A stretch of DNA of 64,000 bases from Entomortierella parvispora E1425 (taxonomy: Eukaryota; Fungi; Mortierellomycota): contig BQFW01000007.1 of the NCBI GenBank assembly GCA_020891255.1, positions 992,001-1,056,000 of the forward strand, written 5' to 3'. Made by a program: the position numbers and the translations under genes. Under the pieces are notes generated by a model. It ran no database searches and had not been told where the DNA came from. It saw only the letters and a list, made by a program, of their open reading frames with translations. Positions 1 to 64,000 of this stretch are shown piece after piece. Positions within the stretch are counted from its first letter, which is position 1, and each line of letters starts with the position of its first letter.

Positions 1-855
1 ATCCCGGTCGGTGACGATCCAAACGAAGCTTTTCGGGGCTTGGGGGAATTGGCCCGACAGAGGGCTAAAAAGAAGGCCTACGATGCTCGTAAAAAAGATA
101 GACTGCAGCCGTCCCAGAAGCCCTCAACCCCGCCAACCCATGTCTGGGCCTGCCGTCGACTTCGAACCTTGCATATAGCCTTCCCCGAACCGAATTATCC
201 AGATAACGCCGCAAGGTCTTTGATCCTCTTTGGATACATAAGTAAGGCCTGTCCCCGACTTTTGGATCTCCAGATCACAAAAGAAACCATCAACTTCCGA
301 CCCAAGGATGGACTCTGTTTGTTGAGTCGACTTCATGACTTGGAACGACTGACCTTTGTCACGACCCATGTTCATTTCTTTGATCCTCGCACGGCCACGG
401 AAATCCAGGGAGGCAAGAAGCTGTTTCAAACTTTTGAAGACGAATTAGAGTGGATGCGACGGTTCCCGAAGGGCTACAATGGCCGATCTTTTGCAACTCT
501 TTCCACTGGTATCTCCTTTTCGTCGCTTGAAGACAGTCGCCAAGATATCTTTCAAGGTCGTGGGACTCCCATTTCAAGAAACAAAGGCCGGGACCAAGGA
601 TGGGATGATTTGAATCTCTCATCCTTAGGAACATTGAGGGACGTGAAGGATTGGAAGTCTGAACGCACAAGGGATCTCATGAATTGCCGACCGCTGTGGC
701 CGGCACTGGAGAGTCTGCAAGTTCGGTACTCGAACGCCGAATATCGAAATGAAGGTCGCAAGTTACAGCACTATCTTGCAAAGATCCGACCTGACGTAAG
801 GTCAGATATTCTGTATTCCAAAGGCGAACCATTTCCTCCCGTCAGGGTCGCTTGA
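1..855 (+). CDS. F-box/RNI-like LRR family protein, C-terminal part (5' end outside window)
   Basis: Frame 1 is open from base 1 to TGA 853-855. Contains WACRRLRTLHIAF, LCLLSRLHDLERL and LWPALESL, the same C-terminal motifs as the other F-box/LRR ORFs in the window. Confidence 0.7.
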   Translation: MPVGDDPNEAFRGLGELARQRAKKKAYDARKKDRLQPSQKPSTPPTHVWACRRLRTLHIAFPEPNYPDNAARSLILFGYISKACPRLLDLQITKETINFRPKDGLCLLSRLHDLERLTFVTTHVHFFDPRTATEIQGGKKLFQTFEDELEWMRRFPKGYNGRSFATLSTGISFSSLEDSRQDIFQGRGTPISRNKGRDQGWDDLNLSSLGTLRDVKDWKSERTRDLMNCRPLWPALESLQVRYSNAEYRNEGRKLQHYLAKIRPDVRSDILYSKGEPFPPVRVA

Positions 856-1076
856 ATCTCTTTGAAAGAACAATAAAAAAAAAAGTATCACGCTGTTTGT
901 TGACAAGAGACCACACGAGCAACAAGGACGGCCATTCTCAAGAGGGTCTCCATGCCCAAGTTCGAATTTCACCCCGTTTTTCTCCCAAACACAATTGCTC
1001 CGCACCTATATATCAAGGTCAAACGAGTCTCGACCAATGCCTTCGTTTTTCTATTGTATGATGGACACAACCTCAT

Positions 1077-1526
1077 CTACTTCCAATTGTTATGTTTAGG
1101 ATTGATAGAGATATGTCGTAAAAGATCTTTGGTGTGCTCATTATTCATCTGGATTCCAGGTATTGTCCTCATCTCTGGCCAATGATTCAGTACCCAGAGC
1201 GCCTCCGGTTTCCTCCAGTGATCCTTCTTGAAATCGTTATGAAATCCTAATTCTTTCAGGTGCTTCAATGGCCATAGGGCGCCAAGAGCCAATTTGAGCC
1301 TCAGTCTTGGCCCCTGACCTCCCTCATATCCACTGGAGGGAAACTCGCAGACTAAATATTCCAGCTCGCTCACTTCCGCAACACGAGAAAATATTCCTGA
1401 CTGAAGTTTCTGATTCTGATTCGTGAAGGAAGGCGACAGCCTTAGCTCTCTCATGCGTCGACAGACCCACGATCGATCGTCTAGATCTTTTGTATTCCTT
1501 TTTTTTTCTCTGTTGATTGCGAGCAA
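1077..1526 (-). pseudogene. 5'-truncated F-box/LRR remnant (only the last ~135 aa)
   Basis: Retains SWVCRRMRELRL, LRLKLALGALWPLKHLKELGF and EALWVLNHWPEM. The space where the F-box and most LRRs should be is occupied by the P450 3' end (stop at 1594). Confidence 0.65.
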
Positions 1527-1593
1527 CTCACTCGATGTTTTCTATTGTTTTTTTTTATTATTTCAATTCCATGGCCATGATATCTGTCTATCT

Positions 1594-3485
1594 TTACTCG
1601 CCTCTGTACTTCTCAAAGATAATCTGCATGCCATTACGAGAGTACATGGTAATGTCGGACTCGGGTTGGGGCTCAAAGCCCTCGACCACCTTCCAGTCGT
1701 ACCGTTGGATCAAGCGCGTCATGGTGTTCATAGCCTGGTTGTAGGCAAAGTTCTGTCCCAAGCAGATACGAGGACCAGCATGGAAGGGGAAGAACATGAA
1801 GGGACGGACCAACTTGACACGCTCAGGTCCCCAACGGTCAGGATCGAACTCTTCGGCATCCTCGCCCCAGTACTCCTTCATACGATGGGTCACATAGGAC
1901 GAGTGGACAATAAGGGAACCCTTGGGGATAAAGTAGCCATTGGGCAAGACATCGTCCTCGAGACAAGTCTTGATGTTCAAAGGCACGGCAGGGTACAGAC
2001 GCAGGGTCTCGTTAATGACCTGCTTCAAGTACTTGAGCTTCTTGATATCGTCATGCTCGGGCTTGCGATCCCGACCCAAGACTTCAAAGATCTCCTCACG
2101 AACGCGCTGCATCACCTCGGGGTGCTTGCCCAAGTTGTAGCACATGAACGTCAACAGATTCGTCGAGGTATCGCGACCCGCCAACAAGAAGTTCATCATC
2201 AAATCACGAAGGTAGATGCGATCGAAGGGGTTGCCGTTCTCATCCACAGAGTTCAAGAAATGGGTCAATAAGTTATCGTGCTTGTGCTCGTTCTCCTCTC
2301 CGGCCTTGGCGCTGGCCTGACGTTCAATCTCTCTGGCGATCGCGGCATCAACAATGGGCATCAAGACCGCGTCCATGTCCTTGACCTTTTGGGGGAACTC
2401 CTTGGCAGGGACCAAAGACTGGTAATCGCACAGGCGGATCTTCCAACCGCAAACCTTCTGGGTGTAGTTGAACGCACTCACAAAGGCCGATTGTGGGATA
2501 TCCAAGGCATTGATGCAGTCGCCAAAGAGGAATCCAGTGGCAGTGTCGATGGTGTAGCGGGACCAAAGATCCTGAGCATCCAGAGCCTCTCCTGCGGCGA
2601 TCGACTTGTCGAGGATGCCGAATACTTGGTTGATCTGAGTCTCGATGTGAGCGGCACCCTTGTATTCCGTGACCTGGAAATGGGGGCGAGCCAGGGCACG
2701 CTGATTCTTCCATGCGGCACCATCGGCGTTAAAGATTCCGGTACCCATGAAAGGGAAGAAGGCCTTGTGGAAGGCAGGACCTATTTTTGGGCAGCAACAA
2801 AGGACGACTAAGGGTCAGTTTTCTGAACTTCGAATGACGATGGTCTACTTTGTGGGTGAAGAGAGATCATTGGGTAGATCCGAGCAGGCCTTGAACAGGA
2901 CAAGGTTCAGTGGAGAGCGAAAAAAGATGCGTCTTCTGCTGGAGTTGAGAGCATCTGTCTTCATAAACTGACGCTCCCTCTCCACTCCACTTTAGCCCCA
3001 CTCCACAAGCTCTGATGTGCAGTGAGGAGGAGAAGGGGGGGGGGGGGATGGGACAAGATCTATTTTAACTTACCCTTGGGATAGTTCTCAAAGTTCTTGA
3101 CCAAGATATGTTGGACTGAGGAAGGCTCAAAGGCCAAGATCAAACAATGGCCGACGAATTCCGTGGTCAGGGTGAGTCCCTGTTTCGACAGATCTTGAAT
3201 GAACTGAAGCTCGACTCCGTCCCGACGAGCCTTGACATAGTTGTAACCCACATCCAACATGAAGAACTTTGACTTCAAGTGAGGAACGGCCATGCCGCGT
3301 GGGGGTGCCTTCTTGGCCCTCATACGTCCCAACCAAAAGTAAAGGACAGCGGTCAAGGCGAGCATGGACATGGCAGGGTTAGCCCTGCCACGCTTCACAA
3401 GTGCCCTTTGGCGGTGGCGGAGGATTGTAAGGATGTTGGAGACCATCGAGGGTGAGACGGCAGCGTTTGCTACTTGTGCTGACAT
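1594..3485 (-). CDS. Cytochrome P450, CYP52-like (fatty acid/alkane hydroxylase type), 2 exons
   Basis: Exon 1 3485-3074, GT-AG intron 3073-2781, exon 2 2780-1594; the join reads NYPKG-PAFHKAFFPFMGTGIFNADG. Motifs AGRDT, ETLR, FDPDRW and heme-binding FHAGPRICLG; N-terminal hydrophobic anchor. Confidence 0.95.
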
Positions 3486-6176
3486 GTTGATTTTGGATGT
3501 GCTGTGCTGGGTGTGCGATGTTTTTGTTGTGGGTTGCTGTGTGGAGGATATATGGAGCAGTGATTTGTTTGTCGCGAGTAAAGGGTATTTGAAGAGAGTG
3601 AGGAAAGAAGGATGTACAGAGAATGGAAATGATGACAGAAGAGAGCGGTGGGTGGCTATACAGTGAGAGGAAGTGCAAATAACGAAGAAGAAACGGAAAA
3701 TGAGAAGGAAAAGAAAAAAAAAATGACCGAGTTCAAGAGCTTTCCTTTTGTACTTTTTCTTCTCCACGTCCGAGGTCTACCAGTGACCCACGGAAAACTG
3801 AGCGAGAGCGAAAGAGCAGAAGAGCACAAGGACAAGAAAGAGGTGTCTAGTTTAAGGTGCAGCGCCATCTCACAAGGGCGAATTACATAAAGAGAACGAT
3901 CTCCCAAAGTATCACTTTTTTTCAATTGGCCTCCTGTGGTTGCCATAGAGAGGAGGCACCCCTTCCCCCCTTTCCCGTCTATGCAACCAAGCAATTCGTC
4001 GTGCTGGACCACAGCTGAATGCCAAGTCTCCCCCATGAGCTTTATATTGTCTCCTCCCAGCACAACAATCAGATCGTGTATCACCACCAACTAAACGCTC
4101 AAGCTCAATTCTGTTGCACAATATATGATCACTCTTTAATTGCGCAACAAAATCCTAGATGAAGCCGTCTCCTTCGAGAGAGTGGGAGAAGGATAGGGGG
4201 AGGACGACGGGCTGGCGATAGGTTCGCGTTGATCCTTGAAAGCACCAGTCTCAATTGATTGTGCTGAATGACTTTTCTACCCCAAAGATTTTCTCGATTT
4301 CAAGGGTGCAAAATCTTAATTGAGCACCAGAGACACGGCGAATATTGATCTCATTTTGACCAATTGTCCCTCTGCTGGGAGAGCAAAACAGAGGGAAACT
4401 GCCCATGGGTTTGTACTGTTCTCGCGATTGAGGTGGCCCAGCATGGCAGTGGCTGTTGTCACCAGTGTCAGTGGTTTGAAAAGGCAGCGCCTAACGGTCT
4501 TCTTGCTCATGTGAGCTCGTGGTTATCTCCTTTCGACCAAAAAAATAAACAATCCACGTCCTAAAGCGACAGGGGTGTGAACACCTAGTCACGCATCCCA
4601 GGAGCCATGCATCACATACATCTCTGCACTGACCGACAGCATCCTTACACCGATAAAATGAACCCTGAATGGAAAGCAGCAGAAGAGACAAGTAGGCTAC
4701 CGGTCCACTCTCCTCTTCAAAACTAGGGTAGCAATGGGACCATTAAAGGGGGTTGTCGTGGCAGCGAAGGACTTTGACCGTTCACCAACTGTTTGACATC
4801 ACAGCGCCATGTTTGGGGTCCGATTCTTAGATTTTTTTTGTTTGTTTGCTTTTGGCACATGAAAAAACACGCTTACTCTTCTTGCCCTCAACAGTTTGAC
4901 GCGTCTTCTTGACAACAACAAGAATGCCAAGACATTAAAAAAACTCGACAATTGTCTGCTCGATTTGACCAGCTTGGGATCGATCTGCTTTGCTCAAAAA
5001 TGCCCCGTCCATACCTCCTGAGCGCGCGTGCGCCATCGTTTCAATCAACATCGCGTGGGATGATCTCTTTCATTTATTAGTTCTTGATAATACGATAATG
5101 CACAAGCTGATCACCTATTCACTTTTGGGTGAATGCACCGTTCAGTCATTCAATTTCACTGAAATGCAAAGGATCAACGTTTTGTCAGAAAGTACCAATT
5201 GTTTCTTTTACACAGCAAAGGTAAATCGACCATCCAATACATGCCGTAGTTTTCTCTAGGATCTTTACAAGGGATGAAGGTCGAGGGCCCTGATCGGACG
5301 TTAGATGGAGAAGGGGTTGTGAATGGGACAAGGCAGCTTTTACAACCCCAGGAAAATTCCTGGTCTGGGAACTGCCACGAGGAGTAAAAATGACGAGGAG
5401 ACTGAATTAGAGCTGATGCTACTCCACAAATATCCAGGGTTCTACGTGCCAATTCTCCCACGTTGCCCCCTACATTTACGTTTGGATCCTCCTCTTCTCC
5501 CAGAGCTGTGGTTTTGGGGCAGCATGTGAAAGGAGAATTCTAAAGTGAACATAAAGCAATCTTGGTCTGTGCGAAGAGTGCGTACAGACTGCCCGAGTTC
5601 GGAAAACTTGGTACAGAGCCTGTCACCTCACACAAAGGAAGAAGAGCAAAAAGCAACCTTTCTAAGACGAAGGGCTATTTTTGAAAAGACTCGAGAGTTT
5701 TCAAAGGATCAGATCTCTTGTGTCCACACAAATATAAAGGTGCTCGAGGCGGACGCTCAATTGCAAAGTCTTGGCAAGTCTTGCAACTTATCACTTGGCC
5801 TCCCCTGCTTAGCCCAATGTGCCATCGTGTTTCTTGTTTCTCTTCACACATGTCCTTGTCTAGTCTGGGTATCCAATGACAATCATGCCCGCAAAGTCCT
5901 CTTATTCTTTGGATAGTAACGCGCGTGAACATCCAAAAAAAAGGGAAAAAAAAGCGCGCCTGTTTCCTAAAGCTTTGACTTCCATACATCCGGTCGCCAA
6001 AAAAAACCTCCAAATCTCCATATCTCCGGTGCTTCTCTCAGCAAAGCAACCCATCATAGAGTTCCCTTTTTCCTCTGGCATGAATGAGCGATAAGCAATA
6101 GTGGAGGAACTCCAAAGTTGTTTTTTTCCTGAAAGATTTATTCCAATCGCTTCGTCTTTGTCCAAAGATTCCCTGT

Positions 6177-7359
6177 TTACTTGAGGGGGATGAAACGGGA
6201 AGAGTGGGTGGCACCGATACCAGGACGACCGTGCTTGACGGGCTTGTAGGTGATGGAGAACTCACCGAGGTAGTGTCCGATCATCTCAGGCTTGATCTCG
6301 ACCTGGTTGAAGGTCTTTCCGTTGTAGACACCAACGATGGAGCCAATCATCTCGGGAACAACAATCATGTTACGGAGGTGAGTCTTGACAACAGCGGGCT
6401 TCTCCATGGCGGGAGCATCCTTCTTGGCCTGACGCAACTTCTTGATCAAACCCATGGGCTTGCGCTTAAGACCACGCTGGAAACGTCTGCGGGGACGGGC
6501 GTTGACAAGGTCCATCAACTGCTCGGAAGACAAGTCCAAGAGCTTGTCCAAGTCAATTCCGCGGTAAGAGAACTTGCGGAAAGTTCTCTTCTTTCTCGCA
6601 TCCATGGCGGCATCGTCGTGGTGTTCGTCAGCCTAGTGAACAAAAAGTGGAGTAGACGGGTGAATATTCCAGGTTCTGATCCATATTTGGGAGCGCGAAG
6701 GAAGGACAAGAGGGCGAGTTGACTGCGGTCGATGTCACAGCGCTGAAAAACACAGGAGGTAAAGAAGGGGTGAAGCGGTTGTTGCTGCGTCGCAATTCCT
6801 GATTGATTTGATCAATTGATAGTGCTCCTAGATGATCGCCCATCCATATTCATCCATGTCCAAGGTCCACTAGTGGAGATATGTCGTTGGCTGTTTGTGC
6901 TCTTGTGGAGAGTTCCTCAACGGTACAACGGAGATTGGAGAAGAGACGATCAGAGGTTTGACCCTCATCACCAAGCACCAAGGAGACAAGACGAAGTCCA
7001 GCTGAGTGCAGCGCATCCGAACAAGCCGATGGCTGCATCAGAGGTTCACACCCTTTTCCATTGATCTGCAACTGAAGCAGCAAAACAAAAGAGGGTGTCG
7101 TTTTGCTTCTGGTGATTCTCTTCCTGTGAGTTGCACCGAATGCGGTGGATTTGCCGAGTGATTGCTGGAGAGTGCTTAAATCGGGCATGGATGAGTGAAT
7201 CTGCCCATCTGTGAACAGAGATCATAGATTCGTCTCTGAAAATGTTTTCTCCGTGTCCTGACTGCATCGTGGTGGTGGTTTGTCGAGAAGAAACGACCGA
7301 TGGATGGATGGATGGCACCGATGGTTGTTGGATGCTCCATGTGCGATGTTTAGTACCAT
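6177..7359 (-). CDS. RPS15: 40S ribosomal protein S15 (uS19)
   Basis: Main exon 6632-6177 encodes [13 protein letters not shown]...[15 protein letters not shown]...[12 protein letters not shown]. Acceptor CTAG at 6636-6633. Probable ATG-only first exon at 7359-7357 (ATG|GTACTA), giving a 724-nt intron; the first exon is less certain. Confidence 0.96.
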
Positions 7360-7608
7360 ATTGAGAATAGTTGATTTGAAAGGACGTAAAAAGGAACCGC
7401 AGAGCTCCTCTGCTAATATTTCGGAGCGGACTTAAGGGGCCAAGCCATCCAAAAATCCACTTCTCAGCAGGCCAGACAGAAAGTCCCTTCGAGTCCTTCA
7501 CTCCTCAGTGGTTGGGCACGTACCCTCTATGCTTTTGCATTATTGACGTTTTGAAGATTTAATAGAGATATTGCCTTCCTAGCAGAGTAACTATTATCGA
7601 GCGCTATT

Positions 7609-10159
7609 TTACAACTTGGAGGTGCCATAGGCGTTATGGGCGGTGAAGCCCTTGGTCTGGAGAATATTGTGGTCCATCAACTCGCCCTGGTTATCAATCT
7701 CGTTGTACACCTCCCAGCCACCAGAGCCGCCGGCAATAGGGGCAAAGATCAAACGCTCATCAACGCCCATGATGTCACTCATGGCCAAGCTGTTCTCGCC
7801 GACCAAGGCGACAACGTCGCGAACGTGCTGAGGAACCTTAATGGCAGTCTGCTGAGAGACGAGACCACGGGTCATGTACCAAGACAGGTAAGTGTCGACC
7901 ATAGTCAATCCCCAGAGGCGCAACAAGGTCTCGAGAATATCCCTAGAAAGCGTGCAAAGGGTTAGAATCGATCTGCTCGGTGTAAGAGAACAACCGTACG
8001 AAGGCACTTTGTTATGGAGACTTACTTGGCTCCACCAGAGACGGTCTCAATGACCTTAAGAGTCTGCTCAAAGCAAATACGCTCACCGTAGGCCTTGGCA
8101 GCAGCCTGGATGGTATCAGATTCCTCACCCATCCAGACCTCGAACAGAGGCTTGCCCTTGCCCATCTTGGACTGCATGGCAGTAGCGAGCTACGAGGATA
8201 AACAGGAGAATGAAGGCTAAGTAAAATAGAGACTTCAGGGGCACCACTGGATTATACATGGCTCGGTTTCACAAAATCAAACTCACCTCCTTGAAAAGAC
8301 CAGCCTCGCGGAGCTGGAAGAGCTTGTAAAGAGTGTCGATTGAGGTGATCTCCCAGCTGGAAGCAGACTTGGGGTTGGGCAAATGGCTGGCATTCAATTG
8401 ACCCTTCTGGATCAAGGTAACGAGCTCCTTGGCGACCTTCTGCATCAAGACACTGTTGTCACCCTCAGCGGTCATACCGGCGTGGGAGAAAGCAATGAAC
8501 TGACCGAAACGGTTGACGGAGAGGTAACCTTGACCACCGCAACGCTCACGGCAGGTGGTGGCAACACGCTCGGCGTTCCAGGTAACAAGAGGCTTGATGA
8601 CGCAGCAAAGGCGGACAACCTCTTCGGCGTCGGAGGGATTCTGCTTCAATGAAGCAGCAGCCCATCGCTCCTTGCAGTAGTTCAATCCAATGTTCAAAAT
8701 AACGGTCTGGGCAAACAAGGGCAACAGAGCCTTCTGCTGCAACTGGTAAACCATGATGGGGGTATCACTAAAGGAAAAAATTGATGTGTCAGTGAATCGT
8801 TAAGCAAATAGAGGCGCCTGACTCCACACCCTGTTCTCGAAACCATGTGTGTACCTCTTGCCGTTGGGTCCAACGCAGAGACGGCTGTTAGCATAACGGA
8901 AAGCAATGGCCAGGCAGACCTTAGTACCACCCTGGCACAAAGAGGCAATTGCAAGGCGGCCCGACAAAAGCTGATCGGCGACCTTGAGGAAGCGACTATT
9001 AACGATGAAATCAGACTATCGTTAGCAAAAGAAAAACACATTTACCAGTAGTGCAATGCCATGTGTTTTCAATAGATGTCTTCCTACCCGCGACGGTTGG
9101 GGATGGAAGAGGAGAACTTTCCATCGCGAGAGATGTCAGAGTACTTGTTCAAGATGTTCTCGGCAGGAACACGGACATGATCAAAGAAGAGCTTGCCATT
9201 GTCGACACCGTTGCATCCAAACTTGACACCCATGTCCTCAATGCGCACTCCCTTCGAGGGAGTCATGTCTTCCTCGCGGATGCGGACAAGAATGGCGTGG
9301 ATACCCTCATCCTTGCCGCCGACAAAGGTCTGAGCAAAGACGACACACCACTTGGCGTGGACAGCAGACTACAAGTTGAAATATCGGCCAGAAGTTGAGT
9401 TACACGAACCGAAACACATATCAGAATATCCATGCTCATCCATCAGTTTTCCTTACGTTGGTAATCCAGTACTTCTGGGCCTTGACGGTTGGGGTGTGGA
9501 TCTCCCACTCATGGGTTTCAGGGTGCTGCAAAACATCAAAGACGAAAAAGAGAGTCGTCAGTATTGCTACCATAGACTCTCTCAAAACAAAAGGAAAGAG
9601 GTCAAACTTACGTAGTGGGCAGTCGTCTCCATCTCGATGGCGTTGTTACCATAGCCCAACTCGGTCAAACCAAAGCATCCGATTGAGGACATGTCATCAA
9701 TCTTGGGCAACAAGCCGCGATGTCTCTCAGTGCCCAGCTTGATCACCGTGCCACCGAACAAGTTCCATTGAACGGTCATCTATAGAGAGGAAATCACGTT
9801 AAGATATGGACACTTTATCCGCCGACTCGACGCCGACGAAAGCTCCATCATGACCCATGTACTGGCCTTACCTTGGTGCCCATGCTTCCGTCAATCATAC
9901 CGGCAATCTCGTGAGCAGCAAAGACGCGAAGGGGGTTCTTCTCAAAGTCCATGACGGAGATAAAACCTTCATGGGCAAGGCGACGAAGGCGCTGAAGAGC
10001 GAGCTCGCGCTTGGCCTCCAAAGAGATGTCGTAGCGAGGGATATAAATGGGATCCTTGGCAGCAAAGTCGAGCATCTGGCGACGATGCTCGTGGTTGTCG
10101 TTGGCGAGGATACGGGCGACCTTGCCGACATCGGCGGCGGAGAACTTGATTCCGGTCAT
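7609..10159 (-). CDS. Peroxisomal acyl-CoA oxidase / acyl-CoA dehydrogenase family protein, about 7 exons
   Basis: Exon fragments give [50 protein letters not shown] and [11 protein letters not shown]. The protein ends in SKL (PTS1) before TAA at 7611-7609. Confidence 0.87.
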
Positions 10160-11326
10160 GGTGATTGTTGAATGAGCAAAAGGAAAAGGAAAGATGAATG
10201 GAGAGAGGAAAAAAAAAGAATAAAAAGAGGAATGAGGAAAGAAAGGAATGTCAAGGAGAGAGGGAAAGAATGGGAGTGAGGGGGTGAAGGAGGGAAAGCG
10301 TTCGTTGGCGTGGAAAAGGAGACGAGACGATGTGAAGCAGTGTGGGAAACATATCGACTCTCTTGCCGGTGCAGAAGCACATGTCATGCAAGTCATATCC
10401 CGTCCGCCACGCCTGATTTCTTTTCTCCACACCCTGGCTCTCTCTCCTGTCTCGCCCAGCGCTGAACGGGATCCCCCTTTTCCGGCCTCTCCCTCTCGAA
10501 CTCTTCAAGGCGACTCGAACTATCCTTTCTTCCTGGCCTGTTTTGCGTCTCCACTCCCACTGGACGGTGGTACAACTCTGAGGATACAGACTCGCGATCT
10601 CTTGTCCCATGTGAAAGTCAAAAATATCCGCCGGTGCTCTCCCTTTCTCGATCTCGATCACCTTTTTTTCGGCGTCTGGCCGTCTCCAGAGCGGGAAGCA
10701 AGCAGACCGTCTCCAGACAAGATGAGATCCGGGTCCCCGCCTCAATGGGTCATCTCAAAAGCCGCAAAGTGTCTGGCGACAGAACGCATGCTTTCAATTG
10801 CTGCGACCATCGATGTGTGCCCTCGAAGTGGTCGCACAGTGAACGCATGAAAAAAAAAAAAAAAAAAAAGTCCTCCAGGAGCTGGTTTTCAAAACCCGAA
10901 GCGCCACCCAGAGAGAGCGATAAATTTCCCAGGCTGTGCGCCTTGATTTGCTCCTTCTTTTCAAATCTTTTCAAGTATGAACCCGCATGTCACATGACCG
11001 GGCGTCCATGGAATGGATTGAAGTGCTGCCGATCGATGAATCCATCCATCCATCCATCGTTTGATGTGTGCAGAGGACTGATTCAGCGTTGGCAGTGTCG
11101 ATATCATTCTCATCAGGACATGCATGAGCTGGATCGGTGGACGACTTGTTTTTTCACCTGGAAAAAAGTGTTGGATCACTGATCAGCTTGCATGGACCAT
11201 GGGGGCTCGACGCGACTTTGACTATCTTTTGCCTGGATACTTGGATTTGGCCAACAAATCATCAAACAACAGTTCAGTTCAATTGGGACAGCCGACTTAT
11301 ATCACCTTTACTATTGCCTTTACAGC

Positions 11327-11927
11327 ATGCCACCAAAGCTGGACCCCAACGAGATCAAGATCATCTACCTCCGTGCCACCGGAGGAGAGGTCGGAGCTTC
11401 CTCTGCTCTTGCCCCCAAGATCGGTCCTCTCGGTCTTGCCCCCAAGAAGGTCGGTGAAGATATTGCCAAGGCCACCCAGGACTGGAAGGGTCTCCGTGTC
11501 ACCGTTCAGTTGACCATCCAGAACCGTCAGGCCACCGTCTCCGTTGTCCCCTCGGCTTCTTCCTTGGTCATCAAGGCCTTGAAGGAGGCTCCCCGTGACC
11601 GCAAGAAGGAGAAGAACATCAAGCACAACGGTAACATCTCTTTGGATGATGTCATCGAGATTGCCCGTATCATGCGCCCCAAGTCCCTTGCCCGTGAGCT
11701 CTCTGGTACCGTCAAGGAGATCCTCGGAACTGCTTTCTCCGTCGGATGCACTGTCGACGGTCAGTCCCCCAAGGACCTCGGTGATGCCATCGATGCCGGT
11801 GAGGTTGAGATCCCTGTAAGTCAAAAGAACTCGGAAGATTTCACTACACAATTGAATTTTTTATTTTTGTTTTGTTTTCTGACAATTTTGTTTTTATCAT
11901 TCTTTTTTCTGTCATTAGGAGGCTTAA
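11327..11927 (+). CDS. RPL12: 60S ribosomal protein L12 (uL11)
   Basis: [23 protein letters not shown]...GEVEIP, then GTAAGT donor at 11816, acceptor 11917-11918 and terminal exon GAG GCT TAA. A probable 5'UTR intron spans 10975-11325 (GTATGA...TTTACAG|CATG). Confidence 0.97.
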
Positions 11928-12413
11928 ATACTTGCGTCGTGGATTTCATTATGCAAAGTAGTAATAAACCTTGCTTAAAGCTTGGATAATTCTCTTTGCT
12001 GCTCAGGAGTTGTTGTGTTGTTCAGGAACGCTGAAGGAAAATGCTTGAAAATATTGTGAAATTGAAATCTATGATGATACTGAACAGATTTAGGACTATT
12101 GAAATGTTTTCAGGTGAGTCTGATGATAGGCAGGCTGGATCAATTGTTACAACAGGCAGAGGAATAAACACGCTTTTATTATGTATTTCTTTTTTCACGC
12201 GCTTGTCGAGAGGAGTGTACATCTATGGTTGCCATTGAATGATTGAATGAAGTAGGAGAGTGGAATAGCCATTGTTGCTTGGCGTTGACAGGACTATGCA
12301 TCCTTGATCAAGACGCGAGAGCTTAATCTAGTGGTTGCAGCAAAAGAGAAGAGTTGAGTTAGATTCTGGCTCCTTGGGAAACTGTGGCATTGAAGAACAA
12401 GTGATGGTCAGAG

Positions 12414-12632
12414 TCACGTACCCTTGCGGACAAAAGTGAAGTAGGCGTAGGTGATGTCAATGCCAGCAACAACCGAAAGGGTGGAGGCAATGGCCAGCTT
12501 TCGGGTTGAGTGCTGGCCAGCAGCGGTGTTGGAGGCTGCAGAGGAAACTGAAGACATTTGACGACGAGCGGCGGCTTGGATAGGGGCACGAATGGATCGG
12601 AGGGCGAGGGTGGAAATCATGGAAGTGGACAT
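12414..12632 (-). CDS. 72-aa putative mitochondrial single-pass microprotein (paralog A)
   Basis: MSTSMISTLALRSIRAPIQAAARRQMSS...HSTRKLAIASTLSVVAGIDITYAYFTFVRKGT. Arg/Ser/Ala-rich acid-free N-terminus and hydrophobic C-terminal segment; clear homology to 13590-13823. Confidence 0.8.
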   Translation of the reverse strand: MSTSMISTLALRSIRAPIQAAARRQMSSVSSAASNTAAGQHSTRKLAIASTLSVVAGIDITYAYFTFVRKGT

Positions 12633-13589
12633 GCTGGTTGTTTTGGTTGGTTGGGATTGTGAAAGACGAGGGGAGCTGAGACTTTGCTTGCGCTGTGTTG
12701 GAAGCTTGATTGGCTGTGTTGGAAGCTTGATTGGCTGGTTGGTTGATGTTGAGAAAGTAAAAAAAAATGAGAAGGCTATCCCCATCATTTTATATCAACT
12801 GTCAAGTCAATCTTTGTTACCTTTTGCGGACTGTTGCACCGGAGAATCGACTTGTCGACTCTTTTTTTTTTTCATTTTCTCATGGTCGTGTGCGAAGGAG
12901 ATCGGAGGATCTTCGTAATCGGAGAGATGTTTTTGGATTGACAGAGCGGAGGTAATTTTGAGTGCATCATTGCAAAGCAGAGCAAAGCCAAATTTGACGC
13001 GTTCTTTTCCGGTAATTGACAAATCCGAACGGGCCCACTGTTTGTGGCCGATGCCATGCGCAATTTCAAAGGGAAAAAAAATCAGACACGCCGTGTTCTC
13101 GCAGCCAATGTTGATTTGAAATCAAAAAATTCCTTTTTGTAAACAGTGATTTTGTCATCCCTCTGCGCAAGGGAGGGGATGTCAAATCGACTTTGGCTCT
13201 GGTTTGTCTCTGTCAGACGAAGTTGACGGGTCAATTGGTGAACGCACGTCCCTCTCGGATTGTCCAACGAGATTTTCGACTTTTGTTGATTTGGGACAAC
13301 TGCTTCCTTTGTCTCTAAAGTCTAACGAACATTGCCTGATGCGGACAACGCCGCACGAACCAGACGTTCGGCAATGTTGTGCTTGAGCCATCGGTCAAAG
13401 CAGGGAACAACTGACCAAGTTTGCTCCGAGTTCTGGTATAAAAGATGTGCTCTTCCCCCAGTATCCTCTTTTTTCTTCTTCATCAGATCATCTCCAACAG
13501 CTCAAAGCATCAAAAGCACCAGCCCTTCAAGCTTTCTCCTCCCCTTCCACAGCCCCTCCTTCAACCAACCCAACCCAAAGCTTACCATC

Positions 13590-13823
13590 ATGACTGCCTC
13601 CACCATCGCCACCGTTGCCGCCCGATCCGTCCGTGCCCCTTTCCAAGCCGCTGCTCGTCGCCAAATGTCGACCGCCTCCTCGAACGCGTCCACTGGCTCC
13701 ACGCAGGCCGCTGCCGGTCAACACTCAACCCAGCGATTGGCCATTGCCTCGGGAGTTTCTGCTGTCGTCGGTGTTGATGTCACCTATGCCTACTTCACCT
13801 ACTTCAAGAAGGCCGACAAGTAA
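13590..13823 (+). CDS. 77-aa putative mitochondrial single-pass microprotein (paralog B)
   Basis: MTASTIATVAARSVRAPFQAAARRQMST...HSTQRLAIASGVSAVVGVDVTYAYFTYFKKADK. Codon usage resembles the highly expressed genes here; homologous to 12414-12632 with many synonymous differences. Confidence 0.82.
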   Translation: MTASTIATVAARSVRAPFQAAARRQMSTASSNASTGSTQAAAGQHSTQRLAIASGVSAVVGVDVTYAYFTYFKKADK

Positions 13824-14021
13824 ACCCCCCCCCCCCCAACAGGGATCGCAGCCTATCCCTAACTAGAACAGTTGTCCTACAACTGTCCAAAAGGCCTCTG
13901 GATGAACGCAGACGCCTTTATCTTTACTCCCTACTCTTCCAATTAGAGAATAAAAATACTCCTCTTGTTGAGTGAGCAGAATAAACTATCTTTTACTCGT
14001 CAATTGCAAGCTATGTTTCTT

Positions 14022-15042
14022 TTAGAATATCGCGCTGAGGATGGTGGCTGCAGTGTAGGTAATTGGCAGGACATGGGGAAGGACAACCAACTCAAGTGCT
14101 GCTCCCATCAGGTACCAGTAATGGATGTACCACAGCTTGATGGTTCCATGGAACAACGCGTCCCACCCTAATATCAAACACGTCCAACATGAAAAATAAG
14201 TCAGTCTGACACGGGTCCTCTATTTCTTTTCCTTTTTCTTCAAAAAGATCCTGACTCCAACACCACACCCTATTTTACCTCTGTAAACCCAGGCCGCGTT
14301 GTATCCAAGAAGGTAGATGATCGTGTACCTAAAAGTGTACCCGGGAAGAGATGAGCAAAAAAAGGATGGGTGGTTCTCATAGAAACAATGTCACCCTTCG
14401 GCTCACTTGTCTTCGCGCGATCAGACTTTTTTTTTTTTTGCCCTCTTCTGTCATAGTTTACCCTTCAATTATCTCGAGCACCCAAATGTTCAGAGGAAAG
14501 AACAAAATTCGAAGAGCTGTCGAGCTGATCAAGGCATGGTATCCATGAATGAGGATCGGGATGTAAAATACGTTCATGATGTATTGATGAATTGTCTATA
14601 TTTTGTTGTCGGTCAAGCCTGTGTCAGTTCCTGTGTGCTTGATGGCCCAAGTCGAAAGTGTCACTCCTCCTCTCTCTTTTTTTTTACCGTATGACCTGGG
14701 CGCCCTGCAAAAGGCCGAACAGAGACGGTTCCATCCAAGTCCTCGGTCGTGTTCATATAGAAAGTGTATTCTATTTTGTACCGTAGATGATGGTAAGGAG
14801 ACTGTGGGATTACAATTGACTGGAAATGCTCCTTCGTTACCTGTACAACTAAAGAGTCCGGCTCCGATTAGACATTGAAGTTTGACGGCAAGTGAGGTGT
14901 TGTAATACCAAGTCAGGAAAACGACAGTGATAAGTAGATAGCCCGTGGGAGTAATAGGGTGGGCCTTCAGTTTGGATGGCGCAGGGGCATGGATAGCGGC
15001 CCAGGGTGAGAAAGATTTTTTCTTCGAACGCGATGCCGCCAT
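14022..15042 (-). CDS. Multi-pass membrane protein, TMEM229/CmpB-like, 5 exons
   Basis: Splicing GT-AG exons yields one frame: ...LIGAGLFSCT|EYTFYMNTT...GHT|TIHQYIMNVFYIP...FPLNIWVLEIIEG|YTIIYLLGYNAAWVYRG|WDALFHGTIKLWYIHYW...SAIF-stop. Family call comes from a recalled W..E...G...W.Y...G.I.L pattern. Confidence 0.8.
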
Positions 15043-15310
15043 GTTTTTATCAATGAGTCAAGGAAAGGAAGAGGAAAAGTGAAGGAGGGGCTACAAGAGA
15101 AGGTGCAGGCGCAAAGGTAAAAGAAAAGGAAGGAGATGAAAGGCATGTAAGAAAACAACCAAAACGACAGAAGAAAGTGACGGTGGGACAAAGAAGACAC
15201 TTGGGGGCCGAGGCGCTGACAGAGAAGCACGTGCCGATTGTTCCTCGGATTGTGCAAGACGTATATTACTGTACTCTCCACTCCATTGCTGAGGCTAATC
15301 GCTTGTGGGG

Positions 15311-16846
15311 TCAACACTTGTAGGCTCTCCGACCCGAACGGTTGTCCTGCAACACTCCATGACGAGCCAATAGCGTCCTTAAGGATTCATTCAGCATTGT
15401 TCGGGAATGGAGTGTCCCCGTGAGAATCTCCAGTCTCGGCCAGTTCGACAACATCCACCGGATTTCCCTCTCGCCAAGCTGCTGTGGGGTATGTGAAAAG
15501 TCAATGCTCTTCAATTGTTTCAGGTTCTTTAGGTAGTCAAGACCACTGTCAAGTCCAAAATTCAAATACCGGTAGCACCCAGGCATGTTGATTCCGTCGT
15601 GACCAAACATACGTAGGGTTTTAAGTCGTGTCAGTGATCCAATCCGTTCGATGATCTCTGCCTGAGCGACGCACCTTTCCCCATACGAGAATTCGCCGTC
15701 GATCGCACATCCAAGGCTAAGGTGAACAAGACCAGTGCAGACCCATGGCTCTACAGCTATTTCTTGTCTGTGGAAGACATCTTTACCGCAAATAGTTTTT
15801 CCAGAGAACGACTCGAGGTTCGGAAGACTTGTAAGCATCGAAAGGATCATCTTTCCCTCAACATGGTATGAGGACAGGTCTAAAGACCGGAGACTCGATG
15901 CGAAATGAACCTGAACAATTCCCCAAATCGGCTCAGTCATCTTGACCACCTTCAGTTCCTCCGGTGGTCGATGGGTCGCGATGGTTGCTACTTTGTGGTT
16001 CAAAAATGAAACGAGGGCGTCATTTTCAATGTCCAGGTCCAAATGAACTAGTTTAGGGCAATGCTGTGCTTGTTCCATCAATGTATCGCCAATCAGAGCT
16101 CTGTCCCGTTGTCTTGGGGTCCAGCTGAAAGCCTCCAAGTGTGGGGACACCTTCAAAAACGCAAGTTGGTCCTCCACTGGCAGTCTGATGTCCTTCAGCC
16201 CCAGTTCTATGATTGGTGAACAAATGGGGGTTCCACCGTTGTCCTCTTCTTGTGCCAAGAGGCACATGGATAGGGTAATGTTGTCGTTTTCACCATTGGG
16301 CAACCAGAAATCGACCTCTTGAAGTTGCAGAGTACGCAAGCGGGAATAGATGCACCAACAGGCTGACCAGCTAGTGAGAGTGATCTGGGCTCTGGTGATC
16401 ATGAGTGACTGAAGGGACTCGCACGAGTCGATTACTTCCCACATGGTCTCGCTCACTTCAGCATTGGGGTCTGTTACTGTGCCCGCGAGCACAAGCACCA
16501 GATGAGTGAGTGTTTTTCTGTGCCGGAACACGCCAATAGAGTGCTGGCGTAGGTACCCTCGGAGCGTGAGCCTCTTGAGATTTCGGCAATACAGGTCTGC
16601 GAGGTAGGGCTTATCGATCTCGTTGCATTCAAGTCTAAGAACAGAGTCTGCGTAGTGGTAGAGCGCTGATAGGTTGTTCAATATGAACCAGGGTGCTGCA
16701 GTGCAGATGGCCAGTTCTTGCCACACCAAGGGCCCAAAGGCCGCGTTCCAGTCGCGTGACACACGAGCACAGACAGTGAGGTCGTGTCGCCTTAGAAACT
16801 GCCCCACTATAAAGAGGACTTCCGGAAGTCCCATGGCGAATGTCAT
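15311..16846 (-). CDS. Intronless F-box/RNI-like LRR protein (~510 aa)
   Basis: F-box-like LPEVLFIVGQFL...CARVSRDW...LVW, LxxLxL repeats, PWVCTGLVHL, GLDYLKNLKQL and EIRWMLSNWPRL. Confidence 0.85.
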   Translation of the reverse strand: MTFAMGLPEVLFIVGQFLRRHDLTVCARVSRDWNAAFGPLVWQELAICTAAPWFILNNLSALYHYADSVLRLECNEIDKPYLADLYCRNLKRLTLRGYLRQHSIGVFRHRKTLTHLVLVLAGTVTDPNAEVSETMWEVIDSCESLQSLMITRAQITLTSWSACWCIYSRLRTLQLQEVDFWLPNGENDNITLSMCLLAQEEDNGGTPICSPIIELGLKDIRLPVEDQLAFLKVSPHLEAFSWTPRQRDRALIGDTLMEQAQHCPKLVHLDLDIENDALVSFLNHKVATIATHRPPEELKVVKMTEPIWGIVQVHFASSLRSLDLSSYHVEGKMILSMLTSLPNLESFSGKTICGKDVFHRQEIAVEPWVCTGLVHLSLGCAIDGEFSYGERCVAQAEIIERIGSLTRLKTLRMFGHDGINMPGCYRYLNFGLDSGLDYLKNLKQLKSIDFSHTPQQLGEREIRWMLSNWPRLEILTGTLHSRTMLNESLRTLLARHGVLQDNRSGRRAYKC

Positions 16847-17021
16847 TGCTAATTGTTTCTTTGACGATGTCGGCAGAATCAAAATGGAAAAAGATGGCAC
16901 AAGGGGCAGATGCAGCTAGCCAAGTCTAGAGTGATTTTCCCTCTTGCCAGGGGGCTATGTCGTCCATTGGGATCGTGCGCACCCCTTTCGGTCTATTTTC
17001 GCTCTTTCCTGTCTGCCTCTG

Positions 17022-18602
17022 ATGGCATCACTCGAATCCACTTCATCATCTGTCCTCATGACTCTCATCGGACCCCAAGTCGACTCGCCGTGTAGTCTCC
17101 CACAAAACCAAAAGACCGCGCCATACACAACGAAGCGCCAGAGATGTAGCCCTCTTGAGCTACCAGAAATCCTGGTCATGCTTGGACGGCACTTACCGCG
17201 GGATATAGTCGTGGTCTGCCTCCGCGTTTGCCACATGTGGCATCAGGCACTTCTCCCTTGGGTCTGGTCTTCAATTAAATCCAGAGATACCGAGAACCTC
17301 CCACAACTCAGTGCTCTTGAGACTCACGCCCCTCTCGTCCGCGAGTTGTACATCAGAAATAGCCACTGCGCCTCGCTGTGGGGCACAGTCCACTTTGCCG
17401 GACTCACCGTCCTTTCCATCAGCTTTCCTGGAAGCGAAAAGACAGTAGACTTGATTCAACAACACCAATCGACGCTGCTCTTCCTAAGTGTCTCTTGCTT
17501 TTACTCCCCGGAGCTACTGGAAGCTATCCTCGGATGCCAAAGACTTGAAAAATTGCACTTTTTCAAAGCATGCATTAATGTCTCCGAGTGGATTGTAATT
17601 TACGAGAGGTTGCTGCATCGTCTCAAAGTTCTCACCCTCAGTGTGTCACCGAGATCGACGCCCAATGATCCTGAAAGTCTCGACGATTCAGAGAATGCAG
17701 TTGGAAGGCTGAACTGCTCGTCCACAGTGGCCATGTTACAGAACTTGTCGTTGGTTTGGGAGTCTGCTTCAGTTGGCAAAATACAGGATCTCACTTTCCG
17801 TGGTGGCGATATTCAGGCCCATTTCGAGATGATCAGGAAATGTCCCGATCTAGTTCGATTGAGCTGGTGCTGCCCGGTGGACACAACCACACGCTCACCA
17901 ATGCACCTGTTGGTGCAGGAGCTCCAGTACGGGACCGGGCTGGATCAACTCGAGTCCCTAGGCCTCCAACAAGCGTTTTCGAATGCATATTTCACCATTT
18001 TGATAGACCGCCTGCCAAAACTATCAGCATTGGATTTGAGCTGCAGTAGTTTTGATCGTCAATCTTGGCAACTACTCAAAGGCTCTGCACTTTCGAAGAG
18101 GTTGAAATCACTGAATTTGATGAAATGCCCTGAATTAAGTGGATCGACCCTGCAGGATATCATGTGCAGTCTCGTGGGTCTGGTAACCTTCAAAGCAGAA
18201 TTGATAAGCGAAACCGATCTCGAGAACGACAAACGGAATTGGGTCTGTTCTGGGTTGAAGGAGTTGAGGATCTGCTTCGCACCGGTGAAAAAGCCCTATG
18301 AGGATGTGATAGCCTTGCGACTGGCACAACTGACGAATCTTGAAGTTCTGGACCTGGATTATTCTCGGTTGTCGCTTTACCTTTCGATTGATGGAAGAGA
18401 GAATGAGTTTGGTGTTTTGGACCGATTGCGAACTCTCAGGAGCATGAAGAGCTTCCGTGTGTTGCTAAGCAGCGTTGCCTGGAACAATATCGAGTTTGAA
18501 TGGGTGTTGGAGCATTGGCCCAAGCTACGCAATCTCTATGTGCCAGTGTGCGGAGGTAACCTAGGTATTTTGGCCGGGCAGGTAGACCATCATTATTATT
18601 AA
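17022..18602 (+). CDS. Intronless F-box/RNI-like LRR protein (~525 aa)
   Basis: SPLELPEILVMLGRHL...CLRVCHMWHQALLPWVW, LRRs, NWVCSGLKEL and EFEWVLEHWPKL. Start codon uncertain (16944 or 17022). Confidence 0.85.
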   Translation: MASLESTSSSVLMTLIGPQVDSPCSLPQNQKTAPYTTKRQRCSPLELPEILVMLGRHLPRDIVVVCLRVCHMWHQALLPWVWSSIKSRDTENLPQLSALETHAPLVRELYIRNSHCASLWGTVHFAGLTVLSISFPGSEKTVDLIQQHQSTLLFLSVSCFYSPELLEAILGCQRLEKLHFFKACINVSEWIVIYERLLHRLKVLTLSVSPRSTPNDPESLDDSENAVGRLNCSSTVAMLQNLSLVWESASVGKIQDLTFRGGDIQAHFEMIRKCPDLVRLSWCCPVDTTTRSPMHLLVQELQYGTGLDQLESLGLQQAFSNAYFTILIDRLPKLSALDLSCSSFDRQSWQLLKGSALSKRLKSLNLMKCPELSGSTLQDIMCSLVGLVTFKAELISETDLENDKRNWVCSGLKELRICFAPVKKPYEDVIALRLAQLTNLEVLDLDYSRLSLYLSIDGRENEFGVLDRLRTLRSMKSFRVLLSSVAWNNIEFEWVLEHWPKLRNLYVPVCGGNLGILAGQVDHHYY

Positions 18603-18932
18603 TGCGATAAAAAAAACGGCAAGATTCGAAGAAAAGCGTCCATGTTTTGACCCCCACTGAGCTCAACAGAAGGTCGTTGGTTCACACAGAGGAACAGCGC
18701 GTCGAGAACGCGGCGTCCAACACGACGCAGTGACGCAGTCACTCACTTCGCCCTTTTTGTTCCCACACTTACATTCCCATGCATCCTTGCTCTTCTTCCC
18801 TTTACTTCATTCCATCAGCACCGCCGCATCCCTCAGGACCACAGGACAGGAAACTGAATCCGACCCAACTGCAGGAACAACACAGACAGCGATCAATTAA
18901 CATTCATTGGACAAAAGCTAAACAGTCCAGCC

Positions 18933-19901
18933 ATGATCGACATTCACGCCCACATATACCCTCCGACCATCCCTCAGGAGTCCATCACCCCGCTGATCCA
19001 GCGTGCCAAAGCCGCTGGCCTGACTTCTCTCCTCTCCGTCTCAGAGACGCTCGTGGATGCCCGGCAAATCCTCCGTCTTTCGATCCAGCACCCAGGCTTC
19101 ATTTTTGCTTGTGCTGGCCTTCACCCTGCTCAGCCTATCCGAGACGCCGATGGGGCCACGGTCGGAGCGCGCACAGTCTTGGAGTCTGATTTGGAGGGCG
19201 TCTTTGAGTTTATGGAAGAGAACATTTCTCGACTGGCCGGCATTGGCGAGGTCGGATTGGACTTTACACCCCAGCTCTTGAATTCGGAGCACAACCCAGA
19301 GCGGTTTCACAAGAAGCCAGATGATATCAAGACGGAACAACGCAAAGTGTTTGCGCGACAGGTCCGGTTTGCGATCCAACACGACCTCGCCTTGAATGTA
19401 CATTCCAGGAATGCGGGACATCACGCCATCACGTTGTTGGAAGAATTGGGGGCCAAGAAGGTGGTCCTGCATGCGTTTGATGGTCAGATCAAATATGTCC
19501 GAAGGGCTTTACAACTTGGCTATTACTTCTCGATCCCGACCAGTGTGGTGAGGATAGCACAGCAACAGGAAATGGCCAAGGAAGTACCGTTGGAATGGAT
19601 GCTGCTGGAATCAGATACACCTTGTTTAGCACCTGAAAAAGGTGTGAGTAATGTACCGTCGAACCTGTGTGTGGCAGCTCAGGAAATTGCCAGGATCAAG
19701 AATGTGGATTTGGAAACAGTGGTAATGACCTCTTTGTCCAGCTTTTCTTGAATGCGGTTGTTGTCGCTTTTGACACGGATGTTAACAGCTCTTTCCCTTG
19801 TATTCTATTTGTCGTGTCGATAGATCACCGCGACGACAGAGAACGCCTACAAGTTGTTTCCAAAGATTAAACCTCATCTACCAGCGTTGACAATAATCTA
19901 G
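18933..19901 (+). CDS. TatD family metal-dependent DNase, 2 exons
   Basis: Motifs IDIHAH, GIGEVGLD, VHSR, VVLHAF and LLESDTP. Intron 19722-19823; last exon ITATTENAYKLFP. Confidence 0.92.
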
Positions 19902-20376
19902 GAAATAAAAAAAAGGCAACAATTACGTTTTGTTTGGTTTGTTATTGAAAATTGGCAAATATAGAAGATGTCCGATAAGATAAAGAGGACAAAAGGAGCA
20001 CCAAGTGAAGGATCGTTACGGCTCTAAAGGATACGAAGTACGGATGGTATTAAACTAATTACAGAGAGGAAGGTAAGAACAGAAAAAAAAAAGGTAGACC
20101 AAAGGGGAAAGAGGGGCAACTCGTCAAAAATTGTCGAAAAGTCTGGTTCTTGCCACAGTGGGGTCCATCAAGTAGAAAAGGAAAGACCTGCTTGCCCATC
20201 TTTTGAACTTCTTGATCATGAGTCCAGGCATTCAAAAAAAGAGCAAGCCAACTCTGGCCGGGGGAGGCCTAGAGAGATGCCTTCCTTTACGAATGTTTGC
20301 TTGAGAATCACAATTGGCTTGAAAAGTTCTGTGTTTCTTTTTTTTTTCTTTTTTTTTTCTTTTGTTTTGTTTTTCT

Positions 20377-22584
20377 TTAAGCCTGTTGGGCTTCAAGAGT
20401 CTGGAGTTGCTGTTCTTTTGCCCAGAGTTCCTGTTGCTTTTCCTTCAACTCTCGTTCGACCTTTAGTTCAATCTCGCGCAGTTTCTCCTCCTCCTTTCGA
20501 AGCTGTTCCTCCTTCATTCGTGCATGCTGATCCTCCTCGTCAGAGCCTTCCCTAAAAGAAAAAGTTTTCTCAAAATGATTAGGACTCGTTGTTGCATTAT
20601 ATGCTTATATGCAAAGACGGGAAGGGGGGGGCAGGGAGGATGAACTCCCAGGACGGAGCCAGACAGACAATAAACAAAAGAATACAGAGTGCTAAGCGTC
20701 TGTACCTACTCCGACAAATCATCGGCACTGCGGGACAACTTCTCGGTACGGTAGTTCTCATAAAGGTAGTCGTGTGTAATATCTTTCAAGTCCTGCAGAT
20801 GGGAGCTGTTTGTGAAACAAACAGGAAAGAAAAAGAGAGGTTAGAGAAAACTCCTCAGAGAGTGCCTGTGTTTTCCACAAGGTACAACTGTTCATACCTG
20901 AGCAAAGCGAATCTCAGTTTGGCAAAATCACAATGCTGAGAGTTATCGACCTCGACGATACCCCAAGGGTACTGTCGAGCGCGAACTTTGCGACCATTGA
21001 CCACGATCTCCTCCTCGCATCCGATCAAGGCAAAGGGAAGGAGGGAGCGAAGATGCCCGTTCTCCTCCACGGTCTCTTCATCATCCTCTTCGGGGTCGTA
21101 GGGGAAGTTATAGATTGGAATATTGTAATGCTCGATATCCTCCATGATCTGTATTGTAAGAAATGAAAGACAAACATGAACTGAGCAAACATGATTTCAG
21201 AGATAGAGATGCTTGTTTTTTTGTCATTTGAATCGTCTTCAGCCTTCCTCTCTCCAGTTGGCACTTACACGCTTCTTGAAGTCAGCAAGCTCACTAGGAG
21301 TCAAAGTATCCGACTTTCCAATGACAGGGATGACATTGATGCGGGGGCTCAGACGCTTCATGAGCTCAATGTCAATCTCTCTCAGACTAAGAACAGCGAT
21401 GCCCCCCCAAAGAGATCCGTTAAAATGATGTTTGTTCTCCTTGAAAGACCAGATGGGGAGGTCAACCTCAATGGCCAACTGCTTCTCAGGGAGCTTACCT
21501 GTGGCCAGTGGGGGCAATAAAGTAGAGAAGAGCATGAACACGGTTGTCGCGGAAGCGAGGGTTACGCTTGATCCTAGACTCCTCTGACAGAATATCGTCA
21601 TACTGGCGCTCAAGGTAACCTAGGATCTCCTGAAAGCTGTGGTGATTTTTCAAGCGATTCACGGGATACGGAAAGTTAGTTGAGAGCCATTCTTGCTTTT
21701 TGTAGGCATATGTTGTTTGCCTGTGAAGGTGTGTGCGTGTGTGTACGGATGAGCAAGGAGTGAACGAAACTGCAAGGGGCAGAACAGAAATGAAAAAAGG
21801 GACTTTTTGACACACCCACTCCTCAAAGAGAGGGAGAAAAAAAAAGAGAACCAAAAACATAAAGACCAAAAACAAATCAAGGGCAAGGAGTAGCAATGTG
21901 GCACCAAGCCTGATGGCCTCATGCTAACCTGTTCTCACCGCGGTCAAGACAAGAAGAGAGCGACAAGAAGTCATTCCAGGAATCACTCTCTAGTTAATAT
22001 GATCCCTTACCAGTACTCGTTGTCGATCATGTCTCCGAAGCCAGGAGTATCGACGACAGTGAGCGAGATCTTGACACCATCTTCGTCAAGCTCTGATAGA
22101 AAGAAAAGAATGTAAAAGGACACAAAAGGAGCTGTCAGCATCCCATCGTTGCGGACCGTAGCAAAGAGACCACCAAGAATCTGGTTCAACATACCAACAG
22201 TGTAAGGCTTGATCTTGATGCCCTCTTCGATATGGGCCATCTCTGGCTCGTCGCATTCACGCTTGGGGACCACATCAGCATCGCACAGCGTGTTGATGAA
22301 GGTGGTTCGACCCAAACCCGAAGCGCCTTTGGTCAATGAGAGAGAGCGGTTGCTGAGAGAGTGAGTGATCAACGTTGTTTCGAGGTGATTCTTTGCAGTC
22401 TCTTCATTTTTTTCTGGTGCTTTGAAGGAAAGGCAGAGTCACATACCGACGACCATCAGCGTGAATTGAAATCCTTTCTTGACGTTCTTTCTGCGGCCGA
22501 CGCGCTAAAAGGGGTGCAAGACAAAGAGTCAGAGCATGGTCATGGAAAACGAATGCATGCCGTGAAGACGAATGGCGCGCGCGC

Positions 22585-22617
<33 letters not shown>

Positions 22618-22653
22618 GTGGTTGGTAGAGACGTGAAACTTTACGTGTGACAT
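20377..22653 (-). CDS. CDC11: Septin, Cdc11/AspA group, multi-exon
   Basis: GASGLGRTTFINTL, DTPGFGD, YDDILSEESRIKRNPRFRDNRVHALLYFI, VIPVIGKSD, YPWG, YENYRTEKLS and a C-terminal coiled coil. First exon ATG TCA CAC|GTAAAG at 22653. Confidence 0.93.
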
Positions 22654-23708
22654 GGTGCAAGGTGGTTGAAGAAGGTAATGGGTTTGAGGGAAGGAAGGAA
22701 CGAATGAATGGAATGAATGGACGAAAGGTGAGAATGAGATGCAGGAAAGTAATGGGAAAGAGGAAGGAGACAAAGAAGGACTGGACCGGGCCAGAGAGAG
22801 AGAGAGAAAGAGAAAGAGAAATGAGAATGAGAAGAAAGCCGGACGCGCACACCGCAAGGGACACCGACAGCCATCCACACCCATCTCCACATGCGGACTG
22901 GGACACCGTCGAAAATAGACATAATTGCTCAGATTGGCCTTGCTCCGTGTCTGTCTGGATGCTTGCCAATGGCTGGTTGCTGCTCGTGCGTCTGCTGATG
23001 GTGCTTTGTTTGTGGCTGACATCCGCGGTTTTAGCTGGCTGCCGTGGATGCTCCCGTCATGGCTCTCTCCAGCTCTTGGACGAGGCTCACGGTGCCTTTC
23101 GTCAAAGCAGGCGTGAATATATCTTCAGTCAAACGAGCCCTTCTTCTCAGAGCATGTTTTCTAAATGAAAGAAGGAAAGGATGGCACCGACCGCATGGAA
23201 CTGCGACAGAGACGATACGCGAACGAACGCGTCCCCTCTGGGTCCTGGTGATCATTTGGGACGCGTTCCTGCGCAACGTGCGTTTGTGTTTTACAATCGC
23301 AAGGACTGCGAAGCAATTGAGCCTGGAGAGAGGGTGAGATGATGCTGGGTGGACACAAAATGAAAAGTGACTCTTGACGACCTATCCCTGACTGCACCAG
23401 CACAGACAAATCCATTATTATCCAACGGTCGACAATAATGATTCCCACTTCATCGGAAAGGAAACATACAGGCAGAGTCGACAGAAAGGCGCGGATGATA
23501 TCGTTGGAGTCGGTGACAAAACGTTGTTGGCCTTGCGGAAGTGCTCATCCTTGGACAGATACAAAGCTCGATTAATAATGCCACGCACGATAAACGATAG
23601 TGTCTCTTCTTTTTGTTTTTTTCCCTCTTTTCTCCACTTTCGCTTTCCCTTCTTTCTACTCCTACCACAACTGTTCGTTTTCCTTTTATTGTTTTCTTCA
23701 AGACTTGA

Positions 23709-26700
23709 TTGACCACCCCCACCCCCATGCATCTCCCTAGCTATGCTGGCATGCCCAGCTTCATCCACCTAGGGGACACTGACCCTCACCAGCATCCTAT
23801 GAAGACCTTTAGGAAGCAAAAGGATCGGAAGCAGCCCTCATCTTCATCTGTCACCCAACCTCGATCCACTCACCCGAGTCCTCGTCTTCCTCGAGACAGT
23901 GACGCTCGTTTTGCTTCTTCCTCTTCTACCACTGCCTCCCCTCCTTCGTTGCTGAAAAAGTCTTTTATCTCCAGGAGCCCACATTTCCACCCCAATGCCC
24001 GTACTTCCTCTCAGAAACGACACGGCCGTTCCGCAGCCTCAAGAGTGAGAGGGAAGCACGGTGCTGTCAAAGCTGCCGCCAGCCATCGTCGATATAGTCA
24101 TCCCCAGTCCCGGTCTGACAATGTCAACAGCCCTAACAGTATGAATGAGCACAGCACCCGATCCTCGAAACTCAGGTCGTACATGCAGCAGCGCCGACTT
24201 CGCCTTCGACGACGACTTTCAGGACAGCAGGATCTTGTTTCCTCCTCTGACGCCTCGTCCTTGGACGGTGGGGACCACATTGATCCTGCAGGCAACAATA
24301 TCAACATGGAGGGTCTCGTGGACCCTTTCATGAGCCCAGAGCAGTATCGAGAATACATGTGGAAGCTCGAACAGCGACTCTGGGAGAGGACTCAATCCGC
24401 TGCCAAGAGTCGAACCGAGTTCCTGATGGAGCGTCGTCTCTCAGCCTCTGAGCGATTTGGTCATGTTCAACGGGTGGTTTTGCAACGACAACAGGAACAA
24501 GAGCAACATCGACGCAAGGTCAGAGAGGAGCTGGATCAAAAGATGAAGCGAGCCGTAGCCCGCAAAGCAGCGTTTCTGGAGGCAGCGATTGAGAACGATC
24601 CCTCAAGACGTTTCCGTCGCAGAAGCAGCAGCGGTGCTGGATCTTCTTCTGACAGTGGCACTAAAACCGATGACAACAACAAGGGCAAATCTCTGTCCTC
24701 TGGTGCCAAAGACCTGAAGGTCGAAGGAGGATCGACTAAAAATAGCGGGGTCGTCATGGAGAAGGACATGACCAAGAGACCAAAAGAAGGAGCAAAAGGC
24801 AGCGGGGAAGAGGCAGCACGAGCAGCAGCAGGAGCAGCAGCCGCAGACCACTTGATATCGAAGGATACGACAACAAAGGATACTTCAGCTGCGAGACCAG
24901 CTGGTGCACATGTGAACACGATTACGAAAAAGACGACCACCACGGGAGCAACAGGCGCGATCACAATTCGTAAGGATGATCTGGCTAGAGATGCGGCCAT
25001 TCTGCAGGATAGCGACAGAGGACAGAACAATGACACCATTGGCAGTTCTGTCAACGCATCTGCTTCAGAGTCCGAGACGCGTGAGGTTGTGTATACGACC
25101 GAGGCCTGGCAGCGGACATTGCTCAGGAACCACTTTACGAGTCTCCGGGGCATGCTGATGGTGTTTGCGCTCCATTTTAGCGAGAACTACTTTAAGGCAT
25201 GCGGGTTCGACAAGGCAGTAGCGTATCTGCGCGAGGTCCAGACGGAGGCCATTGACGAGGTGATCTGCCGACTGTCGGACTGCAGCGACCAGTTCCGGGG
25301 CTCGTACGAGAAGCAAAAGAAGAACTGCGTGCGCGTGTTCCTAAGCGCGTACATGGTAGTGCACTACCCAAACGACATCCGAACAGGGCCTGCGGAGGTA
25401 AGGACAAACAAAGAACAGAGATCCAAAGGGAGAAGCAGAGCAAGAAAGGCAACAAAGAAAAGAGAAAAGAAAAAAAAGCCCGATTAATAATGCGACCGAG
25501 AACAGACAGTGACTGCAGACCGCAAAGGAGTTCAAGGACACAGGGGTCGGAGTGAAGGACACGAAAGAAAAACAGAGAAAAAAACACGACTAACGACCTT
25601 TCTTCTTTTTTCTTTTTTCTTTTTTCATTTCCTCATTCTCTCTCTCTCCTCTCTCCATCCTCTCTCATCCCCATTCACATGGACCCTTCGCCCAATCCCA
25701 TTCTTCCTCACCCACAACCACAACCACAGCTGCCAAATGAGACCGGTGCATCCCTACACGACGATTCGTTCGCTGAACTGGACAATGCAGCAAAGGCATT
25801 CCTCGACGCATTGAAGACATGGGTCGAGCTAGACGAGTCCAAGATCGCTCAGGACCGACCCGCAGACCACCCCGCCTCTCCTACCTCTCCTGCCCAGTCC
25901 ACCGCCTCTGGAGACACCCTGGACAGCTGCGATGTTAATGACTGGCGAAACGTTGCTTTCAAGAGAAACTTTGAACAGGCCTGGCACAGGTACTACAACA
26001 TGTTCAATACGTGGAAGGCGCAGGATGCCAGTCGACTGGTTGCCACCATTGTCAAGCATGCGCAGGAGATCATGGCCATATGGCAATCTATCCGTGGCAA
26101 CCCAGAGACTCAGCGCGAGTGGGAGCCCAAGATCGAGTCTCAAAGACGAGACCTTACAAGGAAAGCCGTGCAGCTAGAGGGACGACAGGGAGAAGACAAG
26201 ATCAACGCTGTCTTTGGGGAATTCGTCCAAAATACCGTACGCCAGCCTAGACCCATCGCCCCTAAACCTGTTGCAACAAAGTCTAGCGGACAAGGAACAT
26301 CATCAACAGCACTAGCTCCTACACCTGCGCCTGTTGCAGAAGCCATGGATGTGACAGAATCGACAAATACTGCCGAGTCAATGGAAGGCATTGTCACCGT
26401 GGACTCGACGGTAGCTATGGATACCCAGTCGACAGAAGTGACGCCTGGACAACCCGTGACTGGCGCCAAGAAGAGGCAGCGCAAGCCGTCCGTTGCCAAG
26501 AAAGTCAAGGACATCGCCAACGAGAATGGAACTCCCGAGTCATCCGCCGCCTCCGTTGCCGATAGCACAGAGGACACCCCTCAGACAAAGAAGCCGACAT
26601 TGGACAAACCCATCAAGAAAACCAGTCAACAAATCTCATCTGAATTCATATCGGGTGTCAAACCGCCTGCCCAATGGACTAATCTTCAGCTACTCCATGA

Positions 26701-29221
26701 GCTGTGTCTGGATCCAAAGTTCAAGATTGAGCCAAAGCGACCTCATGCAGGAGGTGGACCAGGATCAGATTTGGCCGGCGGAGAAGGTGGGCCTAGTCAA
26801 AGCTTGGAGGGACGCATTCGGGCTATGGCAACCAAGGCCTATTTCGACAAGATCCGGGAGGATGTGGACAATGGGATGTTGAACAAATGGATTACACCCT
26901 TACTTACGACGATTCGACAACAGCTGTTGGACATGGTCTCGCCTGGTTCAGATTTCGCTCGTCAGATCGAGGATTCGCTGGATCTGGATTTTGTTCAGCA
27001 GCAGGTGGATCAGAACTCTTATGATGTTCACAAAGCGCTCTCCAATGTACTGGAATGGATGGGAAAGTTGTGTGCTCCTATCCGGGACCCGGCTTTGAGA
27101 CGGATCAAATTGGATCTCAAGTCTGTGCAACAATCTGGCGACTCATCCTCATCTCATCCAAAGGGGCCTTCCACAGCGACATCGCCTACTCCAAAGGACA
27201 TTGTCAGCGTCTTGAGATCTACCCTGGAGCTACTGGATGAGATGCTGATGGACATTGCGAACTACAGACTGACGATTGCTCGACCAAGTTTGGAGAAGCA
27301 AGCGATCCCATATGAGCAGGGTGCATTTGGCGAGTCTTTGGAAAAGGGCGAAACATCTCTAGAGAAGACAATGGCTTGGCTACAGGAATCCGCGTCAAAG
27401 TACTCTAGACAATCTCCGCCTGTCTCCACCACCCCAGAACCCACACCCACACCTGGTAGAGTTCGCGAGAAGCTCAACATGCAGACCAGCCGCTATTTTG
27501 AGATTTTTGTGAACGCAGTTTTGGACATGCTCTTTGGACAGGAAGCATTGGATCGGTACAAGAATTTCCCAGAGACGTTTTATTTGGATCAGACCCGACT
27601 GAGTCGATACCAGAATGAGATCCAGGCTATCTCTATGGTTGCAATCTTGATGAACCTTTCCAACAATGTTCAGCCAACGTTGCCTGAGAAAGATCAGGCC
27701 GAACTTCAGACTCAGTTGTTCAAGTTGCTGGAGGCGAGCAGTACTAGAGCGGAAACATTGGCAGAGACGATCATTGAGGCTAAGGAAAAGGCACTCCTGA
27801 AGACATCTGCAGTTACGTCGCCGATTCGACGTGTTTCTATCGGAGCTGGGGATCCATCCGCAGGAGCAGCTTCAGATGTGACATCAACCGCGGCTCAGTT
27901 CTTGCTGTCGGACGAGCAAAAGAATTACCTCCAAAACTCCATCAAGAGTGCCATGTCGTTCGAGTCGAATCTCTTTGCTGTTTTATCTCAGCGTCTGCGC
28001 CAGGTCATGGAGAGCTTTATCCTTTTGCCTCTCCCTGGCCCAAAGTCGGCTTTGCATCCAGCTCTGGAACCTCGAGTGCTGGCCAAGGTCGGGTTGGGAA
28101 CTTTGAGCGACGAGATTGAAAAAGTAGGGAGACCGGTCCGGTTCTTGATCAAGTACAATGCTCAGGTTTACAGGAAATGGTACGATTCCATCTTGCGTGA
28201 AATCACTTCTGAAAAGACCGCAGCGACTTCAACGCCTTTGCCGCCATCACCATTGCCGAGAAATGCGGTTGCAGAGCAGGCTGCAGCTCCTTCAGTGCCT
28301 TCACCGTCATCACCGGTATTGTCCGAGAGGGCTCCAGAGCCAATCGTAGTCCCTTCATCGCCATTGTTGACAGAAGCAGTAGCCACGGAAACTGAAGTCT
28401 CTTCTTCGCCGTCGTTGACAGAAGCAGCGGTTGAGAATCCTGTTGCCCCATCATCACCGTTATTGACAGAGGCTTCTGACGAGCAGTCTGCAGCTATCCC
28501 GTCGCCAATACTGCCCTCAGCGCTAATGGCTGAGGCGGCTGCTGAGCAACCTGTGGTGTCCTCGTCGCCCGAGCCCCCAGTGCCTCAGTTGAATGATATA
28601 GACATTGAGCCAGTGGATGTTGCTTCAGCGCCGGCACTATCGTCGTCTTCATGGGGCGATATGGGTGAGGATCAGGCTGTTGCTCCCTCAGCAGCTTCAC
28701 CGCCATCGCTCGCGTCGACTGAGGCTGCTCCGGAACAAGTTGTAGCCCCCTCGTCGCCTACTCCGTCATCTCCGCTGTTGGCCGAGGTGTCTGCTGAGCA
28801 ACCCAAGGTCCTTTCACCGCCGCCGCCGTCCTCGTTGTATGATATGGATGTGGATGTTGAGCAAATTGAAGCTGCTTCAACGCCGGTACCTCCATCACCC
28901 TTGTTGTCTGACACAACAGCAGAGCAGTGTGAGGTCTCCTTGTCGCCTTTGTTGACCGAAACAACTGCTGAACAGCCTGAGGCTTCCTCGTCGACCCAAT
29001 CGCCCACGCCTGTGTTGAGCCCTGTCAAAGTTGAGAAGGCAGGGGCCTCCACATCTCCATCGTCGCCTTCGTCATCGTCATCGTCCTTGTCGCCCCCACC
29101 TTCGTCTGAAGGTGATTCCCCTGCTGCAATGGATGTATCCACTCCCAAACCGGAGGTCAATGACGAGACCCTGGAACCATCTTCAAGACTTCAAAGCGAA
29201 GGATCTTTGGGACCTCAGTAG
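23709..29221 (+). CDS. TCP11/Sok1 family protein with long disordered termini
   Basis: VRVFLSAYMV (exon 1, donor at 25398), QLLHELCLDP, KAYFD, LCAPIRD, MLMDIANY and FPETFYLDQTRL are typical TCP11 motifs. The second-exon acceptor is not fixed exactly. Confidence 0.82.
28230..29110 (+). repeat. Degenerate ~57-bp coding tandem repeat (SSPLLTEAxxEQ units) in the TCP11 tail
   Basis: Recurrent tcnccNttgttgacNgaNgc units, e.g. at 28337-28357, 28388-28408 and 28454-28474. Confidence 0.7.
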
Positions 29222-29604
29222 TCGTAAATAGAAAAGCAGTGTAAATATGATTAATTGTCACAAACACGGCCCGTTTTTTTTTAATTAGATGTTTGTTGGG
29301 AGGCAAGGTAGAAGATGGGGTTGTGTGTTTTTACAGAGAGAGGGAGAGGAAGAAGAAAGATGACGGGGGAGAGAAAAGACCGGAAACCGTATAGTACAAG
29401 ACTGCGATGATGAATAAAATGAGAAATGAATGATAAAATGGTACAAGGGGGTACAAGGTGCAAAACTGAAGATAGAAGAGAGAAAGAGAGAGAGAAAAAA
29501 AAAGACGATGGTCGACAAATGAAAAAAAAAAGAAACAAAAATGATGTTGGCTGGATGCAAACAGCAGGAATGGGAAACAAAGAGAGAGAGGGAAATGCAT
29601 CTGT

Positions 29605-32600
29605 CTACAGGTAGATCTCCTTCACATCGTTGGCGCCAAAGATGTCTCGACAGGTTGGGCACTTCCGCTGCCGAATCTCAATCAGTTTGTCAAGGCACGC
29701 CTTGCAGAAGACGTGCATACACCTAGTAATTACATGCGACTTGAAGTTCACATCGCAAGCAGGACATTTGAGCAGCTTCAGATAACTTTCGGCTTGTTTG
29801 GAGGCGTCTGAATGTTGCATGGAGCTCGCCTCTGCCTTGGCGTGTTCCTGAATCTTGCGCTTCATCGACTCTGTTTCCTCGAAAAGACGTTTGCGAGCAT
29901 GGGTCTCGTTCTCATAGGCCGCAGTGCGGTCACGCAACATCCCCTGTAGCTCTGCAAGTCTCTCTTGTTGGCGAGAGCACTTTTCTTTGAAACTAGAATT
30001 TTGTCGCTCAAACTCCTGAAGTTCATTCTTGTGAATGGCAACAATCTCGCTCCAACTCGCTTGCGCGCGCTCCAACTTCGTCTAATACATGCAGATGGTC
30101 CAAAGTCATAATTAGAATACCATTCCATATGTTCTTTGAGTTCAATACCAAGACCATGTCGATCATTTCCTTACCGCCTGCATTTTGAGATTTTTCTCTC
30201 GTTCTTCCAAGCTTCGGATCCGATCCCGTTGCATATCAGATTGGCGTTTCATTACAGCAGCCAAGTTGGCGCTCGCATCCTTTGCGCGAATCAGCAGACT
30301 GCACTTGGACTCTTGCTTTGTCTTGTCCGAGAGCAACTTGTAAATCAAGTCTTCCTTTTGTGCAAGGTCGATCACCTTACGAGACGTCTCTTCTCGAAGT
30401 TTATCCCACTCTGTCGCTACCGTTTCAAGTTCACTCAACAATGGCGCTTGAACCGTCTCCAGAGCCTGCACCTTTTGCTCGAGTTGCTGGATACGCTCGG
30501 CTTGAGTCTTGATGGTCTTCATCAATGTCTTCACAGGATCCTCTCCCGATGGTCCGACGAGCCTTTGGAGCTTGGTGAGTTTGGCTGTAAGGTCGATGCT
30601 CTCTGCCTTTAAGCGATATTCTGAGACGGTCACTCCAAAGAGGCTCTGCAGCTCTGAGCTCGCTTCTTTTGTTGCCTCCAATTCAGTAGTCAGGTCCTTA
30701 ATCTGAGCCTCTGAGACTTTGAGCTTTTCCTCAAGGTGATCCAAATATGATTTGTCGGTAGGTCCGCTGAGGTAAAAAGCGAAAGCATCTTTGTCATCAG
30801 TCTTTGCAGCAAGCATAGTCTTCAGACGTTGAATATCAGTTGCCAGGGTGGCGATGCGATCCTGTTAATATAAACGAGAAAATGTTAGGTAAAGCACTGG
30901 GAATCAAGATGATTTTCAAGACGTTTTCGCCAGCTGCATCAGGTTACCTTCCGAGTATTGGCAATTTTCCGAATCTCCTGGTTTTGCTGCATCTCATAGT
31001 CGTCCATAGTGCACCGCGCCTCATACATTTGCTGATATCGATCGCGACTATATCGCAGGCCGGAAATTTCATTTTCCTGCTTCTTTAGTTCCTCCTCCAG
31101 AGCCACCCGCCGACTCTTCTCCTCGCTTTCCAGTTTGTCCATGAAGTCACGTCGAGTCAAATGAAGCTCATCAAGATCGGATCTCAGTTTTGTTGCCTCG
31201 TTACGGTAGTGCTCCGCCTCATTCTGAATATACTGCATCCGCGAAAGCAAGGATTTTACGATATGTGAATCCTGAGCCATACTATCGGGAACGTAGTTGA
31301 CCTGAATGCGAAGTTGATCCAATGTGTTCCTTTGCTGAATTCGCTCCAACTTTAGTTGCTCCAGCTCCGACAGCCGGGACACTGCCAGCTCACGATACTG
31401 CAGGAGCTCGTCCCTTGAAGCATCATGGACCTCGCTCTTTACCTGAACGGCATTGACACTAGACCCTGATGGAACTGCGGTAGCGGTGGGTGCTGCACCA
31501 TAATTCTCTCCAAAGACAGATCCAGAGGTGACAGCAGAGACAAGAGCACTCTTTTCACGATCCAAGCTTTTTTCCACTTTTCGCAGTTTTTCCTTGGCGT
31601 CGTCTACATGCTCAGCCGTCTCTTCCAATCGGATCTTTGTGACCTGAAGTTCGCTTCGAAGTCTCGTCATTTGTTCCGTGAAGCCAAGGCATTTTGATTG
31701 CAGCTGGTCGAGATCCGTCTGTCTTTTTCTGTAGAGCGCAGTGATCTGGTTGTGCTCGTCGGTAAGAGTTTGAATAACCATACTTTCTTTCGTAAGAGGA
31801 TCTAAATGGTTTCATATATCAAGTTATTATCAATAGATCAATAGACCTGACCCAGAGAGAATGCAGCTGAATATGCAGGATCCATGGCTTACCAGCGTCT
31901 TTCACGGTGCTCCATAAGGTGTCGCGCTTGGCGTACCAATCGTCCATTATCCGAAACAATCTTACAACAATATCCTTGGTGTACGCTGCATGAGCTTCCA
32001 ATGCCGGCTTGAGAGCGTCAGCTGTTAATTCCTTAAAGTCGTGCAATTGATCAGCCGCTGAAGGTCCGTTCAACAGAAATGTGGCAAAGTTTGTACCATC
32101 TACATTATGAAATATTACTTGTTAAATTGAGCTTTAAAGAAAAAGTACAGAAACAAGCCAGCAACACAGAGAAAATTACCATCTAGAATCAAATCTTTTG
32201 CTTCTACAGAGACATCAACTCTTGACATGAGCATGGTGAGATCTTGTAAAAGCTACAAGTTGGAGATAGGATGTTAATCATTGCTCCTTAGTTGAAAAGT
32301 GGTGGCGACATTATCAATATGATATTTGATGACATACTGTGCTCCAATAGATGTTGATGGTGCTGAGATGTGATTCATAATCCACTTGTTTATCCTGGAG
32401 CTTGGAAATCTGCTCCTGTGCTCTAGCGAACTCGCGCTTGTATCCCTGCATTTGTTGCCAGATTACTTCTCTTTGGACATTAGACAGTGCATCCTATTGG
32501 TGCAAAAGACAAGAAAAAGAAAAACAAGAAGTCAGAGGTGATTCGTGGCTCTGAACAGACAACCGCGGCGATAAACAGTAAACAGCCGGAGAGCCTGGAA

Positions 32601-33042
32601 ATGAAAACATTTGCCCAAAAATGTCCTGCCACCCATTTTGCGATAACGACAAAGAAATAATCCAGCCCAACGGAATTGTAAAGTCCCAGGTTGAACTGGA
32701 GGTGTTGGGATGTTGGTGGTATTTGGCGAACTCATTGTATATTGTTGTAGGGTCATCAATGACCACAGCTGGTCAAGATATTCCCTAGTGAAAATGATCC
32801 TTGAACCAACATTGCATTTTGTCGGCAAGCCATACCTCGTTCGTTGTTGTTGGCAAAATAGTATCCACGGGAGCTTGAATATGGAAGTCTGAGATGGGTA
32901 CAGCCATTGGGACGTCGCCATTGGCCCAATAACTTGAGGAGCCATGGCCGACTGATCCAGAAACAATTGGCATGGTTTGAATGGGCAGCCCAGCAGCGTC
33001 TTCTGTAAGCCTGCGCTTACGGATTCTGCTTCTGTCTTCCAT
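29605..33042 (-). CDS. BRE1: E3 ubiquitin ligase Bre1 (H2B ubiquitination), multi-exon
   Basis: N-terminal QREVIWQQMQGYKRE, long coiled coils and a C-terminal C3HC4 RING (CPAC...CMHVFCKAC...RQRKCPTC...DVKEIYL). Confidence 0.92.
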
Positions 33043-33599
33043 AGAAGCGGCTACACGATCCTTCGAAGGGCTTATGGTGGAAAACTAGCGGTGAGCGATT
33101 GGGGGGAGAGGGTGTGCGTAGGGTACTGATCACGGTAAGAGATGCCGCTTGAAGAGGAAGGATGCGCAGTGGACGAGACGAATCAGTCAAGGAAGAGGGA
33201 TCTAGACATGAAGATGGACGAGATTATGATTAGATGGTAAGCCGAGGACCGACTCTAGATGGCAAACGGCAAACATGTTTACCTTGTAAAATGGAAGTCA
33301 AAGGGAAGGAAAAGAGGATAGGCGGTGAATGATTTCAATCAATGAAGGGTCTTTTGTTGCAGCAGCCAAGGTGTCAACATGGCACCGGCTGGCTGGCTGG
33401 CTGGTTGGCTGGGACTTCTTGTCTGACAGCCTGGCGATCAGGTTACATGTGCGAAAATAGATGCGGTGACGTGACATGGACAGGATTTAACGGTCCTCTA
33501 TTTCCTCGCCACTTTGCGAGAATTGGTGGCGTCTCTATTTTCATCTGCCCAACTGCTCTCTGCCACCTCTGCCTCCTATCAAACTGAGGTCGAAAGCAC

Positions 33600-33780
33600 C
33601 TATTATAGTTTAGCTCTTTAAGAGTAAGATGAATTTTCATGTAAACAGATATAATTTAATAAAAATATAAATTAAATATCAACTTTTAAAAAACTATCTA
33701 TATAAGAAAAATATTCTATATAATTAACTATACTGAATCTGGCTTATAAAAATCTAAGACACCCAACACACTTTTTATTA
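33600..33780. other. Extremely AT-rich island in the BRE1-MTD1 divergent intergenic region
   Basis: About 150 bp of near-pure A/T (e.g. atataatttaataaaaatataaattaaatatc) against roughly 50% GC flanks. Confidence 0.6.
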
Positions 33781-34431
33781 TTACAACCACTGCCCTGCCG
33801 CACAGGACGCACTCATCCTGTCAACAAGAGGTAAGGGAGAGGATGCCCACCTTACGCAGCTCTTGGCTAAGGTATTATTTTTTTTATTCCCAATAACATT
33901 GTTGTCTCCAGTCGGCGCGCGAGTCTTTCTCCTCACAGATTCCAGGCATCCATTCCTCTCAGTTGAGAAAACAGAAACTAGAAAATAATTCAGTACTAGA
34001 ACCCGTCGCTGATCCTGTTCATAGAAGGATCCAAGACAAACTGAAGGGCACCAGCGGGACACATTGGCACACTCCCACGAACTGAGCAGGTCAATAAAAC
34101 GAAATCCACCTCCCGACAGAGACCGCGGACCACAGAGCAACCAGCCAGCAGCAAGGGAGTCATCGATGATAAGCTTCTTGCCCCTAAAAAGGACAGGCGA
34201 GGCTGCCGAGGGGTCGGTCTCCCAAGACGCACGGCGTCGCGGTCTGAAAATTTTTGCGGGGTAAGAGTTCAGATTTCACGGGCAGATTGATGGACTGGCT
34301 CGAGATGCCTATATCTGTGTGTGGACGAGGCTCTGTCTGTTTTTGCAGTCTTTCTTTCCTTTTTCTTCTTCTGATCAGAATCACTCTACTCCCCACTCCC
34401 CACCCCTCCCTTCTCATTCCACACCGCTACC

Positions 34432-35703
34432 ATGTCCTGCAAAGTTGTGCTCGCTCAAAGCATCTCGGCCTCGTACAGGTAATTCCTCATTCCTCATGCT
34501 GGTGGCTCATTCGCTGCCAAAGACGAATGACTCTCTACAAATGGACCTTGGCAACTGATCAACGACTTCTCGCCTGGACAATAGAGAGGAACTCAAGAAC
34601 ACCATCAAGAGCCGCAACATTTGCCCCAAGCTGGTCGGATTCCTCGCCAACGATGACCCTGCTGCCGCAAAGTACGCTGAGTGGACTGCAAAGACCTGCG
34701 CCGAGTCCGGCGTCGAGTTTGAGCTTCGCAAGTGCTCCCGTAACGATCTCGAGAACAAGATCGTCGAGGCGAACCAGGATGCTGGTGTCAATGGAATCAT
34801 GGTCTACTACCCCGTCTTTGGGGATCGTCAGGTAACAATTGATCGCAGGAAATAAGCGGCCCTGTTCCTTTGTGTCCGATCATTATTGACAGGCAATGGG
34901 TCATTTTTTGATTTGGTGGCAATCCAACCACTCACACTTTTGCGCTGCTCTCTTATCTTTCCTACAGGATCAATATCTCCAGAACGTCGTGGATGTGAGC
35001 AAGGATGTCGAGGGTCTTCACCACAAGTACGTCTACAACATGTACCACAACATCCGTTTCCTGGACGAGGCCAAGACGAAAAAGTGCATTATCCCCTGCA
35101 CGCCCTTGGGATTGGTCAAGGTCATGGAATATGTCGGAGTCTATAACGGAATTCTCCCTCACGGAAACCGCCTGCACGGAAGAGTTGTCACTATCATCAA
35201 CCGTTCCGAGATTGTTGGACGTCCCCTTGCTGCCCTTTTGGCCAATGATGGTGCCAAGGTTTACTCTGTTGATATTAACGGAATCCAAGAATTCCACCGT
35301 GGTGTCGGTCTCAAGCTCATGAAGCACGAGGTAACGAAAGGAAAAGTGCTATCTCTTCAAACGGGAAACTCTCTAATGCTGCAGCTACGTTGCGTTCTAA
35401 CCATTATTTTAATGTCCAAACCAGGTTTCTGAGACTACATTGAAGGTCGAGGACGTTCTCCCCCTCTCTGATGTTGTCATCACTGGTGTTCCTTCGCCCG
35501 CCTACAAGGTTCCCTCGCATTTGATTCGCGATGGAGCTGTTTGCATCAACTTTTCTACCTTCAAGAACTTTGATGGCGATGAGATCAAAAAGAAGGCTGC
35601 CATCTATGTTCCAGCCGTTGGAAAGGTCACGGTCGCAATGTTGGAGCGTAACTTGGTCCGTCTGTACGACTACCAGGCTCAGGACCGTGCCACTGTCGCA
35701 TAG
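34432..35703 (+). CDS. MTD1: NAD-dependent methylenetetrahydrofolate dehydrogenase, 4 exons
   Basis: LVGFLANDDPAAAKYAEWT, GIMVYYPVF, KDVEGLHH, IIPCTPL, INRSEIVGRPLAALLANDGA and GKVTVAMLERNL. Confidence 0.93.
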
Positions 35704-35833
35704 ACGGTCGACACTTGCTCTCGCTCAACCCCACTCTTATCCAACTTCGCATTTTATATACACCATATCCGCATTTTCGCACAATTGTTTTCATATTTCT
35801 GGTCCTGATAGAAGGCAGGATCCAACAAAAATA

Positions 35834-35861
35834 GAGACCATGCCAAAAACATCCATACCTC
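35834..35861 (+). repeat. Left terminal inverted repeat
   Basis: gagaccatgccaaaaacatccatacctc, preceded by TA. Confidence 0.88.
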
Positions 35862-35985
35862 TGATTTGAATGTCCGGTTTCATATGGATCTCCACCCCTT
35901 AATAAAAGTTATGACTTTTCGCGCACTCAAGGGGAGAAAGGGACGCCACTCAGCTCTCTGGAGATGCAACTCCCATCTCTCTACC

Positions 35986-37455
35986 ATGTCGGATCCTCGA
36001 TTTAAACGGAATGCAGCACGACTGACTCGTAATGAATACTGCATTCTGGCGAACGTCCAAAGCTACTTGAATGGGACTGGGGCCTTCCACGAGCACCGTG
36101 GCAAAGTCACCGCCCGCAAGCGTCTTGCCCTCATAACTGGGATCGGTTCAGATACGGCGCGGAAAGCTATTCAGTTTTATAACGGCGTGGGGGAGGTTTC
36201 GGAGAAACGCATTGGTCGACCAAAACACATCATTGAGACTGACTTGGGCGCAGCCATTCGAGAATTTGTGTTGGCATGCAACAAAGATGGAGTGCCTGTG
36301 ACAACGAATCTAGTTTTGAAGGAGCTGCGGGAAAAACACGGTATCGTTTTCGCGAAGCGAACCTTGGTCCGTCGATTAAAACGGCTAGGTCTTCATTACG
36401 GCAAAGGAAGCAGGAGGAATATCCTCCATGACTCCCAAGCGGTGATCGACTATCGTGATGTTTACATCGAGCGTCGCCTCTCGAATCTGAACCCCAAGGG
36501 TCTTCCAATTGTTCCTGAGGTGTTCCTTGATGAGTCATATTGTCATCTAGACCATCACAGTCTTCGGACATGGTTGCCTTCTGGAGGCTCTGTCAATGAG
36601 CGAGGACGAAAGCCAATGCTTGTCATTTTCGGTGCATTCGTGGTATTCCGAGTTGACAACAAGCTCAGGGCAGAGCTCGTCAAGAAAAGCATCCTCATCT
36701 GGCCGGTCAAGGGTCAATTGCGTGGTCGAGAGGGTGGACGTGCCGCAGACAACGAGCTATGGAAGACTGTTCCTGATTTTGTCCGAGAGGCGGGTATTGC
36801 CCCTGACTACCATGACTACCACGGTAACTTTGATGCGGATCTGTTTGAGCGATTGTTTGAGGCTCTGTGCACAACACTCCATGAAGACTATGGGCCTTGT
36901 CACATTCACATGGATGGCGCCAAGTACCATGTCCGCGAAGAGAATCCAGTACCGAAAGCAAGCTCCTGTGTGAGAGATATCCATTCGTGGTTCGAAAAGA
37001 ATGGCATAGAGCTACCAACAAATGACCGGGGCAAGATCAAGTCTAGACTCGAGCTTCTTGAGCACATCAAAGGTCTCAACATCCCCAAGACCTTTGCTTC
37101 ATACCGAATTGCACACGAATACGGACACACCATTTGCAAGACACCTCCGTATCATTGCGAGCTACAGCCGATTGAAATGGTCTGGGGAATGGTCAAGAAC
37201 CCAATTGCAGCCAATCCTAACTTGGACGAGACTGAGCTGTCACTGCGAAACCGCCTTTTGGGACTCTTCGCTGGCATTCAGGAGTCACAGCTTATTGCTG
37301 TTTGGAAAAAGACTGTCCAGGTTGGGAGGGACTATCGGATTCTCTACGAAAGACGACTCGAAAACAATGAAAACTACAGTGAAAGTGACGATGATGACCG
37401 CGAATTTGATAGTGACACAGACAACAGTGAAATTTCTAGTGACGAGGAGGCATAG
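35986..37455 (+). CDS. DDE transposase (489 aa from the ATG at 35986)
   Basis: N-terminal HTH-like region; catalytic VFLDESY, HMDGAKYH and TPPYHCELQPIEMVW. 86 residues counted between the second D and E. Acidic C-terminal tail. Confidence 0.9.
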   Translation: MSDPRFKRNAARLTRNEYCILANVQSYLNGTGAFHEHRGKVTARKRLALITGIGSDTARKAIQFYNGVGEVSEKRIGRPKHIIETDLGAAIREFVLACNKDGVPVTTNLVLKELREKHGIVFAKRTLVRRLKRLGLHYGKGSRRNILHDSQAVIDYRDVYIERRLSNLNPKGLPIVPEVFLDESYCHLDHHSLRTWLPSGGSVNERGRKPMLVIFGAFVVFRVDNKLRAELVKKSILIWPVKGQLRGREGGRAADNELWKTVPDFVREAGIAPDYHDYHGNFDADLFERLFEALCTTLHEDYGPCHIHMDGAKYHVREENPVPKASSCVRDIHSWFEKNGIELPTNDRGKIKSRLELLEHIKGLNIPKTFASYRIAHEYGHTICKTPPYHCELQPIEMVWGMVKNPIAANPNLDETELSLRNRLLGLFAGIQESQLIAVWKKTVQVGRDYRILYERRLENNENYSESDDDDREFDSDTDNSEISSDEEA

Positions 37456-37610
37456 TATTTTCTATTTTTTTTCAGTACCATTGTTCTCAGTAGACATGAC
37501 CCCAGTGAGTCCAGTCCATCATGGAACATCGTTTAGAGTCAATGAAGTTTTTAAAATCAGAAGAGAATAGAAAAAAAAAAGGCAGAGGGGTGTGAGAATT
37601 TAGGTTTTGT

Positions 37611-37638
37611 GAGGTATGGATATTTGTGGCAAGATCTC
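37611..37638 (-). repeat. Right terminal inverted repeat
   Basis: Reverse complement reads gagatcttgccacaaatatccatacctc; followed by TA. Confidence 0.88.
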
Positions 37639-38149
37639 TACATATATCGATTTTCACCTTTTTTTATGTCCCAATTTGAAAACAGAAAGGGGTCATTTGG
37701 GCCCTGTTGTCAGCCCTCCGATTAAGAAATCCCCAGTGGACCCTGCCAAACCGTAGAGTACTGTAGTATTTGTAGTCTACTCTTGATAATGCAGGAGGAG
37801 CAGACTTGTGAACCAGGATAGTCTTGTCCTATTTAAGAGTAATGGAGCGTAATGAGGCCTGTACGCCGGAGTACAGGCAGAAGGAACGTGTGAGTGCTAA
37901 CAACTCAGAAAAAAAACATGAAGGAATGAAGGAACGAGGGCCTGGGTAGGTTTCTATTGCTCTTTTTTTTCCTTATTCAGAGATATGAGGTGCACAGTCT
38001 GAGAAGGAAATAGACCGCATCATAGAAACTTAATGTAGGGTGGCCCTGTTTCTCTGCGTGCGTGAAATCGGCGTCTTCATTCTACCGATCATTGCTGTTA
38101 GACTAAGAGCAAAAAGAATGAAAGAATTACAGAAGGCAAAAGAAGACTA

Positions 38150-38190
38150 CTGTACATGTACTTCTACCGCACATGTACATGTACATGTGA
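38150..38190. repeat. Short self-complementary (ACATGT)n microsatellite
   Basis: tgtacatgta...acatgtacatgtacatgt; a similar run occurs at ~48747. Confidence 0.5.
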
Positions 38191-39305
38191 GGTGTTTAGC
38201 ACCGCAAACGTTGACATGTGCAATAGACGATCCGAAGATGGAAGAAAGGGCGCGATTCTGTTTTTATCTCCAGCTCTCCTCCATTCTCCATCAGGGTAGA
38301 CTCTGCGGGCATTCTTTCTGTGCAACGTAGACGCGCTCAAGAGAGAAGTTTGTTTATGTACCGGTTCTGTTTTGTTTGTTATTTTCCCCTTGCGTGCAGG
38401 TGGTAACACCGACAGTTGGATTGTTGTCTCGAGGTTCGACCCTGATGTGGAGAAATCGATACAGATACTGCCTGCAGGAGTACTAAGCACCAGGGTCCCA
38501 TTGGTCTCAGGAGGCGTGAGAGACTTGTAGTTTTGACAGCCCAGACTGACCCCGCAACAGATGTGGACAATTTTAGGGCACCCTGAGGTTTAAATGTCGG
38601 GAAGGATGAATCCATGCCGTCCACCATTCGTGCAAGCCATGGGTGATCGTTTCCGACGGCTCACCAAACTCACGCCATCTGAGCACTGAGTGGGAATGAA
38701 AAAAAACAGCAGACCAAAAGTGGGTTGGATTTCCTTTCAAGAATGTGTCTTTGTGCTTGTGGACTCGTGTGAGGGCAAAGCATCAAACTGGTTCACAGAA
38801 GCTGAAGACCGTTGAATTCCAACAATGTTTCGCTGCGTAAAGTTCAGTGAGCAAAATCCAAGGAAGAACCCACTGTCGAATCGTGGTGCCTTTTTTTGGG
38901 AGCACTTTCCCCTGTGTGTGAGGACGGAGCAAACAAAAACAGGAACAACGGACAGAGTCGTGCGTTCGTGGCCCCAAAGGGGTGTCGCTTGTGTCCTGTA
39001 ACTTCAAAAGGGCCATCGGACATTGACCAACGGACGGCGTGAACGATAATCCCGCCTGCCTGAACTCAAGCTCAATTGCTCCTCCGTTCTCTATGAACTC
39101 TCTTTCAACTGTGCTCGTGTGCCTGCGGACACCCTTGGATCTGTTGAACAACCGCGAAGTTGGTGCTGCTTACGAACAACTGCTTTTCAAGATAAAAGGA
39201 TCGCTTCTTTCAGCCTTTTGTTGTTTTTTTTCTCTCGTTTCTCCACACCACCCCTGTCCCCTTCCCCTCCTCCGCCACCACCGCCCTTCCCTTCCTTCCA
39301 CGGAA

Positions 39306-41583
39306 ATGAAATCCTTCACCATCTCCTGCCTGTTGGCCGCTGCCTTTGTCCAGGCCTCCCTGGCTCAGGTCACAATCGCCTCCGATGCTGCCAAAACCAC
39401 CAACCACCACTCCAGCTCTTCTTCCCAGACCATTAGCGGCGCTCAGGTCTTGGTCGAAAACACTTTGGAGGTCGGCAGCGCCAACTTCCCCTTCATTCTC
39501 TTGTCTGAGACTGCCTCTGCTGCTGATGGCGCCAAGGGCTGCTCCAAGTTGGGCGAGCTCCCTTACAACGCTCAGAGCCGCGCTTTGCCCGCTGTCGAGA
39601 ACGCATTGAACAAGTTTGCCTCAACCCAGAAAACCTTTTACGTTGACAACTCCTCTGCCTCAGACTCCAAGAGCACCGCCACTTGCTCGACTTTGACCAT
39701 GTCCGGTGGCAAGGCCACTATCCACCACGGTGCCTCTTGCACCACCAAGTTGCCCACTCTCTGCACCAACCAGAACTTGAACGGCAAGGTCACTGTTAAC
39801 ACTCATCTCGGACCCTTCACTGGTATGCGTGACCAGCGCGGTTTCCGCTTCCGTGGTATGCGCTATGCCAAGCCCGTTGTCCGCTTCGCTGCCCCCGAGC
39901 CCATCACTGCCAAGTGGTCCAAGCCCGTTGACGCCACCAAGTTCGGAAGCGTCTGCCCCCAGATCGGCGCTGGCTCTGACGACTGCTTGTTCTTGAACGT
40001 CTTCACCCCCAAGTTGACCTCTGACAAGAAGGGTCTTCTTCCCGTCATGTTCTAGTAGGTGTTTGTTTGCTTCGCTCTGCTAGTTTATTGATTCTTGTGC
40101 GGCGAATGGTTTTTTTCAGCCTTGCTAATCTGTTTATCCACGTTTGTCTCTCCGCAACCCACTAATTTTTTTATTTTAGTATCCACGGTGGTTCCTTCAC
40201 TTCCGGTTCCGGATCTGACCCCTCCTTCGATGGCTCCAACATGGCTTCTCGTGGCCAGGTTGTTGTTGTTCAAATCAACTACCGTCTCGGTCTCTTTGGT
40301 TTCTTTGAGCGTGTTGATGCTGGCATCAGCCGCAAGACCTTGCCCGGAAACCAGGGTGTCTACGACATGCTCTTGGCTCTTAAGTGGGTCCAGCAGAACA
40401 TTGCTGCCTTTGGTGGTGACCCCAAGCAGGTTACCGCTTTCGGAGAGTCGGCTGGTGGTAACGCCATCCGTGCCTTGTTGTCCATGCCCAAGCACACCAA
40501 GGGTCTCTTCCGCTCTGTGATCTCCCAGTCTGATCCCATTGACATCCCCTTCAACACCCCCGCTACCGCGTCCGGTCTCATCAGTGGAGGTGCCATGACT
40601 GCCTTGAACTGCAAGACTATTGCCTGCATGCGCAAGAAGAGCATCACCGATATCATCAACGTCCAGAACGTCCTTGTCTCTGATGCTATCGCCCACGCCC
40701 CTGAGGAGTCTTTCATGGAGTTGATCAAGCCCTCCGTTGACGGTATCTTGATCCTCAACAACTTTGACCAGTTGATTGCTGGCAAGAGCGGTGGTATCAC
40801 CAACGTCCCATTGATGATCGGAACCATGAAGAACGAGGGTAACGGTTTCTTGCCCTCCTTGGGCCAGACCACCCCCATGAACGAGATGGTCTTTGGTGTC
40901 ACCGCTGAGGCTCTTCTTGGATACCAGCGTGCCATGATCACCGCCGCCTATAACTTGTACCCCATCCCCGACAACACCACTGACAAGGACATCACCAGAG
41001 ATGTTGAGGGTGTTTTCGCCACCGACTACTTGTGGGTATGTAACCCAAGATTGGATTCTCGATGTCATGTAGAAATGATGTATGTATTGTCTTTGTTATT
41101 TTTGTCCAAGCTGATCGCTGACCAGTACTCTGTGCTTCGTATCCACTACAACAGGTCTGCCCTACCCAGTACTTGGCCAAGGCCTTCTCCAAGACCCGCA
41201 ACCCCATCTACCAGTACACCTTCCAGCGCGCCTACAGCAACGTCCCTGTTGGTGATATTTGCTACGGAAAGGTCTGCCACGGTGATGACATTGCTATTGT
41301 CTTTGCCTCTCCCCTCTTTATGAACAACGCCACCGCCTACCCCTGGACCCAGGACGATGCCGCCCTCTCCAGAATGGTCATGGACAGATGGTTGGCCTTC
41401 GGTATCTCTGGCGGTAACCCTAACCCTACCGTTGCTGATGGTAACCCCACCTGGCCCAAGTATGATGCCACCACCCAGGGCATCTACATGTTCAACCTCA
41501 ATGCCACCATCTCCACCGGCGGTCTCCGCCAGCCATACTGCAACTTCATGGACCAGGCCATCAAGTACGACTTCCAGTTGTAA
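39306..41583 (+). CDS. Secreted type-B carboxylesterase/lipase, 3 exons
   Basis: Signal peptide MKSFTISCLLAAAFVQASLA; FRGMRYA, SDDCLFLNVFTP, YIHGG (across intron 40055-40179), nucleophile motif GESAG, GTMKNEG and CHGDDI. Confidence 0.92.
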
Positions 41584-41887
41584 AAAAAAGTCATAACATA
41601 CCTTGTTTACCAATAATAATCACTGTACCAGTGCTCCATCATGAGATTTTGTCCAATGCTGCTGATGGCAGATGGTCTTGTTCGCTTGGTTGTGTCCGTT
41701 GGTGTTGTACGTTTGCTTTGCTTGGGGTGAATTTATCGACTCCTGCTGCCGGTGGCTTAGGAACGCGTCGCGTCCACCAGTTGTTGTCCCTATTTTTTTG
41801 GGACATGCAACAGATTCCATCAAAACCATTGACTTACATGCAAGTGGGACGCTCACGTCTGCCCTGATCACATCATTACGCACCAAT

Positions 41888-43390
41888 ATGGATCGACAGA
41901 ACAACATTTTCGAGATACCGGAGGTGGCTCGGATGATTGCCCAGTACCTCGAAGGATCCAAGTCAATGGTCAATTGCCTCCGAGTTTGCCGGCGATGGTA
42001 CATGATCTTCCTGCCCTATAATTGGGCATCGGTTTATGTTGAATCCGGTCGCCTCGCCGCATGCACCGACCTCCTTGTGAAGTACGCGCCATTTATTCAC
42101 AAGATCAAGCTATACTCCTCGCGCTTCTGCAACCTACCCACGACCTTTCCTTTTCTTATGCAGTTGGAAACCGAGTTTCTCCCAGTCATGTGGACCCCTT
42201 CCAAAGGAACATTGACTGCGTACAAAAACTCGCTCCTGGGGCTCATCAAGGACCACCAGCAAACCTTACGGGAGCTCATCATTGACTCGGCGATGAACGA
42301 CAAACTTTTCGACACCGTGGCAGGTTGTTCTCGCCTGCGGAAATTTGTTGGAAATAATTTCACGGTCGATTGTACTCCAGAGCAGTACCTTGCACTCCAC
42401 CCCAGAGTTTGGGCCAATGTCGAAAGCCTACATTTGAATGGAGAATTCATGACCCAGAAAAAATACGTTACGCTTGCACAGGCGATCAAGGCTCGAAAGA
42501 CCCTTGCTCCGACCAAGATCAAGAATCTGTCCTTCAACGTTTTCGATTTGAAATTGAAGGCAATGTTGATTCCTCTCTTCATCATCATGACCAGCCCTGA
42601 ACTGGTTCGATTGTCATGGCCCGCCCGCAAAGATATATACGCTCGGTATACAGAGGTGGTCCCTATGGAAATATTGGCCAAGGCTGCTAAAGCCCGTGCT
42701 CTGAACTGCCCTCGACTTCAGGAACTGTCCCTGCAGAGCGCGTCGTTCAATGAAAGTGACTTGGCGTCAGTGATGGGAGCTCTGCCGTCGGTGACCAAGC
42801 TGGATTTGTCTTTTGCGCTATACAGCTTCGGTATGAAAAGCGCCAAGGCCTTGACGACGGATTACCCTATTTTCAGGACGACACTGACGGAGCTGCGTCT
42901 CGAAAACTGCAGTCTCGGTGGACCAGCAACTCTGGAAATATTGGCCTCGCTCAGCGGACTGAAGGTTTTCATTGCAAGCGGAGTGAGTAGTAAAGAGCTC
43001 GTAAAGGACAACAGACCATGGGTGTGCCTTGGGCTCGAGCGTCTGGTCTTGGGATTCACTCAGGACATCAACTCTGAGGACAAGAGCGAACTGTTCCTGG
43101 AACGATTGGCAAAGCTGGAGAAGCTAGAGTATTTGAATGTGGACTCTGTTTATTGCCAGAAAGCCCTGCGACTCACCTTGGACGGGGGTCTGGATCGCCT
43201 AAAGTCCCTCAGATCCCTGACACATCTCAGAGGGTCAGACTTTCATGGATCTTGTTTTAAATGGGGACTGGCCGAGGCAGAGTGGGTGACACAACACTGG
43301 GTCAATATGAGGACGTTTGGAGCAGTCGCTGTTGATCAAGAAGCCAGGAAGCATTTCATGGAACGAAATGTCTGTATTTCAGAGTACTAA
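41888..43390 (+). CDS. Intronless F-box/RNI-like LRR protein (500 aa)
   Basis: NIFEIPEVARMIAQYL...CLRVCRRWY, LRRs, PWVCLGLERL, LRLTLDGGLDRLKSL and EAEWVTQHW. Confidence 0.85.
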   Translation: MDRQNNIFEIPEVARMIAQYLEGSKSMVNCLRVCRRWYMIFLPYNWASVYVESGRLAACTDLLVKYAPFIHKIKLYSSRFCNLPTTFPFLMQLETEFLPVMWTPSKGTLTAYKNSLLGLIKDHQQTLRELIIDSAMNDKLFDTVAGCSRLRKFVGNNFTVDCTPEQYLALHPRVWANVESLHLNGEFMTQKKYVTLAQAIKARKTLAPTKIKNLSFNVFDLKLKAMLIPLFIIMTSPELVRLSWPARKDIYARYTEVVPMEILAKAAKARALNCPRLQELSLQSASFNESDLASVMGALPSVTKLDLSFALYSFGMKSAKALTTDYPIFRTTLTELRLENCSLGGPATLEILASLSGLKVFIASGVSSKELVKDNRPWVCLGLERLVLGFTQDINSEDKSELFLERLAKLEKLEYLNVDSVYCQKALRLTLDGGLDRLKSLRSLTHLRGSDFHGSCFKWGLAEAEWVTQHWVNMRTFGAVAVDQEARKHFMERNVCISEY

Positions 43391-43411
43391 AATATAAAAA
43401 TACAGATTTAT

Positions 43412-44878
43412 TCAGTTGCAACGCAATGTAGAAGCATCCACAGCACTTGAGAATGAGTCGGCGTTGAAGGTGGGTTTGCATTTATGAGTAAAGTTGCGCG
43501 CTTGTTGAAAAAGATTCGTGCTTTTTCCAAACGCGCTTCTGACCGCTTTTCCAAACGCACCGGGTTCCATTCTTCCATTTATCGAACGCAGTCGAAGAGG
43601 GCAAGTGTCGACTTTGGAAGGTCTTGGATAAAAGGTGGGCCTCGGACCCCTCCAGGCCCTCTGACAGAGTGAAGAGGACGCGTTGGCCATCGGTCCACCC
43701 TCGCGAAGTTGACAATCTTCCATCCTGCTCTGTCTCGGTAGACGTGCAATGACCATAGGCAAACTGCTATAGGACTGCAGTGTAAATGTCAAGGTCAACG
43801 TTCGCAAGTTTTCACAGACCCAAGGGCGACCGTCCTCCATATCCTTGTCCGTCATGACATATGCCCTGAAAACCTCTAATTGAGGGGCTGAGCACAGGAT
43901 CGACTGTATGGCCGTACCCGGTAATTGTGTGCAGCAATCCAAGTTCAGAACCCTGAGGGTCGCCAAATGTCCAGGGCATGCTCGTAAAGCCTCAAAAGAA
44001 CAAAGATCGAAACTCGAGCGGTGCAAGTCCAGCTCTGTCAATTGGTCGACGCTTTCAATCAACACTTCAAAGTCGCTTGGAAGAAATCTTTGGGGCAAAC
44101 AGAGTGACTCTAGTCGTCTCCATCGGTGACCAGATCGTATAGCTTCTACAAGTCGATGCATTGGACCTTGTTCATACTCAAAGCTCTTTACTGGTGTCCA
44201 TCGGAGTCTCACCAACTCGGAACATTGCTCTATCAACCAAAGTTGGCCTAACATAACGGCTGGAGCGTCCCCTCCGGCAAGGGTCAGATTCTGGATTTGG
44301 CATCGCGTTTTCAGAAGACCCCACGACTGTAGACAAGCAGCAACTTCTGATGCTTGTAGGATCAAGCCCCCTTCATTGCTGGGGCAGAGCCAGGAGCCGC
44401 TGAGGGAAAGGACCCTAAGACGTGACCAGAGTCTCTCGTAGAAGTCTTTCCATTGGTCAGGTCCACTCATGTGTACCCTGGGCAGTGCTAGCTCCTGTAG
44501 TCTCTTACACTTGAAGAGGGTTGCCAGGTGCTTCGCCGTAGTTGGTTGGTTTGACGTGAGGTGTGTCAACGTCCGCTGGTGGCGCTGAATGAAGGCATCA
44601 TATGAGCATTTGTCCTTGTGGCAACGACCGATAGACAGTCGAGTCAGGTTGTCGCAGGTTAGAAACTGGCGGAAGCTCACGTTCACCTGACCCCTAATAG
44701 CTAGTCGTTGAATGAGGGATCCATGGCTCCTGGCCACGGCAAATGAAGGCTGCTTGTAATCGTCTGACCCAGTCAGAGTCAAGTCTAACCAGAGGCATGG
44801 CAGAAGGATTGAATACCAATGGCGCGAAACACGAAGGCAGGTAATGAGGGAGATCAGGTCTAGGTATTGAGAGAGCAT
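43412..44878 (-). pseudogene. F-box/LRR gene with an apparent frameshift near 43700 and no clear native start
   Basis: Normal up to PWVCENLRTL. The conserved LFTLSEGLEG motif then lies in a different frame (ORF 43482-43715). An in-frame TGA sits just upstream of the F-box-leading NPFYVSELL. A sequencing error cannot be excluded. Confidence 0.6.
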
Positions 44879-45355
44879 GTGGAGTAGCTCAGATACATAA
44901 AAAGGATTGGGCCCTCAGTACTGCCCCTCAGAGCGGTTTGGTTGTTGCATGAGCTGAGACTCATGGGCCTGAGGCATTGTCGGTGGGAGTGTAGCAAGAG
45001 GACTTAAATGCTAAAGTGAACGAGAGCAAGATGGACGAACAAAGTACCGACACACAAGAGAGGAAAAACCACAGGGAGCAGCTGTTCTTATGTCTGTGCT
45101 TTCAACGGACCATTGGGCCTCTCGAACCTCACTCGTCAACTCCCGCAACACTTGCTCGCCTGATCTGGCCACAAATGGTAGAATATGAACGTGCCTATGT
45201 CCTGTCCCGCATTTTATTTCCTCTATCCGAGTTTTTTTTTGTTGGTTATCGTTTCATCCAGGCGCATGATAGATTCGACGCTCGCTGTTGAGGAGGCTTC
45301 AGCATTCTTTCTTTCCCTCCTTGCGCCTAATTGATCCTGACGATGGTTGTCCACT

Positions 45356-46371
45356 TTAGTTGAACTATGACAAGCGATAGAGAGTGTTAGAAAGATGAAA
45401 AAGCCAGGGACACACATTGTTTCCATGACATTCACAGCTTTCCCACTTACGCCGGCGAGGTATGCCTCCGACACGGCACGCAGGCGAGCATTGAGGCTCA
45501 ACTTCATCTCACTGATCTCCTTGTCGACTTCCTCCATGAACTGAATGATAAAGTCGACCAACTTGTGCTTGTACATCTGTTCCGTGTGCGCGTTGGTGAT
45601 CAAGAACGAGATGTCATACCCCTATTTGAATCGATATCGAGCGTGTGTGGACGAGTTAGCGGCCATTCTATTGTCAAGGTTCCCTGCCGTTAATGTCTTC
45701 AACTCTACAACCAGCAAAAGAAATACCTCTATTGGCTTGCGGCGAAGAATCACAAAGCTTTCTGCGCGCTGCGTCAAGAAGCGTGTGAACTTGTGGGCCA
45801 GGATCCTCTCACTCTCATCTGCCTGCTTGATGGCAATGCTGATACGCAACGAGTTGACCGAGGTCTCGATCAAGACCTTCTCCTTGTCGTTACGGCTAAT
45901 GATTACAGGGTTCAAGAGGACCTCCTTTGATGTGCTATCGTACATTATAGTAACAGAAAGATGCCCGAGTGTCAGTCAAAGGCATGTTTCGAGATATGAC
46001 ATCAACCATTTCATGGCTGGAGGGATGGAGGGAGACGCTTCTTTGTCCTTTTCAACGATCCAGTCCTAAAGTCGTTTCGTGTACCTAGTCTCAACCTCGG
46101 GCTTGTTGTGACGCTCTGCCACCTGGGAAGAAAAGTTCTCCAGGCACATGGCGGCAGTGAGCGTTTGGCGAACAGCGCCAAGGTATGGTCGGAGGGTGTT
46201 TGACTGGAATGACGGGAAGATGAATTGGAGGCACGCAAGAAAGCAGGAGCGGGGTTGGGTGTTAGTCAATGCCATCTAGGCGATGCATGCAGGGTCATGA
46301 TGGAGACGTGTGTTGCTCCGGAATGTTGCGCCGGTCTATCTGTCCAGGGCTGTTATTGTTGACTGTACCAT
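45356..46371 (-). CDS. ARPC4: Arp2/3 complex subunit 4 (20 kDa)
   Basis: ATG|GTACAG first exon at 46371; SNTLRPYL...[41 protein letters not shown] and [12 protein letters not shown]. Confidence 0.95.
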
Positions 46372-46713
46372 GATGCGCTAGTGAAGAGGGAGAAGAGATG
46401 TAGAGAGTCGATGAATGAATGGATGAATGACACGGAAGTACTCTTGCCCTGGGCCATGCCGTTGGAACAGCCCTGTCCTGTCTTCCTTCTCTCTCTCTTC
46501 GCGCTGAGTCCCCCACACGTCACATTGGTGGACTGCGAGCGAGCGAGGATTGATCACGTGCTGCCAAAAGATGGGAGTCTTGCGCATCGGTGGCTGAGCA
46601 TCAACGAGCCAGCACACTTTATTTGGACTGAACCTCCATGAAGGGAAAGATGGACTCCCCCCTTCTTCCTTCTCCTTTTTCCTCTTTCACCCCACACACA
46701 CATTAACATCACA

Positions 46714-48721
46714 ATGGCCTTGTTCTTGGGAAGACTTACCCCCGACACCCGTTCCAGGGATCTCGAAGATCTCTTTGCCAAGTACGGCAGAGTCACCCGT
46801 CTCGACATCAAGCGAGGTACCCTCTCGTTTCGTTTGTTTACTTTTCACTACAGAGCATGCACCTCACGGATTGCTGACAATACTGACAATTTGAATCTTT
46901 CTTTTAATCGCTTTCCAGGAACCAACTCTGGCTATGGATTTGTCGAATATGAGGTAAACTAATAGAGTAGTCTTGCCTGTGTGTGCATGCACTATCGCTT
47001 TCATCCTTTTGTTATTAACTCCCGGCGATCTGGCTTGTTTCTGCTTTTAGGATATCCGTGATGCTGAGGAGGCTGTCCACAAGTTGAACGGAACTGTTGT
47101 CAACGGCAACCCCATTGTTGTTGAGTTTGCCAAGAACAACGGACGTCGTGCTGGCGACAACGAGTGCTTCAAGGTATGCAAAGGGAGAGAGAGAGAGAGT
47201 GTGTGTGTGTGTGTGTGTGTGTGTTTCTGCTCCTTGATTGCAATGTTTGTTTGTTGTGTCGAAGCTAACTATCTTTTTTTTTTTTTACTTTATTTCGTTG
47301 TCTTCTCTAGTGCGGCAAGGAGGGTATGAACGATCTCATAGCAGGATTTATAACAGCGATACTCAGGAAGAATGATCGTTCACGTTTCACAGATCAATGG
47401 ACTAACACCTTGCGGTATATTGTACAAAAACCAATGTTCTTCTTTCGTAGGTCACTGGGCCAGAGATTGCAGAGGAGGTGGACGTGACAGAGATCGCAGA
47501 AGGTATTTTCAACAGCCATGCTCCGTTTCATCGCTCTCCATCAGTCAATGCGGGTTGCCGGTCCAGCTGGATGTGTCGTCTGGTGTCTGTATCTGTGCCA
47601 GTCAATTTTTCTTGGCCGTCGCCGCTTGAAGAGATCATGTCGACGTCGTCCGGTGGCCGCCGTACTCCTTTTTTATCATCTGGGTGTCGTGAACGGGAGA
47701 AATTCTTCCGATGTCGTTTCCTACAAGAGTGTGTCTCGGTTTCCGCGTGTGCGTGGCAGTGGACCTTCCAGGAATTGGCCCTAGCCGATATTTTTTTACC
47801 GCGACCTATGGACCCTGGACGAGCAGCCGCTATCTCCCTCCCCTTTATTCCCGCCGAATCGGACGAGTTCGTCGACGCTCTCAGGAGTCGATACAAAGTC
47901 AGAGATTTCCTGCATCTTCCGATATTCATGCGATATTCATGCGATTTCTTGACCAATGCCGACCCGCAGTGGACCAGTGGATCAGCTTCGAACACCACCT
48001 GGATTAAGGATGATTCGTTGTGAGGTTTCTTCAGTTCGGCCCATACAGCCTCGTCAGTGTGCTCATCCGAACCGTACAGCCGATGTCGTGCCGTAATGTT
48101 CTTCGTATGTGCATTCGAGCTTCACTTTTTGATCTTTTCTGATGGGGCACAGCATCTGGGCCTCAGAGGGGGAAATTTTGGTGCATTGGTGTGTGTGGGT
48201 GTTTTGAGGGGGATTCTTTTGGACGGAGAGGGATGGTTCTACGTGTTTTTTTAAGAAGAAGAAAAAAAAGAGATTCTGACGTCCAGTTTCCTACTCGCAT
48301 GCATGCTCGACATGTTTTATCACCTAACAGATCTCGTTCTCCTCGCCGTCGTTCTCGTTCCAGATCTCGCTCCCGTTCCCCCCGTCGCGATTACCGTGAC
48401 CGACGTGACGAGCGTGACTATGGCCGTGATCGCTACGACCGCCGTGATGACCGTGATCGTCGTGATGACCGTCGCGATGACCGCCGCGATGACCGTGACC
48501 GCCGCGATGACCGTGGTCGCGATTACCGTCGGGAGGAGAGCGACCGTCGTGGAAGCCGTGATGATGACCGTCGCGGTTCTCGCGATGAGCGTCCTGCCAG
48601 GGATGCCTCCCCCGCCCCTGCCCGTGGCCGTTCCCCTAGCCCCGCTGGCGACCGTGAGCGCCGTGCCTCGAACGCTGACGAGCGTCAGCGTTCCAAGAGT
48701 CCAGTTGCTCAGGATCGGTAA
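46714..48721 (+). CDS. SR splicing factor, SRSF7/RSZ-like (RRM + CCHC knuckle + RS/RD tail)
   Basis: RRM (LFLGRL, GYGFVEYE). Zinc knuckle CFK|CGKEG|HWARDC includes a 13-nt microexon at 47311-47323. RS/RD-rich last exon 48331-48721. Confidence 0.9.
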
Positions 48722-49281
48722 GAGGGATTCCAGTTTCATCAACTATTGTACATGTACATGTTTTAAAGGCTTGAAGCTGACCTTGTTCCCGTATTCTTCA
48801 TCATTCTAGTGTTCGCTCCGTCTCTCCTGATGGTCGTTAAGATCTGACATGAGAAAAAAAAATGTTGGTAGAGTACTTCCAAAAAAAAAAAAAAAAAAAA
48901 AATCCAGTCGGGTCATTCTTTACCTCCTTGCGGTTCTTTTGAATGAGAATAATCACTTGGCATGTTGCCTTCCAAATAAATATCTTCTAATTTTTTTGAT
49001 GCTGAATGTGCTTTATTTGTTGAAGATAAAGATGAAAAGAAGTGAAGGAATAACAGTGTGAACAAAATGTTGAATGTTTGGGGCGACGAGATTGGTCTTA
49101 TTTTTATGAGTGTGGGAAGTGTGTGAATGAAAGGGGTAACGATTAAGAGTCGCAAATCCGCAGAAAGTGAGAGTGAGATAAAGGATGCTCTCGGGATCTG
49201 CTTAGTAGCTAAGAGGAAAAGCGAATGATAGAGAAAAGAGCATGCTGTGGATATGATGTTGGTTCCGGATCAGAAACACGT

Positions 49282-51181
49282 CTATTGCTGCTTGCACTCA
49301 GGGGCCTTCTCGTCCTTAGCGGGAACCTAAGATGAAGGGGGTAATGATACAATCAGCGTCAATCAAAAAGGTCTTTTTCCCTGCTAGTAAAACAGTCCGC
49401 GCAGCATTCAATCAACTTACACCCTCATCGTCATCATCCTCGTCATCATCCTCATCATCGTCCTCCTCATCATCCTCATCGTCGTACTCAAAGTCATCAT
49501 CGTACTGATCATCCTGGTCCTGGTATTGGAGAGCCTTGCCAGTGAACCAGTCGACAGCGCGGGGAATGATAGAGTCCTTGAGCTCCTCACCCAAACCATA
49601 GTCGGCCTCGAGCTTCTCGTCCAAATCCTCCTCCTCATCCAAATCCTCATCATCCTCATCCTCAGGGGCAACTGGAGGAGTGAAGAAGGAGAAGAAGGTC
49701 TCAGCGGGGACAGTCTTCTTGACCACACGGGTCTTGTTGGTACCCTTGTGGCGCTGCTTCTTAGTCTCGACAGTGACAGACATGTCCTTGCCCTCCTTCC
49801 ACTCAATCTTGGTACCCTCAGCGTGATCGTAAACAAAGTCACCGCCATAGCCGGGCTCATCCTGGTAGAAGTAGGTCTTTGTCAACAAGGAGTTGGTGAA
49901 GAACTCGTTGGGAGAGAACTCAAACTCGAGGCGGAAGCCGGGCTTGTCAAAGTAGGCCATGCGGATATCGACCAAGTGCTTCAAAGCCTCCTCATCCTTC
50001 TCGGTAATAATATCGGCGAACTGGGGGTGCGACTTCAAGGCGGTGAGCCAGAACTCGGGAATACCTATCATTGCAAGCATGTCCAAAATAGATTTCAGTC
50101 AGTTCATAATACATCTCCGCCACCATGGGTTAGTGCACTGTTTGACTGGCGCCATGAATCTTACCCTCAACCTTCTCGGCATCCTTGTCCTCGTCATCAT
50201 CCTCGTCCTCCTCATCCTCGTCCTCATCCTCGCTGACGCCCTCCTCGACCTCGGCATCGGTAGGCTCGGCCTTTCCGCTAATAAACTCGGCACGCTTCTG
50301 GTACAGAGGAGTGTAGAGAGCAAGGAACTTCTTCTCCAAGGCAAGGATCTCCTTCTGGAAATCAGCTTCCAAGACGGCGTGCTTGTGCTGGAGAGACTTC
50401 AAGCCCTTGACACGGCGACGAACATCGGCGGGGAGGGTCTGAACGTAACCAGAGGGGGCGCCGACCAAGTTGCCGAGACGTCCCTGCAACATGGACATCA
50501 ACTGAGGGTTGTTGGCCAACAATGAGGTTCCTATAAACGGAAGATACAAAATGAAACGGGGAGGAGTCAATCATTTGTCCTTACTTTGCAAAAGAAGCAA
50601 GAGGAAGGTTTTTTCTTGATTTGTTGGGGCATGGAAATAAAAAAGGGATGCGCAAGCAGAAACCAAACGAAAATAATCGCCATCTCTTCTAGACATGGTG
50701 CCTTTTTCAGTTTGTTCGTCCAGTATTTTCATCGAGAGCTGTTGTGATAGTCGAAAAAAAAGATAAAAAAAAAAAAAGAAACGAAAAGGGATCGTACCAG
50801 GGGTCTGAATGGTCTCGATATCCTCCTCGATGGCGGGAACAGAAGGGCGAACAGACGAGTTGATAGGAGCGTTGAAGATGGGGGTGTTCTGAGGCGTAGG
50901 TGCCTGCTGCTGCTGCTGCTTCTTCTTGATATCAACGTTGGCTATATAGAAGAGGAAGAAGGGAGGCGTCAATATACTGCGCCACGGCTACATATGACCG
51001 AACGGCAGATAAGGCTGCATTCCAGTGCAACGAGTGATGCACTCCGAGATTAGAGCATGATCACGTTGATCAAGCAGTGCAAACAAAAGGCTCGATGGTG
51101 GGAAGGGGGCACACCCCTGGGGGATGCTCAGCAAGAGCGGGTGCGTGCATGGGGCCTGTTCTTACCTGACGAGGAGTCCAT
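49282..51181 (-). CDS. NAP1: Nucleosome assembly protein 1
   Basis: RRRVKGLKSLQ, PLYQKRAEFISG, GIPEFWLTAL, FSPNEFFTN, SFFTPP and IIPRAVDWFTG, acidic tail, C-terminal PECKQQ. Confidence 0.95.
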
Positions 51182-51407
51182 TGTGGTGTGTGTGTGGTGT
51201 GTGTGGGATGGATGATGTGGAGTGGGGTCGAATGCAAAACGAAGAAAAAGAGAAAAAAATCCCACAAAGGAGCAGAGCGCAGACCCTTAATGCACTCAAA
51301 AGGATTTCACGCAGTCACTGTACCCTGCTCGCTCATGGGAGAGTAAACAAAAATTTACATGCGTTTTTATTGAATGATATGCTTGAGTGGTTAATGGGAA
51401 CAATGGT

Positions 51408-52770
51408 TTACTTCAAGGTAACCAACTTGACCTCGAAAACGAGGGTGGCGTTGCGGGGAATATCTGGGGGAGCTCCCTGGGCACCGTAACTATTAAAAAA
51501 TACAGCAAACAAAGAAAACAGCCAGTCAGTATTGAGAACTCAACAAAGAGGAATCGAGAATAAAATACCAGAAGGACGGGAATACTTACGCGAGAGCTGG
51601 GGGAATGGTCAACTTGCGCTCACCACCCAACATCATGCCTTGGATTCCGAGATCCCATCCCTTGATGACCTCACCGCGTCCCAAGTTGAAGTTGAAGGGC
51701 TTTCCGCTGGTGTTCTTGTCAAAGACCTTGCCGTTGGTCAAGCGACCAATGTAACGCATACCGATCTTCTTGCCAGACTTGGCAGGAGCACCGGTTCCAA
51801 CCTTGACATCCTCAATGATCAAGCCGTTAGCGAGGACCTTCTTGTTGTCCTTCTTGGGCTCCTCCTTCTTGACCTCCTTCTTGGGCTCCTCCTTCTTGGG
51901 GGCCTCCTTCTTGGGGGCCTCCTTCTTGGGGGCCTCCTTCTTGGGGGCCTCCTTCTTGGGGGCCTCCTTCTTAGGGGCCTCCTTCTTGGTCTCCTCGACC
52001 TTCTGCTTCTTCTCAGGAACAGAAGCCTTCTCAGCCTGGGCAACACGCTTGGCACCCTTGGTGACGATCACGGCCTCCTCCTTATCCTCCTCCTCCTCCT
52101 CCTCATCCTCCTCCTCCTCATCGGAAACATCCTCATCGAAGTCCTCACCATCCTCATCATCGTACTCATCGCTATCAAAGTCCATATCCTGGTCTTCGGG
52201 AAGGTAGTTTCCAGAGAGGTGGACAACGCTATTGAAAAAGCAAAGGAAAGTGGGAGTTAGATCAACTGATGCATCTGCAACACGGTTTTCAAGTTACACA
52301 CAACCTTGAGCGCTTTTTTACCTGGCTCCAGAGACGGAGAAGGTGATCTCCTCACCCTCGGTGAAAACCAGGTCCAAGTTCTGCTGCTCGACCTTTCCAG
52401 CGGTCAAGGAGCACAAAACGAAGGTCTTGTTATCGACGGTGACACGAACAGAGGAGCGACCGGGCTTGGTGGTCTCGTCCAAAGCAGCCTATTCAAATAG
52501 TAGTTGAAGGATAAAACTGATCAGTTAGAACAGACTATTTCATATCGCAGCCAATTGATCTACAACACAAACAAGGAAAAGAGAAGGCGTACCATCGACA
52601 ACTTGAAAGAGTTCTCGACGGTGGAGGTGTAGGTCTTCTCAGGGTGGAGGGTCAAGCCTATAAAGGAATAAAGTGGAGAGGGGGCATGAGTACTCAGTGT
52701 TTGTTTACGATGACATGGGAGCAGTGAATGACTCCAGAGGAGGAATGAGCATACCCCAGAAACTAAGCAT
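51408..52770 (-). CDS. Nucleolar FKBP-type PPIase/histone chaperone (nucleoplasmin-like + acidic + FKBP; Fpr3/Fpr4/Fkbp39 type)
   Basis: MLSFWG, FVLCSL and VHLSGNY (NPL domain), acidic tract, FKBP motifs [27 protein letters not shown] and LVFEVKL. Confidence 0.92.
51850..51988 (-). repeat. 15-bp coding tandem repeat (EAPKK x6 plus variants) in the FKBP linker
   Basis: ttgggggcctccttc repeated on the plus strand. Confidence 0.9.
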
Positions 52771-53101
52771 GATGTTGGAGTAAGGTGGGTGGAAGGGGTG
52801 AAGTGAAAGAGGAAGAAGAAAAAGGGAAACACACGTATGTTTGTATGGCAACAATACCAGCTCGCAGGCCGGCCAAAGCTGCCCAGAGAGAAGAAAAAAA
52901 AAAAAAAAAAAAAAAACCAAGCCACCATTCTGACAACAACAAATCCACCTCGCGCCTCCCCTCTGCTGAGCACTTATCTCACTCCACTCTTCCACTACAT
53001 ACCTCCACACCCAACGCAACAGCTTCGACTCATAGCCATCTCTACTCTCCCTCATCATACACGACTCCACACCGCTGCTTCTTGCTAGCCACCCTTCCTT
53101 C

Positions 53102-53965
53102 ATGAAATCTGGAAGCAAGCACTGCCCATTGTGCGATTGCACCCTCGGCAAATACGCAGTCTCTTTCTGCACAAAGATTGAAATGTGTCCCAATGAAGAG
53201 GTAATCTCGATGTTCTGTATGAAGGTCAATGTCCTGTTTCTTTTGCAGCAAGCTTGATGCTGACCTGTCTTTCTTTTTGTTTTGTAGTGTCTTTATCCAT
53301 TTGACCAAAAAGACATGTTCAAGTCCAGTGTATTTGAAGATCGCTCCCTGAACTCGGATGGTACCCCCCGAAAGCGGCACCGCACTGCCCCCTTGGGCGA
53401 GGCTACCAATATGACCAAATCACTGACGACTGAGACGTCGGTCCCAAGCTCCAGCTCACCAATGCCCTCAAAAGTCAAGGCCCGAAAGGACAAATTCCCA
53501 CTGCCCAAGCCCAAACGTAGCAAAGAATCCGCTGTGGCCGATAAGAGCGAACCTCTACCAACTTTGGCTCCTCCCTCGACTCCAACTTCCACCCCGACGG
53601 CCTCGGGTTCACCAGCAGCCTCGACCGAATCCCTATTGGAGCTTCTCTTCAGTGATACCCCGGCAGCGTCAAAAGAGAACTTCTCGGACATCCAAGCAAT
53701 CTCGGAAGCAAATAGTCCACTTTCCTCAGACGACCTCTTGCCGGATCTCACGTTCGATTTCATGCCCTCAGTTTCTTGGACCACACCTGTTACGCCACCA
53801 AATCAACGGAGCTCTCCTCTCAAGAAAGGAGCCGATATTTCGACTTCCAACCTCGAAAACTTGCTTTTTGACGACCAGTTTGAAGTCGACTTTGGCAACC
53901 TTGAGGGCTTCAATCACCTGGAGTTTGACGCCGACCTGGAGGCTATTCTCCAACAGCACCTATGA
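53102..53965 (+). CDS. 258-aa protein: N-terminal C4 zinc finger (USPL1-N/DUF4650-like), disordered middle, acidic C-terminus; 2 exons
   Basis: Exon 1 53102-53200 and exon 2 53288-53965 join in frame as CPLCDCTLGKYAVSFCTKIEMCPNEE|CLYPF. Basic NLS-like PRKRHR; acidic/aromatic tail. Confidence 0.8.
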
Positions 53966-55216
53966 GGCGCCATGCTTTTTATATTTCCATTTGCACCATC
54001 ATTAGCCGTTCAGCTTGCAAGGGAAACGCACAACTGTACATACCTGGATCCAGTTACTTTCAACACGACGCGACAATTCTCAACTTTCTAGAGTTTACGG
54101 CGCTCATTCTGGCTCAGTATACCATCTTGCAGGCGCCTCTGTATTTTATTTCACATCATGTATTCTACAACATCCATTATCAACCTTTTCGCATCAGCAT
54201 CCTCGGGATATTTTTTCTATTCGCCATTAACTTGGACATTGAAAGAATAAAACCGAGGCCAATTTTTTTCCTTATAGGCACCCACAGGTGATCATGGACA
54301 CTGGACCGGATCCTGGATTCCATGCGATATGAAAAGATGGACATACTTCCAAAGAATACCCTACACTGATTGTCCGGAGGGCTGGTACGACTGTAAGTGT
54401 TACCAACGGTTGAAATTTGGCATCAAGAAAAGTCATGATTGATTGCAATATTTCTTCCCTGTCCCCCACATTGTCTCATGTCCAAAGTGCAACACTCTCT
54501 CATCCTTTTGATCAAGGGTGAGTGTATGCCAAGAGCAGATAAGGCCTACATCTTCCATTGATCTAATGGTTGGAGGTAGGAAAGATTATGGCTTGTCCAC
54601 ATATTGGTTTGATGTTTCTTCTTCAAATGACTTGTTTGATGGCGAACAGCAGCACAAAAAAAAATCTACAGAATGTGAGGGGAGATGAAAGATTATCTGC
54701 GTGAGGTACCATGTACCTATTGCACATCTTCGTCTGGACAATAAATGAACTGCGACTGCTCAACGCCAAGGAGTGGGTGCTGGTTTCCCTCTCCCTGACG
54801 TTGAACTTAAGTCCACATTCCCTTCTCTTTACAAGTCATTTTTGATATCCGATTTGGACACTGGGGGAATCAGCGCCACTTTGTCTTGAACGCAACGGTC
54901 CAGCAGAGAACATTCATAACAACAATAGTGTCAGAGTGTCGCACGGTGCGCCTAATGAAAAGGATGCGAGCACGCGCTGGAGGTGCTCGTTCTTCCTTCC
55001 TTTCCTCATCTCTCTGACTCTTGCCCATCCATTCTTCCGGTTACCCCGGCATTCCCCTTTCTGTCTTCAACTCAAACCGTCCTCTTGCTCTCAACGCGAC
55101 CTGACAAGTCTCTTTGCTGGACTGAGCCTACTTTCGGTCCCTTATCTCGCTATCTCTCCACCCTTCTCCCACACACATCCCATTTCATCGGAACACATTC
55201 CTTCCTTCTCCACAAA

Positions 55217-57011
55217 ATGACACGCGTCAATCTTGATGGTCTCCAGTCGTTCTACGCATTAAGCAATGCGCGCCAGATTCCTCTCCTTGGACTAGGCGTC
55301 TACCTCATCGAACCCGGAAAAGCAACCGAGGACGCCATTCTCTGGGCTCTTCAGGCACGAACCATGGCCTCTGCTGCATATTCCCGCCCAAAACGAAAAA
55401 AAAAAAAAAAAAAACATTCATTGACCAACCTATCCATATCCTTCTCCACACGCACAGGCGGGCTATCGTCATATTGATACAGCATCTGGCTATCGCAACG
55501 AGGCCAGTGTCGGGAATGCCATTCGCAAGAGGTAGCAGACCCTTTCATCTCAACATAGTCCTCTCAGTCAGTCTCTTTCGTGTTCCTCTTTACCCTCACG
55601 TCCTGTCATTCAACCGTGAACCGCCACCTCAATTGTTTTATATACGTTCTGTCGAATTTCATCCTGATAGTGGCATTCCTCGAGACCAAATCTTTGTGAC
55701 AACCAAAGTCAAAGATTCTGACCAGGGCTTTGAATCAACTCTGGCAGCGTGTGAATTATCATTGGAGAAACTGGGGCTTGACTATGTCGGTAAGCTCTCC
55801 GCTACAATCACAAAGAGCAACGGAGCGTCTTCGTTCGTCAACTGCATCTCATGGGGGCCTTTTTTTTGATAAGAGAGATAGGCCAGCAGCTGTGAAGGAG
55901 CAAGCGAGACATGGTCTTCAGAAGAGGGTATTGTGAGGGGTGAGGCTTTCGTGACTGAACTCAACTCCACCGGGATTGGGTTCCTTATGACAGATGACCA
56001 CGATCTGAACCTTCTGTCTCCGATTTTTGCATTCGAGGATAGACCTGTATCTGATCCACTCGCCCAACCCAGGACCAGAACGTCGCACCGAGACCTGGAA
56101 TGCAATGCAAAAACTTGTTGCACTTGGGAAGGTCAAAAGTATTGGTGAGTCTCTTCTTATTTTTCTGACTTGTGTCCCCTTTGTAGTGCTTGTGCACTGA
56201 TGACCACCCAATCTCCACAACGTCGAAAACAACAAAAATAGGTGTTTCGAATTATGGCATTCATCACCTGAAAGAACTTTTGGGATCCAATCCAACCATT
56301 AGGCCAGTTGTGAACCAAGTAGAGGCAAGTCCCCAAGTGCTTTCCCCTTTATCTCCGATTTCTGTGCACGGTTCTCTTGCATCCCCTCCCATGATCTTCT
56401 GTTGTCATGCTAACTGACTAGTTCTCTATCATTCTTGATCACCACCACCACCGGAATGGATGCCAACAACGACCTTATGGAACTGTGACAACCTTGTTTT
56501 TATCTTCATGACGTCTCGATGATGTGCTAATGACGCCCTCCTTGCGCTCAATGCGGAGGATAAATAGGTTCACCCCTGGCTGACGCGAACGGAGATTGTT
56601 GCCTTTTGTGAATCCCAACATATCGCAATCCAGGCTTACAGCCCCTTGACCCATGGTCACAAGTTGCAAGACCCTATGCTGGCCAAGATTGCAGCCAAAT
56701 ACTCAAAGTCACCGGCGCAAATCCTCATTCGATGGAGTCTTCAGAAAGGATATATTGTCTTGCCAAAGAGTGCGAACAAAGGCCGGATCGAACAGAATGC
56801 AGACGTTTTTGACTTTGACCTCGCAGATGGAGATATCAGTGTTTTGGACTCTTTCAATGAAGGATATGCAACTGGTAAGCTGTCTCTGCTTTGTCTCCTG
56901 GGACGAAGAAAGGGCAGCCTGCTGCGCTAGCAGCGCTTTGGAGAACAACTCAAAGCTCACCCTTATTTCATCTTGACTTGACTAGGTTGGGATCCTACCG
57001 TGGCGCCATAA
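55217..57011 (+). CDS. Aldo-keto reductase (AKR1/5-like), 7 exons, two GC-AG introns
   Basis: [37 protein letters not shown]|VHPW, IQAYSPL, QILIRW and VLPKS. Confidence 0.92.
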
Positions 57012-57716
57012 TAATGCCAACGGTCTTACTTGGACGACAAATGGCTCAATCGTTGTATGCGAGCATCGCCTTATAAACGCCACTGTTTTTTCTCTTTTTT
57101 TCATCCCTCGCCATTTCATATATGAGGATACCCTCTTGAAGAGCACCTAGATGCTAGCGCTCACCATCCCTCCAAGGGACATTCTCTTTCGCTGTTTGCT
57201 TTTGTAGGTTACAACAACATTAGCCATAGGCTGATCGAGGGGTCACAGAAAAAAAAAGATCAAATGTACATGTTGCGTTTATGGGAAGACGAAAAAGAGA
57301 TATGCGAAATGTAAGCACAAGAGGATAGGTGAAAGGGATTCGGAAAGTGGATTGGAAGAAAACTATAGAGATTATATGAAAGAGGCGGTTTGGAAAGAGA
57401 CGGCGAAGATAGTGGGGAAAAGAAACGGGACTTTGTCCGATCGGGTTGATAGGAGGGCACCAACGATAGGGTTGAAGCGGACACTGCACCATTTATCAAT
57501 GCTGCCCAAGGTTGTCCATTGCAACTCCAGTTGGAGGCCTGTTCCCAAGTTCCTTGCTTTCTTCCTGCAGCTTTCTCCCAGGTGGCCTTTGGCTTCGGAT
57601 ATTATAAATCGTTCTCTTTAGGTCCTTCTCTCCTGCTATACCCAATCCGTATTTTTCTTTTTTTTTGGTTTTTTTGCTGTTAGCTTTGTTGACTGAGGAG
57701 GGATGGTTCCCATGCC

Positions 57717-57890
57717 TTAGACTCCGAGCATGTCACCGAGGCTGCGAAGGAAGGTAACAGCAAGACCAAAGACGGTGACAGAGATGGCAATGCTGGTGTT
57801 GCCGGCACGCTTTTCGGGAGCAGTGATTTCCGAGCGGATGAAGTTGGTGATGGCGTTGCCGCTGCTCTTGGACTGAATCTTCTTGACCAT
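57717..57890 (-). CDS. TOM6: 57-aa tail-anchored protein, probable Tom6 subunit of the TOM complex
   Basis: MVKKIQ...SIAISVTVFGLAVTFLRSLGDML resembles the recalled fungal Tom6 C-terminus (F..AVAFL.S..GEML); codon usage matches highly expressed genes. Confidence 0.6.
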   Translation of the reverse strand: MVKKIQSKSSGNAITNFIRSEITAPEKRAGNTSIAISVTVFGLAVTFLRSLGDMLGV

Positions 57891-57979
57891 GGCGGAAATT
57901 ATACAGGTGGTGATCGGAGGTGAGGTGGAGATGGATTGTAGACCCGATCTGCACAACAACCAAGTCGAGTTTGTGATCC

Positions 57980-57997
57980 CACGTGACGTCATGTGAC
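57980..57997. promoter_or_regulatory. Overlapping E-box (CACGTG) and CRE (TGACGTCA) upstream of the Tom6-like gene
   Basis: cacgtgacgtcatgtgac lies ~90 bp upstream of the ATG at 57890. Confidence 0.35.
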
Positions 57998-58678
57998 TCG
58001 GTCCTTTTTTTTTTTTTTTTTTTTTTTGAGTGAGGTCCATGATGCCCGGCTTCGCGAGGATGTACGGATATACGCACGACGTCAATGGCAATGAAGGCAA
58101 ATAGCCGAAGCAAACGCCGATCATGTCACATATTGGGTGATAGCAACTGTGGTCCACATCTTTATCTAGGCAACCCAAGCAACAATTGTTGCAATACCAA
58201 CGTGCCTCGCGACTCGGAATGCTCCTGTTTCTCAGGTGCTTTCCTTGGACGCAGAGATGGCGAATACGTGAAGGTTTCTAAAGAACAAGAAGCACCTTTC
58301 CCTTGTGCCCATTCTTTATTCGCACTGCGGTTCTACCACTATGACGTGCACAGGAGGAGACCAATGAAGTTGAAAACTCTCCCTCACAAAATCCAAACCA
58401 ATCATTTACCTCTCGTGGAGATCAATTGGAGGCAAAACAGGCCTGGTCCATCGTCAACGACAAACAATGCAGGTCCTCAGATTCTCAGAATGGCAAAGAT
58501 TTTTTTTTTCAATTGCAAATTTTATTCAAATAATAATCTCTCTATGACATTTCCATTGATGTTGACAACAAGTGGATCAAATCTAAACACCAAAAGATGC
58601 AAAAGAACCGTTAGGAAAAAATGAATCATTTGTTTGTTGATGGCGAAAAGATATCCCTCTCGGAGCTGTTCGAGTTGC

Positions 58679-58766
58679 AATGTCAGAAGTAATTTATAAG
58701 GTAGCTGTGTTTTTGTCGTCAGAGTGCAGAATGCACTACAGCCAAATGCCAGAATCATCATTTAAG
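58679..58766 (-). ncRNA. snR13: Box C/D snoRNA, snR13-like, copy in intron 2
   Basis: C box AUGAUGA 58761-58755; guide GGCAUUUGGCU; C'-like UGACGA; second antisense tract AGCUACCUUA; D box CUGA 58686-58683; 11-bp external stem 58778-58768 / 58679-58669. Confidence 0.85.
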
Positions 58767-58990
58767 ATGCAACTCGAAAGGGGCTCCAAGAGTCATCGAG
58801 AACCAAGAGACTACATACCATAGAGAGACTATACAAAAGCGACTTGCGGGTATCGATTGGGAGAGAAAAGGAGCTATCGTTACACTGCAAGTCAAAAATA
58901 AAAAACGCAGAGTTAATATTTAGCCTTGAAGTTGCGTTGAGGGTCAAAAAGTTGGAGGGTACTCTCTTCATTTTTGAGATTCAAATGATA

Positions 58991-59078
58991 ATTGTCAGAA
59001 GTAATTTATAAGGTAGCTGTGTTTTTGTCGTCAGAGTGCAGAATGCACTACAGCCAAATGCCAGAATCATCATTAAAG
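58991..59078 (-). ncRNA. snR13: Box C/D snoRNA, snR13-like, copy in intron 1
   Basis: 82 bp identical to the other copy (58993-59074 vs 58681-58762). External stem of different sequence at 59093-59083 / 58986-58976. Confidence 0.85.
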
Positions 59079-59160
59079 AATGATTTGAATCTCCAAAGGG
59101 AGGGAAGGAGGGTTGCTCAAAAATGATGCAGGAGAAGAATTACATACCATTTTTTCCGTC

Positions 59161-59220
59161 GGTTCTCGAGAGAATCGATCACAACTAGCCAGAACTGAGT
59201 TGTGATCGTCCTCGAGAACC
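59161..59220. repeat. 60-nt near-perfect inverted repeat (hairpin)
   Basis: ggttctcgag/ctcgagaacc (10 bp) plus cgatcacaact/agttgtgatcg (11 bp), with an 11-nt loop. Confidence 0.9.
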
Positions 59221-59509
59221 AGGCGTACTAGACGCGTTGGATAGGGAGGAGGAAGGATGGAGAGGGGGAGAAGGGAAGTGGTAAGGGTAAGGAAAGAAGA
59301 GAAAAGCATGGGTAAAAATTTTCGTGCCTTTATAAGAGTGTGGAGGACTTTGAATCATCACAAACAGAGCCAAGCCACAGCCTCGGGGTTTGGTGGCGTT
59401 TTTGTGGACCTGTTTGAGGAACGCGTGTTGAAACAAACAACCAGACTCAACCCAAGTGTTCGTCTACACTTTCAGTCTACCACCAACCCAAGCATCCATC
59501 ACTCCAGGA

Positions 59510-61801
59510 ATGAACGGGACCATCACAGACCCCTCTGACTGGCCCTCAGACTTTGTTTCTCTCAGGGAGATTGACTCTCATCTGAGATGTCCCATCTGCA
59601 AGGAACTAATGCGCGGCGCCATTATGTTGCAATGTGGACACAACTTTTGTTCAGAGTGCATTCGCCGACATTTGGACAAAGAACAGGCTTGCCCGGCGTG
59701 CAGAATGGCCGCATCAACCTCTCAAATGCGGAGAAACGTTGCCTTGGATGAAATTGCAAACCACTTTGGCGATTGCAGGTACGACACTCTTTTCATGGTC
59801 AAGGGAAATTGGTGGCGAAAGGTGTCGAAAAGAGTTCAAATCTGATTCGACCATGACTGACCCTTATTCTTCAATAGAGCTCGTTTGCTAAAGGTAGTGA
59901 CAAGCACAGACGAAAGGCCTGCATCCGATACAAGCATGGAAATTGCCGGCGGCGTTCGTCAGCAGAAGAGGCGAAGGGTTTCTGGACGAATCACACCAAA
60001 GTCGTCTCAAGAACCAATGGACCTGGACTCAAGCAGTAACCAAAGATCTAGCTCTAAAAAAAGCAACGACGATGACGATGACGATTTTTCTGTTTCTTCG
60101 CAGGACTCGGGAAATAGCCGTCGCGAAGGTACAGAAAAGTTTCGTGACTGCACATCATGAACCCTCTCTCTCTCTTGTATTAACAAGCTGTCTCCATTCC
60201 GCCATGTATTAGAACCAGCGCTTCGACGATCAGGGAGAACATCAACATTATCAACACCAGTTACAGATTCCGTGCTACAATCGACTCCTATCAGTGGACG
60301 AGCGTTCCCATCATCGTCATCGTCATCGGAGCCGACAGTAGCTGCTACACCGTTGACGCCTACCACACCTACAAAAGCAGTGGCCAAGCACACTCTTGTT
60401 GCTTGTCCTGTCTGTGAATGCGCCATTCCGGAAGCTCAAACAAACAGCCACTTGGATAAATTTTGCTTTGCAGGCAAAAAAGATCCGATTTACACTCTTC
60501 CATACAATCTGCTCATGGGCCATCTGACGGAGGCCAAGGCTATCGAATTGTACGAGCGTGTTGGGTACCCGGCGGCAGGAACGAATGTCACGGCATCATC
60601 TACCAAAAGTTCATCGACTCAACCAACTGCTCGCACCCAGAGCATCGTCAACCCTTTTGGACAATCATCACCTCGATCTCAGTACCAAACCGGAAATGCG
60701 TCACTGTTCGGAAGTCCTTCCAAGCAGCCTGTTCCGGTTATGGCCAAACCGATCCCCCCAGAACCCAAAAGGTAAGTTGGTTTCTTCCTCTTGATTGATA
60801 TTGAATGTCCAATTGTCGTGGTAATTCTGACACTCCTCCTCATTGCTTTTCACGGCATGTAGGATCCCAAAACTAACGTATAGCGTCCTCAATGATAAGC
60901 AATTGCGGAAGAAACTAAGTGTATGTGACACCACATGCGGCCCTGTTTGATATGTTCATGAAATGGAAAGAAAACAAATGCTAACTCTTCTTGGCTTCTA
61001 TGGTATTAGGAGTTGGGACTCGCGGTGCATGGCGACAAACAACTGATGCAGAAACGACATGCTGAATACGTGACAATTTACAACGCCAATTGCGATTCAA
61101 CCCGGCCCTTATCAGAAGCTCAACTGCGCCGAAACATGGAGATTTGGGAAAGAACCTACGATCAGGACATTGCTGCCAAGGAACAGTTGAAGCGCAACGC
61201 AGAGCAACAGAGGCTGATCCAACAGAGAGAACTGGTCCAAAAACAAGCAGCAGTTCCTCAGAGCTCAGTCTCTTCTACAGCAAATCCATCGGATTCTTCT
61301 TCATCTGCCTCGACCTCAAGCAGACCCTTTTCAAGGTCAAGCTCAGGATCCAACTTTGTCCCCAACCATAACAACAACGCAGAGGTCAATGTGGCTGTGG
61401 CTGAAGCATCGGCTTTTGCGCACGCGCTCAAGTACGCTGCGGAATATAAGGAACTTATTGCGGATATCCGGAGTCGAAATGAGAAGGACAAAGTGCCTAA
61501 AAAGGAGACCAAGCAGGACAACAAAAAGGCAACACCGACTGGGTCAACTAAATCGAGTCAATCAAGTCAGTCTGGCAATCAACCGAGAGCATCAACCCCT
61601 GCCAACACAAGCAGCAGTACCTCTGGCACGCAACCCCTACCACCACAGGTCCCTGAGCAAACAGCTAGTCAATCCAGCATTACATCCAGTCAATCATCAA
61701 GCATCGTCGAGGACCAGCCAAGTAGCCAGTCCAGCCAATATAGCATGCCCCTGACCCCTTCTAAGTTACGCCATCCACGCCGGCCCATAGAACATACATA
61801 G
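59510..61801 (+). CDS. RAD18: Postreplication repair E3 ligase Rad18, multi-exon
   Basis: RING (CPIC...CGHNFCSECIRRHL...CPAC), UBZ (CPVC...NSHLDKFC) and SAP-like LRKKLS|ELGL...HAEYVTIYNANCD. Confidence 0.93.
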
Positions 61802-62042
61802 TAAAATTCCCTGTCAACCGATAATACCATGTTGAAAGTAAAAAATACCACACACTGTACAAAAAGAAACCATCCCCTCCCCCCAAAATGCAATTGCAAT
61901 CCATGATTGGTGACATTTCCTCTCAAAATCGAAAAAAAAGCATTGGTTGTCAAAAGTATTGGGTTGGAGTATCCATGCTTCGCAGTATTTTTTAATGTTA
62001 AAGCGTCGGTACGTCGCTCCATGTGTTTATTTGTCGCGATAT

Positions 62043-63328
62043 TTAAACGCTAAAAAAAGCAAAGGAAAGAGAAACAGATAGATAAGTACATTGGTTCATA
62101 TTGATTTGTTTCCTGAAACTGCAGCCCATGAGTAACTGGATGGCCAGTGTTACTTACCGGGAGGGGTACATCATCTGTTGTGAGGAGAATCCATGAATAT
62201 TCCAGAGAAAATAGAGAAGGGACTGTTAGCATCCATTACTTGCACTGATCTCAACGTAGGAACTAGAAAAGGGGGCTGAAAACAATAACGTACGACGCGG
62301 ACGGAGGCACCGAAGGACTTGGCGGGCAAGTTGTTGCGGAAACGGGCCTTGACGGCACCGGAACCACCGTGGGAGCGGGTGATGCGTCCCCAGATGCAGC
62401 GGATCTTGGATCCGTTGACCTCACGCTTGGCGCGGTAGACGAAAGCGACACGCTTGCCGAGGTAGAACTCGGTGTCAGCAGCGGTCTTGACGCCCTCGAT
62501 CTGGACGAGCGAGATATCGGGGCGCTGGTTGCGCTTAGCGCGCTTGAATCCAAGAACACGACCTTTAGCGTAAAGACTGGTTGATAGAAATCCCATCGAA
62601 ATAGAAGGAAAAAAGAGAGAAAAGGGGTGCAGACGGTTAGAGTCCATTTTCTCAAACGTCTTTTTGTTTTCTCTTCTTCCAGAGTCCTGAGCAGTCAAAG
62701 CCATGTTGGCGGTAAACACAGCAAATAAACACAGCAAATAGTGCAAGTGCACTTTTGTTGTGGTTGAACAGTTGAATCCAGTGTCTGAAGAAACATCGTC
62801 GATTGATGTTAACGGTCGACTGCACTGAGCTCAATCAACACTCATGCTGAGAGGACAAGAGTAAATCCAGTCTCGCCCTCAGCAATGCATTCTGTTGAAG
62901 AGAGTTTGTGCTGTGTAAGCGAACAGACTTCGTAGATTTGATGTTCAGTTGTTCTCCAGTTTGATGAATGATGTTGTCCTGGGTCTGCCAGCCCTCGCTG
63001 TTGAGATAGAAAATATCCTCCTATATGACTGCCGCTGGATTAACAGAGAAGGAGGGCCATTCCTCTTCTCCAACAGGAGCCTCTGTTCATGGCCACCTCA
63101 TGCATCAGGTCCCTTCTGGGTCATGCCATCAAAGTCATCGTGAGGATGCATGATTTTTTTTGTGAAAGTCGGATTTCCAGATCCTGTCGCCTCAAGATGA
63201 AGTTGGTCCTGTGTGATGAGTAGGTGCAATATCGCCGATGGTCCGATGGATGGATCGATGGGTGTGTCCTTGACCCATGGATGCTGCATTGATTTCGTCA
63301 AGCCAATCACAGTCATGTACCGAGTCAT
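62043..63328 (-). CDS. RPL33: 60S ribosomal protein L33/L35a (eL33), 4 exons
   Basis: MTR|[17 protein letters not shown]...[13 protein letters not shown]...WGRITRSHG...[13 protein letters not shown]|MMYPSR|V-stop. First intron 63320-62577 (744 nt); the first exon is less certain. Confidence 0.95.
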
Positions 63329-63616
63329 TATGCAGAGAACTGAAAGAAGGGAGATTCCACTGGGATGCAGAACGCAGTCCGTAATGTGGAGCTCAGATTT
63401 TTTAAGGGGTGTTTTTCTTTTTTCGCTTCCATTGTGCGGCACATATGTAATGTGGCCAAGAGACGCGTTGCTATGACGGTGCATACGTGCTGCGATACAT
63501 ATCAGCAGCCCCACATGGCACTCACCATCATATAAGAACGGTGCAGATGAAGGTATGATGTCTTTAGTTTAGGGTCACGCTATTTACAAGGGAAAGCTGG
63601 ACAGGAACTCCTGTCG

Positions 63617-63862
63617 TTATCCTCTGTTCTTCATGAACTGACTGGCCATGTTGGCCATTGCTCCAAGAGCAGCGCTTTGTCCATTCCCTCCTTGTTGTCC
63701 ACCCTGACCACCTCCGTTCATGAAGGAGTTCATGACTCCACCAAGAAGGGCGCTGGCGCCTCCACCCTGACCATTTCCTCCAGTGAGCATGCCCATGACT
63801 GTTTGCTTGATATAGTCGGAGGAGAAGACCTTGTTGCGGAGCTCGTTCTCCAAAGTAGAAGA
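63617..63862 (-). CDS. Last exon of a Gly/Gln/Asn-rich low-complexity protein (5' part outside window)
   Basis: Acceptor TTTATAG at 63863; encodes ...GMLTGGNGQGGGASALLGGVMNSFMNGGGQGGQQGG...ASQFMKNRG-stop. Confidence 0.65.
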   Translation of the reverse strand, partial: SSTLENELRNKVFSSDYIKQTVMGMLTGGNGQGGGASALLGGVMNSFMNGGGQGGQQGGNGQSAALGAMANMASQFMKNRG

Positions 63863-64000
63863 CTATAAAAAGAGATGGGGTATCGATAACGAGATGAGTA
63901 TGATAGGATGCTTCCAATCGCGCACAACAAACAACCGTCGAGATTCTTCTGAGAAGAAACAAAAGAAGAAAAAATCGGTTGTTCCAGTATAAAACCTCCA

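What the first reader, a model, noticed from the sequence alone, without database searches (positions are those of the whole stretch)
58500..59300. Non-coding host gene delivering two identical snR13-type snoRNAs, each clamped by a different 11-bp stem
Seen: an exact 82-bp duplication (312-bp period) whose edges coincide with box C and box D on the minus strand. Each copy sits in its own GTATGT...AG intron of a TATA- and AATAAA-bounded transcript lacking a real ORF. The flanks are unrelated in sequence, yet each forms a perfect 11-bp closing stem (ttcgagttgca/tgcaactcgaa and gagattcaaat/atttgaatctc), so structure is conserved where sequence is not. The RNA carries two antisense tracts, GGCAUUUGGCU and AGCUACCUUA, complementary to adjoining parts of the conserved LSU rRNA segment UAAGGUAGCCAAAUGCC. 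The +5 rule from a CUGU D' box points to the A equivalent to yeast A2281. This guide-plus-extra-pairing layout matches yeast snR13 as I recall it. Zero divergence between the cores with fully diverged flanks implies strong selection or gene conversion, and possibly dosage control. The unit is transcribed divergently from RAD18.
Basis: partly seen in the sequence, partly recalled or inferred. Interest (0 to 1): 0.75.

Follow-up and report, generated by a model that had tools for sequence, protein, structure and literature searches.

The report
Twin snR13-type snoRNAs, non-coding host
A soil fungus of the Mortierella group has a small gene that makes no protein and carries, one per intron, two identical guide RNAs that should direct a methyl mark on a conserved adenosine of large-subunit ribosomal RNA; it is real and well conserved, but an ordinary member of a well-known class.

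Summary
There is an 87-nt direct repeat with one mismatch (82 nt exact) and a 312-bp period. On the minus strand it reads as a box C/D snoRNA: C AUGAUGA, D' CUGU, a 6-bp hairpin, C' UGACGA and D CUGA. These are the only two copies in the 38.9-Mb genome.

The D' guide GGCAUUUGG(CU) is the best match anywhere in the genome's own rRNA. It places LSU A2409, the equivalent of yeast 25S A2281, at +5. A second tract, GCUACCUUA, pairs with the abutting 9 nt; the literature describes this layout for snR13 and U15.

Two metagenome contigs from relatives carry the same locus, one with two copies and one with at least three beside RAD18. Boxes, guide and tract are invariant while spacers, exons and introns drift. 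Exons carry non-3n indels and no shared ORF. The external stems covary. Two core sites are shared within species rather than between orthologous copies, which points to gene conversion.

Corrections: the two flanking stems are not unrelated. They are diverged homologues with compensatory changes. Rfam gives no snR13 or SNORD15 match, so membership rests on the target, not on sequence.

The scan already reported other non-coding snoRNA host genes elsewhere in this genome. This is a new member of a known kind. No expression or methylation data were available.

The parts
58521..59334 (-). Putative non-coding snoRNA host gene, from the TATA box to the AATAAA signal: three short exons and two introns
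   Evidence: Signals read directly. The same architecture is present in L014 and, with three introns, in L012. Window versus L014: exons are 67-76% identical with non-3n indels, snoRNA cores 94-97%.
59329..59334 (-). TATAAA box, followed by a pyrimidine-rich tract of about 65 nt (about 59245-59310)
   Evidence: L012 has TTTAAAA plus a CT-rich tract at the same relative place. The transcription start itself is inferred.
59161..59222 (-). Long hairpin of about 25 bp in exon 1, ending 13 nt before the first 5' splice site
   Evidence: inverted repeats I5 and I7.: -38.1 kcal/mol, z -5.5. A hairpin sits at the same position in L012 (z -2.3) and L014 (z -3.9). Function unknown.
58885..59147 (-). Intron 1 (GTATGT ... 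TTAAC ... AG, 263 nt), carrying snoRNA copy 1
   Evidence: Splice signals are conserved in L014.
58993..59074 (-). snoRNA copy 1 (82-nt core): C box 59067-59072, guide GGCAUUUGG 59054-59062, D' CUGU, hairpin, C' UGACGA, accessory tract GCUACCUUA 59009-59017, D box 58995-58998
59080..59097 (-). 5' arm of the external stem of copy 1 (3' arm at 58972-58989)
   Evidence: I1; 1 of 500 shuffles as stable; covariation; U-A in the window is C-G in L014_1.
58819..58884 (-). Exon 2 (66 nt)
   Evidence: The L014 orthologue is 62 nt and has a stop in the same phase.
58583..58818 (-). Intron 2 (GTATGT ... CTAAC ... AG, 236 nt), carrying snoRNA copy 2
   Evidence: Conserved in L014.
58681..58762 (-). snoRNA copy 2 (82-nt core, identical to copy 1): C box 58755-58760, guide 58742-58750, accessory tract 58697-58705, D box 58683-58686
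58768..58778 (-). 5' arm of the external stem of copy 2 (3' arm at 58669-58679; a second outer helix lies beyond it)
   Evidence: I3, 11 bp perfect; z -5.35; 0 of 500 shuffles as stable..
58521..58582 (-). Exon 3, up to the AATAAA signal (58521-58526)
   Evidence: AAATAAAA is conserved in L014.
59507..59779 (+). First exon (RING finger) of RAD18, transcribed divergently; its ATG lies about 175 bp from the host gene's TATA box
   Evidence: ORF; 70% identity to Podila verticillata rad18; RING Pfam families; same neighbour in L012.

Best explanation
This is a short RNA polymerase II gene with no protein product. Its only conserved content is two identical copies of one box C/D snoRNA, one in each intron.

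Inferred pathway: after splicing and debranching, exonucleases trim each intron back to the snoRNP. An external stem in the intron brings box C and box D together so that the core proteins can assemble.

Inferred function of the mature RNA (about 80-87 nt): its D' guide (GGCAUUUGG, extendable by the CU of the D' box) pairs with LSU rRNA 2405-2413. This puts A2409, the equivalent of yeast 25S A2281 at the H70/H71 junction, at the fifth position from D' for 2'-O-methylation by fibrillarin. The neighbouring A2408 (yeast A2280) is a possible second site. A second conserved tract (GCUACCUUA) lies 10 nt upstream of box D, so it cannot itself guide methylation. It pairs with the abutting rRNA nucleotides 2397-2405 and acts as accessory pairing that reinforces the short guide.

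The two copies arose from an old duplication of the whole exon-end/intron unit. Their cores are kept identical by gene conversion on top of purifying selection.

Shown here: sequence anatomy, target complementarity, conservation, covariation, lack of a coding signal, synteny. Inferred: transcription, splicing, processing and the methylation itself.
For: - Anatomy and duplication.
- Target: the guide's 11 Watson-Crick pairs to LSU 2403-2413 are the best match in the genome's own 18S, 5.8S and LSU rRNA. The four loci carrying the target motif are genuine LSU rDNA.
- Numbering: the bases named in PMC4174444 (C2278, A2280, A2281, G2283, G2288) fit the motif in only one register. That gives an offset of +128, so A2409 corresponds to A2281.
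- Accessory tract: a perfect 9-mer falling within 20 nt of the primary target has P about 0.003 by shuffling.
- Literature: snR13 and U15 are listed among snoRNAs with conserved extra base-pairing. snR13 has one of the shortest guides, and its guide and extra targets overlap (PMC3116282). Such tracts lie in the second guide region, not next to box D.
- Conservation: seven copies from three species keep GAUGAU, GGCAUUUGGCUGUA, UGACGA, AGCUACC and UCUGA invariant. The hairpin sequence and the spacer before box D vary. L012 copies 2 and 3 were not selected by the search pattern, yet they keep the boxes, the guide and 7-8 nt of the tract.
- Internal hairpin: present in all seven copies with different sequences.
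- External stem: 12 pairs, 4 with changes on both sides, 94% of cells paired, against 18-53% in the slid controls.
- Host is non-coding: snoRNA cores are 94-97% identical between window and L014, exons 67-76% and introns 60-75%. Exon 2 differs by 4 nt and has a premature stop in L014. The exons have no blastn match in L012. The exon-1 ORF has no Pfam hit.
- Gene conversion: the flanks are orthologous one-to-one, but core columns 54 and 60 are C/C in both window copies and T/A in both L014 copies. Paralogues differ at 0 and 2 sites, orthologues at 3.
- Synteny: RAD18 and RPL33/L35a are neighbours in L012 as well.
- Context: other one-snoRNA-per-intron non-coding hosts were reported in this genome and in N. 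crassa.
Against: - No RNA, splicing or methylation data could be consulted.
- Rfam gives no hit at gathering thresholds and no snR13 or SNORD15 hit even at E up to 10.
- The D' box (CUGU) and C' box (UGACGA) each depart from consensus by one base. A one-base shift in where D' is drawn would move the predicted site to A2408.
- One L012 copy has CGAUGA for box C.
- The external stems of L012 copies 1 and 3 are not better than shuffles.
- The gene-conversion argument rests on two sites in one species pair.
- The comparative set is only three species. Two of them were found with a pattern that required the guide and the tract in at least one copy.
Confidence: 0.85

Rival explanations
1. The snoRNAs are real, but they are released from an unspliced polycistronic precursor by endonuclease cleavage, as in budding-yeast and plant clusters. 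The apparent introns are not used, or splicing is only a minor route.
For: A conserved long hairpin in exon 1 and strong double-stranded external stems could be RNase III substrates. No splicing data exist.
Against: Every unit in three species has a consensus 5' splice site (GTATGT or GTAAAT), a CTAAC or TTAAC branch point 25-30 nt before an AG, and one snoRNA per interval. Splice signals are conserved where the surrounding intron is only 60-75% identical. The loops are not AGNN.
Confidence: 0.08
2. The host gene codes for a small protein. One candidate starts at the ATG at 59309 and runs through exon 1 (54 codons) and exon 2 (22 codons). Another is a peptide of about 24 codons starting at the ATG that ends exon 1. 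The snoRNAs would then be passengers of a coding gene.
For: Exon 1 from 59309 and exon 2 are open in one phase.
Against: In L014 the same phase hits a stop after 9 codons of exon 2, and the exon is 4 nt shorter. Exons are no better conserved than introns and have no match in L012. There is no Pfam hit. The ATG at 59309 lies only about 20 nt from the TATA box and is probably upstream of the start site (inference).
Confidence: 0.04
3. It is a functional C/D snoRNA, but it is not a descendant of the snR13/U15 lineage. A different snoRNA would have acquired the same guide by target switching, and the resemblance in layout is convergent.
For: There is no Rfam match to snR13 or SNORD15. The RNA is 82 nt, against 125 nt for the N. 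crassa snR13 homologue CD1. Target switches and recombination of guide elements are reported in fungi (PMC5824354 and PMC2780460).
Against: It shares the target, the use of the D' guide, an unusually short guide and overlapping accessory pairing with snR13. No other candidate for this site was found in the genome with the model. C/D families are routinely defined by target because their sequences diverge quickly.
Confidence: 0.15
4. The identity of the two cores reflects purifying selection alone on an old duplicate, or a very recent re-duplication, with no gene conversion.
For: Most of the core is functional sequence. The window copies differ at no site, so conversion cannot be seen within one genome.
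Against: Non-functional spacer positions (columns 54 and 60) changed between species in both paralogues in parallel, while the flanks stay orthologous one-to-one. The flanks of the paralogues are far more diverged than the cores. The identity boundary falls 5 nt before box C and at the end of box D.
Confidence: 0.15

Closest known systems
Saccharomyces cerevisiae snR13 (guides 25S Am2280 and Am2281)
   Same: It targets the same adenosines at the H70/H71 junction through the D' guide. It has a very short guide plus a conserved accessory tract whose rRNA target abuts or overlaps the guide's target (PMC4174444, PMC3116282).
   Different: From my own knowledge, yeast snR13 is a single, independently transcribed gene of about 124 nt. 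Here the RNA is about 82 nt, intronic and duplicated. No sequence-level match could be shown.
Neurospora crassa CD1 (snR13 homologue, 26S Am2242)
   Same: It is an intron-encoded fungal C/D snoRNA with a D' guide of about 10 nt to the same rRNA segment.
   Different: CD1 is 125 nt and a singleton. Its predicted site is the A2280 equivalent, one base 5' of the one predicted here. N. crassa has few snoRNA isoforms, which the authors attribute to RIP.
Vertebrate U15 / SNORD15A and SNORD15B
   Same: From my own knowledge, it targets the equivalent 28S adenosine, and two or more copies sit in different introns of one host gene. Conserved extra base-pairing is reported for it.
   Different: From my own knowledge, the vertebrate host is the coding ribosomal protein S3 gene. 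Here the host is non-coding. There is no Rfam SNORD15 match.
Non-coding snoRNA host genes (mammalian UHG and GAS5; N. crassa clusters I-V; other hosts in this same genome)
   Same: One snoRNA per intron, short poorly conserved exons without a real ORF, and a pyrimidine-rich 5' end.
   Different: Known hosts mostly carry different snoRNAs. This one carries only repeated copies of a single snoRNA: 2 here, 2 in L014 and at least 3 in L012.
External (precursor) stems of intronic C/D snoRNAs
   Same: From my own knowledge of work on intron-encoded C/D snoRNAs that lack a terminal stem, complementary intron sequences flanking boxes C and D can substitute for a weak terminal stem.
   Different: Nothing mechanistic differs. 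Here the stem is documented by covariation between paralogues and orthologues.

Membership tests
Box C/D snoRNA | Box C (RUGAUGA) near the 5' end and box D (CUGA) near the 3' end | tested here: met
   AUGAUGA and CUGA are 78 nt apart in both copies. GAUGA and CUGA are invariant in 7 copies from 3 species; one copy has CGAUGA.
Box C/D snoRNA | A terminal or external stem that juxtaposes boxes C and D | tested here: met
   External stems of 11-18 bp, with 0-1 of 500 shuffles as stable. 12 aligned pairs, 4 with changes on both sides, 94% paired. The stems are weak in L012 copies 1 and 3.
Box C/D snoRNA | Internal D' and C' boxes | tested here: met
   CUGU and UGACGA, each one base from consensus, are invariant in all 7 copies and separated by a 4-6 bp hairpin of varying sequence.
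Box C/D snoRNA | An antisense element of at least 9 nt ending at D or D' and complementary to rRNA or snRNA | tested here: met
   GGCAUUUGG(CU) against LSU 2403-2413, the best match in all of the genome's own rRNA.
Box C/D snoRNA | A stable RNA of about 70-130 nt bound by fibrillarin, Nop56, Nop58 and Snu13 | not testable with these tools
   No expression or CLIP data were available.
Box C/D snoRNA | A match to a curated Rfam C/D model at its gathering score | tested here: not met
   The best match is snosnR61 at 28.1 bits against a gathering score of 45. This is a generic C/D resemblance only.
snR13 / U15 (SNORD15) target family | The D' guide places the equivalent of yeast 25S A2280/A2281 at the methylation position | tested here: met
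   +5 from CUGU is A2409, which corresponds to A2281 at an offset of +128. A2408 corresponds to A2280 if D' is drawn one base later.
snR13 / U15 (SNORD15) target family | Conserved accessory pairing to the rRNA next to the target, overlapping the guide's target | tested here: met
   GCUACCUUA against 2397-2405, which shares C2405 with the guide (or 3 nt if the CU of D' pairs). P about 0.003. 7-10 nt of the tract are kept in all 7 copies. The property is stated for snR13 and U15 in PMC3116282.
snR13 / U15 (SNORD15) target family | Sequence homology to snR13 or SNORD15 outside the boxes and guide | tested here: inconclusive
   No such Rfam family appears even at E up to 10 on a 109-nt query. No yeast or human sequence was available by reference for a direct alignment.
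snR13 / U15 (SNORD15) target family | The target adenosine is 2'-O-methylated, and this depends on the snoRNA | not testable with these tools
   Needs RiboMeth-seq and a deletion of both copies.
Non-coding snoRNA host gene (UHG/GAS5-like) | Each snoRNA lies within an intron that has canonical splice signals | tested here: met
   GTATGT ... TTAAC or CTAAC ... AG in both window units. The same holds in L014 and in three units of L012.
Non-coding snoRNA host gene (UHG/GAS5-like) | The exons lack a conserved ORF and evolve faster than the snoRNAs | tested here: met
   Exons are 67-76% identical against 94-97% for the snoRNAs. There is a 4-nt length difference and an in-phase stop in L014, and no exon match in L012.
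Non-coding snoRNA host gene (UHG/GAS5-like) | A spliced, polyadenylated transcript exists | not testable with these tools
   No RNA-seq was available. TATAAA and AATAAA are present.

The most novel reading that the evidence does not exclude
The structurally conserved hairpin of about 25 bp in exon 1 ends 13-15 nt upstream of the first 5' splice site in all three species, with a different sequence in each. It could be a processing or regulatory element of the host transcript. One possibility is an RNase III or Dicer entry site that sets the balance between splicing-dependent snoRNA release and decay of the precursor. Together with the gene-conversion-maintained multi-copy array, it would tune the dosage of a snoRNA whose guide is unusually short.
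Probability: 0.15. Interest if true: 0.5.

Novelty: new member of a known kind. Interest (0 to 1): 0.3.

Why it matters
It adds a well-supported snR13/U15-type guide to the largely uncharted snoRNA set of Mortierellomycota; a search for papers naming both Mortierella and snoRNA returned seven, and none of the titles or abstract openings shown concerned Mortierella snoRNAs. This supports the view that methylation of the H70/H71 adenosines, and the short-guide-plus-accessory-pairing solution, predate the split from Dikarya. The locus is also a compact example of three things: exons free to drift while intronic snoRNAs are fixed, an external precursor stem kept by compensatory change in paralogues and orthologues, and concerted evolution confined almost exactly to the box C to box D interval. 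None of this changes current understanding. It is useful mainly for annotation and as a small case study.

Tried and rejected
- Rfam at gathering thresholds on the whole window found nothing. Rfam by E-value on 1 kb and on 109 nt gave only sub-threshold generic C/D hits and hairpin look-alikes such as mir-7616 on the exon-1 hairpin. I treat this as uninformative rather than as a refutation.
Five of them (L008-L011, L013) have no C/D boxes and are chance or coding matches.
- A sequence-only covariance model of the seven copies found no further copy in the genome. Its weak third hit (L017, E 0.08) shares the 12-mer UGGCAUUUGGCU but has no box D within about 100 nt, so I rejected it as chance.
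- A canonical D-box guide was rejected. The 10 nt before box D are not conserved among copies and have no convincing rRNA target.
- D' = CUGA at core nt 41-44 was rejected. Its 'guide' would be the self-paired hairpin, and UGACGA would lose its role as C'.
- The 179-aa plus-strand ORF at 58085-58624, which overlaps the 3' end, has no Pfam hit and lies in a stretch not conserved in L014. I take it to be spurious.
- No supplementary alignments of snR13 were held for PMC3116282.
The exons were read one by one by reference.
Full report
**Observation.** The region was read on the minus strand and scanned for repeats. There is an 87-nt direct repeat, 58681-58767 and 58993-59079, with one mismatch and a spacing of 312 bp. 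The mismatch lies 5 nt upstream of box C, so 82 nt are identical.

Each copy has this layout, numbered along the 82-nt core:

| Element | Sequence | Core nt |
|---|---|---|
| Box C | AAUGAUGA (UGAUGA) | 3-8 |
| Guide | UUCU-GGCAUUUGG | 13-21 |
| D' box | CUGU | 22-25 |
| Hairpin | AGUGCA-UUC-UGCACU | 26-40 |
| C' box | UGACGA | 42-47 |
| Spacer, then accessory tract | GCUACCUUA | 58-66 |
| 10-nt spacer, then box D | CUGA | 77-80 |

58669-58679/58768-58778 is 11 bp and perfect. 58972-58989/59080-59097 is 18 nt at 89%. Both are far more stable than shuffled flanks: 0 of 500 and 1 of 500 shuffles did as well.

- ATG|GTATGT at 59148/59147 and 58819/58818.
- AG| at 58885/58884 and 58583/58582.
- TTAAC and CTAAC branch-like motifs 25-30 nt before each AG.
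- TATAAA at 59329-59334 and AATAAA at 58521-58526.

BLAST and a covariance model of the family find only these two copies in the 38.9-Mb assembly.

**Organism and neighbours.** The plus-strand ORF starting at 59507 is a RING finger. Its nearest named relatives are rad18 of Podila verticillata (70% identity) and Actinomortierella ambigua (61%). RAD18 is transcribed divergently, and its ATG lies about 175 bp from the host gene's TATA box.

**Target.** The motif UAAGGUAGCCAAAUGCC occurs four times in the genome, each time inside a bona fide eukaryotic LSU rRNA gene. In the reconstructed 3517-nt LSU it lies at 2397-2413.
- Scanning the snoRNA against the genome's own 18S, 5.8S and LSU rRNA, the best hit of the first guide region is AGCCAAAUGCC at 2403-2413. 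That is 11 Watson-Crick pairs, of which the last two use the C and U of D'.
- PMC4174444 names m5C2278, Am2280, Am2281, G2283 and Gm2288 in yeast. Those five base identities fit the motif in only one register. The offset is therefore +128, and the third A of CCAAAUGCC, A2409, corresponds to yeast A2281.
- Counting back from CUGU, the fifth guide nucleotide (U17) pairs with A2409.
- Eukaryotic D' boxes are degenerate. Drawing the box one base later would put A2408 (yeast A2280) at +5. In yeast both sites are methylated by snR13.

**The second tract.** GCUACCUUA pairs perfectly with 2397-2405, immediately 5' of the guide's target.
- A perfect 9-mer within 20 nt of the primary target is expected in about 0.3% of shuffles of that 29-nt region.
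- The tract ends 10 nt before box D. The 10 nt next to box D are not conserved between copies, so it cannot guide methylation itself.
- This is the arrangement described by van Nues et al. (PMC3116282). Conserved extra base-pairing sits in the unused second guide region and not adjacent to box D. It is listed for snR13 and for human U15. snR13 has one of the shortest guides, and its guide and extra-pairing targets overlap.

Inferred geometry: the two rRNA-bound helices abut, and the D' box, hairpin and C' box module loops out between them.

**Comparative evidence.** I therefore used the one metagenome scan, with a pattern requiring GGCATTTGGCTG, 16-46 nt, then GCTACCTTA. Five of the seven loci are chance hits without boxes. 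Two are true homologues.
- **L014** is about 81% identical to the window over the locus. It has the same gene: two copies 310 bp apart, the same splice signals and the same AATAAA.
- **L012** is much more distant; its RAD18 exon 1 is 68% identical at the protein level. It has RAD18 and the RPL33/L35a gene in the same order and orientation. It carries three copies, each in its own interval bounded by GTATGT, GTATGT or GTAAAT, with CTAAC ... AG closing the first two. The contig ends 160 nt after the third copy.
- L012 copies 2 and 3 did not match the search pattern, so their conservation is independent of it.

In the alignment of all seven copies, the invariant blocks are exactly the functional ones: GAUGAU, GGCAUUUGGCUGUA, UGACGA, AGCUACC and UCUGA. 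The D'-C' hairpin keeps its place but changes sequence (GUGCA/UGCAC, GCGC/GCGC, UGUG/CACA, GUGC/GCAC). The spacer before box D is free to vary.

**The host is non-coding.** Window versus L014:

| Segment | Identity |
|---|---|
| snoRNA cores | 94% and 97% |
| Exons | 67-76% |
| Rest of the introns | 60-75% |

- Exon 2 is 66 nt in the window and 62 nt in L014.
- In the phase set by the conserved ATG that ends exon 1, the window's exon 2 is open. L014 has a stop after nine codons.
- The only longer reading frame needs the ATG at 59309, about 20 nt from the TATA box. It has no Pfam match.
- The exons have no detectable similarity in L012.
The exons were examined one at a time by reference.

Non-coding hosts with one snoRNA per intron are documented in N. 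crassa (PMC2780460). Other agents of this scan reported them elsewhere in this genome.

The flanks are not unrelated. With a little more context, MAFFT aligns the 5' arms (UUUGGAGAUUCA against UUUCGAGUUGCA) and the 3' arms (UUGAAUCUCAAA against UUGCAACUCGAA) of the two window copies and their L014 orthologues. On that alignment the 12-pair helix behaves as follows:
- 94% of cells are paired, against 18-53% when the 3' partner is slid by 1-3 columns.
- Four pairs change on both sides.
- One pair occurs as U-A, C-G and G-C in different copies.

The two 'different' stems are therefore one ancestral stem that diverged by compensatory substitution. It also shows that the duplicated unit was the whole exon-end plus intron. 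Both upstream exons still end in ATG|GTATGTA (repeat D7).

**Concerted evolution.** The flanks, and the single mismatch 5 nt before box C, identify win_1 with L014_1 and win_2 with L014_2. The duplication therefore predates the split of the two species. Yet two spacer positions in the core (columns 54 and 60) are C and C in both window copies and T and A in both L014 copies. Paralogues differ at 0 sites (window) and 2 sites (L014), and orthologues at 3. Gene conversion limited to roughly the box C to box D interval is the simplest account. It rests on only two sites. The three L012 copies differ at 10-21 sites of the 79-column core, so homogenisation is not universal.

**What is not shown.** Transcription, splicing, accumulation of the RNA and methylation are all inferred. 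Rfam offers no support for family membership. There is nothing at gathering scores. By E-value there is only a generic resemblance to snosnR61 (28 bits against 45 required) and no snR13 or SNORD15 line at all. I regard the test as weak for short, fast-evolving C/D RNAs, and it is outweighed by the comparative evidence. 'snR13-type' should be read as the same target and layout. Descent from the same ancestral gene is likely but unproven.

**Comparison with the known, and verdict.** Each element has a precedent:
- snR13 or U15 guiding this adenosine.
- Accessory pairing next to the guide's target.
- Intronic snoRNAs in non-coding fungal hosts.
- External precursor stems.
- From my own knowledge, several U15 copies in different introns of one vertebrate host gene.

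This is a new, well-documented member of a known kind in a fungal phylum whose snoRNAs are little described. The one unexplained feature is a hairpin of about 25 bp in exon 1 (59161-59222), just upstream of the first 5' splice site. It is kept in structure but not in sequence in all three species. I note it without an established function.

Noticed in passing
window 59161-59222 (minus-strand RNA); L012 10080-10132; L014 3990-4046: A long, nearly perfect hairpin of about 25 bp sits in exon 1 of the host gene and ends 13-15 nt before the first 5' splice site. It is present at the same place in all three species with different sequence. Between the window and L014 there is one compensatory C-G to U-A change plus wobble changes. 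z-scores are -5.5, -2.3 and -3.9. The loops are not AGNN. Rfam's only comment is a chance-level mir-7616 resemblance.
   Followed up: partly
L007 2019-2137 and 3425-3543 (G000 contig C5, upstream of the 18S gene): Two 5S rRNA genes lie on the opposite strand in the spacer just upstream of an rDNA unit, so 5S is linked to the 35S/45S repeat in this fungus.
   Followed up: no
window 59141-59150 and 58812-58821: Both upstream exons end in the same ATG|GTATGTA decamer. This is a remnant showing that the duplication unit included the exon end and the 5' splice site, not just the snoRNA.
   Followed up: partly
L017 (G000:C15:1254861-1254909, minus strand): A weak covariance-model hit (E 0.08) contains GUGAUG followed by the same 12-mer, UGGCAUUUGGCU, as the guide. 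It has no box D within about 100 nt. It is probably chance, though a decayed relic cannot be excluded.
   Followed up: partly
window 62171-62752 (minus strand); L012 6917-7207: An exon of a ribosomal protein L35a/L33 gene lies beyond RAD18. It is 91% identical at the DNA level in the distant relative L012. The block of host gene, RAD18 and RPL33 is syntenic across Mortierellaceae-like genomes.
   Followed up: partly
window 58085-58624 (plus strand): A 179-aa ATG ORF overlaps the 3' end of the host gene. It has no Pfam hit and lies mostly in a stretch with no similarity to L014. It is probably not a gene.
   Followed up: partly
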